This document shows, one piece after another, positions 1 through 64,000 of a DNA stretch of 64,000 nt (position 1 is its first letter; each line of letters starts with the position of its first letter). Source of the DNA: Ramazzottius varieornatus. Lineage: Eukaryota > Animalia > Tardigrada. The translations under genes were made by a program, and so were the position numbers. The notes beneath the pieces are model-generated. The model made no database searches and had not been told where the DNA came from. It saw nothing but the letters and a program-made list of their open reading frames with translations. The stretch spans positions 5,074,448 through 5,138,447 of the forward strand of contig BDGG01000002.1 in NCBI GenBank assembly GCA_001949185.1, given 5' to 3'.

Positions 1-2479
1 GGAAGCAGAGACCATAGTTGTCGTTCAAGGATTTCGCAACTGCGTGCACCGGAAGTATCGCCCGTTTTACCCACCTTTACGCCCAACGATCGCAGTTCTG
101 TAGCTAGAGCAAGAATGACACCCGTAAAGTACGCCAGCTGTGTGTCCTGAACATTACTATGCAGCAGCGGAATCAACCAGCTACGGGACAAGTCCAGTGG
201 GTAGTTCTTGGGGTTGATCTTCAGCGGTACAACCTTCAAGACTTTGGGTGCGCCAATCTTCCGAATGGCTCGACCGAAAGCGTAGTCCAGATCCGTCTTG
301 AATGGAAACTGCGGACTCTCTCGCAGAGCCGCCAGCTTCTCTAAAGACTTCGTCAGGAAGTTACTGCCATGAGTACCACAGGCTTCGTAGAGAGCGGCCA
401 GGGCTTGAAGAACGTGATTCCACACACCGTGGTACTGGTACGAAAGACCTTCTTCGACATTCAGGAAGATTCGCTGGACCGTGGCGATATGCTGGTGGTA
501 GACCGCGGCATCAGCTGAAACTGACGCCACACAGGTCGTGATCTGGTCCTGTAAAAAGACGAAGTCAAAGGAAACTCCAGCTGACGAGAGTTTCCTTCTG
601 TTGTCCTTACCTTCAGCGTTTCTCCGCCAGCGACCTGTATCTCTGTCTTTTCCGCCAGGAGGAACTTCATGCAGGTAGAGACGAAACGAGGAAGGTGAGC
701 GATGGCCTGGTTGTCCAGTCTGAACATGTTCAGATGAGCTTGCTTGGAAGTCTCCAGCCACGGAAGAACCAACTGAGAATCATCGGCAACGGGCTGAAAG
801 TCGTAGAGAGCCTACGGAGAAGCATTTGTGAATTAAACCGGTAATTTTGTAAGGAATACAAAATGCGGCAGTGCCTTACGTTGATGAGCTGGCCGTTAGT
901 TTCTTGGTTGAGACGTTCAGCAGACGGCTTCGAGACGAACAACCCATGGATAGCTTTTAGCCCAATGGTGGAGACTAACGGATTCGTCAGAGTCATACAC
1001 TTGAAGACGCATTCGACCGTTGTTCGAAGCTGGTCGGCGGGTAGGTCGGATAGAATATCTTTCAGGAGACCGAGTATGTGTAACGTGACTGTCATTTCCT
1101 TCGTGGCTACAGAGAGATGCGAAAAGCTTACAAGAGACGTACGGATTAGAAAAGAAACGCATAATGGTCGCATGATGGGGCAACACATAAGAAGCGGAAG
1201 TACTCGATTTGTGGGTGACTGACAGAAAGAAGGGTTACCTCTAGCTTCTTCAAGTGTCTGGATGCACATCTCCGCCGTGATAGCTGCCACGGGGTGGACG
1301 GTAGGAGGGTTCGGTCCCGTCATGATGTCGCTGCCTTTCAGGACGGAGCATATGCACTTGTGGCACTGCCTTCGAACTTTTGGTTTGGGATGATGCAGAA
1401 AGGAAAGAATTGCTCTGTAAATCATCTCTGTCGAGGAGTTTCGCCAACTCGCAATATCCTGAACGCGGAGAACCGCACTCAAGCAGGTCAAAACCTATAG
1501 AAATTCATAATGTGAAAGTGATGGTACTTAATCAGATAATTCAACGATACTATAATGCTTCACAAATTTCGCGCATTACGTCAAGTAAGCGTGTTCTGTA
1601 TTCGTCATCGTAAACCCCGTAGACCCTAGCCCACTATGACGTCAGTTCGCGAAGTTCATGAAGCATTGCAGTATTATACTGTAAGAGAAGGAAGGTTCTT
1701 ACCGATCGCAGCAGAGCGTTGTTTTCGGAAGAAGCGCTGTCCGACAGAATTTTCATCAGCGGTTTACACACTTGAGAGGACTGTTTCCGCAGGACTTCGG
1801 CGGGTACACGTTTGATGAGGAGACTGAGGATGGATAATACAGCCGTACGAGAATCGTTGGTCTCCACGCTATCCAATGTCGTGAGCAAACCGGCAAAGTA
1901 TTCCGTCTCCGTTTCTTCTCCTTTCTTCTCTTTGATAACTTCGGTGATAGCAGCGATAATGGCCAGCATTTCACGATGAAGCCGTGAGTTAGCCGACCAT
2001 ACTTTCTGCAGACGTCGGAAAGACGTTATGGAGCACTGCGTCCACGCACTGATGTCCGTCTTAAGCGAGGCGGCGGTAAGTGCTGATGAGTTACTTCGAA
2101 CATCCGACATGGCTTCGTCTTTCGACGATCCGTCGTTACCGAATATGGTCCTGTCATGAATATCATCTCGCGAATTTCCTGTGAAAACACACCGCAGAAA
2201 CATCAGCCTCTGTCCACATCAAAAGTTAAACCTTTAAACCTGCCTATCCCTTCCACCCCGCAAGCGCTTCAACGAGATACGCTTGCGAAGGTGCGGTTTC
2301 TTCAATATGTCAGCAGTCTATATGAGTGTCCGAAAAGATGCCTTACCGATTTGATACTGGAAGTAGTTCGACTTCGCAGCCTGGCGATGAGTTTTCGTCG
2401 CTGGATTTGTACTGCTGCTGTCCCCTTTCTTCCATCGTAGTCCCTTCCCCTTGGTGTACTTTCTCATGGCTTTCCCCAT
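1..2479 (-). CDS. RRP12: RRP12-like ribosome biogenesis HEAT-repeat protein, 5' part (multi-exon; runs off the left edge)
   Basis: N-terminus MGKAMRKYTKGRDYDGRKGDSSSTNPATKTHRQAAKSR matches the RRP12 start motif. Exons encode HREMLAIIAAITEVIKEKKGEETETEYFAGLLTTL and HPKPKVRRQCHKCICSVLKGS, joined by GT-AG introns. Confidence 0.93.
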
Positions 2480-2781
2480 CCTCTTCGAGAACTCGCATCA
2501 ATCAAGGCACACGGTAAGAAGGCGAAAGACTCGAGGATTATGCGTGCCGGACTCCGGCCGAAGTTCAAATGCACGCGAATTAATCTCAGAGTCAGAGGCA
2601 AATTTCATACGGCTGTTATAGGACAACACTGTATGGCGTGCCATAGAGAGTTGCGAAATCGGCCAAGTAAGTCTAGTCGTTCCGTAACCGAGTGGATGGA
2701 GTGTAACAAAACGGTTTACTAATCTTGGGAAGGTATGTGGTTCGATCCCCAGTTCGTCCATCTGTTTTTCCGACTCCTCCC

Positions 2782-5332
2782 ATGCTGTCGGACGATGCGG
2801 TCCAGTTCGTCCATCCTCGAAAGCCACTCGACCCAAATCGAGACCTTCCGCCTGAGGGCAACTCGAATTGTTTGTTATTTTCTAAATCAGTGTGTATCGA
2901 ATTTCAAGATTTCCATGTGATGGCCCCAGATGCCAAGTTCTTCATCGGAAAGACCACGAATAGTTATGCAGGTGGATCACTATCGCAGTCAACCGAAACC
3001 GTCCCTGCTGCAGCTCCTGTGGTATCGAACACCAACGGCAACGCTGTGCATCGATTTGGAAAGCGAATTATCCGAGAGCGTCAAAATGGCACCTCGACAT
3101 TTCGTTCAAGGCTTTTACTCAAGCATGGATCTTACAACATTACGGGAAAGAATATTCCTCAGCGACGCTACCGTCTGGTTTCGGACCTCTGGAACACCTT
3201 GATCGACCTGAAATGGCGCTTCATCCTTATATTGTAAGCCATCAGTCTTCCTTTCTTTGTTGCGAACACCTGTTGCGCAGCTGGGCTTATGCAATTTTTA
3301 TCGGACTAATTACACACATTAACCGCCTGCACCTTAACCTAGGTTCACGTGCTCCTCAAGCTTTGAAGAAAGGCTCAGTAATGACGAAAGATCTTTTCGA
3401 AGGGGAGATTGTTTTGTTTTGCAGAATTGCAGCTGAGGGGTACTCGCGTATATGACTTGGCTTTTCGCTTATCGCAACCGAACGATAATCAAACGAAATT
3501 CCCTCCGTTAATTGTGTAAAGTAGTGCTAATTAAGAAGCTGACAGAATCTCGTGAAGTAGTTAGTTAGTCATACTGCGAATAAAGTAATCTGCATGCTTT
3601 CCATTTGACGAAAACTCTTGGTTGCAGATTTATGATGAGTTTCGTGATATCTTGGGCGTTGTTTGCTGTGATCTTCTACGTCATTGCGTCTGCCCACGGA
3701 GACCTGGAGCATCTGGAGGACGAAAATTGGAAACCTTGTGTAAAGAATTTGAATGGTTTCACCGCAGCATTCCTGTACTCTGTGGAAAGTCAACATACCA
3801 TTGGATATGGTTTCAGGTATCTTTGACAGAGATTAGTGGAGTACCTGTTATCTGGTCACCAAGAGTGCATTTTTTCAGCCATCTATAGATGTAGCTCGTA
3901 CAGTAAATCATCTTGATTTATTGGTTTCGTCTTGCAGATACACAACCGAAGAATGCGCTGAAGCTATCATCTTCATGTAAGGCTAAATTTGTTTTTTTGA
4001 GTCAGAAGAGCTTTTCCCCGTCCTGCTGAATGTTACGATGGTACCTGGTTCACTTCAGGTGTCTGCAGGCTGCCGTTGGAGTGGCACTTCAAGCTTTTAT
4101 GGTTGGGGTCGTTTTTGCCAAAGTTCAGGTATTATTCCAGCTTTTGCCGTCTTGGCGAAGTTGGCGCCCTTTTTCAAGAACTGGCTTTATCGGTAGCGAG
4201 TTACCATGATTGTGAATTTTATGTTTTTCTAGCTACCCAAGAAGCGTGCCCAGACGCTTCTCTTTAGCAAGCATGCTGTGATATGTGCCCGTGATGGCAA
4301 ACTCTGCTTGCTTTTCCGTATCGGAAACATGCGCCGCAGCCTCATCATCCAGTCAAGTGTAAGCAAACACGGCTTTGTATTACCTACTGCTAATAAAGTG
4401 TCCTCCATACGCAAAATTAAAAAACTTAGCAAAATTTCAATGTGCATAAATATTCCTGGGATGTTCCAATGGAAAGATTAGCATTGTTTTAGGTAAGGGC
4501 TCAACTGGTACACCACCGGAAAACCATAGAAGGTGAACTTCTTCCCTTCCACCAGCATGAAATGACGATACAGCTGGACAGCATGTCCGGTTCGGCGTTT
4601 CTGGCGTGGCCCGTGACAGCATGTCACATTATAACGCCCAACAGTCCCATCTATGACCTTAGCAAGAAATCCCTGGAACGCGCCAAGTTCGAGATGATTG
4701 TTATTCTCGAAGGTAACGTCACCGAACTGAATACTCACATGAACCTGTTCTGCTTCGTTATCGGTCACTTACAATACGGCTCGCAATATTTTAGCGACCT
4801 GTATTTCTTATTTAATCGCAGGAGTCATAGAGTCCACGGGCATGGTAACCCAGGCCCGTACCTCCTATGTACCCGAAGAAATCCTCTGGGGTCACCGGTT
4901 CTCGAGACTCTTGACGTACAGGAAAGAGAGTGGACAGTACGTTGTGGACTTCGACCGTTTCCAGCTTGTCGAGGTATTTTTTCGTCTCGCGCTTTGGTTT
5001 ATCCCTGCTGAAAAAGTTGCTTGGCATGGCTGAAATGCTCTTTGTTACAGCCCGTTCCCAGTATGCCTGTCTGTTCAGCCCGAGACCTTGACATTGTCCG
5101 CGTGGCTGCTGAAATGGGGACCCAAGAGCACGTTGGACAGAACAACGAAGACAAGCCGGATCCTCAAAGTCCTCAGTTACGGCGGGCCGTTTCTGCTGTA
5201 GGAATGAACGGTCACAACGTATCGGGCAGGACAAAGGTGGTGCAGCCCCGGATCGTGGATGAAACAGATCTCGAGATGCTTCCAAGATGTACAAGCATCA
5301 GCTTCGGTACGACGCAATCAGTGGACTTTTAA
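2782..5332 (+). CDS. Inward-rectifier potassium channel (Kir/Irk family), multi-exon
   Basis: Slide helix [40 protein letters not shown] pore/filter, [12 protein letters not shown]2, [36 protein letters not shown]. Start codon is uncertain. Confidence 0.95.
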
Positions 5333-6076
5333 GCAGTGCGCACCCGGAAGTATTTCGGTCTGATACCTTTAGTGGACTAGTTTGATCTTTTGACTTCCTT
5401 AATATTGCACCTTATTTATTGCTGATTGATGTTCCTTTTGCTCATGCAACAAGACAGTTCCAGTTTGTAGATATTTTGGTTTCTTCTGTTCCTGCTCCGT
5501 CCTGCAATAATCTTTCTGTTGAACTCTACCGTTTTCTGATCTAACATCAAAATAATCTATCAATCTTATCATTTGAGTTTTGAACTGCTCGGCAGTGGAC
5601 TGAAAGTCGTTTTGCTGACTTTGGAATAATTTTGGGTAAAGCTATGTGGGTCTTCATCATGTCTCCAGAGTGATCGTCTTCACGCCGTCTGAAACAATTC
5701 TTGATCACGAGATGCCGCCTGGGCAGAAATCAGCAGACGATCGACGACAACATAGCGGACGTCTAACGAACCTCGTCTATTTTGGGAATAACATTTACTT
5801 GCAACATAAATAAACGACATGGTTCTCTTGACAAGACTTGGGCAGCAGTAACCGCGAGACTGCTAACTCAAAAAAGACGACGCTCAAGTATAATTCGGCG
5901 CTTAATACACGATTTGATAAAACATATGAAAGATACGGACGTTGTACAAAACACGCACACCTAACAGCCAGTAATGGGTCTTTAGCAAACACTGTACAAG
6001 AAGCAAGCTCGAAAGTCCACTTCAAATGTTAACAGAATCGCTATGTCAAATGCTCATGCTGACTGCTCAGCTCGAG

Positions 6077-7741
6077 TTACACGCAGGAAGCAGTGAAGTT
6101 CGCTATCTCGATCGCAAGTGATCGTAATTCTTGAGTCGCCGCCGTGTTACCGATGAACACTGATCTTGTATGTAGTTCCTTAAGTACCTCTCGCGCACTT
6201 AGGAAAGATCCCATAGAGCCTTCTGGGCAAGACGAGGTCGCAGTGTTGCCGGCTGTAGTGATAAACCTCGTCAGATTTCTGAGAAGCACGGCAAAGCGGA
6301 GTAAGACGTGTTCGGCGACGCTTGGATCAATGTAGATGCCGAAAAAGTTGTCAGGAACCTGTACGAAACAAAAACAAAAGATCAGTTCCATTCCAAAGGA
6401 ACCGGATAATGTCGCTATGAATACCTTTGCATTCAGCATTAACGGAATTTCGGCTTCGTTGCACGATAAGTTGACCAAGACCTTCAGCGCTTGTAGTTTT
6501 TCGTTGTCAGTCGCTTGAGCCGTAACGTCGAACCTGGACAACAGGAACTCAATACCGTCTTCCGAGAAATACTCGTGATTTCCCGGAAGAACCGAGAGGT
6601 TGATTAGCGCGTTCAGACAGTTCAGCTGGAGACCTTCGAACTGGGCAGTTCGGAGAGTATGCAACAGATCAGGGACACACAACTGCAAACACCATGAAGT
6701 CCATTAGTTGAAGGATGCGTGAAACCAATCAATCATAACTGTAGCAGGTTACTGTTTACCTTTAGAAACTGCTGATTCGCCTCGTTTACAGCAAGGTTTG
6801 ACATAGCTTGTGCGACCAGACTTCTAATCCGTTCCGGTGCCGACGATTGGATCAAGTCGCGCAGCGTTTCCAGACAGCCCGCTTCTCGTAAAGAATCCTG
6901 AAACAACAACAACATGTCACTCTGAGCATAACTCTGGGCTACGCAAAACGATGAATGAACTGTCGAATAGTGCATATAAAGTTTGAAGCGTGTTCTAACC
7001 TGATTGTGGGTGAAGGTAGAGCAGTTCGCAATAGCGGTGATCAATTTCATGAACAGTTCTTCGTCCTGATGAGCGTAGTCGGTGGATACCAACTTAACTA
7101 GACACTTTGCATCCAGCTCCGATACGACTTTCAACGACTGCTCTGTCTGATGTTTCATAACATCCAGTCCGAATGCCTGCAGTTGTTTATCGAACTTCAA
7201 GGTGTTGACGCGGAGCACAGCCTTCGACTCATCCGGAGATGCCAGCCCGCACAGAAAAGAATTGATGCCCACATCCAGAGGCATGTTCATCGGGAAGAAC
7301 AGACTGGCACGGGGTGTAGCGGGTAGACTGCTCCCTTTGCCCTTCGACAGCTGGTGGAGACGTCGCTTGAAAGTCGGGTTGGGAGAAGCCATCGCGGAAG
7401 AGGTCATCCATGTGCTATACTGCTGAACGAATGGCAAGTCCAGTGCTTCAAACCCATTAGCGTCGATGACGGCGTTTGTGCCGAGGAGGGCGTTTGACAA
7501 AGTGACAGCATCGGACACTCCTGCAACGAACGAGCGAAATGTTTGGAGATTCAATGAGACCTTATATATAGCTTTGCTATTAGCACTTACCGATGTCAGA
7601 CACCTCGCCTTTGTTCCAGTAGTTGACAAGCTTGATAAGTCGGAACCCCATGTAAGCAGCTCCGGCCAATGCAGCGGTATTGACGATAGCCCGGTTGAGT
7701 CCATGGTCGTCTCGGACTGGGAATAAGGAGTGATGTGCCAT
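6077..7741 (-). CDS. ARMC10/ARMCX-like armadillo-repeat protein with N-terminal membrane anchor
   Basis: N-terminal hydrophobic anchor AIVNTAALAGAAYMGFRLIKL. ARM repeats include AIANCSTFTHNQ, AQAMSNLAVNEANQ, LNALINLSV and QALKVLVNLSCN, typical of the Arm_2 family. Confidence 0.7.
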
Positions 7742-8371
7742 ACCAGGTCGATTACAGCACCGTCCGCGTGACAAACTTCGATGTTCGGTGGACTGCAACA
7801 GATCAACTATCGACGCATAAAACGAAGCTCAAACACAGACAGCCCAGTGGAAGTTAGTAGAACAGAACTATGTAACCAGCACCGGCAGATCGTGAGTGAA
7901 TCCTAGAATCTTGGAAGAAGGAACTAAGAGTCTGAGACTAATTAGTAGGAATCCCAACTAACTTCTGCAGTTCTGCTACACTGAGCAACTTTGCGAAAGT
8001 CTCAAAAGTGCGTTGTGGCTTTTTTATCACAACGTACGCCCATACTATGACGAAACATATACGTCATTCATCAAGCACTTGCTTCGATACGTGATCTATA
8101 AAATCGTCATGCTCTACGACCCTGTTGTCAACAAGCTGCCTGTAAGTTTTCGCAATGTTCGCGGATCTTGAGATTGCCGTTTCCGCCTTTCCGGTGATGT
8201 CATGAATGATGGATCCCATGATTTTCATCTCAGGAGCATCCGATTCTTTCACGACTGCTCATTGCAAAACGACAACATCTCCATCTCAATGCCCTGTCCC
8301 TTGTACGTTTGAACTTTGTCGTACTTGCCGAACTTGCTGATGCTTAGAATGGAACAGCCCAGGACGGAAAC

Positions 8372-9500
8372 ATGTCGCGAGTGATCTGGTCGCCGTTATC
8401 ACGCTATGGACGGTTTGATAGCTGTCCACCTAAGAAAAGCGTTCTTGTTGCAAACCACATCATCCAATGGCGTAAGGTTCACCATCTCTCCGTCTACTTT
8501 TCCGCAATGTACGCGGAGAACCGGGCGCCCCTTCTCGCAACAGGTATGTATCGTTTCGCTTATACGCTTGGTCTAATTGCCTAAAGTTTCTCGTCGTATG
8601 GTGCAGAGCGTCCTGCCTATATCGAAATCGTCAGGAACGAGACCGAGGACGTCTGCGACAGCTGCCGAAGTACCGGCGGCCAAGCGCACGAACCTCCTTG
8701 GAACGATATGGAGACGTGTTAAAGATTTCAGTTTCCAACGGGCCATCTTGGGCGATATCGCGGTGCCTATTGGATACAAAAGAATACTCCAGCTGAAAAA
8801 GCGCGACGGAGTACCCATCACAGCGGAACTTGTCTACATTTTCAGTAGCGAAGGCTTGTTGCGCGTCGTCCCTGTAATTGCTAACATTGGTATGGTGTTA
8901 TTAACCTATGTCTTGGTCAAGTATTACCACACGCATCGTACCTTCCACCTGGATCCTCTGCGTCCCGCAATGACTTCGGAGTACTCCGGGAACCCGATGC
9001 AGTTCCAGACAGCCGAAGAGTACGGCGTAGCATTGGTGTTCACTCTCGTCATCACCGTCTTGCTGAATGTCTGTTGTAATCGCGGAGTGGCCCGGTGTTA
9101 TTACGACAAGACCAAAGACTTGTTCACGCTGGTCACCTACGACGCTATAGGACGACCAGTGACTAGAGTCACAAAGCCTGATACTGTGCGGGAGCTCAAT
9201 CTGCATCCCAGCAGTTTGCGGCAGTTCTTCGGTAATTGCAGACTGGTGGATGAGAACGGCAAATCAAAAGGGAGGTTCTTCTTGAAAGACCACAACTTTT
9301 CGATGCCGTGGTACTACAATCGTCTCGTTGGAGCGCCACAAGGAAACGAGATAAGCGAAACGGTGATTGAAAACCCCATTACAGAGGAAGATCTGCAGAT
9401 GGGAGCCGAACATGTGGCTGCAAAGTTGGCCAAAGCTAACGCTGTTAAGATGGAAAGTTACAGAAAGTCTCAAGTGGACGACCAGAAGCCTTTCACATAA
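8372..9500 (+). CDS. TMEM70/TMEM186/TMEM223-family mitochondrial inner-membrane protein (closest motif match TMEM70)
   Basis: Basic presequence-like N-terminus and two TM segments. VITVLLNVCCNRGVARCYYDKTKDLFTLVTYD resembles TMEM70 VITPVLLH..YVIRLYHEATTDTYKAITY. One intron lies near 8543-8606. Confidence 0.55.
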
Positions 9501-9529
9501 CAAATGTTTTAGTTTTATTGTCTTAATAT

Positions 9530-10993
9530 TCAGTAGTAAATACACCGCACTTTGTGATAGGGTGTCTTTCTGATATCTTCCTCGTGTAACTGTACGTAGT
9601 CCCACAGATAAAAGTCCAGCATGATGGCGTTGACGTGGCTTGGTATTGTTTGGTTCTCTAGAAGCCGATTCAATTCTTGCACAAGAAGCTGCGAAGAAAC
9701 CCTGGGTTGGGTGAATAAGAAAGATACGCGTGACTATAATTATGTCAGTACCTCGCAAGCATGAATGGCGCAGCCGCGAATCTGAATCTCGTCGTCACTT
9801 CCGTACTTGAACATGCAATTCTCGTTCAGCTTCCGCTGAAGGTCCTGGCTGTATGTTGTCAGTCCGAAGTAGTTCAGAACTTGCGGGATACGGTAGTCTG
9901 CAAAGATGGTTAGCTGGTCAATGTCGTGGAAAGTTCCAAGACCTTTCCCTTCGAAGCACGCCCAAATATCCGCCACCAGAATCTGCGCTCTTTTGTAAAA
10001 AGCCACTAAAAATCATAATCCGCGTAAATATACAGGATCGTTCTCACGATCTTGTGAAGGAAAGCAAGAATTCGTCAACCTACCTCTCTCATTCTTGTAA
10101 ATTCCTTCATCTCGGAAGCAAGGGAAGTCCGTCAGGATTGACTGAATGAGTGTTTGGGAACTATTTTGGGATTTGGTGACGCAGTTGGTGAAGGATCCCT
10201 CATACTTCTACTGAAACCACAGGCAGTATTAGACGAGCGACGGTGGAGTTGTTTTGTGCATTCGCAGGAGGAATTCATGTCGCAGACCTCTTTTAGTATC
10301 CTCCCTACTTCGCGTAGGTTTCGGGTTCGCTCGGCTAGCATAGGCATGACTCCCTTCGTGGTACGGAATATATACCGGACATGCTCATCATCTATCTGGA
10401 CGAGGTAATCGGCGTTCAGTAAGGGTATTCCTTCCTGTAAGAACGCCAAACAGATGGTAAACTATCTCAGGCAACTCGGACAACCATAATTTCGAGTGAG
10501 GTTCTCCGTATGCTTACGGCCTCACATCGAGAGCTCGGTTTACAGCCGCGCAACAGCTCCAGTATCCCGTCCACAACTTATTTTTATATTCCAACATAAA
10601 TCTGTCAGGTGCTTCCGGATCCTCCACTTCCGACCAGAATGAAAAGTTCACCGAATCGATGACGAAAATCCTATAAGAATAACAAAGCGACAGGCTTATA
10701 CATAGTATATATTATCTTTACACAGCATGTCCCTGTAATGCCCACAGTCCTTACCAGTCTACCGCGCTGGCATCCGCGGTTTTGGGATGAAGCTCATGGT
10801 TTTTCCAGCACTCCGGACTCATATCGTGTTTATTGTAACGATCCGCGAGAAGATGGGCCAATTTTCCAACAGCGCTGTGATTTATCGTGACTTCACTCGA
10901 GCTGCCGGCGATAAATTTCGCAGATCGCCGTACAAGAGAACTACGCGAGCTTGTACTGGGTGACGAAGAATCTTCCATCGACTTGACGATCAT
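9530..10993 (-). CDS. QNG1: Queuosine salvage protein / queuosine 5'-phosphate N-glycosylase (C9orf64, DUF2419)
   Basis: Motifs WIFVIDSVNFSFW, GYWSCCAAVNRAL, FYKRAQILVADIW, LTIFADYRIPQVL, EIQIRGCAIHACE, and C-terminal NAIMLDFYLW...PYHKVRCIYY*. Confidence 0.93.
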
Positions 10994-11667
10994 TTCTCAA
11001 AAGCACGGTTCTGTAGAAACATAAGGCAGGAAGCAATCCGCAGTAAAACCGAAGTTTGGTAAAACCAATGAAAAGAATGATTAAATTTGCAATTTAAGAA
11101 GTCTGGCTTTCCGGACAACTTTCCTTTTCCAGTCTTCTCATGCTGATCAATCAAAGGCTCGCAAACAATACAGTAAGAATGACTGAGCTTGATTGTTGAC
11201 AGTGGTCAATGGATGATCCATCTTACTTTTGATCCATTGATCTAGCAGCAATGTTATCAGAAGTACTAAATAACAGAGGCTTATCTCCGAATTTGGACCG
11301 AAGGACTGCGACCAAAGACTTTCGAAACTATCCCTTTTGTCTTGATTCGAAACGTATACCGACGCAAGGAAAGAGGAGGTCCGTCAGGGTTTCGTGGCAG
11401 GACTGCTGCTCTTTCATAATCGTGTATGATAAGTTTGCCACACTTCCGCGTAGAAAACTTTTTAGGCCGGACAATGTCCTAAACAGCCGAACGATACACT
11501 CGTCTGACAAAACTCCACAGTTAGAGTAGTAACCGATAAAGGTCGAAGAATGGATAGTTTGAAAGTGCCAAATGGTAAGGAGTGGGAATTAAAAAACAAG
11601 CGAGCGAGACACAAGTCTGCCAAGTCCCCCGAAAAGAAAATGCTGGCAATCTAGGTACCAGGAACTG

Positions 11668-12531
<864 letters not shown>

Positions 12532-13274
12532 AGTCACTTCTGGAAGACAGCAAGCTAATTAGCTATCAGCATCTCTGTAAGCGGTAGAATTCCGTACAAA
12601 GTGCTAATCACTGGTTATGATGGGTCATTGGGTACTAGCATCGATCATTCACCTAAACTTACCTCAGAGATGACACGTCAGACCAGCCCCAATTTCCCAA
12701 GTTGTGGACTTGTAGAGCTATCCAAGCACCCACCACCCACAGTTCGTCGAGATACCACCGCGTCAATGAGATCGTCTAGTACCGTTCGTGTTCTTTAGAA
12801 TTAGCGGATCTCGTCCGCAACTGGGCTTCCGGTCGATAAGTAAGGAGCTAGATGATTCGATAACAAGACGCAAATTTGACAACGTCAAAAAATCCAAAAT
12901 TTAAAGCACAAGTTTTTGTTCAAGGCGTTTTTGACCTGTCCAGGGAAGTCATAAATCTTCTGGGTGACCCCATTGAGAAGACCGGTTCGGCCGCAGTTGG
13001 GCTGTTCGACCGCCTCCGGTCCGGCACAAGTACTCCGACGATGCACCCGGGGGTCGGCTGGGAACGTCCACATTGGTTTTTCTGGCTCCAAACATCAATC
13101 ATGTCCATTCAAACAGAACTTCATAATCCATCGACTCATCCGTGCAGTGTCCATCCGTCCGTTGATGGCTGGCATCTTCTGACGTGATTAATCCTTCTGA
13201 AGCTCTGTTCTTTGCAGGTGCGGCGGAAAGGGATTACCTGTTCCATTACCAGAAGAAAGCGCTCCCCGACCAAG

Positions 13275-15295
13275 ATGGCTCCCAGCATTCCGATGCAGTC
13301 GCCTGTACTCTGCCAAGTTGCCGGCGTGACGCTTTACAGGATGGATGGCCTGACTTTCACAGAGTACGTGCCCACCTGCACCATCGTGCTACAAAAGAAG
13401 AGTGATGCAAACTCCGGTTCATCCTTCGTCTTACGCTTCATGAACGACAGCGAAGACTTGGGCTCTATAGCCATCTCGCAGACAACGGAAAGCGCCACGA
13501 TCAAAGACAAGACGCTCGTCTTCAGTCCCCCAGATGCATCCGGCGAGACGATGGCCGTTTCCTTTCCCAACGAAGAAGGCTTCAGTCAATTTAAAGAGAT
13601 GCTGAGCAATATCAGGAACGGTAAAGTGCAGTCGCTGTTTGAGAAACGGACCGAAGAAACCTCCGCTGTGCAATACTTTCAGTTTTACAGCTTTCTCTCC
13701 CAACAACAGAACATGCTGCAAGACTATGTTCGTACGTCAACGTACCAACGGGCTATCCAGCTGAACGATGTGGACTTCCGGGGGAAGGTGGTGCTGGACG
13801 TGGGAGCCGGTTCGGGTATTCTGTCATTCTTTGCTTGTCAGGTTGGAGCTAGTCGAGTGTATGCTGTGGAAGCCAGCTCGATGGCTGAACATTGCAACTT
13901 ACTTGTACGGGAGAACAAGATGGACGGCGTAGTGAAAGTGGTACATGGGAAGGTGGAAGAGATCACGCTACCGGAGAAGGTGGACGTCATAATATCCGAA
14001 CCGATGGGATATATGCTGCTGAATGAACGAATGTTAGAGTCGTATATCCACGCAAGGAAATTCCTCAAGCCTGGCGGACGCATGTTTCCAACTATAGGGG
14101 ATCTTCATATCGCTCCTTTCACCGACGAGGCACTTTACATGGAGCAGCTTTCGAAAGCCAACTTTTGGTAATTCTTATCGATTTTTTTCGGAATATCAAG
14201 AGTTTAAAGACTGATAGAGTAGTGTAAGCTCACATGCTGCTAGTTTCTCAGCTACTCAAAAAATGATGTTTTGATGGTTTTTACAGGTATCAGAATGCCT
14301 TCCATGGTATAGACCTCAGTGGGCTGAGGGAGAAGGCTTTTGACGAATACTTCCGGCAGCCCATCGTCGACACCTTCGATATCCGCATATGTCCATCGGC
14401 TTCGGTCAAATGGTCCATTAATTTCGAGCAAGATAAAGAAAGCGACCTGTACAACATTGATATCCCTCTTAGCTTCCCTCTTGTGACCACGGGCATGATC
14501 CACGGGTTAGCCTTCTGGTTCGACGCTGGATTTCTAGGGAGCAACGCCACCGTCTGGCTGACCACGGGTAAATAACTCCGTTAGTCACCTTTGCTGAAGT
14601 CTCACGGTACATATTTTCGCAGCGCCAAATCAGCCGCTTACGCATTGGTACCAAGTCAGATGCCTTCTAAAGACTCCCCTGTTTGGCGTGAAAGGACAGA
14701 TTCTCAGCGGAAGGGTTCTGATGGTGGCCAATGGGCGGCAAAGCTACGATGTAACCATTCACTTGGGCGTTGAAGGTTCTGGGTCAAAGTCCTCTAACAC
14801 TCTGGATCTTAAGAATCCATACTTTAGATATAACGGAGCACCTGGTGAGCACGGCTCAAACATTTTTGTCTCAGGTTCGTTGAAACCGTACATGACAGTT
14901 TCGTTTTGCTTGTAGTTGAGCCTCCTCCTGGCACGAGCAACCACTCCCCAAGCGACGTCTACAACGCCCAGATGCAGCAGCAGTACCAACTCTGTCAGAG
15001 CACTGCCAGCATGCAGGTTGGCCAGAACTACAACGGCACCGCAGTGAATGGTCAGATGATGTATCAGAACTATCCCCAGATGCAGCAGCAGCCTTATATG
15101 GCGGCTGTCCCCGAACCGGTCCCTGCCTTCCACAACAGTCAGGCTCAGTTACCACAAGTGCGGTACGCGACCAATAGCGGTCCTGCACAACAGACTGTGG
15201 GTTCTCCGGGCTACGGCGCACCACCAGCTACCGTCCATCAGTCAGCGGCCATCCCACGATATTCTACAAACTATCAATACGCTCCGCATAACTGA
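13275..15295 (+). CDS. CARM1: Protein arginine methyltransferase CARM1/PRMT4
   Basis: PH-like N-domain, [63 protein letters not shown] loop, [12 protein letters not shown], and a Q/P/Y-rich tail. Confidence 0.97.
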
Positions 15296-16041
15296 AATTC
15301 TTTATACAGTACATTGTCTTCAGCTTACAGTACGCGTTCAGATATTAATGTTTGAAGGACTAAAGACATTCAGACTGGATAGCTCTTATCTTCTGAGCGG
15401 TATGGATGTACAGGTATCCTGCAAGAGACAGTCTCTTATTTTTTTTTCTTTTTCTTTGAATCTGGTTGGGATACAGGGCGAAGTCTTATCGGGGACGATG
15501 TGATATTCGTTAGTCATTGTACTAAAGTACTAAGTGTTTACTCTTGCATCGATCATCGACGTATCTCTGAGTTTTTCTTGTTTACTCATGAAAGTGTGTC
15601 CAGATATTCCAAAAGTATTTTTCCGTGCTCGTCATCAAACTGCGCTGAAGCGAACACGAACTATCTGGCATTAATCGATAGCCTCAAAGTTTCATATCAT
15701 GGATGCAGGTGATGATTTCAGAAGCTTGAACCGTTAAACGTTTAACAGTGAGCTGTTGAGATGGAAACTCGCATCGGCAGTGTTAAAACAAAAACAAAAA
15801 GATGGTGGAGTGAAAAGTAAAAAGCAGAATGTGAGATGCATCAGGCAATTCAGTTTAAAAAGACGGGCAAAGTCAGTACGCGTACCCAAGAAGATCAAAA
15901 TTAGTTTGGCAAATTGTGAAGAGAGAAAATACTGGCACTCGGAAAGTCTATGCACACGATAGCGTTGCTCATACACTACAGTTATGTGGGAAATAGAACC
16001 GAAAGATGATAAGTTACTGTCATGTCCTGCTGCTTCTGCGG

Positions 16042-17439
16042 TTAGGCGTCGTCCTCTGAAGAGTTACCACTATCCACATCATCGGTGGTCTTCTTGTTGA
16101 AGCCAGCTTCCTGCTCAGCAACCTCGGAATCTTGAGGCAGGATGTCCGCTTCCTCGATGTCATCATCCTCTTCGTCGTCATCGTCCAGCACGGGCTGGAC
16201 AGTTAAGGCATTCAGGAACGCCACAGTATGCTCGTCTCTTTCGCTGGCGTTCGCTTTGGTATCGCTGATAGAGACATCAAAGTGCTTCGCAACCTGTGTC
16301 AGGACCTTGTCGAGCTCCGTCTCAGCTGCCGACATTTCCTTGTCCTCCTAATAACGAAGCAGAATTTCATACGGGACAGAGATATGTAACTGCTATGGCA
16401 GACTGAATAGACAGAAGAAATACCGTAAAGATCGAACGGTTCATAGTTTGACGAATGTATGACATGCATATTGAACCAATGACAAAACATGCAGCATGCG
16501 AGAGCACAGATGAGGATATAACCGACTGCAACAGCTCAAGACCTGTTAGGGACTACAGTGCGATGAACAGCATTCATTTTGTCGCCAATACACTGCACCA
16601 GAACGAAGAAAACACTCGCTTACCCGGAAGGCGTTATCCGTAGTTGGTTGATAGGACTTCTGCAAGTTTCGCAAGACGTCTTCTTCCGTGTCTTCCATCT
16701 GCAACATCAACAAAAAAAACTTTCTAGCTTTATTCTCTGGGCTCGCTATATGCAATCGAGAAAAGTCTTACTGCGAGATTCAAGCCTTTTTCTCCGTTGT
16801 CATCCACATAGTCGTTGACGTCCACCGCACCTTGAGCTAGCGAGGTTTCCAACAAGGCACCCTTCTCCGCTTGCAAAGCGTCAGCATCTTCGCGCAAACG
16901 TTGAATGTCAGCGCTGAGTCGGGACACGGTGGGATACATTTCGTCAACCTCCGATTTCTAGAACAAAGACCACAGCGCACATATGTCAATGGTCAAATAC
17001 AATGCTTATAATACAACCGTAATGCATATATACAGTTACTCCACTGCAGAACGCAATGGTAACCCGTAAACTACTCACCACGACCCACAGACGATGGAGC
17101 ATGTATCCAGCACAGAGCAAAACCAAGATGAGAGCCAAGAATGCGCAGATGTCTGCCACGGTAAAGTAGCAGAAGCTTTTACCACGCTTATTCCAGCGAG
17201 AGTCGACGGTGGAAGAAGACAGCAGCTGGGCTTCTGCGTCATGGCTTCCGCTTTCCAGAGCGTCAACTTCCTTCACCGTAGTTGGCTAGAAAATATGAGA
17301 TCAAGGACTCTGAAGCAATGCAGGGTTGCAGACAGGCCGGAAAGAGCCAAACGATAACCAGAGATGGAAGAACGCTGTCCAAAATCGTACCACATACCTT
17401 CTTGCCCGTCCACGGATTGAAGACCGTAATGTTGACCAT
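16042..17439 (-). CDS. Uncharacterised single-pass type II membrane protein with coiled coil and acidic C-terminus
   Basis: Spliced frame MVNITVFNPWTGKK|PTTVKEVDALES..., TM ICAFLALILVLLCAGYML, coiled coil SRLSADIQRLREDADALQAEK, and a D/E-rich tail. GT-AG junctions are phase-compatible. Confidence 0.65.
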
Positions 17440-18052
17440 TGTGCACAAGATATCCCAAAGATTACGCGAACTGGATCTGGTTTAGAGCTACTAGTACAAG
17501 CCCAGAACACTGGATAGAGGAACGGAGTGCAGCAGTGAAAGGAGAAAAAATAATCTCAGAAAGATCCTAACTTAATCGCCAGTGTGTGAGGTCAAAAGGA
17601 CCACCCAGAAGACGAACACCTACGGGTAACGGTCACGCCCTTTCGACTTTGCCCTGGACGCACTCCGGTCTCGCTGGTCTACATAATATAACATGGCACG
17701 CAGAAGGCATCCTCGCCAAAGGGCCATTAATTCTTTCTTCCTTTAGATCCTTTTATTCCTTTGCAACTTGCACGCATCTCGATATGCGATCCAGCAAGCG
17801 TAACACGCTGCAGATCCCCATGTCGAACTATGCATCGGTGGAGGAACTTATACAGTAGCGCTATTCATCCGTAACCACAAGACCGACAAGGTACAAGAAT
17901 GACCAAGTGAGTTGCCATATCTCGAACTTGATGCTAGCAGTTGTGTCACGAACTCATCCGTGTCACTTTCAAGTGCCAATCTCTAGAGACCCTACGAAAC
18001 ACAAGGAAAATCTGCAGGAGGACCTGCCTAGTCCAAAATTTTTAAAATTAAA

Positions 18053-19747
18053 ATGACTATGGCTGTAATGAAATTATCTCGCTTTGGTTTGACCGTAGAA
18101 GGACTGTTCCTTATAATTTTATCACAGGAAACAAGGAGCCGATCTTCCGCTGTGTCACCGGAGCTTCATGATGCAGAAGATCCATCTCCACATATGCAGG
18201 AAGCTGCTCGGAGCGACTATTCCTCGCCGTACTATGGAGGACCGTCGGGGAACCAGTTACTTCCGGTCGAGTTTGGGGTTCTCCAACTGCCGTATGTTAC
18301 CCCGAGACCTGATGTCTCGACGTCAACTCGAGGGCCGTTGACGACCACGACTCCGCCGTCTCCTACTGCATGTCGGGCGTCGACGTACCGGACAAACCTC
18401 AACTGTCCATGCAAAATGGTGGACCAGCGGTGTGCTCCAAGGTTTTCCGTTTGCGCTCCGACGGTGAATGGGGAGGGGACCTGCCTGTGTAGAAGCGGTT
18501 ACATCGCTTTGAATAACACTTGTGTGACTACGGACTTTTACGATCGTGCGTGAAACTTCCGAATCAAAACATCCGAGTTTGACGTTTACTCTTTCAGGTC
18601 CAGAGTTTCAAAAGCGCATTTTGTCTTGCAGAAAACGTGAATACAACCCTGGTGCTGTTATCGCCGGTGATCATCAGCTCTTGCTTCTTGCCGACCAACG
18701 CAGTGATTGGAAATATAGCAGTAAGCGCCAAGTTCACATCTAGGTGTTCTTCATTCGGCTATTGGGCCACCTTGAGAACATTTTTGGTTACAGCAATCTG
18801 GAGCCAACGGTACCGTGACGTACACGCTGACGCTGACAAATTCACTTCCGGTGAACGTTACAACCAGTTATGTCGCCGTGGAGTCTCCGAGTGGGAACCT
18901 GCTGGTCGTGACGGCTCCTCCGGTGTCCGTCGTCACGAACCAGACTTACAATGTCACCGCTACGGATGCTTCTGGGATAGTCAGCAACGTAATAACATTC
19001 TTGGTGAGTAGATCGTGAACTGGACGTCGTACTGAAATTCCCGTCGACGGACCAGTGCCCACTAGAGTTACTGATTGGCTGTTCTCGATCCACGGGAAGT
19101 GAATCTCTCTGTTATAGGTGACATTCAATTGTACACGTAAGTTCACAATGAGCAGATATTCACATGACATAATTTACGGTACGTACAGTATCTAGTGATG
19201 AAATTATTGTACCATAGCTCCAAAATTATCGTTCGACCTGGGCAACAGCTTTATTATCGACTGCACGAGACTTAGCGTCGGGGACGTAGTTGTGACTGCG
19301 TTGGTAAGGACAGGAAACGTTCAGATGAAACCGCGCTGAAAACTTCCTCATTCCCTTTTAACAATTTCGAGTGGTTCTTGCTGATGGGTTGGGTCGTCAT
19401 CCGCCGTTTTTTATTTTAGGCGGTGGATTCGGTATCGCCGACAACCTTCTCGATGACGCTGATATCGTCTACTTCCTCGTTGACAAACAACTACTACTCT
19501 ATTGATCCGAACACCGGCCAGATATTTCTGCAGAATGAACCCCATGGAGGAATCTTTGCAGAGGTCTATGGTGTAGTGGCGACCAATGGAGTCGGGCAGA
19601 CAAGTACGCCCTTGAACCTCACGGTAACCTTCCCCTATTAATCAACAATACCAAGTTGGAAAAATTTCGCCATGGCAGACTGAATCGATAATCTCAAACC
19701 CTATGTATTTTTTCTAGCTGACGACTTCGGCGACATGTACACCGTGA
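18053..19747 (+). CDS. Secreted protein: Cys-rich EB/EGF-like module plus two cadherin-like beta-sandwich domains (paralogue A)
   Basis: Hydrophobic N-terminus, Thr/Pro linker, CRASTYRTNLNCPCKMVDQRCAPRFSVCAPTVNGEGTCLCRSGYIALNNTCV, and cadherin-like YSIDPNTGQIFL...YGVVATNG. No TM segment. Confidence 0.7.
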
Positions 19748-19998
19748 AAGGCCGCCTTTTTTTGTTTATGACTTCTCCAGTCCTTATACGGACGTTGAAC
19801 TGCGATTTAATAACAGACTGTTTTTTCACTTTGAATCTACCGATCACTGGTCGGACTTTGCTTTGCTAGTAAAAATCAGCCGCTTCCGAAAACATTGGTA
19901 CACATGCAGACGCGGATGTTTTCGAGATGATCCCCCGGTACTCAGACGTACCAATACTTAGCTAGCCGTCGGGTAGCAGTCACGAGTCACGACCGGAA

Positions 19999-21464
19999 AT
20001 GATCTCGGTCCTCGCACCAAATAATGTGTCCAAAATTTTGTTTGCCGTTGTGGGAGCAGCATTTTTCTTCGGAGATATTAACGTCCAAGCTAGTGTTATC
20101 GCGTACCCAGATGGCGCAAGTAGCCTGGACTCTTACAAGGGTCTCTGGATGGGATACCAATTTGGAGTTATTCAGCTGCCGACAACAACGTCTGGCTCAG
20201 CCCCGCGGCCCAGGATACCCGACGAATGGGCAGACGCAGTGCCCGATGGGAGAAATCCTTGTCGATCAGCAACCCAGGAAACCTTCCTGGATTGTCCGTG
20301 TTCCCTGATAGGTAAGACGGCGGTTGTGCGGTCGACATCGAACACGGAGAAAGCATGTGCATACACGGTCGCTGTTTTCAGGCACGCCGTGCCGGTCGAG
20401 GAACTCCACCTGCACAAAGGACCCTAATGGAGATGGATTTTGCTCCTGTAACACTGGCTATTTTCCGCTAGAAGGCCGCTGCGTTAACCGAACCCAACTT
20501 GTACGTAAGTAATTAGTCTCAAGTTCGCTCAGCTTTCAGTTTAGAATACTCATCTGTACTTGTTGCAGAAACAACAAACCCTCTGGTCCTAACATCACCT
20601 GGACTGGTTGCATCGTGTTTCTTGCCGGTTAACGGAGTGATTGGAAATATTCCCGTAAGAGAGCACAAATCTGAGATAAATTTCATGCTGAAGATACTGC
20701 TGATTATACTTTTCTCCGGCAGCACTTGGGAGGAAAATCACCGCTGGACTACGCGCTAACGTTGCTGGTTTCGAATCCGCTGGGACTCACGAGAAGTTTC
20801 GTGGGAATTGACAACAACAACGGAAATATTCTTTCAAAAAGTATAGCGCCAGCCACATTGCAATCGCAAACCTATCAAGTGCTCGTAAAGTCACGGGCAA
20901 ACCCGTTAGAGAAACCCGTGGCTCTTATCTTCCGGGTAAACAAAAATCCACTGAGATCGAAAGAACCGACGTTTGGTGTGAAAGAACATTGGGTTTTCGG
21001 TAGGTGGCGTACAACTGTACTCCTCCTGTCTGCTCTGTAGACATCGGTAGTCCCGTCTACGTCGAATGCCAACTGCAGAAAGTGGGAAGCACCATTGCCA
21101 CCGTCATCGTACGCTGAAGAACCAGTTGAAGCTTTAGAACCTACAGACTGTCAAAAGCAGCGTACTTTCAGGCTTCCGGAAGTGTGGGTCCCACACGATA
21201 CTCAATGACACTGGTGTCCTCTACTTCAACACTCTTAAAAGAATATTACAGGGTGGATCCCTTCACCGGTTTCGTGGAAATTCAGAAACAGCCCAAAGGA
21301 GGTATATTCACTGAAGTGTACAACGTTACCGCTACCAATGGAGCAGGTCAAAAGTGCTCGGTGCTTCAGCTGAAGGTACCCGGTTAGTGGTCTCACGAAA
21401 GGTGTTTCCTGCGATCTCACTTTATTTTTTTTCACAGATTACAGCATCGTCCGACTGCACTTGA
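19999..21464 (+). CDS. Secreted protein: Cys-rich EB/EGF-like module plus two cadherin-like domains (paralogue B)
   Basis: Signal peptide, CRSATQETFLDCPCSLIG..CRSRNSTCTKDPNGDGFCSCNTGYFPLEGRCV, and YRVDPFTGFVEI...YNVTATNG. Exon-by-exon similarity to paralogue A. Confidence 0.7.
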
Positions 21465-21521
21465 ACATGGATAATGTGAGTCAGTTCCCGATCACGAAAC
21501 AATGATGGAAGGTTTTGTAAA

Positions 21522-23149
21522 TTACTCGAACTGGAACTGCAGTCCTTTCAAATCAGCTCGCTGCAAATTTTTCGCTATCCATTCGTCTACGTTATCGTTC
21601 ATTTCTCTAGAAAAGTGAAGTTTCCAGTTTCCCGCGCTTCCTGTAGCGTAACAAAAACACAAAGCTGTTCAATTGCATAATTATATATACTGTTAAGAGC
21701 AAAGATAAAAGCTCTCCGAGATCTCACATTACCTGAGCGTAAGAACGGTGACACTTCGAAATTCAAAAGGCCTGCTCGGGCAGCGTTGATGCGATTAGTT
21801 CTTTCATTCTCCTTCATCTGATCTACAAATTATAGAAATAGTCTGCATATGAGGCTCCTCGGAAGAGGTCGTATAAACGTTGTCGGGAGTATACTCGCAC
21901 GGTCGTACCGAAAGAGGTGTGGTACGCCATCAGTTTCAGCTGCTCGTCCGTCAGGTCCTTGCCCAAGAACTTCGCCAGGCGTCTTACAACGTTATTGAAA
22001 TCCTGAAAGCACAGAATATATCTTTTTATATTTTGAAAAACTCCGCGAACTTCATTCACCGTGTCAAGGCCGCATCAGAACGAACCTTGGCTAGCTCTTC
22101 AAATGAAAGATGGAAAACGTTTGGGTCTTCGTGATGTTTCCAGTAGCTGGCCAAATGGTCGAAATAAGGACCTGGAATCACAGTCACTTCGTTATTGGGT
22201 GCCCCGTTATGGGCCAATTTTGTTCACATCAACTCACCGTAGCAAACTTCGTCATTGATGAACGCCTTTATCACAGCTTCCAGGTTCCCGGAGAATCTCG
22301 ATTGTCGTCGAGATTTAAGATGAAAGAAGGTGGAGACCATAACATCCTTCGGGTTACGGATATGCGAGATAATCTGAAAAAGAGAATACGGTACGTAGAG
22401 TATAGTGTAACTGGATGAAATAACAGTTGACATACTCTAGTCTTGCTTTGAGGGATGCTTGGAGGCAATGCTTCATATGACAAATGTGTAAAAAATGCGC
22501 GACCCGGAGGCAATTGAGTCAGCTGATCTATAGCACGGTATCCAGCATAGTTCGCTGGCGTGCAGTACTCCAGGTAAGGAACCTTCTCCTCCAGGACTCC
22601 TCCTTGCTGCAGACAAGCGGGATCCGCGTCCGAACGGATCATATGGACGATGGCAGAGAGCCAGACGGAACCTGTAGCGAAGAACAGCTGGAACCACAGT
22701 TTGAATCATGAATTTTCTCCACACATCGTATTCTCATAGTACCTGACTTCGGGAAACCGCATATGGCGATATCTGTGGACGATGCCTGAAAGCGCTCAAG
22801 GTCCGGTATCGTCAGGAAGAACGGATAGTTTACGTTGCAACCGTGATAGTTCTTTCTGCAACCAAACCAGTTAGTTTCTTCCCAGATTCTGATCACGCAC
22901 TAAGTGAGACACCACATATCCGGCGTGCTTCACAAAAAAATGCTATCTATTTCATTTGGGCGATTGAAAGTAGGCTTACAGTACATCCGTCACATGACAT
23001 CCTCCTGGTATCCCGTGCACAGCATCAGGGTCCCTGTCATCATTCTTTTCTTCCGTGTCGTCTTCGGCACCGGGTAAACCAAAAAACTGTTTCCGGATTT
23101 GCCATCTAGGATTCTGAGGCAATCCACAACTTCCTTCCTGGTTCTCCAT
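21522..23149 (-). CDS. Cytosolic (SULT1/SULT4-type) sulfotransferase
   Basis: 5'-PSB DIAICGFPKSG, KVPYLEY, FTHL (catalytic His), 3'-PB IRNPKDVMVSTF, HTSFDQMK, and C-terminal FLRSGSAGNWKLHF. Confidence 0.9.
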
Positions 23150-23452
23150 GGCGTGCGGTTCGAAGTACCTAGATAGAAAACTAACAATGATTTACCGAAA
23201 AAGAAACTGATTCGCAAAAATGGAACAATTTCTACAGCAAGTGCACTCAGCCGAAGTGCCGAATAATGGACCAGTTCAGCTTAAGCTCACCATGCAGTGC
23301 CCAAGGTTGTCCGGAACCGGTTTCTCTGTTCTTCTACGGCCCTATTACATAGGTTCTTAATTCAACGAAAACGCATTAGGATGTTGGAATTCACTTCGCA
23401 GAGTTTTGACTGATTGAAATGACCAATAGCTTACACTCAAAATAGAAAAGAT

Positions 23453-25981
23453 TTAGAATACGTAATCTTGTGAAAGCGCATTCTCCTTGAACGTCTCATC
23501 AAAACGCATAACAAGATCATCACAGAGTTCTTCCGGCAGAAAAGCCGGGCTACCTCGCAGTTTCATATTGCGCTGCTGGAAGAAGCGAAAGACCGAGTAA
23601 AACAGAGTATCATCTTCGGACAACAATGCCGGCTCCAGAAACTTTCTAGGTGGCAGCTGAGCCTCCGTCACCGAGTACGACTGCAACAGACGAATGGCCG
23701 GAAGTATTTCAAATCTGGCCAGCAAAACTTCCACCCTCTCCTCCAACGAGTTACCAGTTCTCTGCAGCAGGCAATGCTATATCGAAAACTACGTTACCGT
23801 CAACGAGAATGAAATTTCTCCTACCTTCAACATGTCCAGTGCCATCTGGAAAGATGGCGGGAAGACCCCTTCTAACGACAGCAACAGACAAGCGAAGGGC
23901 TTCGAGTCCGCAAAAACGTGGTTATTCACCAGCATGTGTAGTACATGGTACATCTTGAACTGCACCAACGAGTTGACTATCAGTTCGTTAATATAGTATT
24001 GGGGGTCGAGCCGGAATGAAATGAGGGACTTGAGGTACTCGATCAAGACTCCGACGATGTAGCGCGGGTCGAGATTCGCGGCGTTCGTCATGGGCAAGAG
24101 CAAGTGGCGGTACACTTCGCTCTGGTCAAGGTACACTGTCGGCTGGACCTTCTCGTCCCCCAGTCTGGTCACTATGCTCTTCAGCTTGTCGTTCAACAAG
24201 TCGAAGATACGAACGACGGAGGCGTAGTCCTGTAATGTCACGAGATGAGCTGCTACGTGATGGACTAAGGCCGCTTTGGCTTCGGCACTCCGCCAAAGCA
24301 AGAACTCCACTCTTTGGACCATGTCCGGAATGTGTTGAGCTAGGATATCTATCTTGATCTCCAGCGCCCATAGGAAACCCAGCTTAGCATCGGCGATGAC
24401 GTTAGGAAGAAAGACCGCCCAGCTCGACGAGTACATCTCGTATGCAAACGATTCTCCCCCGACTGAAAACAAACATGTGGGTAGATACTGCATCTCAAAA
24501 CCATCCTGATCGGTAACCGAAACTACAATTTGATCTTCTGGTATTTTGGGTACGTACCGCTGATTTCATACGGTTCGATGGAGCAAGAAGCGACCGGAAA
24601 ATGAAGGCGAACCGCGTCGTTCCTTTTGTTGAGTTTTAGGTCGAAGATCTTCGACATCTTTGACTGCTGGTGGTGAACGACTATCTGCAAAGTTCGAGTA
24701 TTTTTCGAGCAGACGTTCCAGCACACGGACAGACTGACAAAAGATAGCAGCGAAATTTTACCAGTTTGTCGATTAAATGGACAGCGAACCGTCCATTGCA
24801 TTCCAGCAGAAGGACATCTGTAATACGGATCAGACCGTCTCGACCAATGTGGTATAGGACAACTTCAGCACCAGTGTTTAGCTTGGAAACCTGCTTGATG
24901 ATCAGCAGGTACATTTCGCCGTAAATCTGTGCCATTGCTGCGTCTCTTTCTAGGAGCTTCGCTGCTTGCGTCTACAAGAAAGAAATCCAGTTTCAATTAA
25001 ATTTCGTTTGGTATTTGTCTGCCATTGAGGGATTATTCATACGGGGTTGTTTGGCATGGGTCCTGTGTCCACATCAAACTTGACGAAGCGCTGGTACTGT
25101 CCTCCAGCTTTGAGGAGGAACAAGTTGAATACGTGGTTCAACGGACCTCCAGCCACCAAAAGATACGGCGCCGTGTGGACAAACCAGCTGACGGGCAGAC
25201 TGTAGGTCTTCAGGAGCTTCAGCAACTTCTTCTCCGGTCGAACCTGGTAGCTCTCCAGGCCATGTGTATCGGTCACCAGAACGATCTCAGATGGGTAGCC
25301 GCTGTCGACCCAGCAGAACCCAATTATCTTGGCAGAGCGAGCTCGACATGTTTGGGAGTACTCGACCAAGTCGACCACGCTACGATCCCGCACGAAGTTG
25401 ACAAACTCAACAGAAGTGTTGGATCGTTGGATGGCTAGGATGTTTAGACCTGGGGACAGCTTCATTGACAGTATGGGACCCTTATCGTCAATCATAAAGT
25501 CCCACGAGTGACCAGGAAGAAAACTGCGGACACTGACAGCACCCGCATAGCTGATGGATGGTTGATTGGGCAGCGTAAGTTGATTGAAGGAGCGGGAACC
25601 ACTGGACAGTGGCGCAGCCTGCAGGTTGATAGTAGAGGAGGAGCTCAGACGGGAAGGGCTGGGGCTAACTTGGGAACCAATCCTAATTGACGATCGACTG
25701 GCAGTCAGCGGGCTGACTGGTGAAGCGAGGCGGAGCAAGCTACCACGGCCTTCTAACGAAACGACGCTACGAGAACATTCCGCTTCGCTACTGGTGGATA
25801 CGGAGCGGACGCGAATCAAATCGTTGATTGGAATGTTGGCTACCGATGCTTTTTCTCGCACAACAAAAACTTGGCTTTGTGCATCGTCGTAAAATATGGA
25901 TGTATCTTTTCCAAGGGGTGAAAAACTGACTGGCTTGGGATGTAGCCGTAAGAAACTTGAAGCGCTGTCAGATAAAGCCAT
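23453..25981 (-). CDS. RMC1: Regulator of MON1-CCZ1 complex (C18orf8/Mic1)
   Basis: IFYDDAQSQVFVVR, MIDDKGPILSMKLSPGLNILAIQRSNTSVEF, EYSQTCR, IVVHHQQSKMSKIFD, DSKPFACLLLSLE..FQMALDMLK, RKFLEPA..DDTLFYSVFRFFQQRN. Confidence 0.92.
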
Positions 25982-26558
25982 GTTTCGGTGATCAGGACTC
26001 TGGAGGGCTGCGAAAACAAATAACCGTTACCTCTTCATCCCCCTGCAGATAATGGAGGCGTACCACCGAACACTAGCTATCGAGCACCTGCTGGAAATCG
26101 TTCGATGAGCTCCTGAATATTCAGGCTTGAAGCAAAGATGCTCGAAAGACTTGGAAGAAAGCCAAGAAACTCTAGTGAACTGATTTAAATCAAATGTTTT
26201 CACAGCAGACTGAGCAGAACCCACAGAATCATCATAATCCTCGGGTCTTCCTGACGTCAAAAGTGTCGTCATCGCTTTGTGAAAATGATTACTTGATTCG
26301 AGATCGAGAGTTGATTGAATGGCCGACCGGAAACGTTTCCTTCAAGTTCGAGCATCGTTAATTCGTAATCGCATCAGTTGATAGTTCCGGGATCACTCCC
26401 ACGGGTACCGTGATTTATCCAGTTCTTTGTTGCAGGAAACCTTGAGACACGTATTGGGACCGACTCCGCTGGCAGAGGCTATAGGGTGTAGGCTGCGCGC
26501 TGCAGGCCCAGGCGGCCACATTAAGATCAGACCGATCGCTGTCACCATCAGGTCCATC

Positions 26559-28482
26559 ATGCGTCCAGGGCCTTTGTTCCGGAGAGTCGTGAATCGCTCA
26601 TGTCCGACCGTCATCTCCAACAGGACTTTCCAGTCTAGCAGCTTACGCAGCGGCAACCAGCGAACAACCGTCACCCCATACTATGATGGGAATGACTTTG
26701 TTCGAGACCGATCGCAGCTGATTCCTCGTTCTCTATATCACCAGCCGGAACACTGGACAGATGAACCGGAATATCCTGAGATTGTACCACCACGCAAAAC
26801 AAGAGCCTTTGTAAACTACGAGCGGCACAAAGAGGCCGAAAAAGTAGCCGCTATGCCGACCGTAAAGGAGAAGATGGCACACTTTGCATTCGGTCCACCC
26901 CTCGTCAATCCCTTGAAGGTCTATATCGCACGGCAAGCCAAACTGGACATTCGTCGATGGTACCAAATCTTTCAGCCATATGAGATTGAGGGCTTCCCTG
27001 TCAAGTACGACGCATTACCCTTCTACAAGCACATTACTCGAACTGCCGTCGTTGCTGACCAGTTACCCGCGGACTATTATGCTTATATTGAGGAGGCAGA
27101 GCTAAACGACATCGTCGACAAAGTGCGACAGACTGTTATCAACGCTATCCTGGCGGAAGGAAGGTAAAGACTTGTGAAGTTCGCAGCATCGTTTCGTACT
27201 TTGAGTTTACAGTCAGTTCCAATGAATGTTTCCTCTTACGCAGATATTACTCAAAGAACCTCGATCAGATTCCTGTAGAGGAGAGAGTGGTTGTGGTTCA
27301 AGCTCAAAATGTGATCGACGCGCTAGTCCGAGCGGTTAATCTGGCTGTCGGAAAAGACTTCCCGCATCTGCGTGAGATGCAACAAGACACGGACACACGA
27401 TGTGCTGCTTTTTGGAAACGCGGTGGATTTCTCCATGATGCACAGTTGAAAAGGAGGATTTACGATAAAGCAAGTGGCGAACTGATGCTACAATACATCG
27501 AGGAGGATAACATCTTCCGAAACTTCCGGCATGAGCTGCCTTTACCTGAGGTGGCGAAGAAACATAAACATAAACATACATGACACACATAAAACTTTCT
27601 TTCTTTTCAAATAGGTTCTCCCACGAGAGTCTTGCGTGCCGTCCGCCGCTACAGAACAAGCGGAAGGCAGACAGGTCGGATACAATCCAACGATATACGG
27701 ATTCCGTCCTGAGAAGTCGATACCCCATTGGATACCAGGTAAGCGACATCGAAAGTGGAACTCAAGTTATTCTACAGTATCAAGTGCTCTAGATTTAGCG
27801 TTCGGTTTCCGGCTCAGTTTTCATGAAAATTTCTTTCTGCAGGACACTGGTTTGGAGATCCATGTGAATTCAGTACGCTTAGCCTGGATGTCCCTAAGGC
27901 TTGGACAAGACAGTTAAGCGGTCAAGATGAAGCACAAGCATTCGAAAGCCTGGCTTGTAATGCCATCATGGCCAGTTTCGGACGTATCGTCGCTCAAGCC
28001 ATGTACTTAGGTATGCCAGCTATAGCTAGAAATGCCGAAGCGATTCTGGAATGCGTTAGAATGGCTGTATCTGTTGTTCAGGTTTCACTTTCCTGAACGA
28101 ACTTTCCTATCCGATCGTCACGCAGTCGATCATGACGAACGGACGAGACTGGATGTTCGCTACATACCAGGCCAACACCATAGCCTTGTGGAAGCCGGAT
28201 GAGGAGAACCCTTTCAACAATATGTGTTGGTTAACTCAACCGGTGAAGTTATTCGATCGTGTCGAGGGTAGTGAAGTGATCGGGTTTAATGATGAAGTCC
28301 TGAGACTGTTCATCAAGCAGTACCTGAAAGCTCCAGTTACAAGTACTAATTCAAACTTGAGACCGTACATCGAAAAGACTGAGAGATCTTACTGGAAGAA
28401 CGAGCATTCCCAGACACCTTTCTACCACAGACCAACTCGCAGGGATGGCAAACCAAGGCAACCTTTCAAGCCGGAAATTTGA
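26559..28482 (+). CDS. MRPS30: Mitochondrial ribosomal protein mL65 / MRPS30 (PDCD9 family)
   Basis: Mitochondrial presequence, EPEYPEI, ALPFYKHITRT, IPGHWFGDPCEF, YPIVTQSIMTNGRDWMFATYQANT, NMCW, FNDEVLRLFIKQYL. Confidence 0.85.
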
Positions 28483-28690
28483 GTTTCTTCTTTTACTGTA
28501 TAAATTCTTCGGTGTTTAGCATATTATCCAGAATATTTTCCTAAAAGCTGATGATGTAATAAGGTCGAATAAACTCTTCGGAGTGAAATGGGAAAGTCTT
28601 CTGAAAGGTTGTGCAGTGAGCTACGGTGTGAACAAAGTGAGGTAACTTATTGGTTTAACAAGAGATTCATGAGATTTGGACGGAAGTTAA

Positions 28691-31505
28691 TTAGACTTTG
28701 AAAGGAGCATCGTCTTCTATCAAAATATCACCGGCTGAACGGAGCCTTCGCGAATCTTTGGCTCGTTGGAAAGCTTGTTTTGATCGTTGTCTTGTGGCCA
28801 TCTGATGCATTTGAGCTTCGAGGACTTCCAGGTCTAAGGTGAGCAAACGGAAGGCAGTGCTGTAGTTTTGGGTAAATTTCGTCATGTGTTGTTCCAGAAT
28901 CTCCAGGCTGTTCTCGCTCTGGTTAGCAATTTCCGCAAAGTTCCGGTTCAAACGTTTGGACTGAACCGCTGCTTCCTCGTCTATCAGTTTGTCTCGTTGG
29001 AGAATCTGCTGTGCCCGTTCGAGCAGGCTTGTTTGGACAGCCGGATACTCCTGCAGCATATCAACAAGCTGACTCGCAGATAAAAATGGGCTTGGTTCAT
29101 TAGACGCAGTTCACCTTTAACGAGTCCCATAGGTCCTCCTTGGACAAGGAAAACAGATCAGCATAGCCCACCGCGCGAACGTTTGCCGTCCGCCGATTGC
29201 CATTTTTGGAACCGGGAACGTTGAGGATGCTGAGTTCGCCGAAGACAGTTCCTGCGCCAAGAGTAGCGAACACTTTGGTTCCATCGTCGCTGACCACGTT
29301 CAACTTGCCTCTCTTCACGACGTACATCTGCCGACCGATGTCGCCTTTCCGACAAATGTAATCATCTGGACTGAATGGCTGCAGGCATGAAAGAGATATC
29401 AGTACAGATGGCGAGGTCTTATCGTTAGCTTACAGCTATTACATGTGTAGTAATCACGGAGAAGACACCCATGTACCTGGAATCTTAGTTTGAGCACTAG
29501 TTCCTCCAGAAATTGCTCGTCAAGTTCGTGGAACAACTTCACTTGTTTGAGCACGCTGATATGGACAAAGCGAGCAATCTCCATTCGCAGTTTCTCCGGA
29601 AGTAACGTGAGCACGGACTCTTCGTCCAGGTCTTGCTTGGTCGACCAGATGTAATTGAACCACCGGGTGACCCGAGAATCCATATCAGCTCCCACCTGAA
29701 AAAAGCGGGGATTACCACCGTTTGGTTCTCTGTGGGGGAAAAACCATCCAAAAGAATTTTCGTCCTTTAAATTTTGCCTGTTGGCTGTTTTGAGTTCTTG
29801 ATTGATTAAGTATTGAGAGATTCAATCTGCGACATCGATTAAAGCCATTTTTAACTGTCTTACTTTGTGGACTTGTAAGTAGCCTTTCACGCCCTCTTCT
29901 TTCGACCGAAAGATGTCACGCTTTTTGTTGATGTCCAAGATCATCCGACTTATCCGCGCCACAATGGTGGCAAAGACCAACATACCCACCAGGATGACAG
30001 CACAATGAAAAATATGCTCGGCGGTGGTGGTGGGGTTGTTCATGTTGGGAAGAATGGAGGTGAGCATCATGGCAGACCAGTAAGTGCAGAAGCTCCATTT
30101 CTGCCAGAGGGTATCCTGCTGGTGATCGGTTGTGTTGGTGCGCCAGCGGGCGGTCGCCGGGTAGACCCATACGTCAGATCCTATGCCAATTTGTGCGCTG
30201 ATGAAGTAGTACAAGCAGCCGTTGATGTGCGTCAGGATGGCAAGGATCGCGATCTGCAAGAGGAAGAATATAATGGCATGACGGTGTAAACGTCAGAAGG
30301 ACACGAGCGATGATTAGGAGGGAAGGCAAAGTGAAGTGTGCATGTAACATGCGACGAATCCCTTTTTGCCTCATAGCAATTGTGAGGGATGTGCAAGTAC
30401 CGAAAGTACGGAAGGATCGTGTTGTTGAGTGCTCTTGAAAAATCAATTTAAATTGACGATCGATCGAATAAACGTCCGATATAAAACGGCATACGTACCA
30501 GCACGCCGATGCGGATCAGGATAGGCGAGGAACTTCGGGTCTCCGCACGATAAATAAACTCGGAAAGACGGTGCATTCGGAACAATCGGTTGATCCGAAC
30601 AATGGGATATGGGACTCGATATCCAGTGAAGATGAAACAGATGTCGGTTGGGAGAAGACTGAGGATGTCGAGCTTTGTTTTGGAGCTGGTTCTGTACTTG
30701 TGCCATAGCCTTCGGGGTTCCCTGAGCACAATGCCATTCTCCAAAAAACCTAAAAGAAAAATCTATCGTCAACTATACCTTTAGATATCTTTATTTGCGA
30801 TGTTATCACAACCGGTTTGCCGTAGAGAATTTCGGAGGAAGGCACAATGGGCTGTTGCGAGAAATACTTTACCTGATAGAAAGCTGGCCACCATATCGCA
30901 AACGTAAATGAAATCACAGGTATAATCCAGGACGGTAAACGTCGTTCGAAAGCCACAGTCGTCCTCCAACTGTTCATAGACAGCGCGAGGAAATATCAAC
31001 AGAAGGTTGTAGATGACAGCCAGAGATATCACAGCTAGCCAACGATAATTCCATTTGGACCAGGGTTTCAAGACCCATTTCGGGTTGAATCTGCAAAGTC
31101 CGAAACAAGAACTCTACAGTTTCATAGTTGTCGAGTAGAGTGCAGTTCAGTCCGGATTCAATCACATTGCTCGGACAGATTAAGGATTGCTGACCTCAGC
31201 CCATATTTCAGTGCGTAAGGATCGTTGACCACTGGCTCCGCATATTCAAGATTAGCGAGCTCTTCTGCGGCAACTGGATCCACCGAAACCGAAACGCTCT
31301 CCGGTCCACTATCATTGACCCGCCTTCGATTTCTTCTTGGATTTGAACTCTGTAAAAAAGCTCGTATTTGGACATTTTGGATGTACAGGTTTGTTTTTGA
31401 GATTGAGCGTACCTGGAATAACCGTATAGCCCAGGCAAGTCCATAGAATGAAAGTCGTCCGGACCGGAAAAGTCTCGAAACGCGGAAAGATCCTGGCTTC
31501 GTCAT
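28691..31505 (-). CDS. Cyclic nucleotide-gated channel alpha-like subunit, divergent pore (CNG-1)
   Basis: S1 [19 protein letters not shown]4 [15 protein letters not shown]-linker [55 protein letters not shown], and a C-terminal leucine zipper. Start is uncertain. Confidence 0.93.
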
Positions 31506-32730
31506 AAGCTCCACGGAATTTGTAGCCGTTGAGAGAGAGAAACAATCAACCGCATTTTCGGAGTACTTACTTACTACTTTACATTCGTGCGCAACCTGCT
31601 AGATCCTCACCTTGTTTGAAATCAAGGCGCAAACAAACTACTGGAGTCACTAAGGGCGAAAGCAACCGAGAACCTTCGGGGCACCTGTGTGGTTCCGCAT
31701 CAGCGCATGCCTATCATGTCTGCTCTTTCCGAGACTGCAGGCTGGTGAACAGAGGATGATTGATCATGATGCCATCCCGTAATCAGCTTGACGAGTGAGA
31801 CCTCAGTGGTAAGCTGCAGCAGACACATGGGTCGCCGTGTCGAACTTGTAGAGTTTTATTGATTTGCAATGTTCAGGATATGTTGAAGTCGGTAACAGCT
31901 TTCAGGCCATGTTAGCTTACGTCGTAGGTAAACAGGCATCCATGTTCTGCAGAATTGATCGAATTGCGCTAAAGGTAATCTACCGGGCATCGACGTAATA
32001 ATGGCCTGTGGGTGAGGGCCGGGCATTAGGTGGGTTCTCCGCGCATCGAGCGGGATTCCCACTCCTCGAGCAACAGCATATGCTGAAACCGTGGTACTTC
32101 AAGGACCTGGTACCAGTGCAGAATGTCATGACCTTTTGATGTGGTCCGAAGCGTAATACTGATAACGTTGCATCATCCTCGAGTGCGTATCTTGTGAGCT
32201 CAGGCTCCGGTTAGATGACGGAACCTCGAGATACTATCATTAGTATCCAGCGAATGCACACTTTCAGAGTACTTATGCCTTGGGACTTTGGAGTCGTCAT
32301 CAGATATGGAACGTCGGCAAATGAACTGAAGAACATCGTCACTACCAGTGGTGCACGTCTGCACTACTGCTGCTAAGCGGAATTGTGCGGGATTTGGCAA
32401 ACAGATACGACCATTGCGTTAAAACCACTTGCCGACGTCCCAAACAATACTGTATCTCATTTGTGAAGTTGTTTGGCTCGTTTGGTACAGAATATGTCGG
32501 CAGGATTTTCGAAATTTTTTTTATCAGCAACAAGGTGGTTATGACGAACCCATCCATGGTGTAGACGGGATGATATGCACGAGCAACACATGTAGCAAAT
32601 ATAACAAGCAAAATAGCGAAGTTTGAACGAAAGCTTTGTCGGTCCAATATCCAGCTGAACATCAATGGAAGGCATACGAAAAGGACAGAATGTCTGTAGT
32701 TCATCATGCAATGAAGGGAATATGATTATT

Positions 32731-35700
32731 TCAGCTCTGCATTAAAATGGCTTTGGGAGGAACAATGCCCTTGTAACTAGCCATCAGATTGGCCAGTCTT
32801 TCAGCGAGCTTCCTGTTGATCTCGACATCTTCCTTGGCATATATCTCCAGTCTGGCAGTGATAATATCCAGACTTTCCTCAAGCTTGTCAGCAACGGCCT
32901 CAAAGTTCCTCTGTCGCCGAGCTTGCTCTCGCGCGACTTCCTCATTGATGAGGTTATCCTTCTGCAGAATCTTCCGGGCCTTTTCCATTAACAAATCTTT
33001 CACCTCCGGATACTCAGCAAGACAGGCATCAAAATCCTCTTTTGAAAGACTGAACAAATCAGCGTAGCCGACAGATCTTACTGTCACTGTGCGTCGATTC
33101 CCGTTCACGCTACCGGGAACGTTCAGAAGACTCAGTTCGCCGAAGACTACACCGGCTTTCAACGTGACAATGACTTTTTCTCCATCAGCTGCTATCACGT
33201 TCAGCAGCCCACGCCGCACCACGTAAATCTCTCTTCCGATATCACCACGCCTACATACGTAGTCTCCGGGACAAAAAGCCTATAATAAATGACAAGCATC
33301 TTTGGTTGATTGAAAGCTAATTAGATAATCGTTAAACACATAATCACTTGTACAACATATTCACTGCATGTAGTAACCAATGTAATGACCATTTTACCTG
33401 GGGCTTCAGTTTTTCAGCAAGTTCTAGCAAGAACTGTTCTTCGATGCCTTGGAAGATCGGCACTTTTTTCAGGACGTCGAGATGGACATGCTTGGCGATC
33501 TCCATCCGTAGTTTTTCCGGTAAGATCATCAGTACGGAGTCTTCATCCAGAGACCCGTTGTTCGCCCAGATGTAGTCGAACCACTTCACGACCCGCGCTT
33601 CCATTTCTTTCCCCACCTAAAAGTTGCCGCAAATTACGTATCTATCTTTTCGGAGAAAAAAGAAGAATATATTATCATGACTCGATTCTGCTTACTCTTC
33701 GCATGCTAATGTATTGACGAACAGAGTCCAGATGTTCCTTAAAGTCGTCCGACTTCTTGTTAATACTCTCAATGATACCGTCGACCTCACCGACAATGGT
33801 GGCGAACATGAGGATACCCAGAAAGGCGTCGGCCAGATGGAAAACGAACTGGATGGTACTTGTCGGGTTGGCAAGCTCGTAGGGCTTGGACGTCATCATC
33901 TTGACGGACCAGTACATGCAGTAAGAGTATTTCTTGTACAGAGTGTCGTTGATGAACTCGGCACTCAACTTGATCGGCTTGTGGTGGCCTCCAGCCCCTG
34001 CGCCAGCAGCGTGCTCGTCGCCGCCACCCTCACCATGCTCGCCTCCGCCTACTCCATGTCCACCACCAGAACCATGTCCCGAGTCTTCACCGTGTCCGGA
34101 AGAGCCATGCCCATCCGAAGAATGATGAGAATCTCCGTGCCCTTCCGCAGTACCATGGGCTGATGAGGAACCATGCCCATGGTCGCCGTCACTTCCGGCA
34201 TGGCTGGAGGAATTTCCGTGATCTGACGCAGTTGCGTGCGATCCATGCGAGCCTGCCAGCAAAGTACTGAATATCAGTCACCATTGACCCAGGCGAAATA
34301 ATATCGGATTTTGTACGGCAATCTCGAAAAGTATAAAATCTTAAGAACGAGCCAAGGCTCTTTCGGACAAAGTCCGAAAAATTTGCAAGCGGGTACCTTC
34401 GTGGGGTGCACTGTTGGTTCCATGAGCGTCGTCGATCGAGGCTCCGTGTTCAGTACCATGCAAACCTGAAGAAGAACTTGCATGGCCTGCCGAAGAACCG
34501 TGGCCTCCATGGCTGTCCACGTTGTGGTCCGCGGTATGGTCACCACTATGATCTAACGTCTGGTTGATGTGATCAGAAGTGTGGTCTTCATCCATCATGG
34601 CGATATCGTTCGAGTCGCTCCGTCCCCGCCCGTCATCATTATCCGTCACAGGACGTTCAGTGGCGACGTTGCGACCGGAAGTCGGCGTGCGTGGTAACTG
34701 AGACTGATAACTGCGGCTGTTGCCAGCTGTGCTGGACAAACTAGGGCTTCCGTTGGGATACCTGACTCCCCCACCAACAGGCTGACCTACCCACTGCGAC
34801 GGATCTTCATGTTGTCGTTTTATCCTCCGTATACTCATGCCGACATCTCGACGAGCTCTTCGCCCCGTCTTAGCTTTCTTACTTCCACCCGCATTGTCCT
34901 GCAGATCAGCTTCGTCTGGAGAGTTATGGTGTCCTCTGGGCGAGTGTGAGTTGCTCAGGTCCACCAGTGTCGAACCGTGGGATTCTGCTTTGTCTAACGA
35001 GCCTCCCGAAGGAAAGATTTCGGTACCGTTACCGGATATCAGACCCCCTGTACCATTGACGCGGTCTCCTCCACCGTGGGTGGCAATTAAATCAAATGTG
35101 CCGTTGTTATCATGGGTGAAAATACTGTGTGATAAGTCATCTTCGGTATGGTTCCCTCCATCTGGACCGTGAGTGGAATGCTCCCCATGTCCTTCACCGT
35201 GGTGACCTTCGAGATACCGCCAGCCTGCGCGTCCCGGATACGCCCATCGATCCAGGCCGATTCCCACCAGCGAACTCACAAAGTAGTACACGCAGGCGTT
35301 GAGGTGGACGACCACTATCATGGTCAAAATCTGTAAAGCGGCAACAAATTAGCATCGAATTAAAATGGAGCGCGTGCAAGTGAAATGAACCAGGTCGTTT
35401 TCCCAAGTCGCGCACGCGCCCAGTTGATGCAACGGAGACGGGTGCCACTCGATATAACGATATGGCTCGGTTCAGCTGCCCTCGTCCCCCATGAAATGCT
35501 CCGATTTAAAGACTGATTCGATGAAAATTGGAATGAAGTAGAAAAGAATATATTAATGAGCTCCAATCATGGATCTCTGGGCAAAAAAGTGGGTTATCGG
35601 CGGCCCAATTTGCGGAACAACGGTCAACAGTCGGTAGTCAAATTGTTCAGGAACCGGGTTTTAAGTTTTGGGACCCCGAGGGAAAAGTTAAACTACTGAG

Positions 35701-37186
35701 GCAATCTGGTGTAACATCGAGGAACATGATGCTGGGGTTCATTTGGCCGGCCGTCCGACCAGAAGTCACGTGGCTACGCTAGAATAACCTGAAAAATCTG
35801 GAGTTTGAAGATTTGGAGACATCTTCTGACGACACAGTGACGCTCTAAAGCGGAAGAATGCGCCTGTATCTGTTCGGACACAAAACACCATGTGAGGGTA
35901 TCAGGCTACTCAGTTGGTAATCACCCCAGAACTTTCGGGTAAATTTTCTCCGAGGGGCCGCAAAGAATTTTGTAAGAGTTCTATCTGAGGGGAAGCCAGA
36001 ACTCTAGGGCAGTCGATCGCCTTGAATTGTGTCAAGAACTTCATTTCAAAAAAGGCGTCGTTCTGAGTCAAAAACTTCGTTCTGCAAACTGGGCCGCCGA
36101 TACTCAAAAGTTGTATTCACTATCGCTCCTCTTGCACGGCGATCAATATTGCACATGGGTGTTCGCTCTTCGGAAACCTTGTGGAAAATTTGTCTGTTAC
36201 TGTGTGCGGAGTCTTCGTGGGCAGCTGTTGCGCATGGGACGCGCGTGGCGCTGGTGTGGCGGATAGAGTTGACAAATACATTATGAATAATCGTTGATAT
36301 GGTGCATTCTTTTCCGACACTCTCGCGAGAAGGACTCCTGACACATACCAGATATATAAGACGGAAAGTATTGGGAGAGTCCAGACGGGTTTGAGCACGG
36401 TAGTAAAAGTCTCCAACACGGCCTAGTCGTAGGAGACGATTGATGCGTAGTATCGGCCAAGGAGCCAACCAGCCGGTGTAGATAAACAGAAGGTCCGTCG
36501 GGATAAGGCTTAGCACATCTTTGATGAAAGTTGAGCTCTTAACATATCGCCTCGCTAGTTTCCGAGGCTCTCTTATCAAGATGCCGTTCTCCAAGTAACC
36601 TGTAACGATGAATCTTGAGATACGTCAAGTAAGTTTCACAAAATATATCTGTGTGTCCAGCAGCAAACGAATACCGGTCTTTCACGGACCTGCATACATC
36701 AAACTTACAAGGCTTCAGAGCCTCGAGAGTATGCAGGTGCATGAAATGCAGCAAATCGTGTTTCTTGTGTGAAGTATCACTTACCTGTCGAGAGCTTTAT
36801 CAACATATCGAGTAAGTAGAGTGTATCACAGAGGTAGTCGAGTACGGCAAAGGCATAAGCTTGAGGTCCATCCTGGAACTCGTGAAAAACTGCGCGGGCA
36901 ATGATGAAGATTAGGTTGTACCATACGGCACATGATATTATCACCAGCCATTTGAAATAGATGTCGGACCAGGGTTTTTGTGCCCATTTAGGATTAAACC
37001 TGCAACAGCCCGGTCGTTCGGATATTCAGAAAGTAAAAGCGCGGCCTGAAATGAGAAATGCGGAACTATAGCCCGTGTTTACCTGAAACGTCCATTGAAC
37101 AACAGATAGGGATCTTTCACCAAGGGATCCAGCGTGGTGGTTCCTGGTGGTGGAAGGTCTCGCCGACCTCGACTATTGGGCGCCAT
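32731..37186 (-). CDS. Cyclic nucleotide-gated channel alpha-like subunit with ~375-aa His/Gly-rich turret insertion (CNG-2)
   Basis: S1 YFKWLVIISCAVWYNLIFII, S4 PILRINRLLRLGRV, S5 HLNACVYY, the insert, pore helix YSYCMYWS, S6 FATIVGEV, and CNBD FGELSLLNVPGSVNGNRRTVTVRSVGYADLF. Seven coding exons. Confidence 0.92.
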
Positions 37187-39371
37187 CGTTAGACAAAGTC
37201 CTCAGTTTCGAGAACCTGAAGAGGAAATAACACAATCAATCATTTGAAAGTCAAGTCACTCACGTCCGAATAACTTAGGTTTCTCTTCGGAATACAGAAT
37301 CTTCAGAATACAGTAGAGGATCGTCCAAAGAACTTTGGTCGAAAACTAGAACAAATTCTGATTCTGAAGGACTGCTGTACCGTTATACGAGGAAAGCAGC
37401 TCCTCGTATAATTGAAATGGTACAGATAAAATATCCCGGGAACCTCGGATGGCATTTGTGCGCGCGAGCTTCGACCCTAAATTACTGGTAGCTATTGGTA
37501 GGTTACGAGGGCGAAAATATCCCCAAAGAGACAAGTAGCAATAGACTAGCGATCGGTGGAGCAAAATTAAAGGTGACGATCACATGGCGAATCAAAACCA
37601 TGTGAGATCAGTCAGATCACACTTCACCGACGGCTGTACGCAATCTCCACACAGGAGTACTCCTCCATGCAGTTCTCCAAGGATCTCATTCGCCGGCCTG
37701 CCTGCCTGTTGTCAATATGAAAGATGGAAAAAACTGATCCATACTATGAGTCTGTCATAACCTGCTGCATAAGAAGGCCTCTCCAGATTTGAAGTACAGG
37801 CTGTAGGAGACCTTCTCTTGTCTATCATTGAGCTCTCCTGTCGTCATGGCCGTGAAAATGCAGGATGTACCGATCGAAACCCTTCACATAAGCGACAAAA
37901 GAGCTCGCCTCGCCTGCAGCATGCGGATATGCAGTAACCTTGCACTTGGTGTAAGTAAAGTAAGGCCGGTGCGCTTGGCTAGCTTCACCTGATCCGATCA
38001 TTGGAGTGATCGATATACCAGTTATTACATTAAGGGAGAGCTGCGAATTGTTCCCGACAGCATCGACAACATGACTGATCAAAATCGACAAGCCTTCTCT
38101 TTTTAAATTTAACCCAACGCCAGACGGCCAACATTTGCCTCACTCTTCAGTAGCACTTCTGCTCCTGCTCAGAAACCTGACCCACTATCAACACAATGCC
38201 GAGTCAAGAGTCCGAACGAAATAAATTGCGAGAAAATACCTTATATGGAAGAGACGTGGGGAAGGTGTTTTCAAATATCACAGAGCTTGAATTCCATGAG
38301 CCGAAGAAATCCCGAAAAATTCATTCCGCCGCGCGCGCTTCGACCCGGAAGTAAACATGCAAGAGAGATGAATGCCTGAAATGAATAAGGATAATGTTAA
38401 ATTAGTACCAAGAGACGAATTCGTAAATCTGTGAATATACCTTATTCATTCCCTTCTGCAAAAGTTTGGTACGACTGCAGAATGAAGAACAGCGATCACT
38501 TCGGTAATGATCAGTACTGACAAGTCCAAGATGACATCACGTTTGAATTCCCAACATAATCACAGGTTTAGGCTAACGTGGACCAACCATTTGCTAGACG
38601 GTACTTCCGAAAAAACCCTTTGTGCTTCCCCTACAGCTCTGTAGAAAAAGCGGCAGCTTCCTGGATGATTGATACAGGGACTGTGGATTATGCAGACAAT
38701 CGTTTGTCGTATGCGCACCAACGAGAGGTACTCTCTTCCCGGCTCTCGACGCACCAGCCAGTGACAACTACCGGTGGCAGGTCGCCATCATCAGCTTATC
38801 GACAGGCAGGTTGTCGATGTTTGGCCAGCGTCAACTGCGGGTCTGGCTCAGCTCTCCTTGAATCTCGCACAAGGCGCAACATGTCATCGGAGGATGTCCT
38901 CCAGGTAACCTCTCGCCACCCACTAAGATGTAAAGGTGTGTCTCACTGATCTGTCTTACATTTTACGATCCTCCCTCTGCAACGCAAACGTCAACAGTGA
39001 CAAAACTGTCAATATAGCAGAGGGAAAATCATTATGGCTGTTTACGCATTGACGTTGAATGTCGGGAAAACTCTTGTAATCGATCGATAGTAACATCAAA
39101 CAATAATTTGGAAAGGTGTGCATACACTCGTTCCGTTTAGTAACGTTGCTGACCTTCAGTAGCTCCCACTCACGTCAGAAGGTCGACGCTTACACACGCG
39201 CTCAAACAGCCAAACTCTCTAATCCTGCACCGTAGATGAACTACCCAATCAAATCTAGGAGCACCAATCATTCCAAACAACCCAACTCATAATTTTGAGG
39301 AGCTGTAGCCTGTAGGTAAGAATAACTAATAGAAAACGAAAGACAGCCCAAAAACGGCGTCAGTATCTTAG

Positions 39372-41096
39372 TTAGTCCCAGTCGGTGTTAGCATCTTGAA
39401 CAGAAGGGCCAGAGGGCGTCGTCGTGGGCGAATGCGGAATCAGCTCGGAGACGCGATCCAAAGCGGAACCAAATCCGGCAGTGGAGGAAGCTTGCCCGAC
39501 GAGCGACACCGAGCTCTCGTCCCCCGCTCGGCTTCCCTTCGAAATGCCTTTCCGTAGACCAGCTAGGCGATTCCGTAGATCTTCCATCATGTCTCCGGTA
39601 GGAGCTGAAAGAGATGAGAAAATTTGTCGCAATTCTGACATTCGTAAGTTCAAAATATATAAACAATTACCGGCAGATTTTTCTTCTTGCTTCTTTTTCT
39701 TTTGCGCCATCTTCCGCTCCTGAACACTTCTTAATTTGGCTTTGCCGGTTCCGCCGGCAGCTCGAATGCTCTCCAACAGACTGGCCCGGCCATCCATCGC
39801 AGGTGGTACAGCTGCTGGTGTGCTCACGGAAAGGCTGTTCTCTTTCGGCGCACTATCCATAACCGAAGCTGGAGGAAGTGGGGGTGGGGGCGGTGGCGGA
39901 GTAGCGCTTCTGTATGGGATCGGAGGAGGTGGAACAAGGCTTGCAGTCGGAGGCGGATGGACTTCAGCAGCCGGTACGTCAGGAACCGCAACAGGAACTG
40001 GAGGAACTTGAGCAGGCAGCCTTTCCGTAGCGCACAAGTCTGGTAAAGCCATCCTCGGCGTGTTCTCCAGCACGTTCGGTGTGGGAAGAGACAAACTGGG
40101 AAGAAAGGTCTCTTTCGCTGAGGAGGAAGTTAAGTCGAAGGCGAGGCTTTCGTACGAATCATCGTCGAAAATACCTGCAAAAGCATATCTGGCAGAATCA
40201 TCAATACAGTACGACCGAGTCGAAATTGAGCTTCAAAGATGCGAACCAAAAGGCAAAACAAACAAATATGTACCAGGTAAGTTAGGTAGCATGTTGGGTA
40301 GATCAAAGTCAGCGACTTCCCCGAAGCCAGGAATATAGTTGATTTCAGCTTGACGATCCGAATCGTTTGACTGAAGGAAGTTCGGTGCAGCTTGCATTGA
40401 CGATGTCCTTCCTTCGGACTCATCCGGTTTCTTTGCCTTACTTGGCTTGCTTTGGACATCCACACCCACTGAATCGCTATATGGACTTACCGTAGTGTTA
40501 AATAGCAGAAGAGAGCCCACTGTCTTGACATGCGGGGGAATCTTTCCGAGTCCTTCTCGTCTTGAGGGCTCGTCGAACCGAAGTTCTGGATTTCGTTCCA
40601 CAACGATTGGGTATACAGTCAGTTTCTCACGAGGCAGAATGTCACGCGGGAAAGGGGACAGCACTGGTCGGTGTGTCCGTGACGGAATGGCAGTCCTGAT
40701 GGCAACGAGGTTCGACCTGAATTCCTCGACTTTGTCGAGAGTGGGAAAAGTCGCAGGAGCGAAGACTTTGATGGCTTTCTTGTTACTGCGAAGGTACTCG
40801 ATCTTGGCTTCCACATCGACGATTCTGTTTTGCATTCTCTGCAGGAGCAATATGAATGCATTAAGTTATGTTCAGTGGTAGCGATGTGGCGCGTGAACGG
40901 ATTATAAGAGACGGAAACTGCTTCCGCCTTTTACCTGCAGCCTGACCAGTTGTTCCTTTGCCTTGTCGTCAATACGGTTGAAGATGTCGTCGAAGGCGTT
41001 GTCCATCTGCTGAAGGTAGTTCAAAGTCAGCAAGTACGCCTCTTCCGGTCTGTATCCCGATGCAGTCAGTGGAATAACTCCAAGCGGCGACAGCAT
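39372..41096 (-). CDS. WASHC1: WASH complex subunit 1
   Basis: WAHD domain (KKAIKVFAPA, EGLGKIPPHVKTVGSLLLFNTTVSPY, YIPGFGEVADFDLP), polyproline, WH2 GRASLLESIRAAGG, GDMMEDLRNRL..RKGIS, and acidic DWD end. Confidence 0.95.
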
Positions 41097-41257
41097 AGTT
41101 GCTCCTTGCTAGTATGCTGTCTCTGATGTCCAACTCGTGCGTCGAGGTCCGAAGCCAACAAGATCGTCAGAAAAACATGCCACAGCCCACGCCGATCGCT
41201 GCTCCAGGTTTACCTATATAGACCACCTAGAACCTGGAAAACTAGGTGAATAGTGCG

Positions 41258-41268
41258 GACCGGAAGTG
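41258..41268 (+). promoter_or_regulatory. ETS/GABP-type motif (GACCGGAAGTG) in the WASH1/CSK bidirectional promoter
   Basis: Full ETS consensus between divergent start codons. Similar CCGGAA cores occur at ~12826 (ARF/CARM1) and ~26325 (RMC1/MRPS30). Confidence 0.4.
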
Positions 41269-41808
41269 AACTAGAACGCGCAGGTGCATAGTTAAATAGT
41301 TAGTCAGGTCGGCTGGCTCGGTCCTGATCACACCAGCGACCAATCAAGCGATCACCGCACTGACCTGCATTAATTTGTACGACAGCAAATCCGTTGCCCG
41401 AGTCAAGCTGGTAGCCATTCTGGTTCATTGCCTTTTAGTCCTAAATTCCTAATCCGATGAAGTTGTTGATTTTCATTCATTCGAAATCCATTGGATGCGT
41501 GTTAATTAAGGCTTGGAATCGCTTGGCGAAGATCTTCCCAGTACTTAAAGATACCCCTGAAGCACTGTGTTGTACTGTCATTGCAGCATCATTGGGATTT
41601 TGAACAGTCGCTGAGCGGAGGATATCCGACATAACCTGCCCAAACAGCTATGGAGTCAAATGGACTGAAGCGGAGGGACCTGTTGCTTCGGACATAATTA
41701 CCACCAGTCCATGTTACATGCCTTCAGTCTGCTCGGGGAAATCCATACACACCACGGGCGTTTGTTCAGAAGCGTTGCAGATGACGGTGTGCCACAGTCG
41801 AAGGACTA

Positions 41809-43576
<1,768 letters not shown>

Positions 43577-43887
43577 CCCTGACGAACTACCTGGTCTAAG
43601 TCTCACGCGTGACTCGAAGGGCGCATTTTGTCTCGCTTTAGAAATTTCCGTGTTCGGTTGCACCTCTCGTTCATTTTTGTACTCCTAGTAGCCTTTACAA
43701 TGTGGCCTTTGTTTTACGATTCTTACTTGATTTCAGTGCGCAGCTATGAGTCTTTTTGTACTTGGCTCCCCCGTGACACAGTGTTTTGTAATTTATTGTT
43801 TCAAATTTTTAGTTCTAACTGACATGGTATAAACTCGATACTAAAGAATGGGAATGGGCTTTTTATTTTCACTGAAGAAATCGCCGT

Positions 43888-46180
43888 TCAACAGATGTAG
43901 TACATGTACGGATAACTAGAGCTGGTTTCGGAGACAACCTGTTGAGTAGATCCGTGGGACGAAGAAGAAGACATGGGCGAAGTTCTGGAGACCCTTCTTG
44001 GAATCATGTCAGCTGCATCGAGAATCCATCGGTCTATAGAGTTCACTTCCTTCTTGCGACGGTAGAATCTGTCACACAGCAAAGGGAAACATCGCGACAG
44101 GGACAATCAGCTACACTGTATCGCTTTGCTTACCGGAAGGTGGCAAAGGATATCACCGAAAACACAAGTATGACCAGTATCGAGATGATGAGTGCAATTT
44201 CCGGAGAAGACGATCGACCTGAATGTAGACAGGTTGGGTTGTTAGAGTGCGGATCGGTGAAAGAGTTTGCGACACATGTGCACATACTTTGGTGGCACCA
44301 CGGCTTCTCGTTCATGAAGCCGCAGAATGGTTCATCAGATGGCGGCTCGTTAGTTGGTCCCGGCCACTTCGGCACAACACCAGGTGTTGGTTCCCAGTCT
44401 TTGTTTGATGGATTGTACGAAAACACTTCTCGTAAGCTGGAGGACACTCGATCAAACATCCGAATGCTGTAAAGGGCAGCTTTCAGCAGCAGCATGATGG
44501 GTTCTTGGTCATATGATGGCGAACGCAGGTCCCGGACCTGTACATTGATACAATGGATTAATTTAAAGCAGCAAAAGCGCAACGTGGTACATAACCACAG
44601 TCCTGAATTTCTCTTAACGTACCATCGCCGTGGCATTCTTTACATCCTTACCGCTGGTCCAAGCACTGGCTATAACCTACAGAACAAAATCATTAGCGAA
44701 AACAGGATACAAAGCTCGATAAGCTTACGACGGCTGGAACTACCTTAGCAGTGGCGATGAAGGATAAGTAGGTGGCAAGAATCATTGGATTTTTCTGAAA
44801 CAGACGTTGATACAGTACTGCACAGACTATGTCGATAAGATGCCGGCACCCGCAACCTATACATACTTGGCTCTTTGGCAGAACGTCTTTGTACATATCC
44901 CGGATCCGAAGCTCCGTGGGAGTTACTTTCGGAGTAATTACAAGCAGGGATCCGAACGCTAGCTTCGCGACCTCGTCATCCACATCAGCGTACTGCCAAG
45001 ACAAATTTCCATACTGAGCATGCTCATATGGCCACGCAGCGATGTAAACGAAGTCCCCGTTGACAAAGCCCAACTTTTGGGCGGTCACCTAAAGACATTT
45101 TGACGCACTGTATCTGCTACTAGCGCAAAATAAGTTCGGATGAACCTGGACTTACCAAGATCTGGCGAACCCGATACATTGGAACGGCAAGCAGAATAAC
45201 TGCAAAAGAAGTATGTTATTCAAGTTCAGATATTCGGGAAAAGGCGTATTGACATCCGAAGTACAAAGTACTCACTTCGCGAGGAGCGTGCGGCCAACTT
45301 CAGGTCATCCACCAGGGTATCTTCGCAAAAGTCGAAGGCAATGTTGACGAACTTTCGACTCCAGCGGAACTTTTTAGTTAGAGCTTTCCCAATTTCCTCG
45401 TACAATGTTAAAGTCATTTCAACGAACATCGAAGAGTGGAACCACATAAAGTACTGCAGCATCCGGAAGTAACAGTTCGCCATATTAGCTGCTTGGTATG
45501 GAACAAACCTGATTAGCGTGGGAAAGCGGACTTCGTCGTTCAGGGCAGCCAACGTCCCCATACTATGTAAACGAAAGACACTGAGTATACACAACTAGCT
45601 TTTCCTTTGTTACAGAGGGGCAAAGCTTCGTACGTACCTTAGGATGAAAAGACTGTTAGCATCTGAGGAAAGAAAAGAATATGAAAGGTCGGCTCACTCG
45701 GTTGGATATTTTGTCAATAATCCCGAAATGTCTCGGTAGGTCGTACCTCTAGCGAAGTCGGCGGCGAACACCATCAGTTCCGCGCAACCTAAAAGTAAAC
45801 CTATCTTAGAATATGCGCAAAAGCGCCAAGCCCCCTTTTTTACCAGCAACGAAGAAGACAAAAGCGGTGTGTTCGTGAGTTTTGACATCGCTAAAGTAGT
45901 ACTGAGCGGCAAGTTGCGCGATCACGGCCAAAGACTGGTCGCAACGATAAAGTCCTGGGTAGATCTCGGCGCTATAGTGGATGACTATCTCGGTTCCATT
46001 GTAGTATTTCGAAAGATCAGTTATTGCCAGGTCCAATGCGGGACCAAGCTGGTCGTTGCTATAGGGGAACCCGCCATATGGAATATGGGCGAAAAACGAA
46101 ATGTTTAATTTGCAAGAGATCGAACCAAAGGAAAGAAGAATGAGAAAGCAGCTCAGGGACGGGCGGCCCCGGAAATACAT
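43888..46180 (-). CDS. Natriuretic-peptide-receptor/receptor-guanylyl-cyclase-like ectodomain + TM + short tail (no kinase-homology or cyclase domain)
   Basis: Signal peptide, GPALDLAI, ALNDEVRFPTLIR, AQKLGFVNGDFVYI, KWPG..PPSDEPFCGF, TM IALIISILVILVFSVISFA, then a ~60-aa tail ending YPYMYYIC*. Confidence 0.8.
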
Positions 46181-46360
46181 TCCGAAGGAAAGAGAATTGC
46201 TGAGAAGAAATACTGGCTAAAGAATCGCACCGCAAAAAGGAAAACCGGCAACGACTAAATTTTGGCTCAAGGCAAAGTATGCGACTGGTCACAAAGTGAG
46301 AATGTAGTACGATAGCTGTAAATCATCAGAATATTTGCGTACTTGAGAATGTCAGATGTG

Positions 46361-47400
46361 TCAGCTGCGACCCGATCTAACACCTCTGGTCACTCCACGA
46401 CGGAAGTAATTGACACTGGAGTAGATCAGGATACATAGCAAAATGGTCGTCAGAATCACTGAGATTGCGCTGGAGATGTAAAGGACCGGGTTGCAGTACT
46501 GATGACTGTTGCCGTCATACATGTCCACTGTTTGGATTACGGAAAACGTCCACACAGCACCTGGAAACATAAACACTCGATTATGTCAGCTGCCGTGTGA
46601 AGTTGGTTAAGGTTGAGACTTACCAACAATGGTCCACACCAAGATGAATAACATGAGTGGCGAACACACAAACGTGGCTATCAACTTCCACAGTCCGGTA
46701 AGAGCTTTATCGCCTCTCATCATGAGAAGAGCCAGGATGGAAACGGGGAGTTGGCAGATACCACCCACTAAGAGGTACAGCGGTACGCGCTTCTCAATCC
46801 GACAGTCGATCAGATAGATGCTCCCTATAACCACCTGTTGGACGGGAAGAAGAACTGGTCATTCCCAACAACAGCATTCTCAACAGATCCATGGAATTCT
46901 GAAGCTCCATAGAGATAAATAGGTGCTTCAAGGCAGGCGAACTTCAAATTTATTACCATGTAGGCCGCGAGGACAGCGATAAGGACTCTCCACAGGACGT
47001 TCACGCCTGCAAAAATACATCGTAATAACCTAATTAAGAATCCGATCAATTCGTAAATTCGCTCCAGCAAATAAAGAAGATAGCAGCGTTCCCGGGTGAG
47101 GTTTCAAACAAGAAGTTCAAGTCTCACTGAAGAATTTCGCTTACATCGATCTAGGTAATAGCGCTTGTTCTTGTGGATGATGGTTCCGTCCGCGGCGACT
47201 TCCCAACTAGCATTCCTGTTATAAGGACCTTCTGCAAACAGATGCTTACGTTACGTATACATCGGTGCAGCCGTGCAGGTCTCGCATTTCACTATGGAAC
47301 CGTACTTACTGGCTTGCTCGACTTGCTTGAAAGTGGTCACCTGGACAATCGGATCACCCTTATTCCGTCCCTGCTGGATAACGAGACGTGTTTCGGGCAT
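46361..47400 (-). CDS. TMEM272-like four-TM protein
   Basis: YMVVIGSIYLIDCRIEKRVPLYLLVGG, FILVWTIVGAVWTF and YCNPVLYISS are characteristic TMEM272-family motifs. The spliced frame starts at MPETRLVIQQ. Confidence 0.75.
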
Positions 47401-48700
47401 TATGATGCTTATGGGTATAGATCATGTGAGCGGCACAGTAAGCGAGATCCCAAACTTCCAGCACACTTCTGCGCTCCTGTACCTTCACCGTTCAAATCCG
47501 AAGTCCTAGTCCGTTGTCGTGAAGCGCAGACCTCTTTCTGAAAGGAAAACCAAGCCAGCAGAAGTTGTTTGAGGAAGAAAAGGCCCTGATTCCCTAAGCT
47601 GAATGAATGAAAATGGTCGATTGATGCAACCATATACGGACCATGGATGAGTCGTCAATCAATACAGCCGGGGTTAATCATCACTTGATTGGGCCACTCC
47701 AGTGCGTATGTGTCATATTATATTGATATTTCCTCTGCGAAACACGCAACACGCACCCAATGGTCACCAAGAAGTTCTGTCAAAACGGCGCTCACGAAAT
47801 CTTCACAATCGAGGCCGCGACGAAGTTTGCGAGTCGTTGCGACCAAGAGCTGGAACAGCGGAAGCAGCGGTACGACTTAGAGAAGAATTTCGTGCTTTTA
47901 CTTTGACCTTGCCGCCCGTTTGGGCATGGAGAATGTAAATGTGCAACTCATCTCAGGTGCTGTAAGATCAAAGTGTTTTAACCAGCTTGACCAATAAAAA
48001 TGGCCAAAATGGGCCATGGGCAGGGACAGATATATAACCGGCGTCCTGCGCGCCTGCCCGCGGGTCGCGCGATTATATTGCACCAAGTTTAAATCACACC
48101 ATAACTAGCCGGATGGAAGTCTTCGCCATAAAAATCGACTTTCGAAAGACCGGCCATCCGTGGGCAAATGGTAAAACAATATTGTTATCAGTCGTAGGCT
48201 CCTAGCTGTGCTCCAGTAAGCAAACTGCAAAGGAGTTTGTCTATTCTTAATGCTCGCAGGCGCGTCGAAGCACGCATCGAACGGGAAGATCCGTCTGAAG
48301 ATGGCAACGGACCGTGGCATTAGAATGCAGTGTACTACCATCCACCTCGGGGACGTGTCTCGTTAATTGTGTTTTATTACAATATAAATATTTGCGCACT
48401 CTGTTTACGATTTGGTTGTCTTTCCAGGAAGCCACATCATCTATCACCAAACTTCCTGCTCCAGATAACTATATAATTTACGACTAACCGGCAAAGCACG
48501 AACGTGTCCACAACCAAACATAACGAAACGAATGTGCGGATGCTGAGCCACCGGCTTTAATGATCCAAAGGTTCCTTCTGAGTTTAAGCAGGGAAATTAG
48601 TCTGATGTACTCAGATTGGATATTGGGCGTATAAACGGCGACTGAAAATCTACGGTAGGTACTCTACCGGTCAAAGGTGTTACGAAGAATAAAATCTTTT

Positions 48701-49231
48701 TCACTTTCGGCCAGGACCTATCAGAAAAATAAGGAGAAGGTCAAGTGTGGGACGTGAACCATAAAGGTTAGCTTCTGACTATTCCATTACACCAGTTCAA
48801 GGTCATATCTCACCTCCAGCGAACCGTGCAGAATCGAGGGCCATCAGGCTGTTGGCAGCACGACTTCCAGCGTTGAATCGTCCGAGACCCAAATCGATAG
48901 CCTTCTTCGAGGGAGCAGCAAACCTGTTTACATAGCCAAAGAGTAAATAAGAAATGCTGAAGTTGGACATTGGTAAACAGTTTATTCCCATGACGTACGT
49001 GTTTTCTGGCAGGGCATTCAGAACATCATGGTAGCGGCCTGCGTAAAGGTCATACACTGCTCGCTCGTATCCGGCCCTGTATTGTTCAGCGAGGAGCCGG
49101 CTCAGTTCCTCTTCCGAATATGCTTGTCCAGCATTGTCTTCTGGGGTTGCTTTGATGGGACTTCCATGCGCCACGAGAGCCACGGCGGCCAACGCGACAG
49201 CCAATACGCAGACGTTTCGGGAGACTGCCAT
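48701..49231 (-). CDS. Dh31: Calcitonin-like diuretic hormone 31 (DH31) neuropeptide precursor
   Basis: Signal peptide MAVSRNVCVLAVALAAVALVAHG. Three coding exons (49231-48999, 48923-48814, 48717-48701) give KK-AIDLGLGRFNAGSRAANSLMALDSARFAGGP-GRK*, a 31-aa amidated peptide resembling insect [32 protein letters not shown]. Confidence 0.93.
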
Positions 49232-52200
49232 CTTTGAAGAGGAAAGCCTACATGAATACAAGAGATAATAGATAAAGCGAATACGTCATTATTATTGAGT
49301 AGGTCGCAATGCTTAATTTTCACAGGCTCTAATCCTACTTCCGCTGCGTAGAGTTTAATCAGCTCAAAACCCGGGATTCAAAACTAACACAGTACTGCAC
49401 CCAAATCAAAAGAACTCTTTATGAAAGACCCAGGGACTTGATCCAGTTTTATGAAAAGGATGGTTTATCTTGTCTGCAGTGCACACCAGCATACGATGTG
49501 GTCCTTGTTTCTCTTTATGACTGTCTCTTCCTTTTCCCAACTCACTCGCATTTCGAAAGCAGCGAACCTTTTGCATGATTGAGTAGGAACGAACCCGGGG
49601 TCGACAGTGATGTCATGCTGTGGTAAAACATTTACAATTTTAATGAGATCCCCGTTGGTTACCCGCGTCAAGAGAATCCGCCTGTGCTTCCCATCGTGAG
49701 AAAAAGGGTTTTCCGCTACACGCTAAACTTTTCGACAAGACAGTTCCAAAATCAGGCTATCGGAACTCCCTCACAAGTCCACAAAGTTCCTCCACAGTCG
49801 ATCCATTCTGACCGATCTTCCTCGATATTTATTACCAAAACAACCCGAGATAGCTCTGTTGATCCAGAAAACTCAAGGCAGTGTTGCTCCTGAAGTTTTC
49901 CGCTCGCATGACTGAAAAAGTCTCCTAGAATATCAGATGGAAAACTCAAGGAATTTTGGAAGGCCAGCGGCCCTTAGATACAGTAAGGTATGATGGGCGC
50001 GGTTCGAAAAATCGTCCCGTTAAGGAATGTACATACGGTTAGATCTTACCTTCTAGGTTAGGACAGGTAAGGGCTCTTGATAAGGTCTTGGGGAACTCGA
50101 AGGTGGCTTGAAGTGCTCGAAGAGACTTGCGATGGGATAAAGGTATGCAACGAAACCTGTAGGATAACCTATTGGAACTTGACTGGAAGTGGCACGAGAT
50201 GTGAAAAGACTAAGGAGGGAAAAGGAATTCCGCCGGACGTGTCAGATAAGGAAATGAAATGGCGATGTGTTCTTTGGTCGCGCTTATATGCCGAGACTGG
50301 ACCAACAATCTAAAGCCTTCCAGAGAGAAAACGGCTTCTCATTAATTGGTCATGCGGATGCCGAGAAGAATGGCTGCAGGTTGCCCTTCCCTCAACCGGA
50401 AGCAATCTTGTATCTTGCCTCTTGAAGCCCCTATGTACAGATTTGTGTGCTTCCCGTTCCCCACCAATAGTTCTGCTCCCTTTGAGGTTTTACGTTGTTA
50501 GTTACACACTATACATGCAGTGACGCACACTCGTGTGAAGGCACCAAACCACGTGCAAGTACCGCATTTCCGCCCTGAGATGTCGAAATATTGCGTTTCA
50601 GTTGCGCCAAGTGCCGCCAAATCAGTTTGTAATGTGTCTTTTCGGCTCATTTTAGTGTACAAGCGTGCAGCATAAACCCCATTGTTGACGGATATACTAC
50701 GGTCGTCTTGGGCCTAATGTCAAAAGCTGGAAACTGACACCGACACCATTAAAATGACCTTGGTGTTTGAGTAAAGCCGATTTAGTTAAACTTTGTCACG
50801 CAATTTAGACATTCGACCAGACAGAAATCACTCAGATATCCCCCGGTCGAGTTTCCTGAAGAAAAATTACAAATACAATTGAACGTAATAGATTGTCTTT
50901 GATCGAGTGCATTGGTAAACTTCATCGGGCCAGGACCAAAGGTTAGATTGACCTTTGCCGAGTGGAGTGCCACTCAGAGGTAGGAAAGATTACCGGGAGA
51001 TTCAATAACTATTTTGTTTCTTCGGCGAAAAATTCTCAATTGAAAAACGGCCGATGCACCTCAAGTACATATTTCATTAGCCTTCTGGCTACGATAAGGG
51101 TTCCTGGCTAGTCAGATATGGCTCCGAAGTGATTTGACACCAGTTACGCAGTAAATTTCTGGATTATGAGGAGCTTGTTACACCACGGATGGTTTAATGA
51201 ACTGACAGACCCGCGGGCTCTACACGTTCCGCGCAAGTTACTACTATATAACCGCTGGACCAAGGTTGGCCTCCACAAATGTCACCATGGATTAGTTCCT
51301 CGTCGATCACGTTGTACTCAGTTCCGCCACTTTGATGAGAAAACGATTAGGCACAGGATGAGGGTTTGAGGGTAAATGTTGCTAGTCTGTGAACACCCAG
51401 CATGTTACTCGAATTTATTAGATGTCACCGCTGTCAAGATTACAGTAAGTACGCATCGATATCAATATCGATTGATTCCAGTTAGGTATTTTGAGCCGGT
51501 TTATTACCCCCAGGATGTCAAGTTAATTAACTAGCAAACCATGATCCATTCAATTTCCTAATAGTCAGGCAGCACTATTCCTCTTCTCAAGTTACACTCA
51601 GTGAAGATAAACGTGGCACACCGCGATTTTAAATTTGCATTGAAAATAAAATACTTATTGTAGCTGGTGATAACGCCAAGGTCGAAATGGCATTATTTAT
51701 CATTCTATAGCGTTAATGAACTTTGCGGATGATGAGCAAAATTAATTGATTTAGATTCAGCTCAACTTTTAAGAACAAAAAGACCACACCCTGCGAGGCT
51801 GCGACTTGACCAAATTCTACAATATCATTTACTCGAAACCCGAGGAGTTGTACATTTACATAACACAAAATACTGTGCTGCTGTACAAGCGCCGAGACGT
51901 GAAATTTCTTCAGACAGGTTTTGAAGTAAATAGCATCAAAATCCCAGTGAAAACAAACCGCTTTTCCCGAAGACTTCTTTTTACAAGTAAAGCCTGTTTG
52001 GTAGGTTTGATCTCCACAATAATGAGTTTTAGCAGTTCCCGAGGTCCAGGCAACAAGGGCGACATCTGGAAGCCACCGATGACTTCCGCAGTCGGACTAG
52101 TCCGGGCCAAGCTTTGCCGCCGGACGCCAAGCAAAGTAACCCTCAGGGGCCATTCCAACAGGTCAAAGTTTTTTTGTTTCCGGTTCCGTCAGTACCGTCA

Positions 52201-52323
52201 CCTCCGTGCTGTACCATATATAGGACCCCACTTTTCTTTTTACAGCTTTCCATCTTAATTTGCTGCACATCCATGTTGAAAGCTACGATTATACGGTCCT
52301 AAGATTTGCAGTATTTTGTAGGT

Positions 52324-53396
52324 ATGCCGGATTTCTCGCAAGGACTCCCTCTTAACAGCAACCAGATCCAGATAGGCGTTTTCCTTGGAGGGATACTTGG
52401 AGGGTTGATCGCCGGTTGGATGCTTCGTGGAAGACAGTCGAGGGAAACTTTCCAGTTTGGACGTCAGCTCTCCACCTCCACGTCTAAAGCCGGTCGGTGT
52501 GTCTATGCCCTGTTACGCTTTCGGTCGTAAGCCGTGGCATTACTCTAAACATTTGCACTTAGTCTTAGTGTCGTCTCCGCGGCTTGATGGCGGATCTACG
52601 ATCGTTCGGATCATCTACTAACTAGCTGCGAAGATGTTCCTTTGCATGTGCGAAATTCGTCATTGCTTACTTTCAGGTGCGTCCATCGGGAAACCTGTTG
52701 AAAGAGTTTCAGTGTCGTCCAAGAAGAGCGGAAAAGCATCACCTCACTCGCACGGTGACTCAGACTGGCTATCGACGTCAGAGGAGGAGGAAACCGGAGA
52801 TGTAAGTAAACCGTTTTCGTGTTCACGTAAGACAGAACGTTCGATCGAAGTTTTGCTACATGAAACTTTGAACTCCGACGTTAGACCGTGGGATGGTGGG
52901 TTGGTTAAATCGTGAACATAAATAGGGTATGGTGGTTCGCTTTAGGAAGAAAGAGCAGAAAAGCAAACCTCACGTTGATGCTCCGTTCTAGGCTGCAGCA
53001 AAGAAACCCCTCAGATCTCGTTCCAAATCAAAACCCATGAAACAAGCCCTCAAAATGAACTTCCTAGTCCGGATGGACCTGGATATGGGGAAGGGGAAGA
53101 TCTGTGCACAAGTGGCCCATGCCGCAGTGGGGGCATACGAAGAGGCTGTCCGCAAAAGAGACCCAAACCTAAGAGCGTGGCAGAGATATGGTCAGGCAAA
53201 GGTTGCTTTGAAGGTCCCCGATGAAGAAACTCTCCTGTCGTTGACACAACAAGCAAAAGAGGCTGGTTTAAACGTTTATGTTGTTAGAGATGCTGGTAGA
53301 ACTCAGATTGCTGCTGGGTCTTTGACAGTTGCTGCCATAGGACCTGGCGAAGTGTCCGCGGTTGATAAAATAACCGGCCATCTGAAACTTCTTTAG
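52324..53396 (+). CDS. PTRH2: Peptidyl-tRNA hydrolase 2, mitochondrial
   Basis: N-terminal TM IGVFLGGILGGLIAGWML, KMNFLVRMDLDMGKGKICAQVAHAAV, WQRYGQAKVALK, DAGRTQIAAGS, VDKITGHLKLL*. Confidence 0.96.
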
Positions 53397-53907
53397 TTGG
53401 TCATTTGAGGTTTAATTCCCTAACGGTACCGGTAAACGTTACCGCTGGTATTCTCGTGAAAATATGCTCTCTTCAAAATAGTCGTGTGCAGCGTGCATTG
53501 TTCCTTTGTTTCTTCCAGGCGTTTCAGTATTAGCAATATCTCTATGACAGCACTTTTTTGGCCTAACATTCTTCGAGGAAAGACCTCGGTCGATTAGTGG
53601 TGCTTTCTGTAGGGACATCATGAAGTCAGCCTATCACAATAATGAGTATATCTTACAGATGCCGCAGTAGTCGTGCGTTGGGCTTTTCGGGGTTGCGGAC
53701 CTCCGTTATCTTCGCTTCCTCCAGAGTATCACCGCTTCGTCCTTAGAAACCCTTTCGAGGCCGACCTTGACATGGTGTTCGTGTGGGGTTGGTTAGTTAT
53801 AGAGTTCTGTACTAATTAGTCTGGGTTTTCGGACGTGTCATGGCTGATGAGTGCTGGTATAATGGTTAGGGTCGACGTTGAAGATGTGGTGAATTGTAAG
53901 ACGGACC

Positions 53908-54663
53908 ATGGATAATCCAGATGGGGAGGATGCTTTGACGAAGGCCGCGATCGAAAGGAAAGAAGGAGGAAATGAACAAGTACGCGTAGCTGCGCCCGGA
54001 AATCAAGTGGAGGATAGAGACCTCATCGTGCCGTCCGAGACGCAGGAAATCGTTGAACCGGTTGCACCTGTTTCGTCAACGTCTTCCGTTCCAATGTCTC
54101 GAACACGTCAGATTCAGACTGTCTTCCGCAAAGCGCTGTTCTTCCCTTCGTTAGCCTATAATGCTTTGTCAGAGAAATTCACGTCACGAACCTGGTACAA
54201 CAGGATAGATAACCACGTCATTCTGGGTGCGCTTCCGTTCCGATCTGTGATCGCCAACGTGGCTGCCACCGAGAATGTGAAGGGAATCATTTCTTTCAAT
54301 GAGGATTACGAGGTGAATCCACGGTGGTATGCGACGTCCGAGGAGATGGCCAAGCTGGGTATCAAGCATGTGCGACTTCCGGTGGAAGACTACACGGCGT
54401 CACCTAGCCTGACTCAAGTACAAGAAGGACTAAAGTTCATAGAAGACGTGAAGAAGGAAGGCGGTACTGTTTACATCCATTGTAAAGCAGGAAGGTTCCG
54501 GAGTGCTTTCTTCGCGTCGGCCTATGTCATTGCTTCTCAAAAACTGCGGGCGGAACCTGCGGTCTTGCTGGTTCAGGAGAAGAGGCCGCAGATGTGGCTG
54601 GGACCCAAGCAGATCCGGAAGCTCCAGATGTTTCACAACAGGTACTTCTTTGACTGTCACTAG
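53908..54663 (+). CDS. PTPMT1: Phosphatidylglycerophosphatase PTPMT1-like dual-specificity phosphatase (single coding exon)
   Basis: LFFPSLAYN, WYNRIDNHVILGALPF, NEDYE, TVYIHCKAGRFRSA, KRPQM. Confidence 0.88.
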   Translation: MDNPDGEDALTKAAIERKEGGNEQVRVAAPGNQVEDRDLIVPSETQEIVEPVAPVSSTSSVPMSRTRQIQTVFRKALFFPSLAYNALSEKFTSRTWYNRIDNHVILGALPFRSVIANVAATENVKGIISFNEDYEVNPRWYATSEEMAKLGIKHVRLPVEDYTASPSLTQVQEGLKFIEDVKKEGGTVYIHCKAGRFRSAFFASAYVIASQKLRAEPAVLLVQEKRPQMWLGPKQIRKLQMFHNRYFFDCH

Positions 54664-57600
54664 TGGTCTCAGAAGCACCGAACTATCCTCGAGTGTGCAT
54701 CATCGCTTCTTTGCAGTTTGTATCCGGACGACCAGGAAGACCTTCTCGTAGAGCCACCGAAACCGCCCAGCGTGCCGTCGACTCCGATACCGTAGCGTCG
54801 TGGGCTGTTTTTTCTTCTTCGGAGGTCTAGGTTCGTCGTTTGACGTTATGCAAAAGCTAAACTGTTCATACTGATTGTCAGTGTATTGTGCGCGCTGGTT
54901 CGATCAATGTCACAATCACGAACCGCGACTGCAGGAACTTCAGCGGTCCGTCGCAACCCACTTGTCCGTTTGTTCTTCATTGATCTTAATTTTGTCTAAT
55001 ATATCTGGAGGCTTTTGTGTTCTGGGCTTCTGTCATCTGTCATAACAGAATAGCGATTGCCTTGTGATGCAAGCAATATAATTTCGACTACGAAGAGTGT
55101 GTTGTACAGCAATAATATTCTTGTAGACGGAACTTGGTAGTTTCTCACAGTCTAGCCTAAAGTTGCATGCTGAAAGTATCGATCTTTCCGATGGTGGCAT
55201 ACTGCATGCAGGAAGGGAATTAACGACCGTTCTGTTGGCAACCGTTACGGAATATGTGGGTAGATTGATCTGCGTTTTGGATTCCGAGCCAGCCAGCAGC
55301 TGTCGAATTTCAAGGAAGTTATCGTAAAGAGAGGAATTAGAGCACAGCCGTATGGTAAAATTCTAAACGAATGACCGACGCTTACTAAACTTTCCTTTGT
55401 GCGAGTTTCGACAGAATCCTGTCTGTTTATGCCGAATCATCCATAATACGAATACGAATCTCCTTGCGTCTTCGGGATGAACCTTTCACTTTAATCGGGA
55501 TTATCTTGTCCTCGGAAAGGCCGAATAAAGTCTGAAGCGCGTTTTCGACGATGGATGTTACCGACGCCGCCGCTTCCGTGGAAGATTGGGACTCGCTGAA
55601 ATACACGGTTACGCTGAGGAAGAAGCCGCTGTAAGTCCAAAAGCTTTGTCTATTTCTATTTCCTTGTTTTGAAAATTGAGAGGGCGAGGCTTCGAGCTTT
55701 TGTTGTACATATGGTTTCTTGTTTCTGGCTATCGGTGACAAATATTTTATTTGCTTGCTTAATGAATATGGTTGTTATTGACTTGTTCAAATATTCAGGA
55801 GCCAGATCAGCAAGTCGGATTGGACATTGGCTAAAAGTTGAATGGTCGAATGGTAACTTTCTGTATCGATCTGCACGAGGCTGCGGAAGATAACTTCTGT
55901 TCGATTTTGCATGTTCCTACTGTCGATAAATTTGCCGCAGAGATTTAGCCAGCAAGGGCTCTGCGATCGATTGTGTGGACCTACTTCCTTGTATGGCGAC
56001 AGTGACTTTGTTAGGTGATAATTTGGTTACCGGGAAGCACGTCCAGTAATTGATCGTACCCTGTACTGGACAGCTACGACACTTTTCGATTGAAGCTCAT
56101 GTGTCTTGCTACGCACGAAGTACTCGATGAAGTAACCCAATTTAAACACTAATCACAGGTATGAATTAAAGTTTGCTGAAGGTTTTGACAGCTTTGAGAT
56201 TTATGTGATAGACAGTTTGATCACGTCGTCGAGCTCGTGATGTGTACAAAGCTCCATCTGCGCCATGTTTTTATAGACTAGCTGCTAACTCTAAATACAC
56301 TCTCAGGCGTATTTCCAGATGTAGCTGATGTAGGTCAGATCATTCCCGAAAGGAGATGTGATACCCATGCGGCTAACTTAATGGTCATGCATGGAATACG
56401 GAGAACCAGCAGTACGCACAGGAAGTCGTCCGTCACTCACATAGGCTCTTCGCAGTTCGCAGCCTTCCTGCGTTTTCCATGAGGCTGTCCTATAGGGTGA
56501 GAGGAAAAACGGGTTCTTATGAAGTGCTGGAAGAAAGGTTATAGTTTTTGATCTATCCGTCTAGAGATTAGGAAAAAACTGGTGACCGATGAGGTTGTCT
56601 CTGGTACCTGAGATTATGTTCGATTATGGCAGAATGTGGGTTGATGATAACCAATTAGTCGAGAGTTTAATCGGCAACGACGGATTCGAGCTTCGCAATC
56701 CTCTGTTCCCCCACTGTGAAACTGTCATTCAGCCGTCTTGACGATCATGCGAGTCATCTTCTGCAGAACAGTCATAGCTCATATAGCTACATATATCATG
56801 GCCAAATAGAACCAAAAATGGAGTCGATCTATAGCGTGACACCGTTTATCGTTTTCTTTTTGTGTGCGTTTAGTGTAGACAATCTGTTCTTTGATGGATT
56901 CGTTGCTTTTCGATAAGTCTGCCACCCCCAAATTTTAATGCTAGGTATATGCCAAAGCAGCTCACGAGAAACTGAATGGAATACAGCCACCAGTTTGAAG
57001 GAAGGCAGCCAGCTTCCAAGACGATTTATGATAAACTGTTTTGTCAGCCGGCATGTTTACGGGAGGACTGGTGAGAGTGGAATCTTGGTGGTCAAGCCTG
57101 GGCTTCGTGGTCTTGCGGCATCTTGAATGAACGTCAACAGCCTGATAGTGAACGATGAAGTTGCCTCACCGCATTTCTGAAGGAAGCTTGTCTTTCAAAT
57201 AGCCTTCTCTCGACGAAAAAATCCATTCAACGACGGACTTTTCTCTGTTGACAGTCAAGAGCGGCATTTCATAATTCAATGAGGCATTCTCGATATAAAC
57301 ATCATCTTTTTCAAACACGAACTCTACAAGCGGTTTGAAGCGACAAAAAAAGTGTAGCATTGTGCGTCTGCCGTGTTGCGTATACCTGTCAACCTTACAC
57401 GATCATCTATCGTAAAAACGTATACGTGGGCCATGTAATTTGACGACTTGGTGGCCGCAACCAAAAAAGTTCCGTTTGCTGTGCTAAAGTCATAATGTAG
57501 GCTTTTTCTTCAGAGAAGCGGACGGAAGAGCGTCTGCCGGTCAAGTGGTCAAGTCTCTGGAGGTCGCCACCGGTTAAGACAGTCAATATTGTATCGCTTC

Positions 57601-60600
57601 CAGCCTAGCCGGATCGCTAGTTCGTCAGACAAAAAAGCTGATTTCACGATAGCAGGTTGCACCTGGATTTTATGCCAATTTCATGGCCGTTTCTGGTCAA
57701 AAACCTGCCAACATCAGATAAAAAGCTGATTAGACGCTAATTACAAGCTCAGTTAAATCAAATTTCGTGCGTAGGACCCGTGAGTGAAGGACTTCAGAGC
57801 AGGGACCGAGAACCCGACTGGGCTGGTTGTGCCTCTGGTCTTTAACGAACTTCCGTTTACTCAGTTACTCTGACCACAACTTCGACCACGGCAATATCAA
57901 GACTCGATAGCCCACTCTCGAACGTCCAGATCGGGCTCAACCAAGTGAACGAACGAGGTTGTTCCGGAGACGTTGTGTGCTGCTTGTTACAAGCTTAGGC
58001 TCGCCCGAAGTTTCTAACTAGAAAAGCTTGCCCAGGTGCTGAAGAAGAATCACAGGAGGAATTTTTGTCGAGCGGACCTCGTCGAATACTTGGCTTGGGG
58101 AAATCTGCTGGACCGAGGACTTCCTGTCGGAGAACGAGCTGCGAAAGTAATTTTCCTGCGCACTGATAGTAATGTTTGTACGTGGTATCTGCCTGAGCAG
58201 AAGGTGCACTTCTCATGAGTCTCATCCGCAATGGATGTACGGTGCTGTGTCTGCCGATAGTGAAGTTGCAGGTGGTCGAACAGGTTTAGCGCAGAATTTC
58301 GCGTGTTCTGAGGTGGATCCGTGTGTCTAATGACGCCAATGAAATACTGGTTTTGATTGAGTACATGCAGTAACAGCCCAATCACTGAGTTGATGCGGTA
58401 CGAAATTGCGGTTATGTTTGCGAATAGTCTAACTCAAGTCTGATGGTTCAGAACTTTACGTATGGTATGAGTACAGCGTTTCCAGGTATTAATTGTCTGA
58501 GCAAGTGACTTGGGTATGTAATTGATCTAACAATTTTGGATTATACTCCGTCGCAGACTTTGACACCAGATCACTGTACTTCCTCTTGGGAACATTCTGC
58601 AAAGGTACATTCAAGGGGGAGATTGTTCCACTCGGCCACAAGTTCTGTTCGGACTATTTTTCCGGTAAGGCGAAGTGCGCATCTTCTGCGTGCATGGAGC
58701 CCGGATCGGGTTCCCGTGCGTGGCTCCCGAAGACTGTCCTTCTCCCGTTGTATTTCGGAGATTGACAGACGTAACTTAGACCGAACGATGAAAATGTGTC
58801 GTCTAGTACCGTTGGCTCGCTAGTTTCAAGACAGATTTGCGTTCGTGGACGTTTCTGGTTTTCGCGGTCGTTCTGACCAGTTTTTGACGTTTTAATGACT
58901 GCTTGCGCCGGATGTGCTTTGCATAATCAAATCTGAATGTCGTCTGATGTATCTACTGCCACAGAAAATTCGCGTTTTACTACGAATTTGATTGGCACTG
59001 GGCTGCGGCATTACAGTCTCGATATCCCAAATAGCAGATCAAACGTTTCCTGAGCGGTATAACAAAATTCGCTTTATCGTACTGTACTCATAAGTCGCTT
59101 ACAGACTTATCTTCGTAACTCCGTGAAAGGAGGATGATTGATGAAGATATTTGGACACTACACTCGTTTCGGACTGTGGCGCGATTACACGTTGATGTTC
59201 TTCATCTTTTGTTAGACCAGATGGTAAAAAATTTGTATTCGTACTTAATATATGCACTTTGCCATGTAATTCACGCTGGTGACTTGCGAGCTCTTTTATG
59301 TTGCTTGTCGATCAAATTCGCGGACGTTCAATAGCGAAGAGGCCGTGAGAATGGGATTCAGAGCCATAAGCTTGCGCATGCAACAATCGTACTATGGTTA
59401 TTGTTTTATGGGCGTGGCAGCGAACAGGCTTCTTACGGCATTGATATTTATAAGCCTTATTTATGAAAGGCATATGGGTGGTGTTGAGCACGCGTGAACT
59501 ATATGATCAAAGATCCGTTTAGACATTCAAACACGATGTTACCATCGGAAGAGTCGGTGTTTACCGGTGGAACAAGGAAGTAAAGTCATAGTGAACGCAA
59601 GCTCATGCAATTAATTACCCTATAGTACAGTATATAGCTGATGGTACCTTTATCTTACCATAGAAACTGTAATAAGTGAGAACTATAAGAGTGTATATTG
59701 CCGTAGATGGAAAAAACCTGATTGCCTAGAGGAAAAATGTTTTCGGTTCTCTTCGAACAGCTGGAAAGCGTATTCCGGACCCGATGACATCCGAACCTTC
59801 AGTCGATAAGGCGCTATGATTTCGAATCGAAAACACACGAGTCTGGTGATAAAAAACAAAGATAAAGTTTAAGGGGAATTCCGATATGATTAGGTGGATA
59901 TGATTAGGTAATTGCTTGTCGGATACTTGTTGTCCTGGTTTAGTAAGCTGTGAACGGGTGTTCTGGATAAGCTAAAGATTTTTTTGTTTCTCTTTCAGTG
60001 CGTTCGAAGAGATTATCTCTGTACTCAGGGCTGTTCATTCCATGCATAATTCTGAGCACTTTACCAGAGATTCTGTCGGAATATTATTGTTGTTGATTTA
60101 ATATACGACTTGGTATGCGATGATATTGGCAGGAATTTTTTATCAGAAATGACCCACAGAAGTTATACACGACGACGCTCGTCCCATCCCGTGACAGCTT
60201 GTTTTCAACGGAAACGTCCAACTCAATTTTTTTCGACTCGGAATTCGTACGTTTATCATTACAGAGACCTTCGCCGTTCCTTGAGGTGCGTGTTTCCGGT
60301 ACATGCTGTTTTCCCTCAATGAGGAAGTTCGAAAGTTTACTCTTCCTACACGACTCTAGAATACGCTGAGACGTTTTTTCGTCGAATTAGTGTGTTAAGT
60401 TACACTGTGTCTGGTCTCTTTATGAAACCGTGAATTTCCACATTTCAATTCAGTGGCCGTAATTACGGATTCCTCGTTTTAAGATCGGTTATTATCCAAT
60501 GGAAAGTATGTTGTTATTTGTGGGTGGTGATTGATGTCCTGTCAGCACGAGACATTTTCGTCAAGGTCTCATCAAGATATTATTGGCAGCCGACGCATTT

Positions 60601-63600
60601 GTCTCCGACAAGTAGACATTGTAAATTTGAAACTGAAAATGTTGTAATTAAACGTCGCCACCCCGATGTCCCTCCTTGTCTGCGTCCTCCGCTCCGACAT
60701 GATCTCCATCAGGTTGTGCATGTCCCTCTATCCTGTAGGAAGATCACTCATTTATGTTTATGGAAATCGTGTTTGTGTGGTGGAGGTCGCAGCTACTAAT
60801 CGTTACAAACTGGTTATTCCATGTCTGCCTTATCGGGCTGGGGAAGCATTTGGAAAATTAAGTGCAGGCACGCTGGGCTCGAGTCGTCTAATCTTTCCAG
60901 CTATTAGAGCTCTCGAGTTGATTTACCTTGAAATATGTGCTCGCTATCTCACATCGGCACTTTGCTCTTGCTTCGGTGGATGGTTAACGACGTGCACTTT
61001 GCTCCGAGCTCGTTCGTCGACTACTGTAAACCGCCCGTGCGCTTCATATAGCTAGCTCTTCTCAAGTGGTTCGGCGCGTTTGAACGAAATTAAATGGTCA
61101 TGACCCCTCTTATGTCTGTTCCCGGAAGGAAGACGACAAATTTGAAACAAGTCAGGCGGAATTTAGAAATGCTTCGGTGCCAGATAGCAGCTTTTCGGTC
61201 ATTTCGGAACTTCATCGAAGTGTAAGGGGGGACCCTTACCCACTATCGAGGTCACGTTGGCTCTCCGAGTCTCCGGGAAGTTGGAATATGCGCACTTAGC
61301 TGGAGGGTCCGATATGCGGTCTCCTTGGTCGCAATTCAAAATATACAATGATCTCACACGACATGGGCAATAACAGCAAATTATATCAACAGAATAATAC
61401 ATCAAACTACAGGATGATCTACATTTCCCGTGAAGGATCTACTGCTGTGCTGAAAGCCTAAGGACGCGACCGGACCATCTGGTCTTGTATTCACTGAAGC
61501 TCTTGGCCGTGTAAACAGACTGCCATCAGCGATTAGCTCATTTCCGTTCGGCGATGACCACTGTCCATTACCAGAAGAGATATGAACCCGAGTTGGAAAT
61601 TGCAAAGTAATGAGATATGACACGAAGGCGCACATTCTTAATGGTGACATGGAATCTAATTGAATACCCTAATGAATGGCTGGGTGCTGATTGCGATGAG
61701 CCTGGAATTTGTCCAGCTGTTCTCTTGAAGGCCTGTACAGCAAATAACGAAACAGGAGAACCAGGAGGTCATCGAGCAAGAGCTCTCAATGGCCGTTGAA
61801 GAATCGATCACCAGCCACAAAGAACCCCGGGGAGTCGTCTCCCAGAAAGACGATCGAGCCGATTTGTCCGCCCTCCCTCACCGAATGAATTTATGGTATT
61901 GTACGAGCTGGGCTTACTAGCAATCACCAAAGCTCTTGTCTTCTATGATCAAATTAAACATGAAAGGTAGTATTCAAAATCTTTCAGATGTTCCCATTTG
62001 ACGTTCGCCAAGCGCAGTGATGAACTGTAGAACCCGGAAGCCGAGGTCTCCGACAGACACCGTGGTCGGGTCCGGCCTTTTTCTTTCTCTATAGGTAATT
62101 ACGGTTATGGCAGGTCCAACCCGATCGACGTATGATGTCCAGCTTTTGGGTACACGGCGGGACATGCCGCCAAAGGAAATCTGTCAGGAGCAGACGGCAG
62201 ACAAGTTGTTAGTGAAGCATTGACATCTGTTGAAGTGGCCCGAAATGCCGTATGCGGGACAGCCAGGGAGTATTGTCCGATCCCGTTGAAGAGTGAAGAG
62301 GGGATAAGCTGGCAAACCTGGCGATGCCAGCAAAGCTCAGCAATTAATATTTATCGGTACTTTCGCCTGGCGTTCGCGCTTGCTCTTCCTTCTCCGGCCA
62401 GCTGTCCACGTCGTGTGCCGGTTGTACGTTCTGCCACAGTGTGCAAATACACATTTCTCGCTTGTCCGTGCTCGGCAGCCATTACTTTACCAGGGAAGGA
62501 AGCCCATGAAGGTGATGCAGTGAATGAGCAGTTCAGCAGTTCGTAACCGCCCGATGAAGCAAAACATCGCCTGTCAATACTAAGCCTGATATCGTGACAA
62601 CTAGCGCCATTATCAGAAATGGCAGTTGAGCTCCACCAAACAGTTTGGCTTGTCAGTGTTGTTCAATTGCTCATTTTAGCAACGGATCTAGACTAAATTC
62701 ACAAGTGGACTACTTTTTCCACGTTCTTGGCCTCTTTTGGAAGCTTTCCTCCCATCTTTGCTTACATTGCATAATTTTGTTTCGTGCCTCGAGGAAATAC
62801 TATCCGTCCAGACGCGCTCCGTGATATCTCGCTAGCGCGACGCTGCTGTATACCGCTAGCTATTTGGAAATATTAGATCGGCTTTATTGTGAAATTCTTG
62901 AAGGTAAACTATACAGTAGCAACATTGGAAACTGATGACGGGATGATCAAACTGTTGGTTCGAATTCTGGCTATACTGGTTCTCATCTAATACGCCCATA
63001 TTTTTATCAAGTATTTTTTTCCTGAGTCCATTTCGTATGGTCGTGGTTTATTTGATGCTCATGAGCATTGGGATCTAATCTGCATGAAAATGTAGCGAGC
63101 GTCTGGTTACGCTTTGTGAACTTGGAACCATCAATTATGCTTGTCGCGTGCCGGGCTTTTATCGCGATACCGTTACCTCAGTCGGTTGACTGCCGATACG
63201 CTTTGTTCGCCAAGCTTCCATCTTTCGTTCGTGCATGAATGATTGTCCGATATAATGGCCCTGCGCATGCAGGTCGGCTTCGTTTGCCAGCGATGCTTCT
63301 TTTGGGAGATGGGAGGAACGCTTTGCAGTTCGAAACTGAGGAATTCTCTTGAAGTAGGATGGATTTGGCTTTTCCGCGAAACACATTAGAGGAAAAACGC
63401 CCTCAAAAAGCTTGAGCTGGCTTTAGAACTGTTTGTCTTTTCCAGCTTACGATGGGAGACATTTGCTTCGAAGAGACGTTCGTTCACTGCACTTTAGTTT
63501 TGTGAGCGGGATATCGAAAGGAGTTATTAGGGGAACATCCTGCAGATTCAATAACTCAGCCCTACAGAGAACCTGTCACATCGACCCGTATTCAGGATCG

Positions 63601-64000
63601 TCGATTTTCGTCAATAGACTCAGTACTGAGGCAGGATTTACAGTTCGCGAACGAGCAGCTGTATTTGCTTCAGAAGCAGAACTAATGACGGTATCCAGCA
63701 GTTACGTAAAAGCCGAAAGGTAAAGTTATACAAGGTAGCATAATGATGATTTAGCCTTATAGCGCACGCGTGATGCCATATTTTATTGCTTGGTCATCAA
63801 GGCATCAGTCAATGAAGTCAGGTTTCCAAGTGCAGACATCCTCCGCCTATCAAATATTTAAAATGCGAAGGAACGTTGTGCTGCATAGTAGTTTTGTGGT
63901 GAATGGTCCAGGGATTACTGTACTCACTACTTGCACATTCGAAAAACAGAAGTGGATCAATCAGAATGAAAACTGAGCAAATATTGGACGAACATGCTCG

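Follow-up and report, generated by a model that had tools for sequence, protein, structure and literature searches.

A putative giant histidine-rich turret loop in a CNGA-type channel subunit of the tardigrade Ramazzottius varieornatus

Two adjoining channel genes lie on the minus strand of the window, a stretch of 64,000 nucleotides from the Ramazzottius varieornatus genome (GCA_001949185.1, contig BDGG01000002.1, positions 5,074,448 to 5,138,447). CNG-1 (29822..30259) and CNG-2 are tandem paralogues of the same family. The six CNG-2 exons that were read, which span S1 through the stop codon, are all open and have GT-AG borders (Table 1), and exons A and B together (934+557 = 1491 nt) amount to 497 codons with no stop. 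In tblastn searches, the S1-S2 exon is colinear with XP_055332189.1 (P0005), the Paramacrobiotus metropolitanus orthologue of CNG-1. The S3-S4 exon matches P0005 and P0003, the C-linker exon is 55-64% identical to these same two proteins and the S5 helix was matched at five paralogous loci. In all database and fold runs the CNG-2 exons were taken singly and not as the spliced protein.

Table 1. Features of CNG-2 in the window; a slash marks a splice border.
Feature	Position	Strand	Length, phase and borders	Sequence and support
S1-S2 exon	36785..36999	-	5' edge approximate; acceptor TTGCAG; donor ACAG/GTAAGT	FNPKWAQKPWSDIYFKWLVIISCAVWYNL...LIKLSTG
S3-S4 exon	36349..36599	-	251 nt; phase 1 in, phase 0 out	YLENGILIREPRKL...ILRINRLLRLGRVGDFYYRAQTR...FRLIYL
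Exon A	35330..34397	-	934 nt; phase 0 start after acceptor TTTACAG; donor GAAG/GTACCC	opens with ILTMIVVVHLNACVYYFVSSLVGIGLDRWAYPGRAGWR; frame open up to the donor
S5 helix, start of exon A	35217..35330	-		ends DRWAYPGRAGWR
Turret insert, part 1	34397..35216	-	273 codons and first base of split codon	
Turret intron	34253..34396	-	144 nt; phase 1; GT-AG; donor GAAG/GTACCC; acceptor GCTGGCAG/G	in-frame stop at 34343-34341
Turret insert, part 2	33948..34252	-	101 codons after split codon	ends at the conserved HHKPIKLSAEFIN junction
Exon B	34252..33696	-	557 nt	frame runs into HHKPIKLSAEFINDTLYKKYSYCMYWSVKMMTSKPYELANP...FATIVGEVDG
Pore helix, non-canonical filter MMTSKPYELANP, S6 and start of C-linker	33696..33947	-		Pfam Ion_trans and PDB matches
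C-linker exon	33398..33616	-	73 codons	VGKEMEARVVKWFDYIW...LKPQ
CNBD and C-terminal leucine zipper, through stop codon	32731..33279	-		Pfam cNMP_binding and CLZ

The subunit class of CNG-2 was deduced from profile and structure searches. The Pfam family Ion_trans (PF00520) scored 19.7 bits on the S1-S2 exon, 24.7 bits on the S3-S4 exon and 20.1 bits on the third matching exon, over profile positions 7-56, 60-114 and 168-240, respectively. Searching each exon separately explains why these scores stay just below the whole-protein cut-off of 25 bits; together with the tblastn colinearity with XP_055332189.1, they delineate a six-transmembrane core. The last exon scored 34.8 bits with cNMP_binding (PF00027; cut-off 27.5) and 37.8 bits with CLZ (PF16526; cut-off 26.7), the zipper of A subunits, and its CNBD keeps vfgels and gnrrt when aligned to TAX-4. 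Among PDB entries this exon matched TAX-4 at 1.2e-44, CNGA3 at 1e-43 and CNGB1 at 3e-27, and the pore/S6 exon matched TAX-4 at 4e-13, CNGA3 and CNGA1 at about 5e-11 and CNGB3 at 4e-4. The alignments with TAX-4 and CNGA3 run through the coiled coil, whereas those with CNGB proteins stop at the CNBD. A CNGB-type identity was rejected on account of the weaker CNGB3 and CNGB1 matches and the presence of the CLZ; two CNGB-like loci with GQIRDV (L011 and L012) are found elsewhere in the genome. Judged by its sequence, CNG-2 is a divergent CNGA-type subunit with an intact CNBD and CLZ.

The selectivity filter departs from the canonical T-I-G-E-T/V-P. CNG-2 reads TSKPYELANP, and in the alignment of mtskpyelanp with lttI-GEVPSP of TAX-4 the Gly is gone, one residue is extra and the Glu remains aligned. 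Described as MMTSKPYE[LI]ANP, this filter is identical in the relative P0008 save for an exchange of L to I, and its retention there points to purifying selection. Since the filter is non-canonical, CNG-2 may be a modulatory subunit rather than a pore conducting alone, and the term 'cGMP-gated channel' used in the initial annotation may have to be read in this sense.

The most conspicuous feature of CNG-2 is the loop between S5 and the pore helix, which measures exactly 375 aa from GWR to DTLYKKY; the CNG-1 loop has 8 aa (TNTTDHQQ). Both lengths agree with the initial annotation, as do the open frame across two exons joined by a phase-1 intron and the number of His residues in GH, SH and DH repeats. 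The loop is composed of 44 His (11.7%), 73 Gly, 54 Ser and 52 Asp+Glu, among other residues, with 12 GH, 8 SH and 7 DH pairs. Given an assumed His background of 2.5%, which was not taken from this genome, 44 His among 374 residues corresponds to a binomial P of ~4e-17. About eight N-X-S/T sequons had been listed initially, and seven were located in the loop and one (NDT) at its edge; their enrichment is mild, seven against 3.45 expected by composition, and statistically marginal (P = 0.04). Part 1 of the insert begins with an N-terminal His/Gly/Glu cluster and a sequon-bearing Gly/Ser/Thr region, continues with the conserved EADLQDNAGGS island and a basic RRARR and RRIKR segment, and closes with a Ser/Pro/Arg region and an acidic tract rich in D-H and G-H, while part 2 is a Gly/His/Ser/Asp/Glu tract. 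His clusters stand beside the membrane at both ends of the loop, namely GHHGEGHGEH on the S5 side and HHKPI on the side of the pore helix. The spacing of the His residues is irregular, mostly 3-8 residues, and HxH is almost absent, which favours many weak sites over one defined site.

No Pfam family was detected on the insert or on the inserts of the related fragments P0001, P0007 and P0008, and a search of the ESM Atlas gave no usable match. AlphaFold modelling, which the initial annotation had recommended, returned a pLDDT below 50 throughout the insert, while S5 (residues 2-29, pLDDT 84-90), the pore helix and S6 were modelled as helices, those predicted in exon B spanning residues 103-120 and 132-184. 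The underlying alignments held only 2-3 sequences, so the low pLDDT is weak evidence of disorder; the rejection of a hidden folded domain, based on the lack of a Pfam match and on the pLDDT, is equally weak. By its dense His, nearby carboxylates and low pLDDT the insert resembles the His-rich disordered regions that bind metals. In a pKa model each loop carries a net charge of ~-29 at neutral pH, passes zero near pH 5.75 and reaches ~+19 at pH 5. Because the insert is open in frame, single-copy, free of Cys and of hydrophobic segments, and bears sequons, it would share the topology of the turret and be extracellular or luminal, which accords with the placement first suggested.

The loop looks coding from the properties of its reading frame. 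The probability that it is open by chance is ~1.9e-7 given the base composition, and none of 20,000 shuffles was open. The remaining five frames over the loop contain 2-21 stops each, and the exon phases up- and downstream agree only if the loop is retained. The insert was found once in the genome, and an origin as a copy of another gene or a mobile element was rejected on this ground. No real tandem or long direct DNA repeats were found in the insert by TRF and a direct-repeat search, and synonymous His codons are mixed (21 CAC and 23 CAT). Recent slippage thus does not account for the loop composition, and a recent expansion of the microsatellite type was ruled out.

Inserts at the same turret site are present in P0001, P0007 and P0008, which are ORF fragments called on contigs of other, tardigrade-like assemblies. 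All three are acidic, Cys-free and sequon-bearing, contain 7-10% His and share conserved islands. The 192-aa insert of P0007 (9.9% His) matches the loop alone with E = 1e-6, around EADLQD[ND]AGGS and a basic site, and its ORF stops at a G/GT point comparable to the donor of the turret intron. In P0001 the insert is at least 186 aa long (7.5% His); in the whole-exon search its match does not extend past S5 and the initial ~28 residues of the loop, and no significant similarity to the loop was obtained without S5. Where insert part 2 lies in CNG-2, P0008 shows a tract of Gly, Glu and His together with HHKPIRVSEEF. Evolution of the insert is fast, with ~37% identity to P0007 and P0001 when the sequences are aligned with many gaps. 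The loop is thus supported as a lineage-restricted insertion in the S5-to-pore-helix turret, as initially proposed. Homologous-protein searches with exon A, exon B and an alignment matched only P0001 and P0008; their length window left out models of ~900-1000 aa, so this blank is uninformative on annotated orthologues. A HMMER scan of representative proteins, among which the records of this genome may have been left out, gave seven matches and no full-length protein with the insert, and scans of JGI metagenome contigs gave no match.

Paralogues in the same genome reveal how variable this turret is. CNG-1 and XP_055332189.1 likewise have a non-canonical filter, which is kept between the two species; unlike CNG-2, they have a turret of 8-11 aa and encode S5, pore and S6 in one exon with no turret intron. 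A canonical CNGA paralogue, L002 (filter TIGEVPGP), has a 51-aa turret with 7 His (14%) that reads HGHMNEE ... AHPHGDEF ... SPAHF, and HGHMNEE is also present in its relatives P0002-P0004. As in CNG-2, the L002 turret is interrupted by a phase-1 intron with the donor GAAG/GTAC and His-rich text resumes after it. The differences are that this turret is 7x shorter, is combined with a canonical filter and has neither the basic centre nor the long Gly/His acidic tract. At the other CNG-type loci with a turret that was read (L003, L005, L006 and L011-L013), its length is ~35 aa or less. The L006 intron (PGE/A, before the WR motif) was not counted as the same intron, since its alignment position differs from those of the CNG-2 and L002 turret introns. 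Since L002 combines a 51-aa turret of 14% His with an intron that agrees in phase and donor context, the His-rich turret is not unique to CNG-2, and the giant loop looks like the extreme expansion of an existing trait, an older His-bearing turret.

The best explanation of the whole, which we put forward tentatively, joins a translated, lineage-restricted turret expansion in a CNGA-type subunit with a canopy that responds to charge and metals. Its two parts differ in strength: a real, translated turret expansion is likely, while the charge/metal mechanism, which draws on the modelled charges, is conceivable and rather doubtful. The 375 residues, encoded by two exons with an old phase-1 intron between them, have no predicted fold and would form a titratable polyelectrolyte canopy that hangs over the pore mouth on its outer (or luminal) side. 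The negative charge of each loop at neutral pH would concentrate cations locally in the outer vestibule, and protonation of the 44 His would cancel or reverse this charge. Binding of Zn, Cu or Ni by His-carboxylate clusters would have a like effect and would also compact the chain, so that conductance or divalent block would change. Functional sites are best sought in the membrane-anchored end clusters GHHGEGHGEH and HHKPI, since they recur in relatives, unlike the long, fast-evolving middle, which may serve as a spacer. In view of its non-canonical filter, CNG-2 would probably work inside a heteromer with canonical CNGA subunits. A more far-reaching version, which we regard as a long shot, pictures the loop as a tethered His-based lid or blocker over a heteromeric tardigrade CNG pore, subject to furin-type maturation and to collapse or charge reversal by acid or Zn/Cu, so that external chemistry, such as the solutes of a drying film, would be integrated with internal cGMP.

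The rival that survives best, although we think it unlikely, is a tolerated low-complexity expansion, in which the turret is a permissive site where drift, for instance through exonisation of sequence around the turret intron, built up a disordered, glycosylated spacer that has no sensory role but at most that of a passive glycan or charge shield or an effect on trafficking. Fast divergence with many indels among the relatives, an insert length that varies from 375 aa to roughly 190+70 in P0007 and P0008, paralogue turrets that go from 8 to 51 to 375 aa in this genome, irregular His spacing and the lack of a fold and of a Pfam family would all suit drift. Yet the composition (7-14% His, acidic, Cys-free) recurs in three relatives and a second paralogue clade, conservation extends to the end His clusters and to the islands EADLQD.AGGS and HHKPI, and the mixed codons in the absence of DNA repeats argue for a composition that was kept over time and not newly generated.

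The loop might also be mostly spliced out, if the dominant mRNA used cryptic sites or extra introns in 35216-33948 and the long frame represented a minor or tissue-specific isoform. The initial claim that the loop is not removable by splicing unless cryptic sites exist calls for a qualification, as in-frame cryptic GT..AG pairs are indeed present. Use of such a pair, for example the donor at 35206 and the acceptor at 33997, would take out most of the loop, and by a crude consensus score these pairs equal the real 144-nt intron. No annotated full-length protein with exon A was found in the protein libraries, which may leave out the records of this genome. Nevertheless, we consider this reading improbable: introns need no open frame, yet 375 codons are open, the diverged P0001 and P0007 still have ORFs of ~186-192 codons behind S5, and the candidate cryptic acceptors have poor pyrimidine tracts (0.25-0.5).

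A further reading, compatible with the preferred one, concerns proteolytic processing. RRARR and RRIKR, two R-X-[KR]-R motifs at a distance of 9 residues, occupy the middle of the loop, which is basic and poor in His, and, by sequence, qualify as furin-type substrates in an accessible luminal or extracellular segment. Cleavage in the secretory pathway would produce a two-chain channel or free an inhibitory tract; convertase cleavage of this kind occurs in the extracellular loops of ENaC. The only short helices that AlphaFold draws in the insert (161-170) cover these motifs, and P0007 has RHRR at the aligned place, but the RAAR of P0001 is only a minimal R-X-X-R, and the motifs are short and lie in a region that is Arg-rich in any case. 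The chance that the loop functions as a processing site appears slim. Finally, it is highly improbable that CNG-2 is decaying, either as a pseudogene or as a tandem duplicate of CNG-1 that has lost its function, with a pore region that is breaking down, as the loss of TIGE and the adjoining paralogue might suggest, since its conserved exons are intact from S1 to the stop codon, with GT-AG borders, and colinear with XP_055332189.1, its CNBD/CLZ exon is strongly similar to TAX-4 (1e-44) and CNGA3, and its odd filter is conserved in P0008.

If the loop is retained, as the preferred explanation of a translated turret expansion supposes, CNG-2 would allow a direct test of how a disordered polyelectrolyte tunes an ion pore from outside, and the turrets of 8, 51 and 375 aa in one genome constitute a natural deletion series. 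CNG channels, the textbook example of sensors for cyclic nucleotides in the cytoplasm, have small outer turrets. To our knowledge, a turret of 375 residues would be the largest in the CNG family, and a literature search returned no description of, or precedent for, such a CNG turret loop. Should the lid reading be true, signals from outside the cell would also act on a channel family for which only cytoplasmic gating is known. Tardigrades are reported to have the largest repertoires of CNGA and CNGB (PMC9803222) and one CNG gene of Hypsibius was reported to be induced on desiccation (PMC5531438), so unusual CNG members are of interest for the way tardigrades sense their surroundings.

Among channels of known structure, TAX-4 of Caenorhabditis elegans and CNGA1, CNGA2 and CNGA3 (5h3o, 6wej, 7lft, 8ev8) gave the best PDB matches, at 4e-13 to 6e-11 for the pore/S6 exon and at 1e-44 to 2e-39 for the CNBD/CLZ exon. 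They have the same order as CNG-2, with S1-S6, C-linker, CNBD and C-terminal leucine zipper, and FGELS and NRRT are kept. CNG-2 differs from TAX-4 in its filter, TSKPYELANP as compared to TTIGEVPSP, and in its 375-aa turret. The turrets of TAX-4 and the vertebrate CNGA channels are roughly 10-20 aa long. A precedent is found in the invertebrate CaV3 channels, in which permeation and the block by Zn/Ni are tuned by S5-P loops that lie over the filter (PMC7382465). Like the CNG-2 loop, these loops are a lineage-specific enlargement above the filter; they shift ion preference and Zn/Ni block (PMC7382465) and are short, Cys-bridged, structured and swapped by alternative exons, whereas the CNG-2 loop is long, Cys-free, predicted to be disordered and His-rich. 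The His-rich region of plasma histidine-rich glycoprotein (PMC10103162) and the His-rich loops of ZIP/ZnT transporters (PMC7949119) have dense His in a disordered, acidic and glycosylated context that resembles the CNG-2 loop. The CNG-2 loop has no homology to either (no Pfam match) and no regular GHHPH or HxH repeats, and their His tracts belong to a soluble protein or a transporter loop, while that of CNG-2 sits in the pore loop of a channel.

A giant His-rich loop is present between S5 and the pore helix of CNG-2, a CNG-channel gene on the minus strand with a neighbouring tandem paralogue, CNG-1. Exon A opens with ILTMIVVVHLNACVYYFVSSLVGIGLDRWAYPGRAGWR, the frame then stays open up to the donor and, beyond the turret intron, continues through exon B into HHKPIKLSAEFINDTLYKKYSYCMYWSVKMMTSKPYELANP...FATIVGEVDG; joined, the two exons give 497 codons with zero stops. 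The numbers proposed in the initial annotation were all correct on re-reading of the exons. The loop, put at about 375 residues on two exons joined in phase 1, measures exactly 375 from GWR to DTLYKKY, and the eight-residue loop of CNG-1 (29822-30259) is TNTTDHQQ, encoded by one exon. Some 44 His and eight sequons had been claimed; 44 His and seven sequons were counted, with NDT additionally at the loop edge. The loop further contains 73 Gly, 54 Ser, 34 Asp, 18 Glu, 23 Lys+Arg and 0 Cys, and only 12% of its residues are large hydrophobics. A literature search returned no description of such a CNG turret. The largest CNGA/CNGB repertoires are those of tardigrades (PMC9803222), and one CNG gene of Hypsibius goes up on desiccation (PMC5531438).

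Features of CNG-2 and CNG-1 (window numbering) and relatives bearing the insert
Feature	Position or source	Length	Strand	Remarks
S1-S2 exon	about 36999-36785		minus	exon reading
S3-S4 exon	36599-36349		minus	exon reading
Exon A	35330-34397	934 nt	minus	acceptor TTTACAG at 35331; donor GAAG/GTACCC
Furin-type motifs RRARR and RRIKR	34815-34862		minus	9 residues apart; loop residues about 117-134
Turret intron	34396-34253	144 nt	minus	GT-AG, phase 1, in-frame stop inside
Exon B	34252-33696	557 nt	minus	frame continues from exon A
CNG-2 filter	33864-33914		minus	MMTSKPYELANP
C-linker exon	33616-33398		minus	exon reading
CNBD + leucine zipper exon	33279-32731		minus	exon reading, stop included
CNG-1 filter	29945-30082		minus	non-canonical
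P0001	Logan	221 aa		S5, then at least 186 open codons, 7.5% His, four sequons
P0007	ENA	235 aa		S5 end, then 192 residues, 9.9% His
P0008	ENA	197 aa		~69-aa Gly/Glu/His-rich tract, then HHKPIRVSEEF

The CNG-2 model spans the S1 exon to the stop, i.e. the part downstream of ~37000, and is coherent, with GT-AG borders. Residues 1-479 of P0005 (XP_055332189.1), the CNG-1 orthologue of the tardigrade Paramacrobiotus metropolitanus, align in order on its exons by tblastn, with P0005 residues 164-170 spanning the insert in full. Ion_trans was recognized by Pfam on three exons, cNMP_binding with 34.8 bits and CLZ with 37.8 bits; no Pfam family matched the insert. The top solved-structure relatives are TAX-4 of C. 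elegans and the vertebrate subunits CNGA3 and CNGA1 (4e-13 to 6e-11 for the pore exon, 1e-44 to 2e-39 for the CNBD/CLZ exon), and matches to CNGB1/3 are much weaker and end ahead of the zipper. Because of these domains and this ranking, CNG-2 is classified from sequence as a CNGA-type subunit whose ligand-binding module is intact.

From base composition, 374 codons would stay open with a probability of ~2e-7; open frames occurred in 0/20,000 shuffles, and the remaining five frames contain 2-21 stops per piece. The binomial P of the His count is ~4e-17 against a background of 2.5% that is assumed rather than derived from this genome, and the seven sequons are only a mild excess over the 3.45 expected from composition (P = 0.04). 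TRF and a direct-repeat search detected no real DNA repeats in the insert, and for His, Gly, Ser and Asp alike the synonymous codons are mixed; the low complexity is therefore a protein-level property and does not stem from recent slippage.

Relatives were searched exon by exon, and the length window of the protein-homologue search left out full-length models. Exon A, run with HMMER against 1.84 billion representatives, hit seven sequences; two of them carry an insert in the same position, and the exon B search added a third such relative. The suggested hunt for orthologues was in this way rewarded with three relatives bearing an insert at the same site, all of them ORFs called on contigs of other assemblies. 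In S5, P0001 is identical to CNG-2 at 33/36 residues (counted on the sequences); its insert begins LPAGSHGASHATDHKDSHKD, and with S5 removed from the query no significant similarity to the loop was found. The P0007 insert begins EEHHAGGHEGGAHE and matches the loop alone (E = 1e-6) around EADLQD[ND]AGGS and around a basic stretch that reads RRARR in CNG-2 and RHRR in P0007; the ORF stops at a G/GT point comparable to the donor of the CNG-2 turret intron. P0008 has MMTSKPYEIANP, the same odd filter as CNG-2. The inserts are acidic and free of Cys in 3/3 relatives. Two metagenome scans returned nothing and the ESM Atlas no usable match. Long open frames after S5 in three diverged sequences would be hard to explain by an intronic stretch. 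The CNG-2 insert is thus coding-like, lies in a CNGA-type gene that is intact, and has same-site homologues.

AlphaFold modelling, also suggested initially, was run exon by exon. S5, the pore helix and S6 came out as helices with good confidence; the insert has pLDDT <50 throughout, which with alignments only 2-3 sequences deep is weak support for disorder. His residues are concentrated in the first ~100 and last ~175 residues of the loop, irregularly spaced (mostly 3-8 residues) and with HxH nearly absent. Between these parts lies a basic centre, poor in His, with RRARR and RRIKR; at the aligned place of these furin-type motifs, P0007 has RHRR and P0001 RAAR. A pKa model puts the net charge of the loop at about -29 for pH 7.4 and about +19 for pH 5, crossing zero near pH 5.75.

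Family topology suggests that the loop faces the outside (or a lumen) above the pore, where it could form a titratable, metal-binding polyelectrolyte canopy with the conserved end clusters as candidate working sites; CNG-2 might assemble with canonical subunits into a heteromer. In invertebrate CaV3 channels, extended S5-P loops tune permeation and Zn/Ni block (PMC7382465). Sequence and comparison support the structural half of the initial interpretation, and a metal/pH sensor is a reasonable hypothesis. The fast divergence of the insert speaks for a rival reading, a tolerated spacer with no sensory role. Processing of the loop by a convertase is another conceivable alternative, compatible with the canopy. 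Splicing that removes most of the loop would have in-frame cryptic GT..AG pairs at hand, e.g. 35206/33997, whose crude scores equal those of the real intron, but 375 open codons are not expected of an intron. The exon phases are compatible only with a retained loop. The initial view that the loop could not be removed unless cryptic sites existed must be read with its reservation, as such pairs do exist. The exons are intact and the odd filter is conserved, which contradicts a pseudogene.

The insert is single copy in the genome. Among the CNG-type loci read, turrets are ~35 aa or less in L003, L005, L006 and L011-L013; the exception is L002, the canonical CNGA paralogue (G000:C4:3890185-3893334, about 1600-1850; filter TIGEVPGP), with a spliced turret of 51 aa including 7 His (14%). 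Its turret intron (~60 nt, phase 1, donor GAAG/GTAC) has the phase and donor context of that of CNG-2 (CACGAAG/GTACCC), and His-rich text resumes after the intron in both (AHPHG in L002, GSHGSH in CNG-2); a common turret intron is suggested, not proven, by this likeness. The HGHMNEE motif was found again in the L002 relatives P0002-P0004. We read the CNG-2 turret as an older His-bearing, intron-split turret that was probably greatly enlarged in the CNG-2 lineage on both intron sides (about 259 aa upstream, 63 aa downstream). The L006 intron is at a different aligned position from these two. In this CNGA-like locus (G000:C4:2556468-2559602), the phase-1 intron with donor GAAG/GTAAGC lies five residues ahead of the S5-end WR motif, outside the turret, and the next pore exon is itself split. 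P0003 (Logan ORF, 398 aa) is near-identical to L002 but open in frame across two introns, that of the turret and a later one; since it reads through introns it looks like an ORF on unspliced genomic DNA from a close relative, and the turrets of 67-81 aa in ORFs of this kind are longer than they would be after splicing. Further CNG-type loci are L011 and L012 (G000:C2:2.23 Mb, 3.79 Mb), L013 (C1:1.99 Mb) and L014 (C15:0.86 Mb). They comprise a CNGB-like pair (TIIGNLNFPG, GQIRDV) whose ~35-aa turrets contain Cys, a locus with the filter TNIGDIPRP, and a K+ channel of KCNH-like type (TSTGYGD).

The canonical TIGE filter is absent from both tandem paralogues. The CNG-2 variant is kept in P0008 and the CNG-1 variant in the relatives P0005 and P0006, and both are therefore under selection. 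Compared to TAX-4 (TTIGEVPSP), the CNG-2 filter (TSKPYELANP) loses the Gly and gains one residue, while its Glu aligns and is retained.
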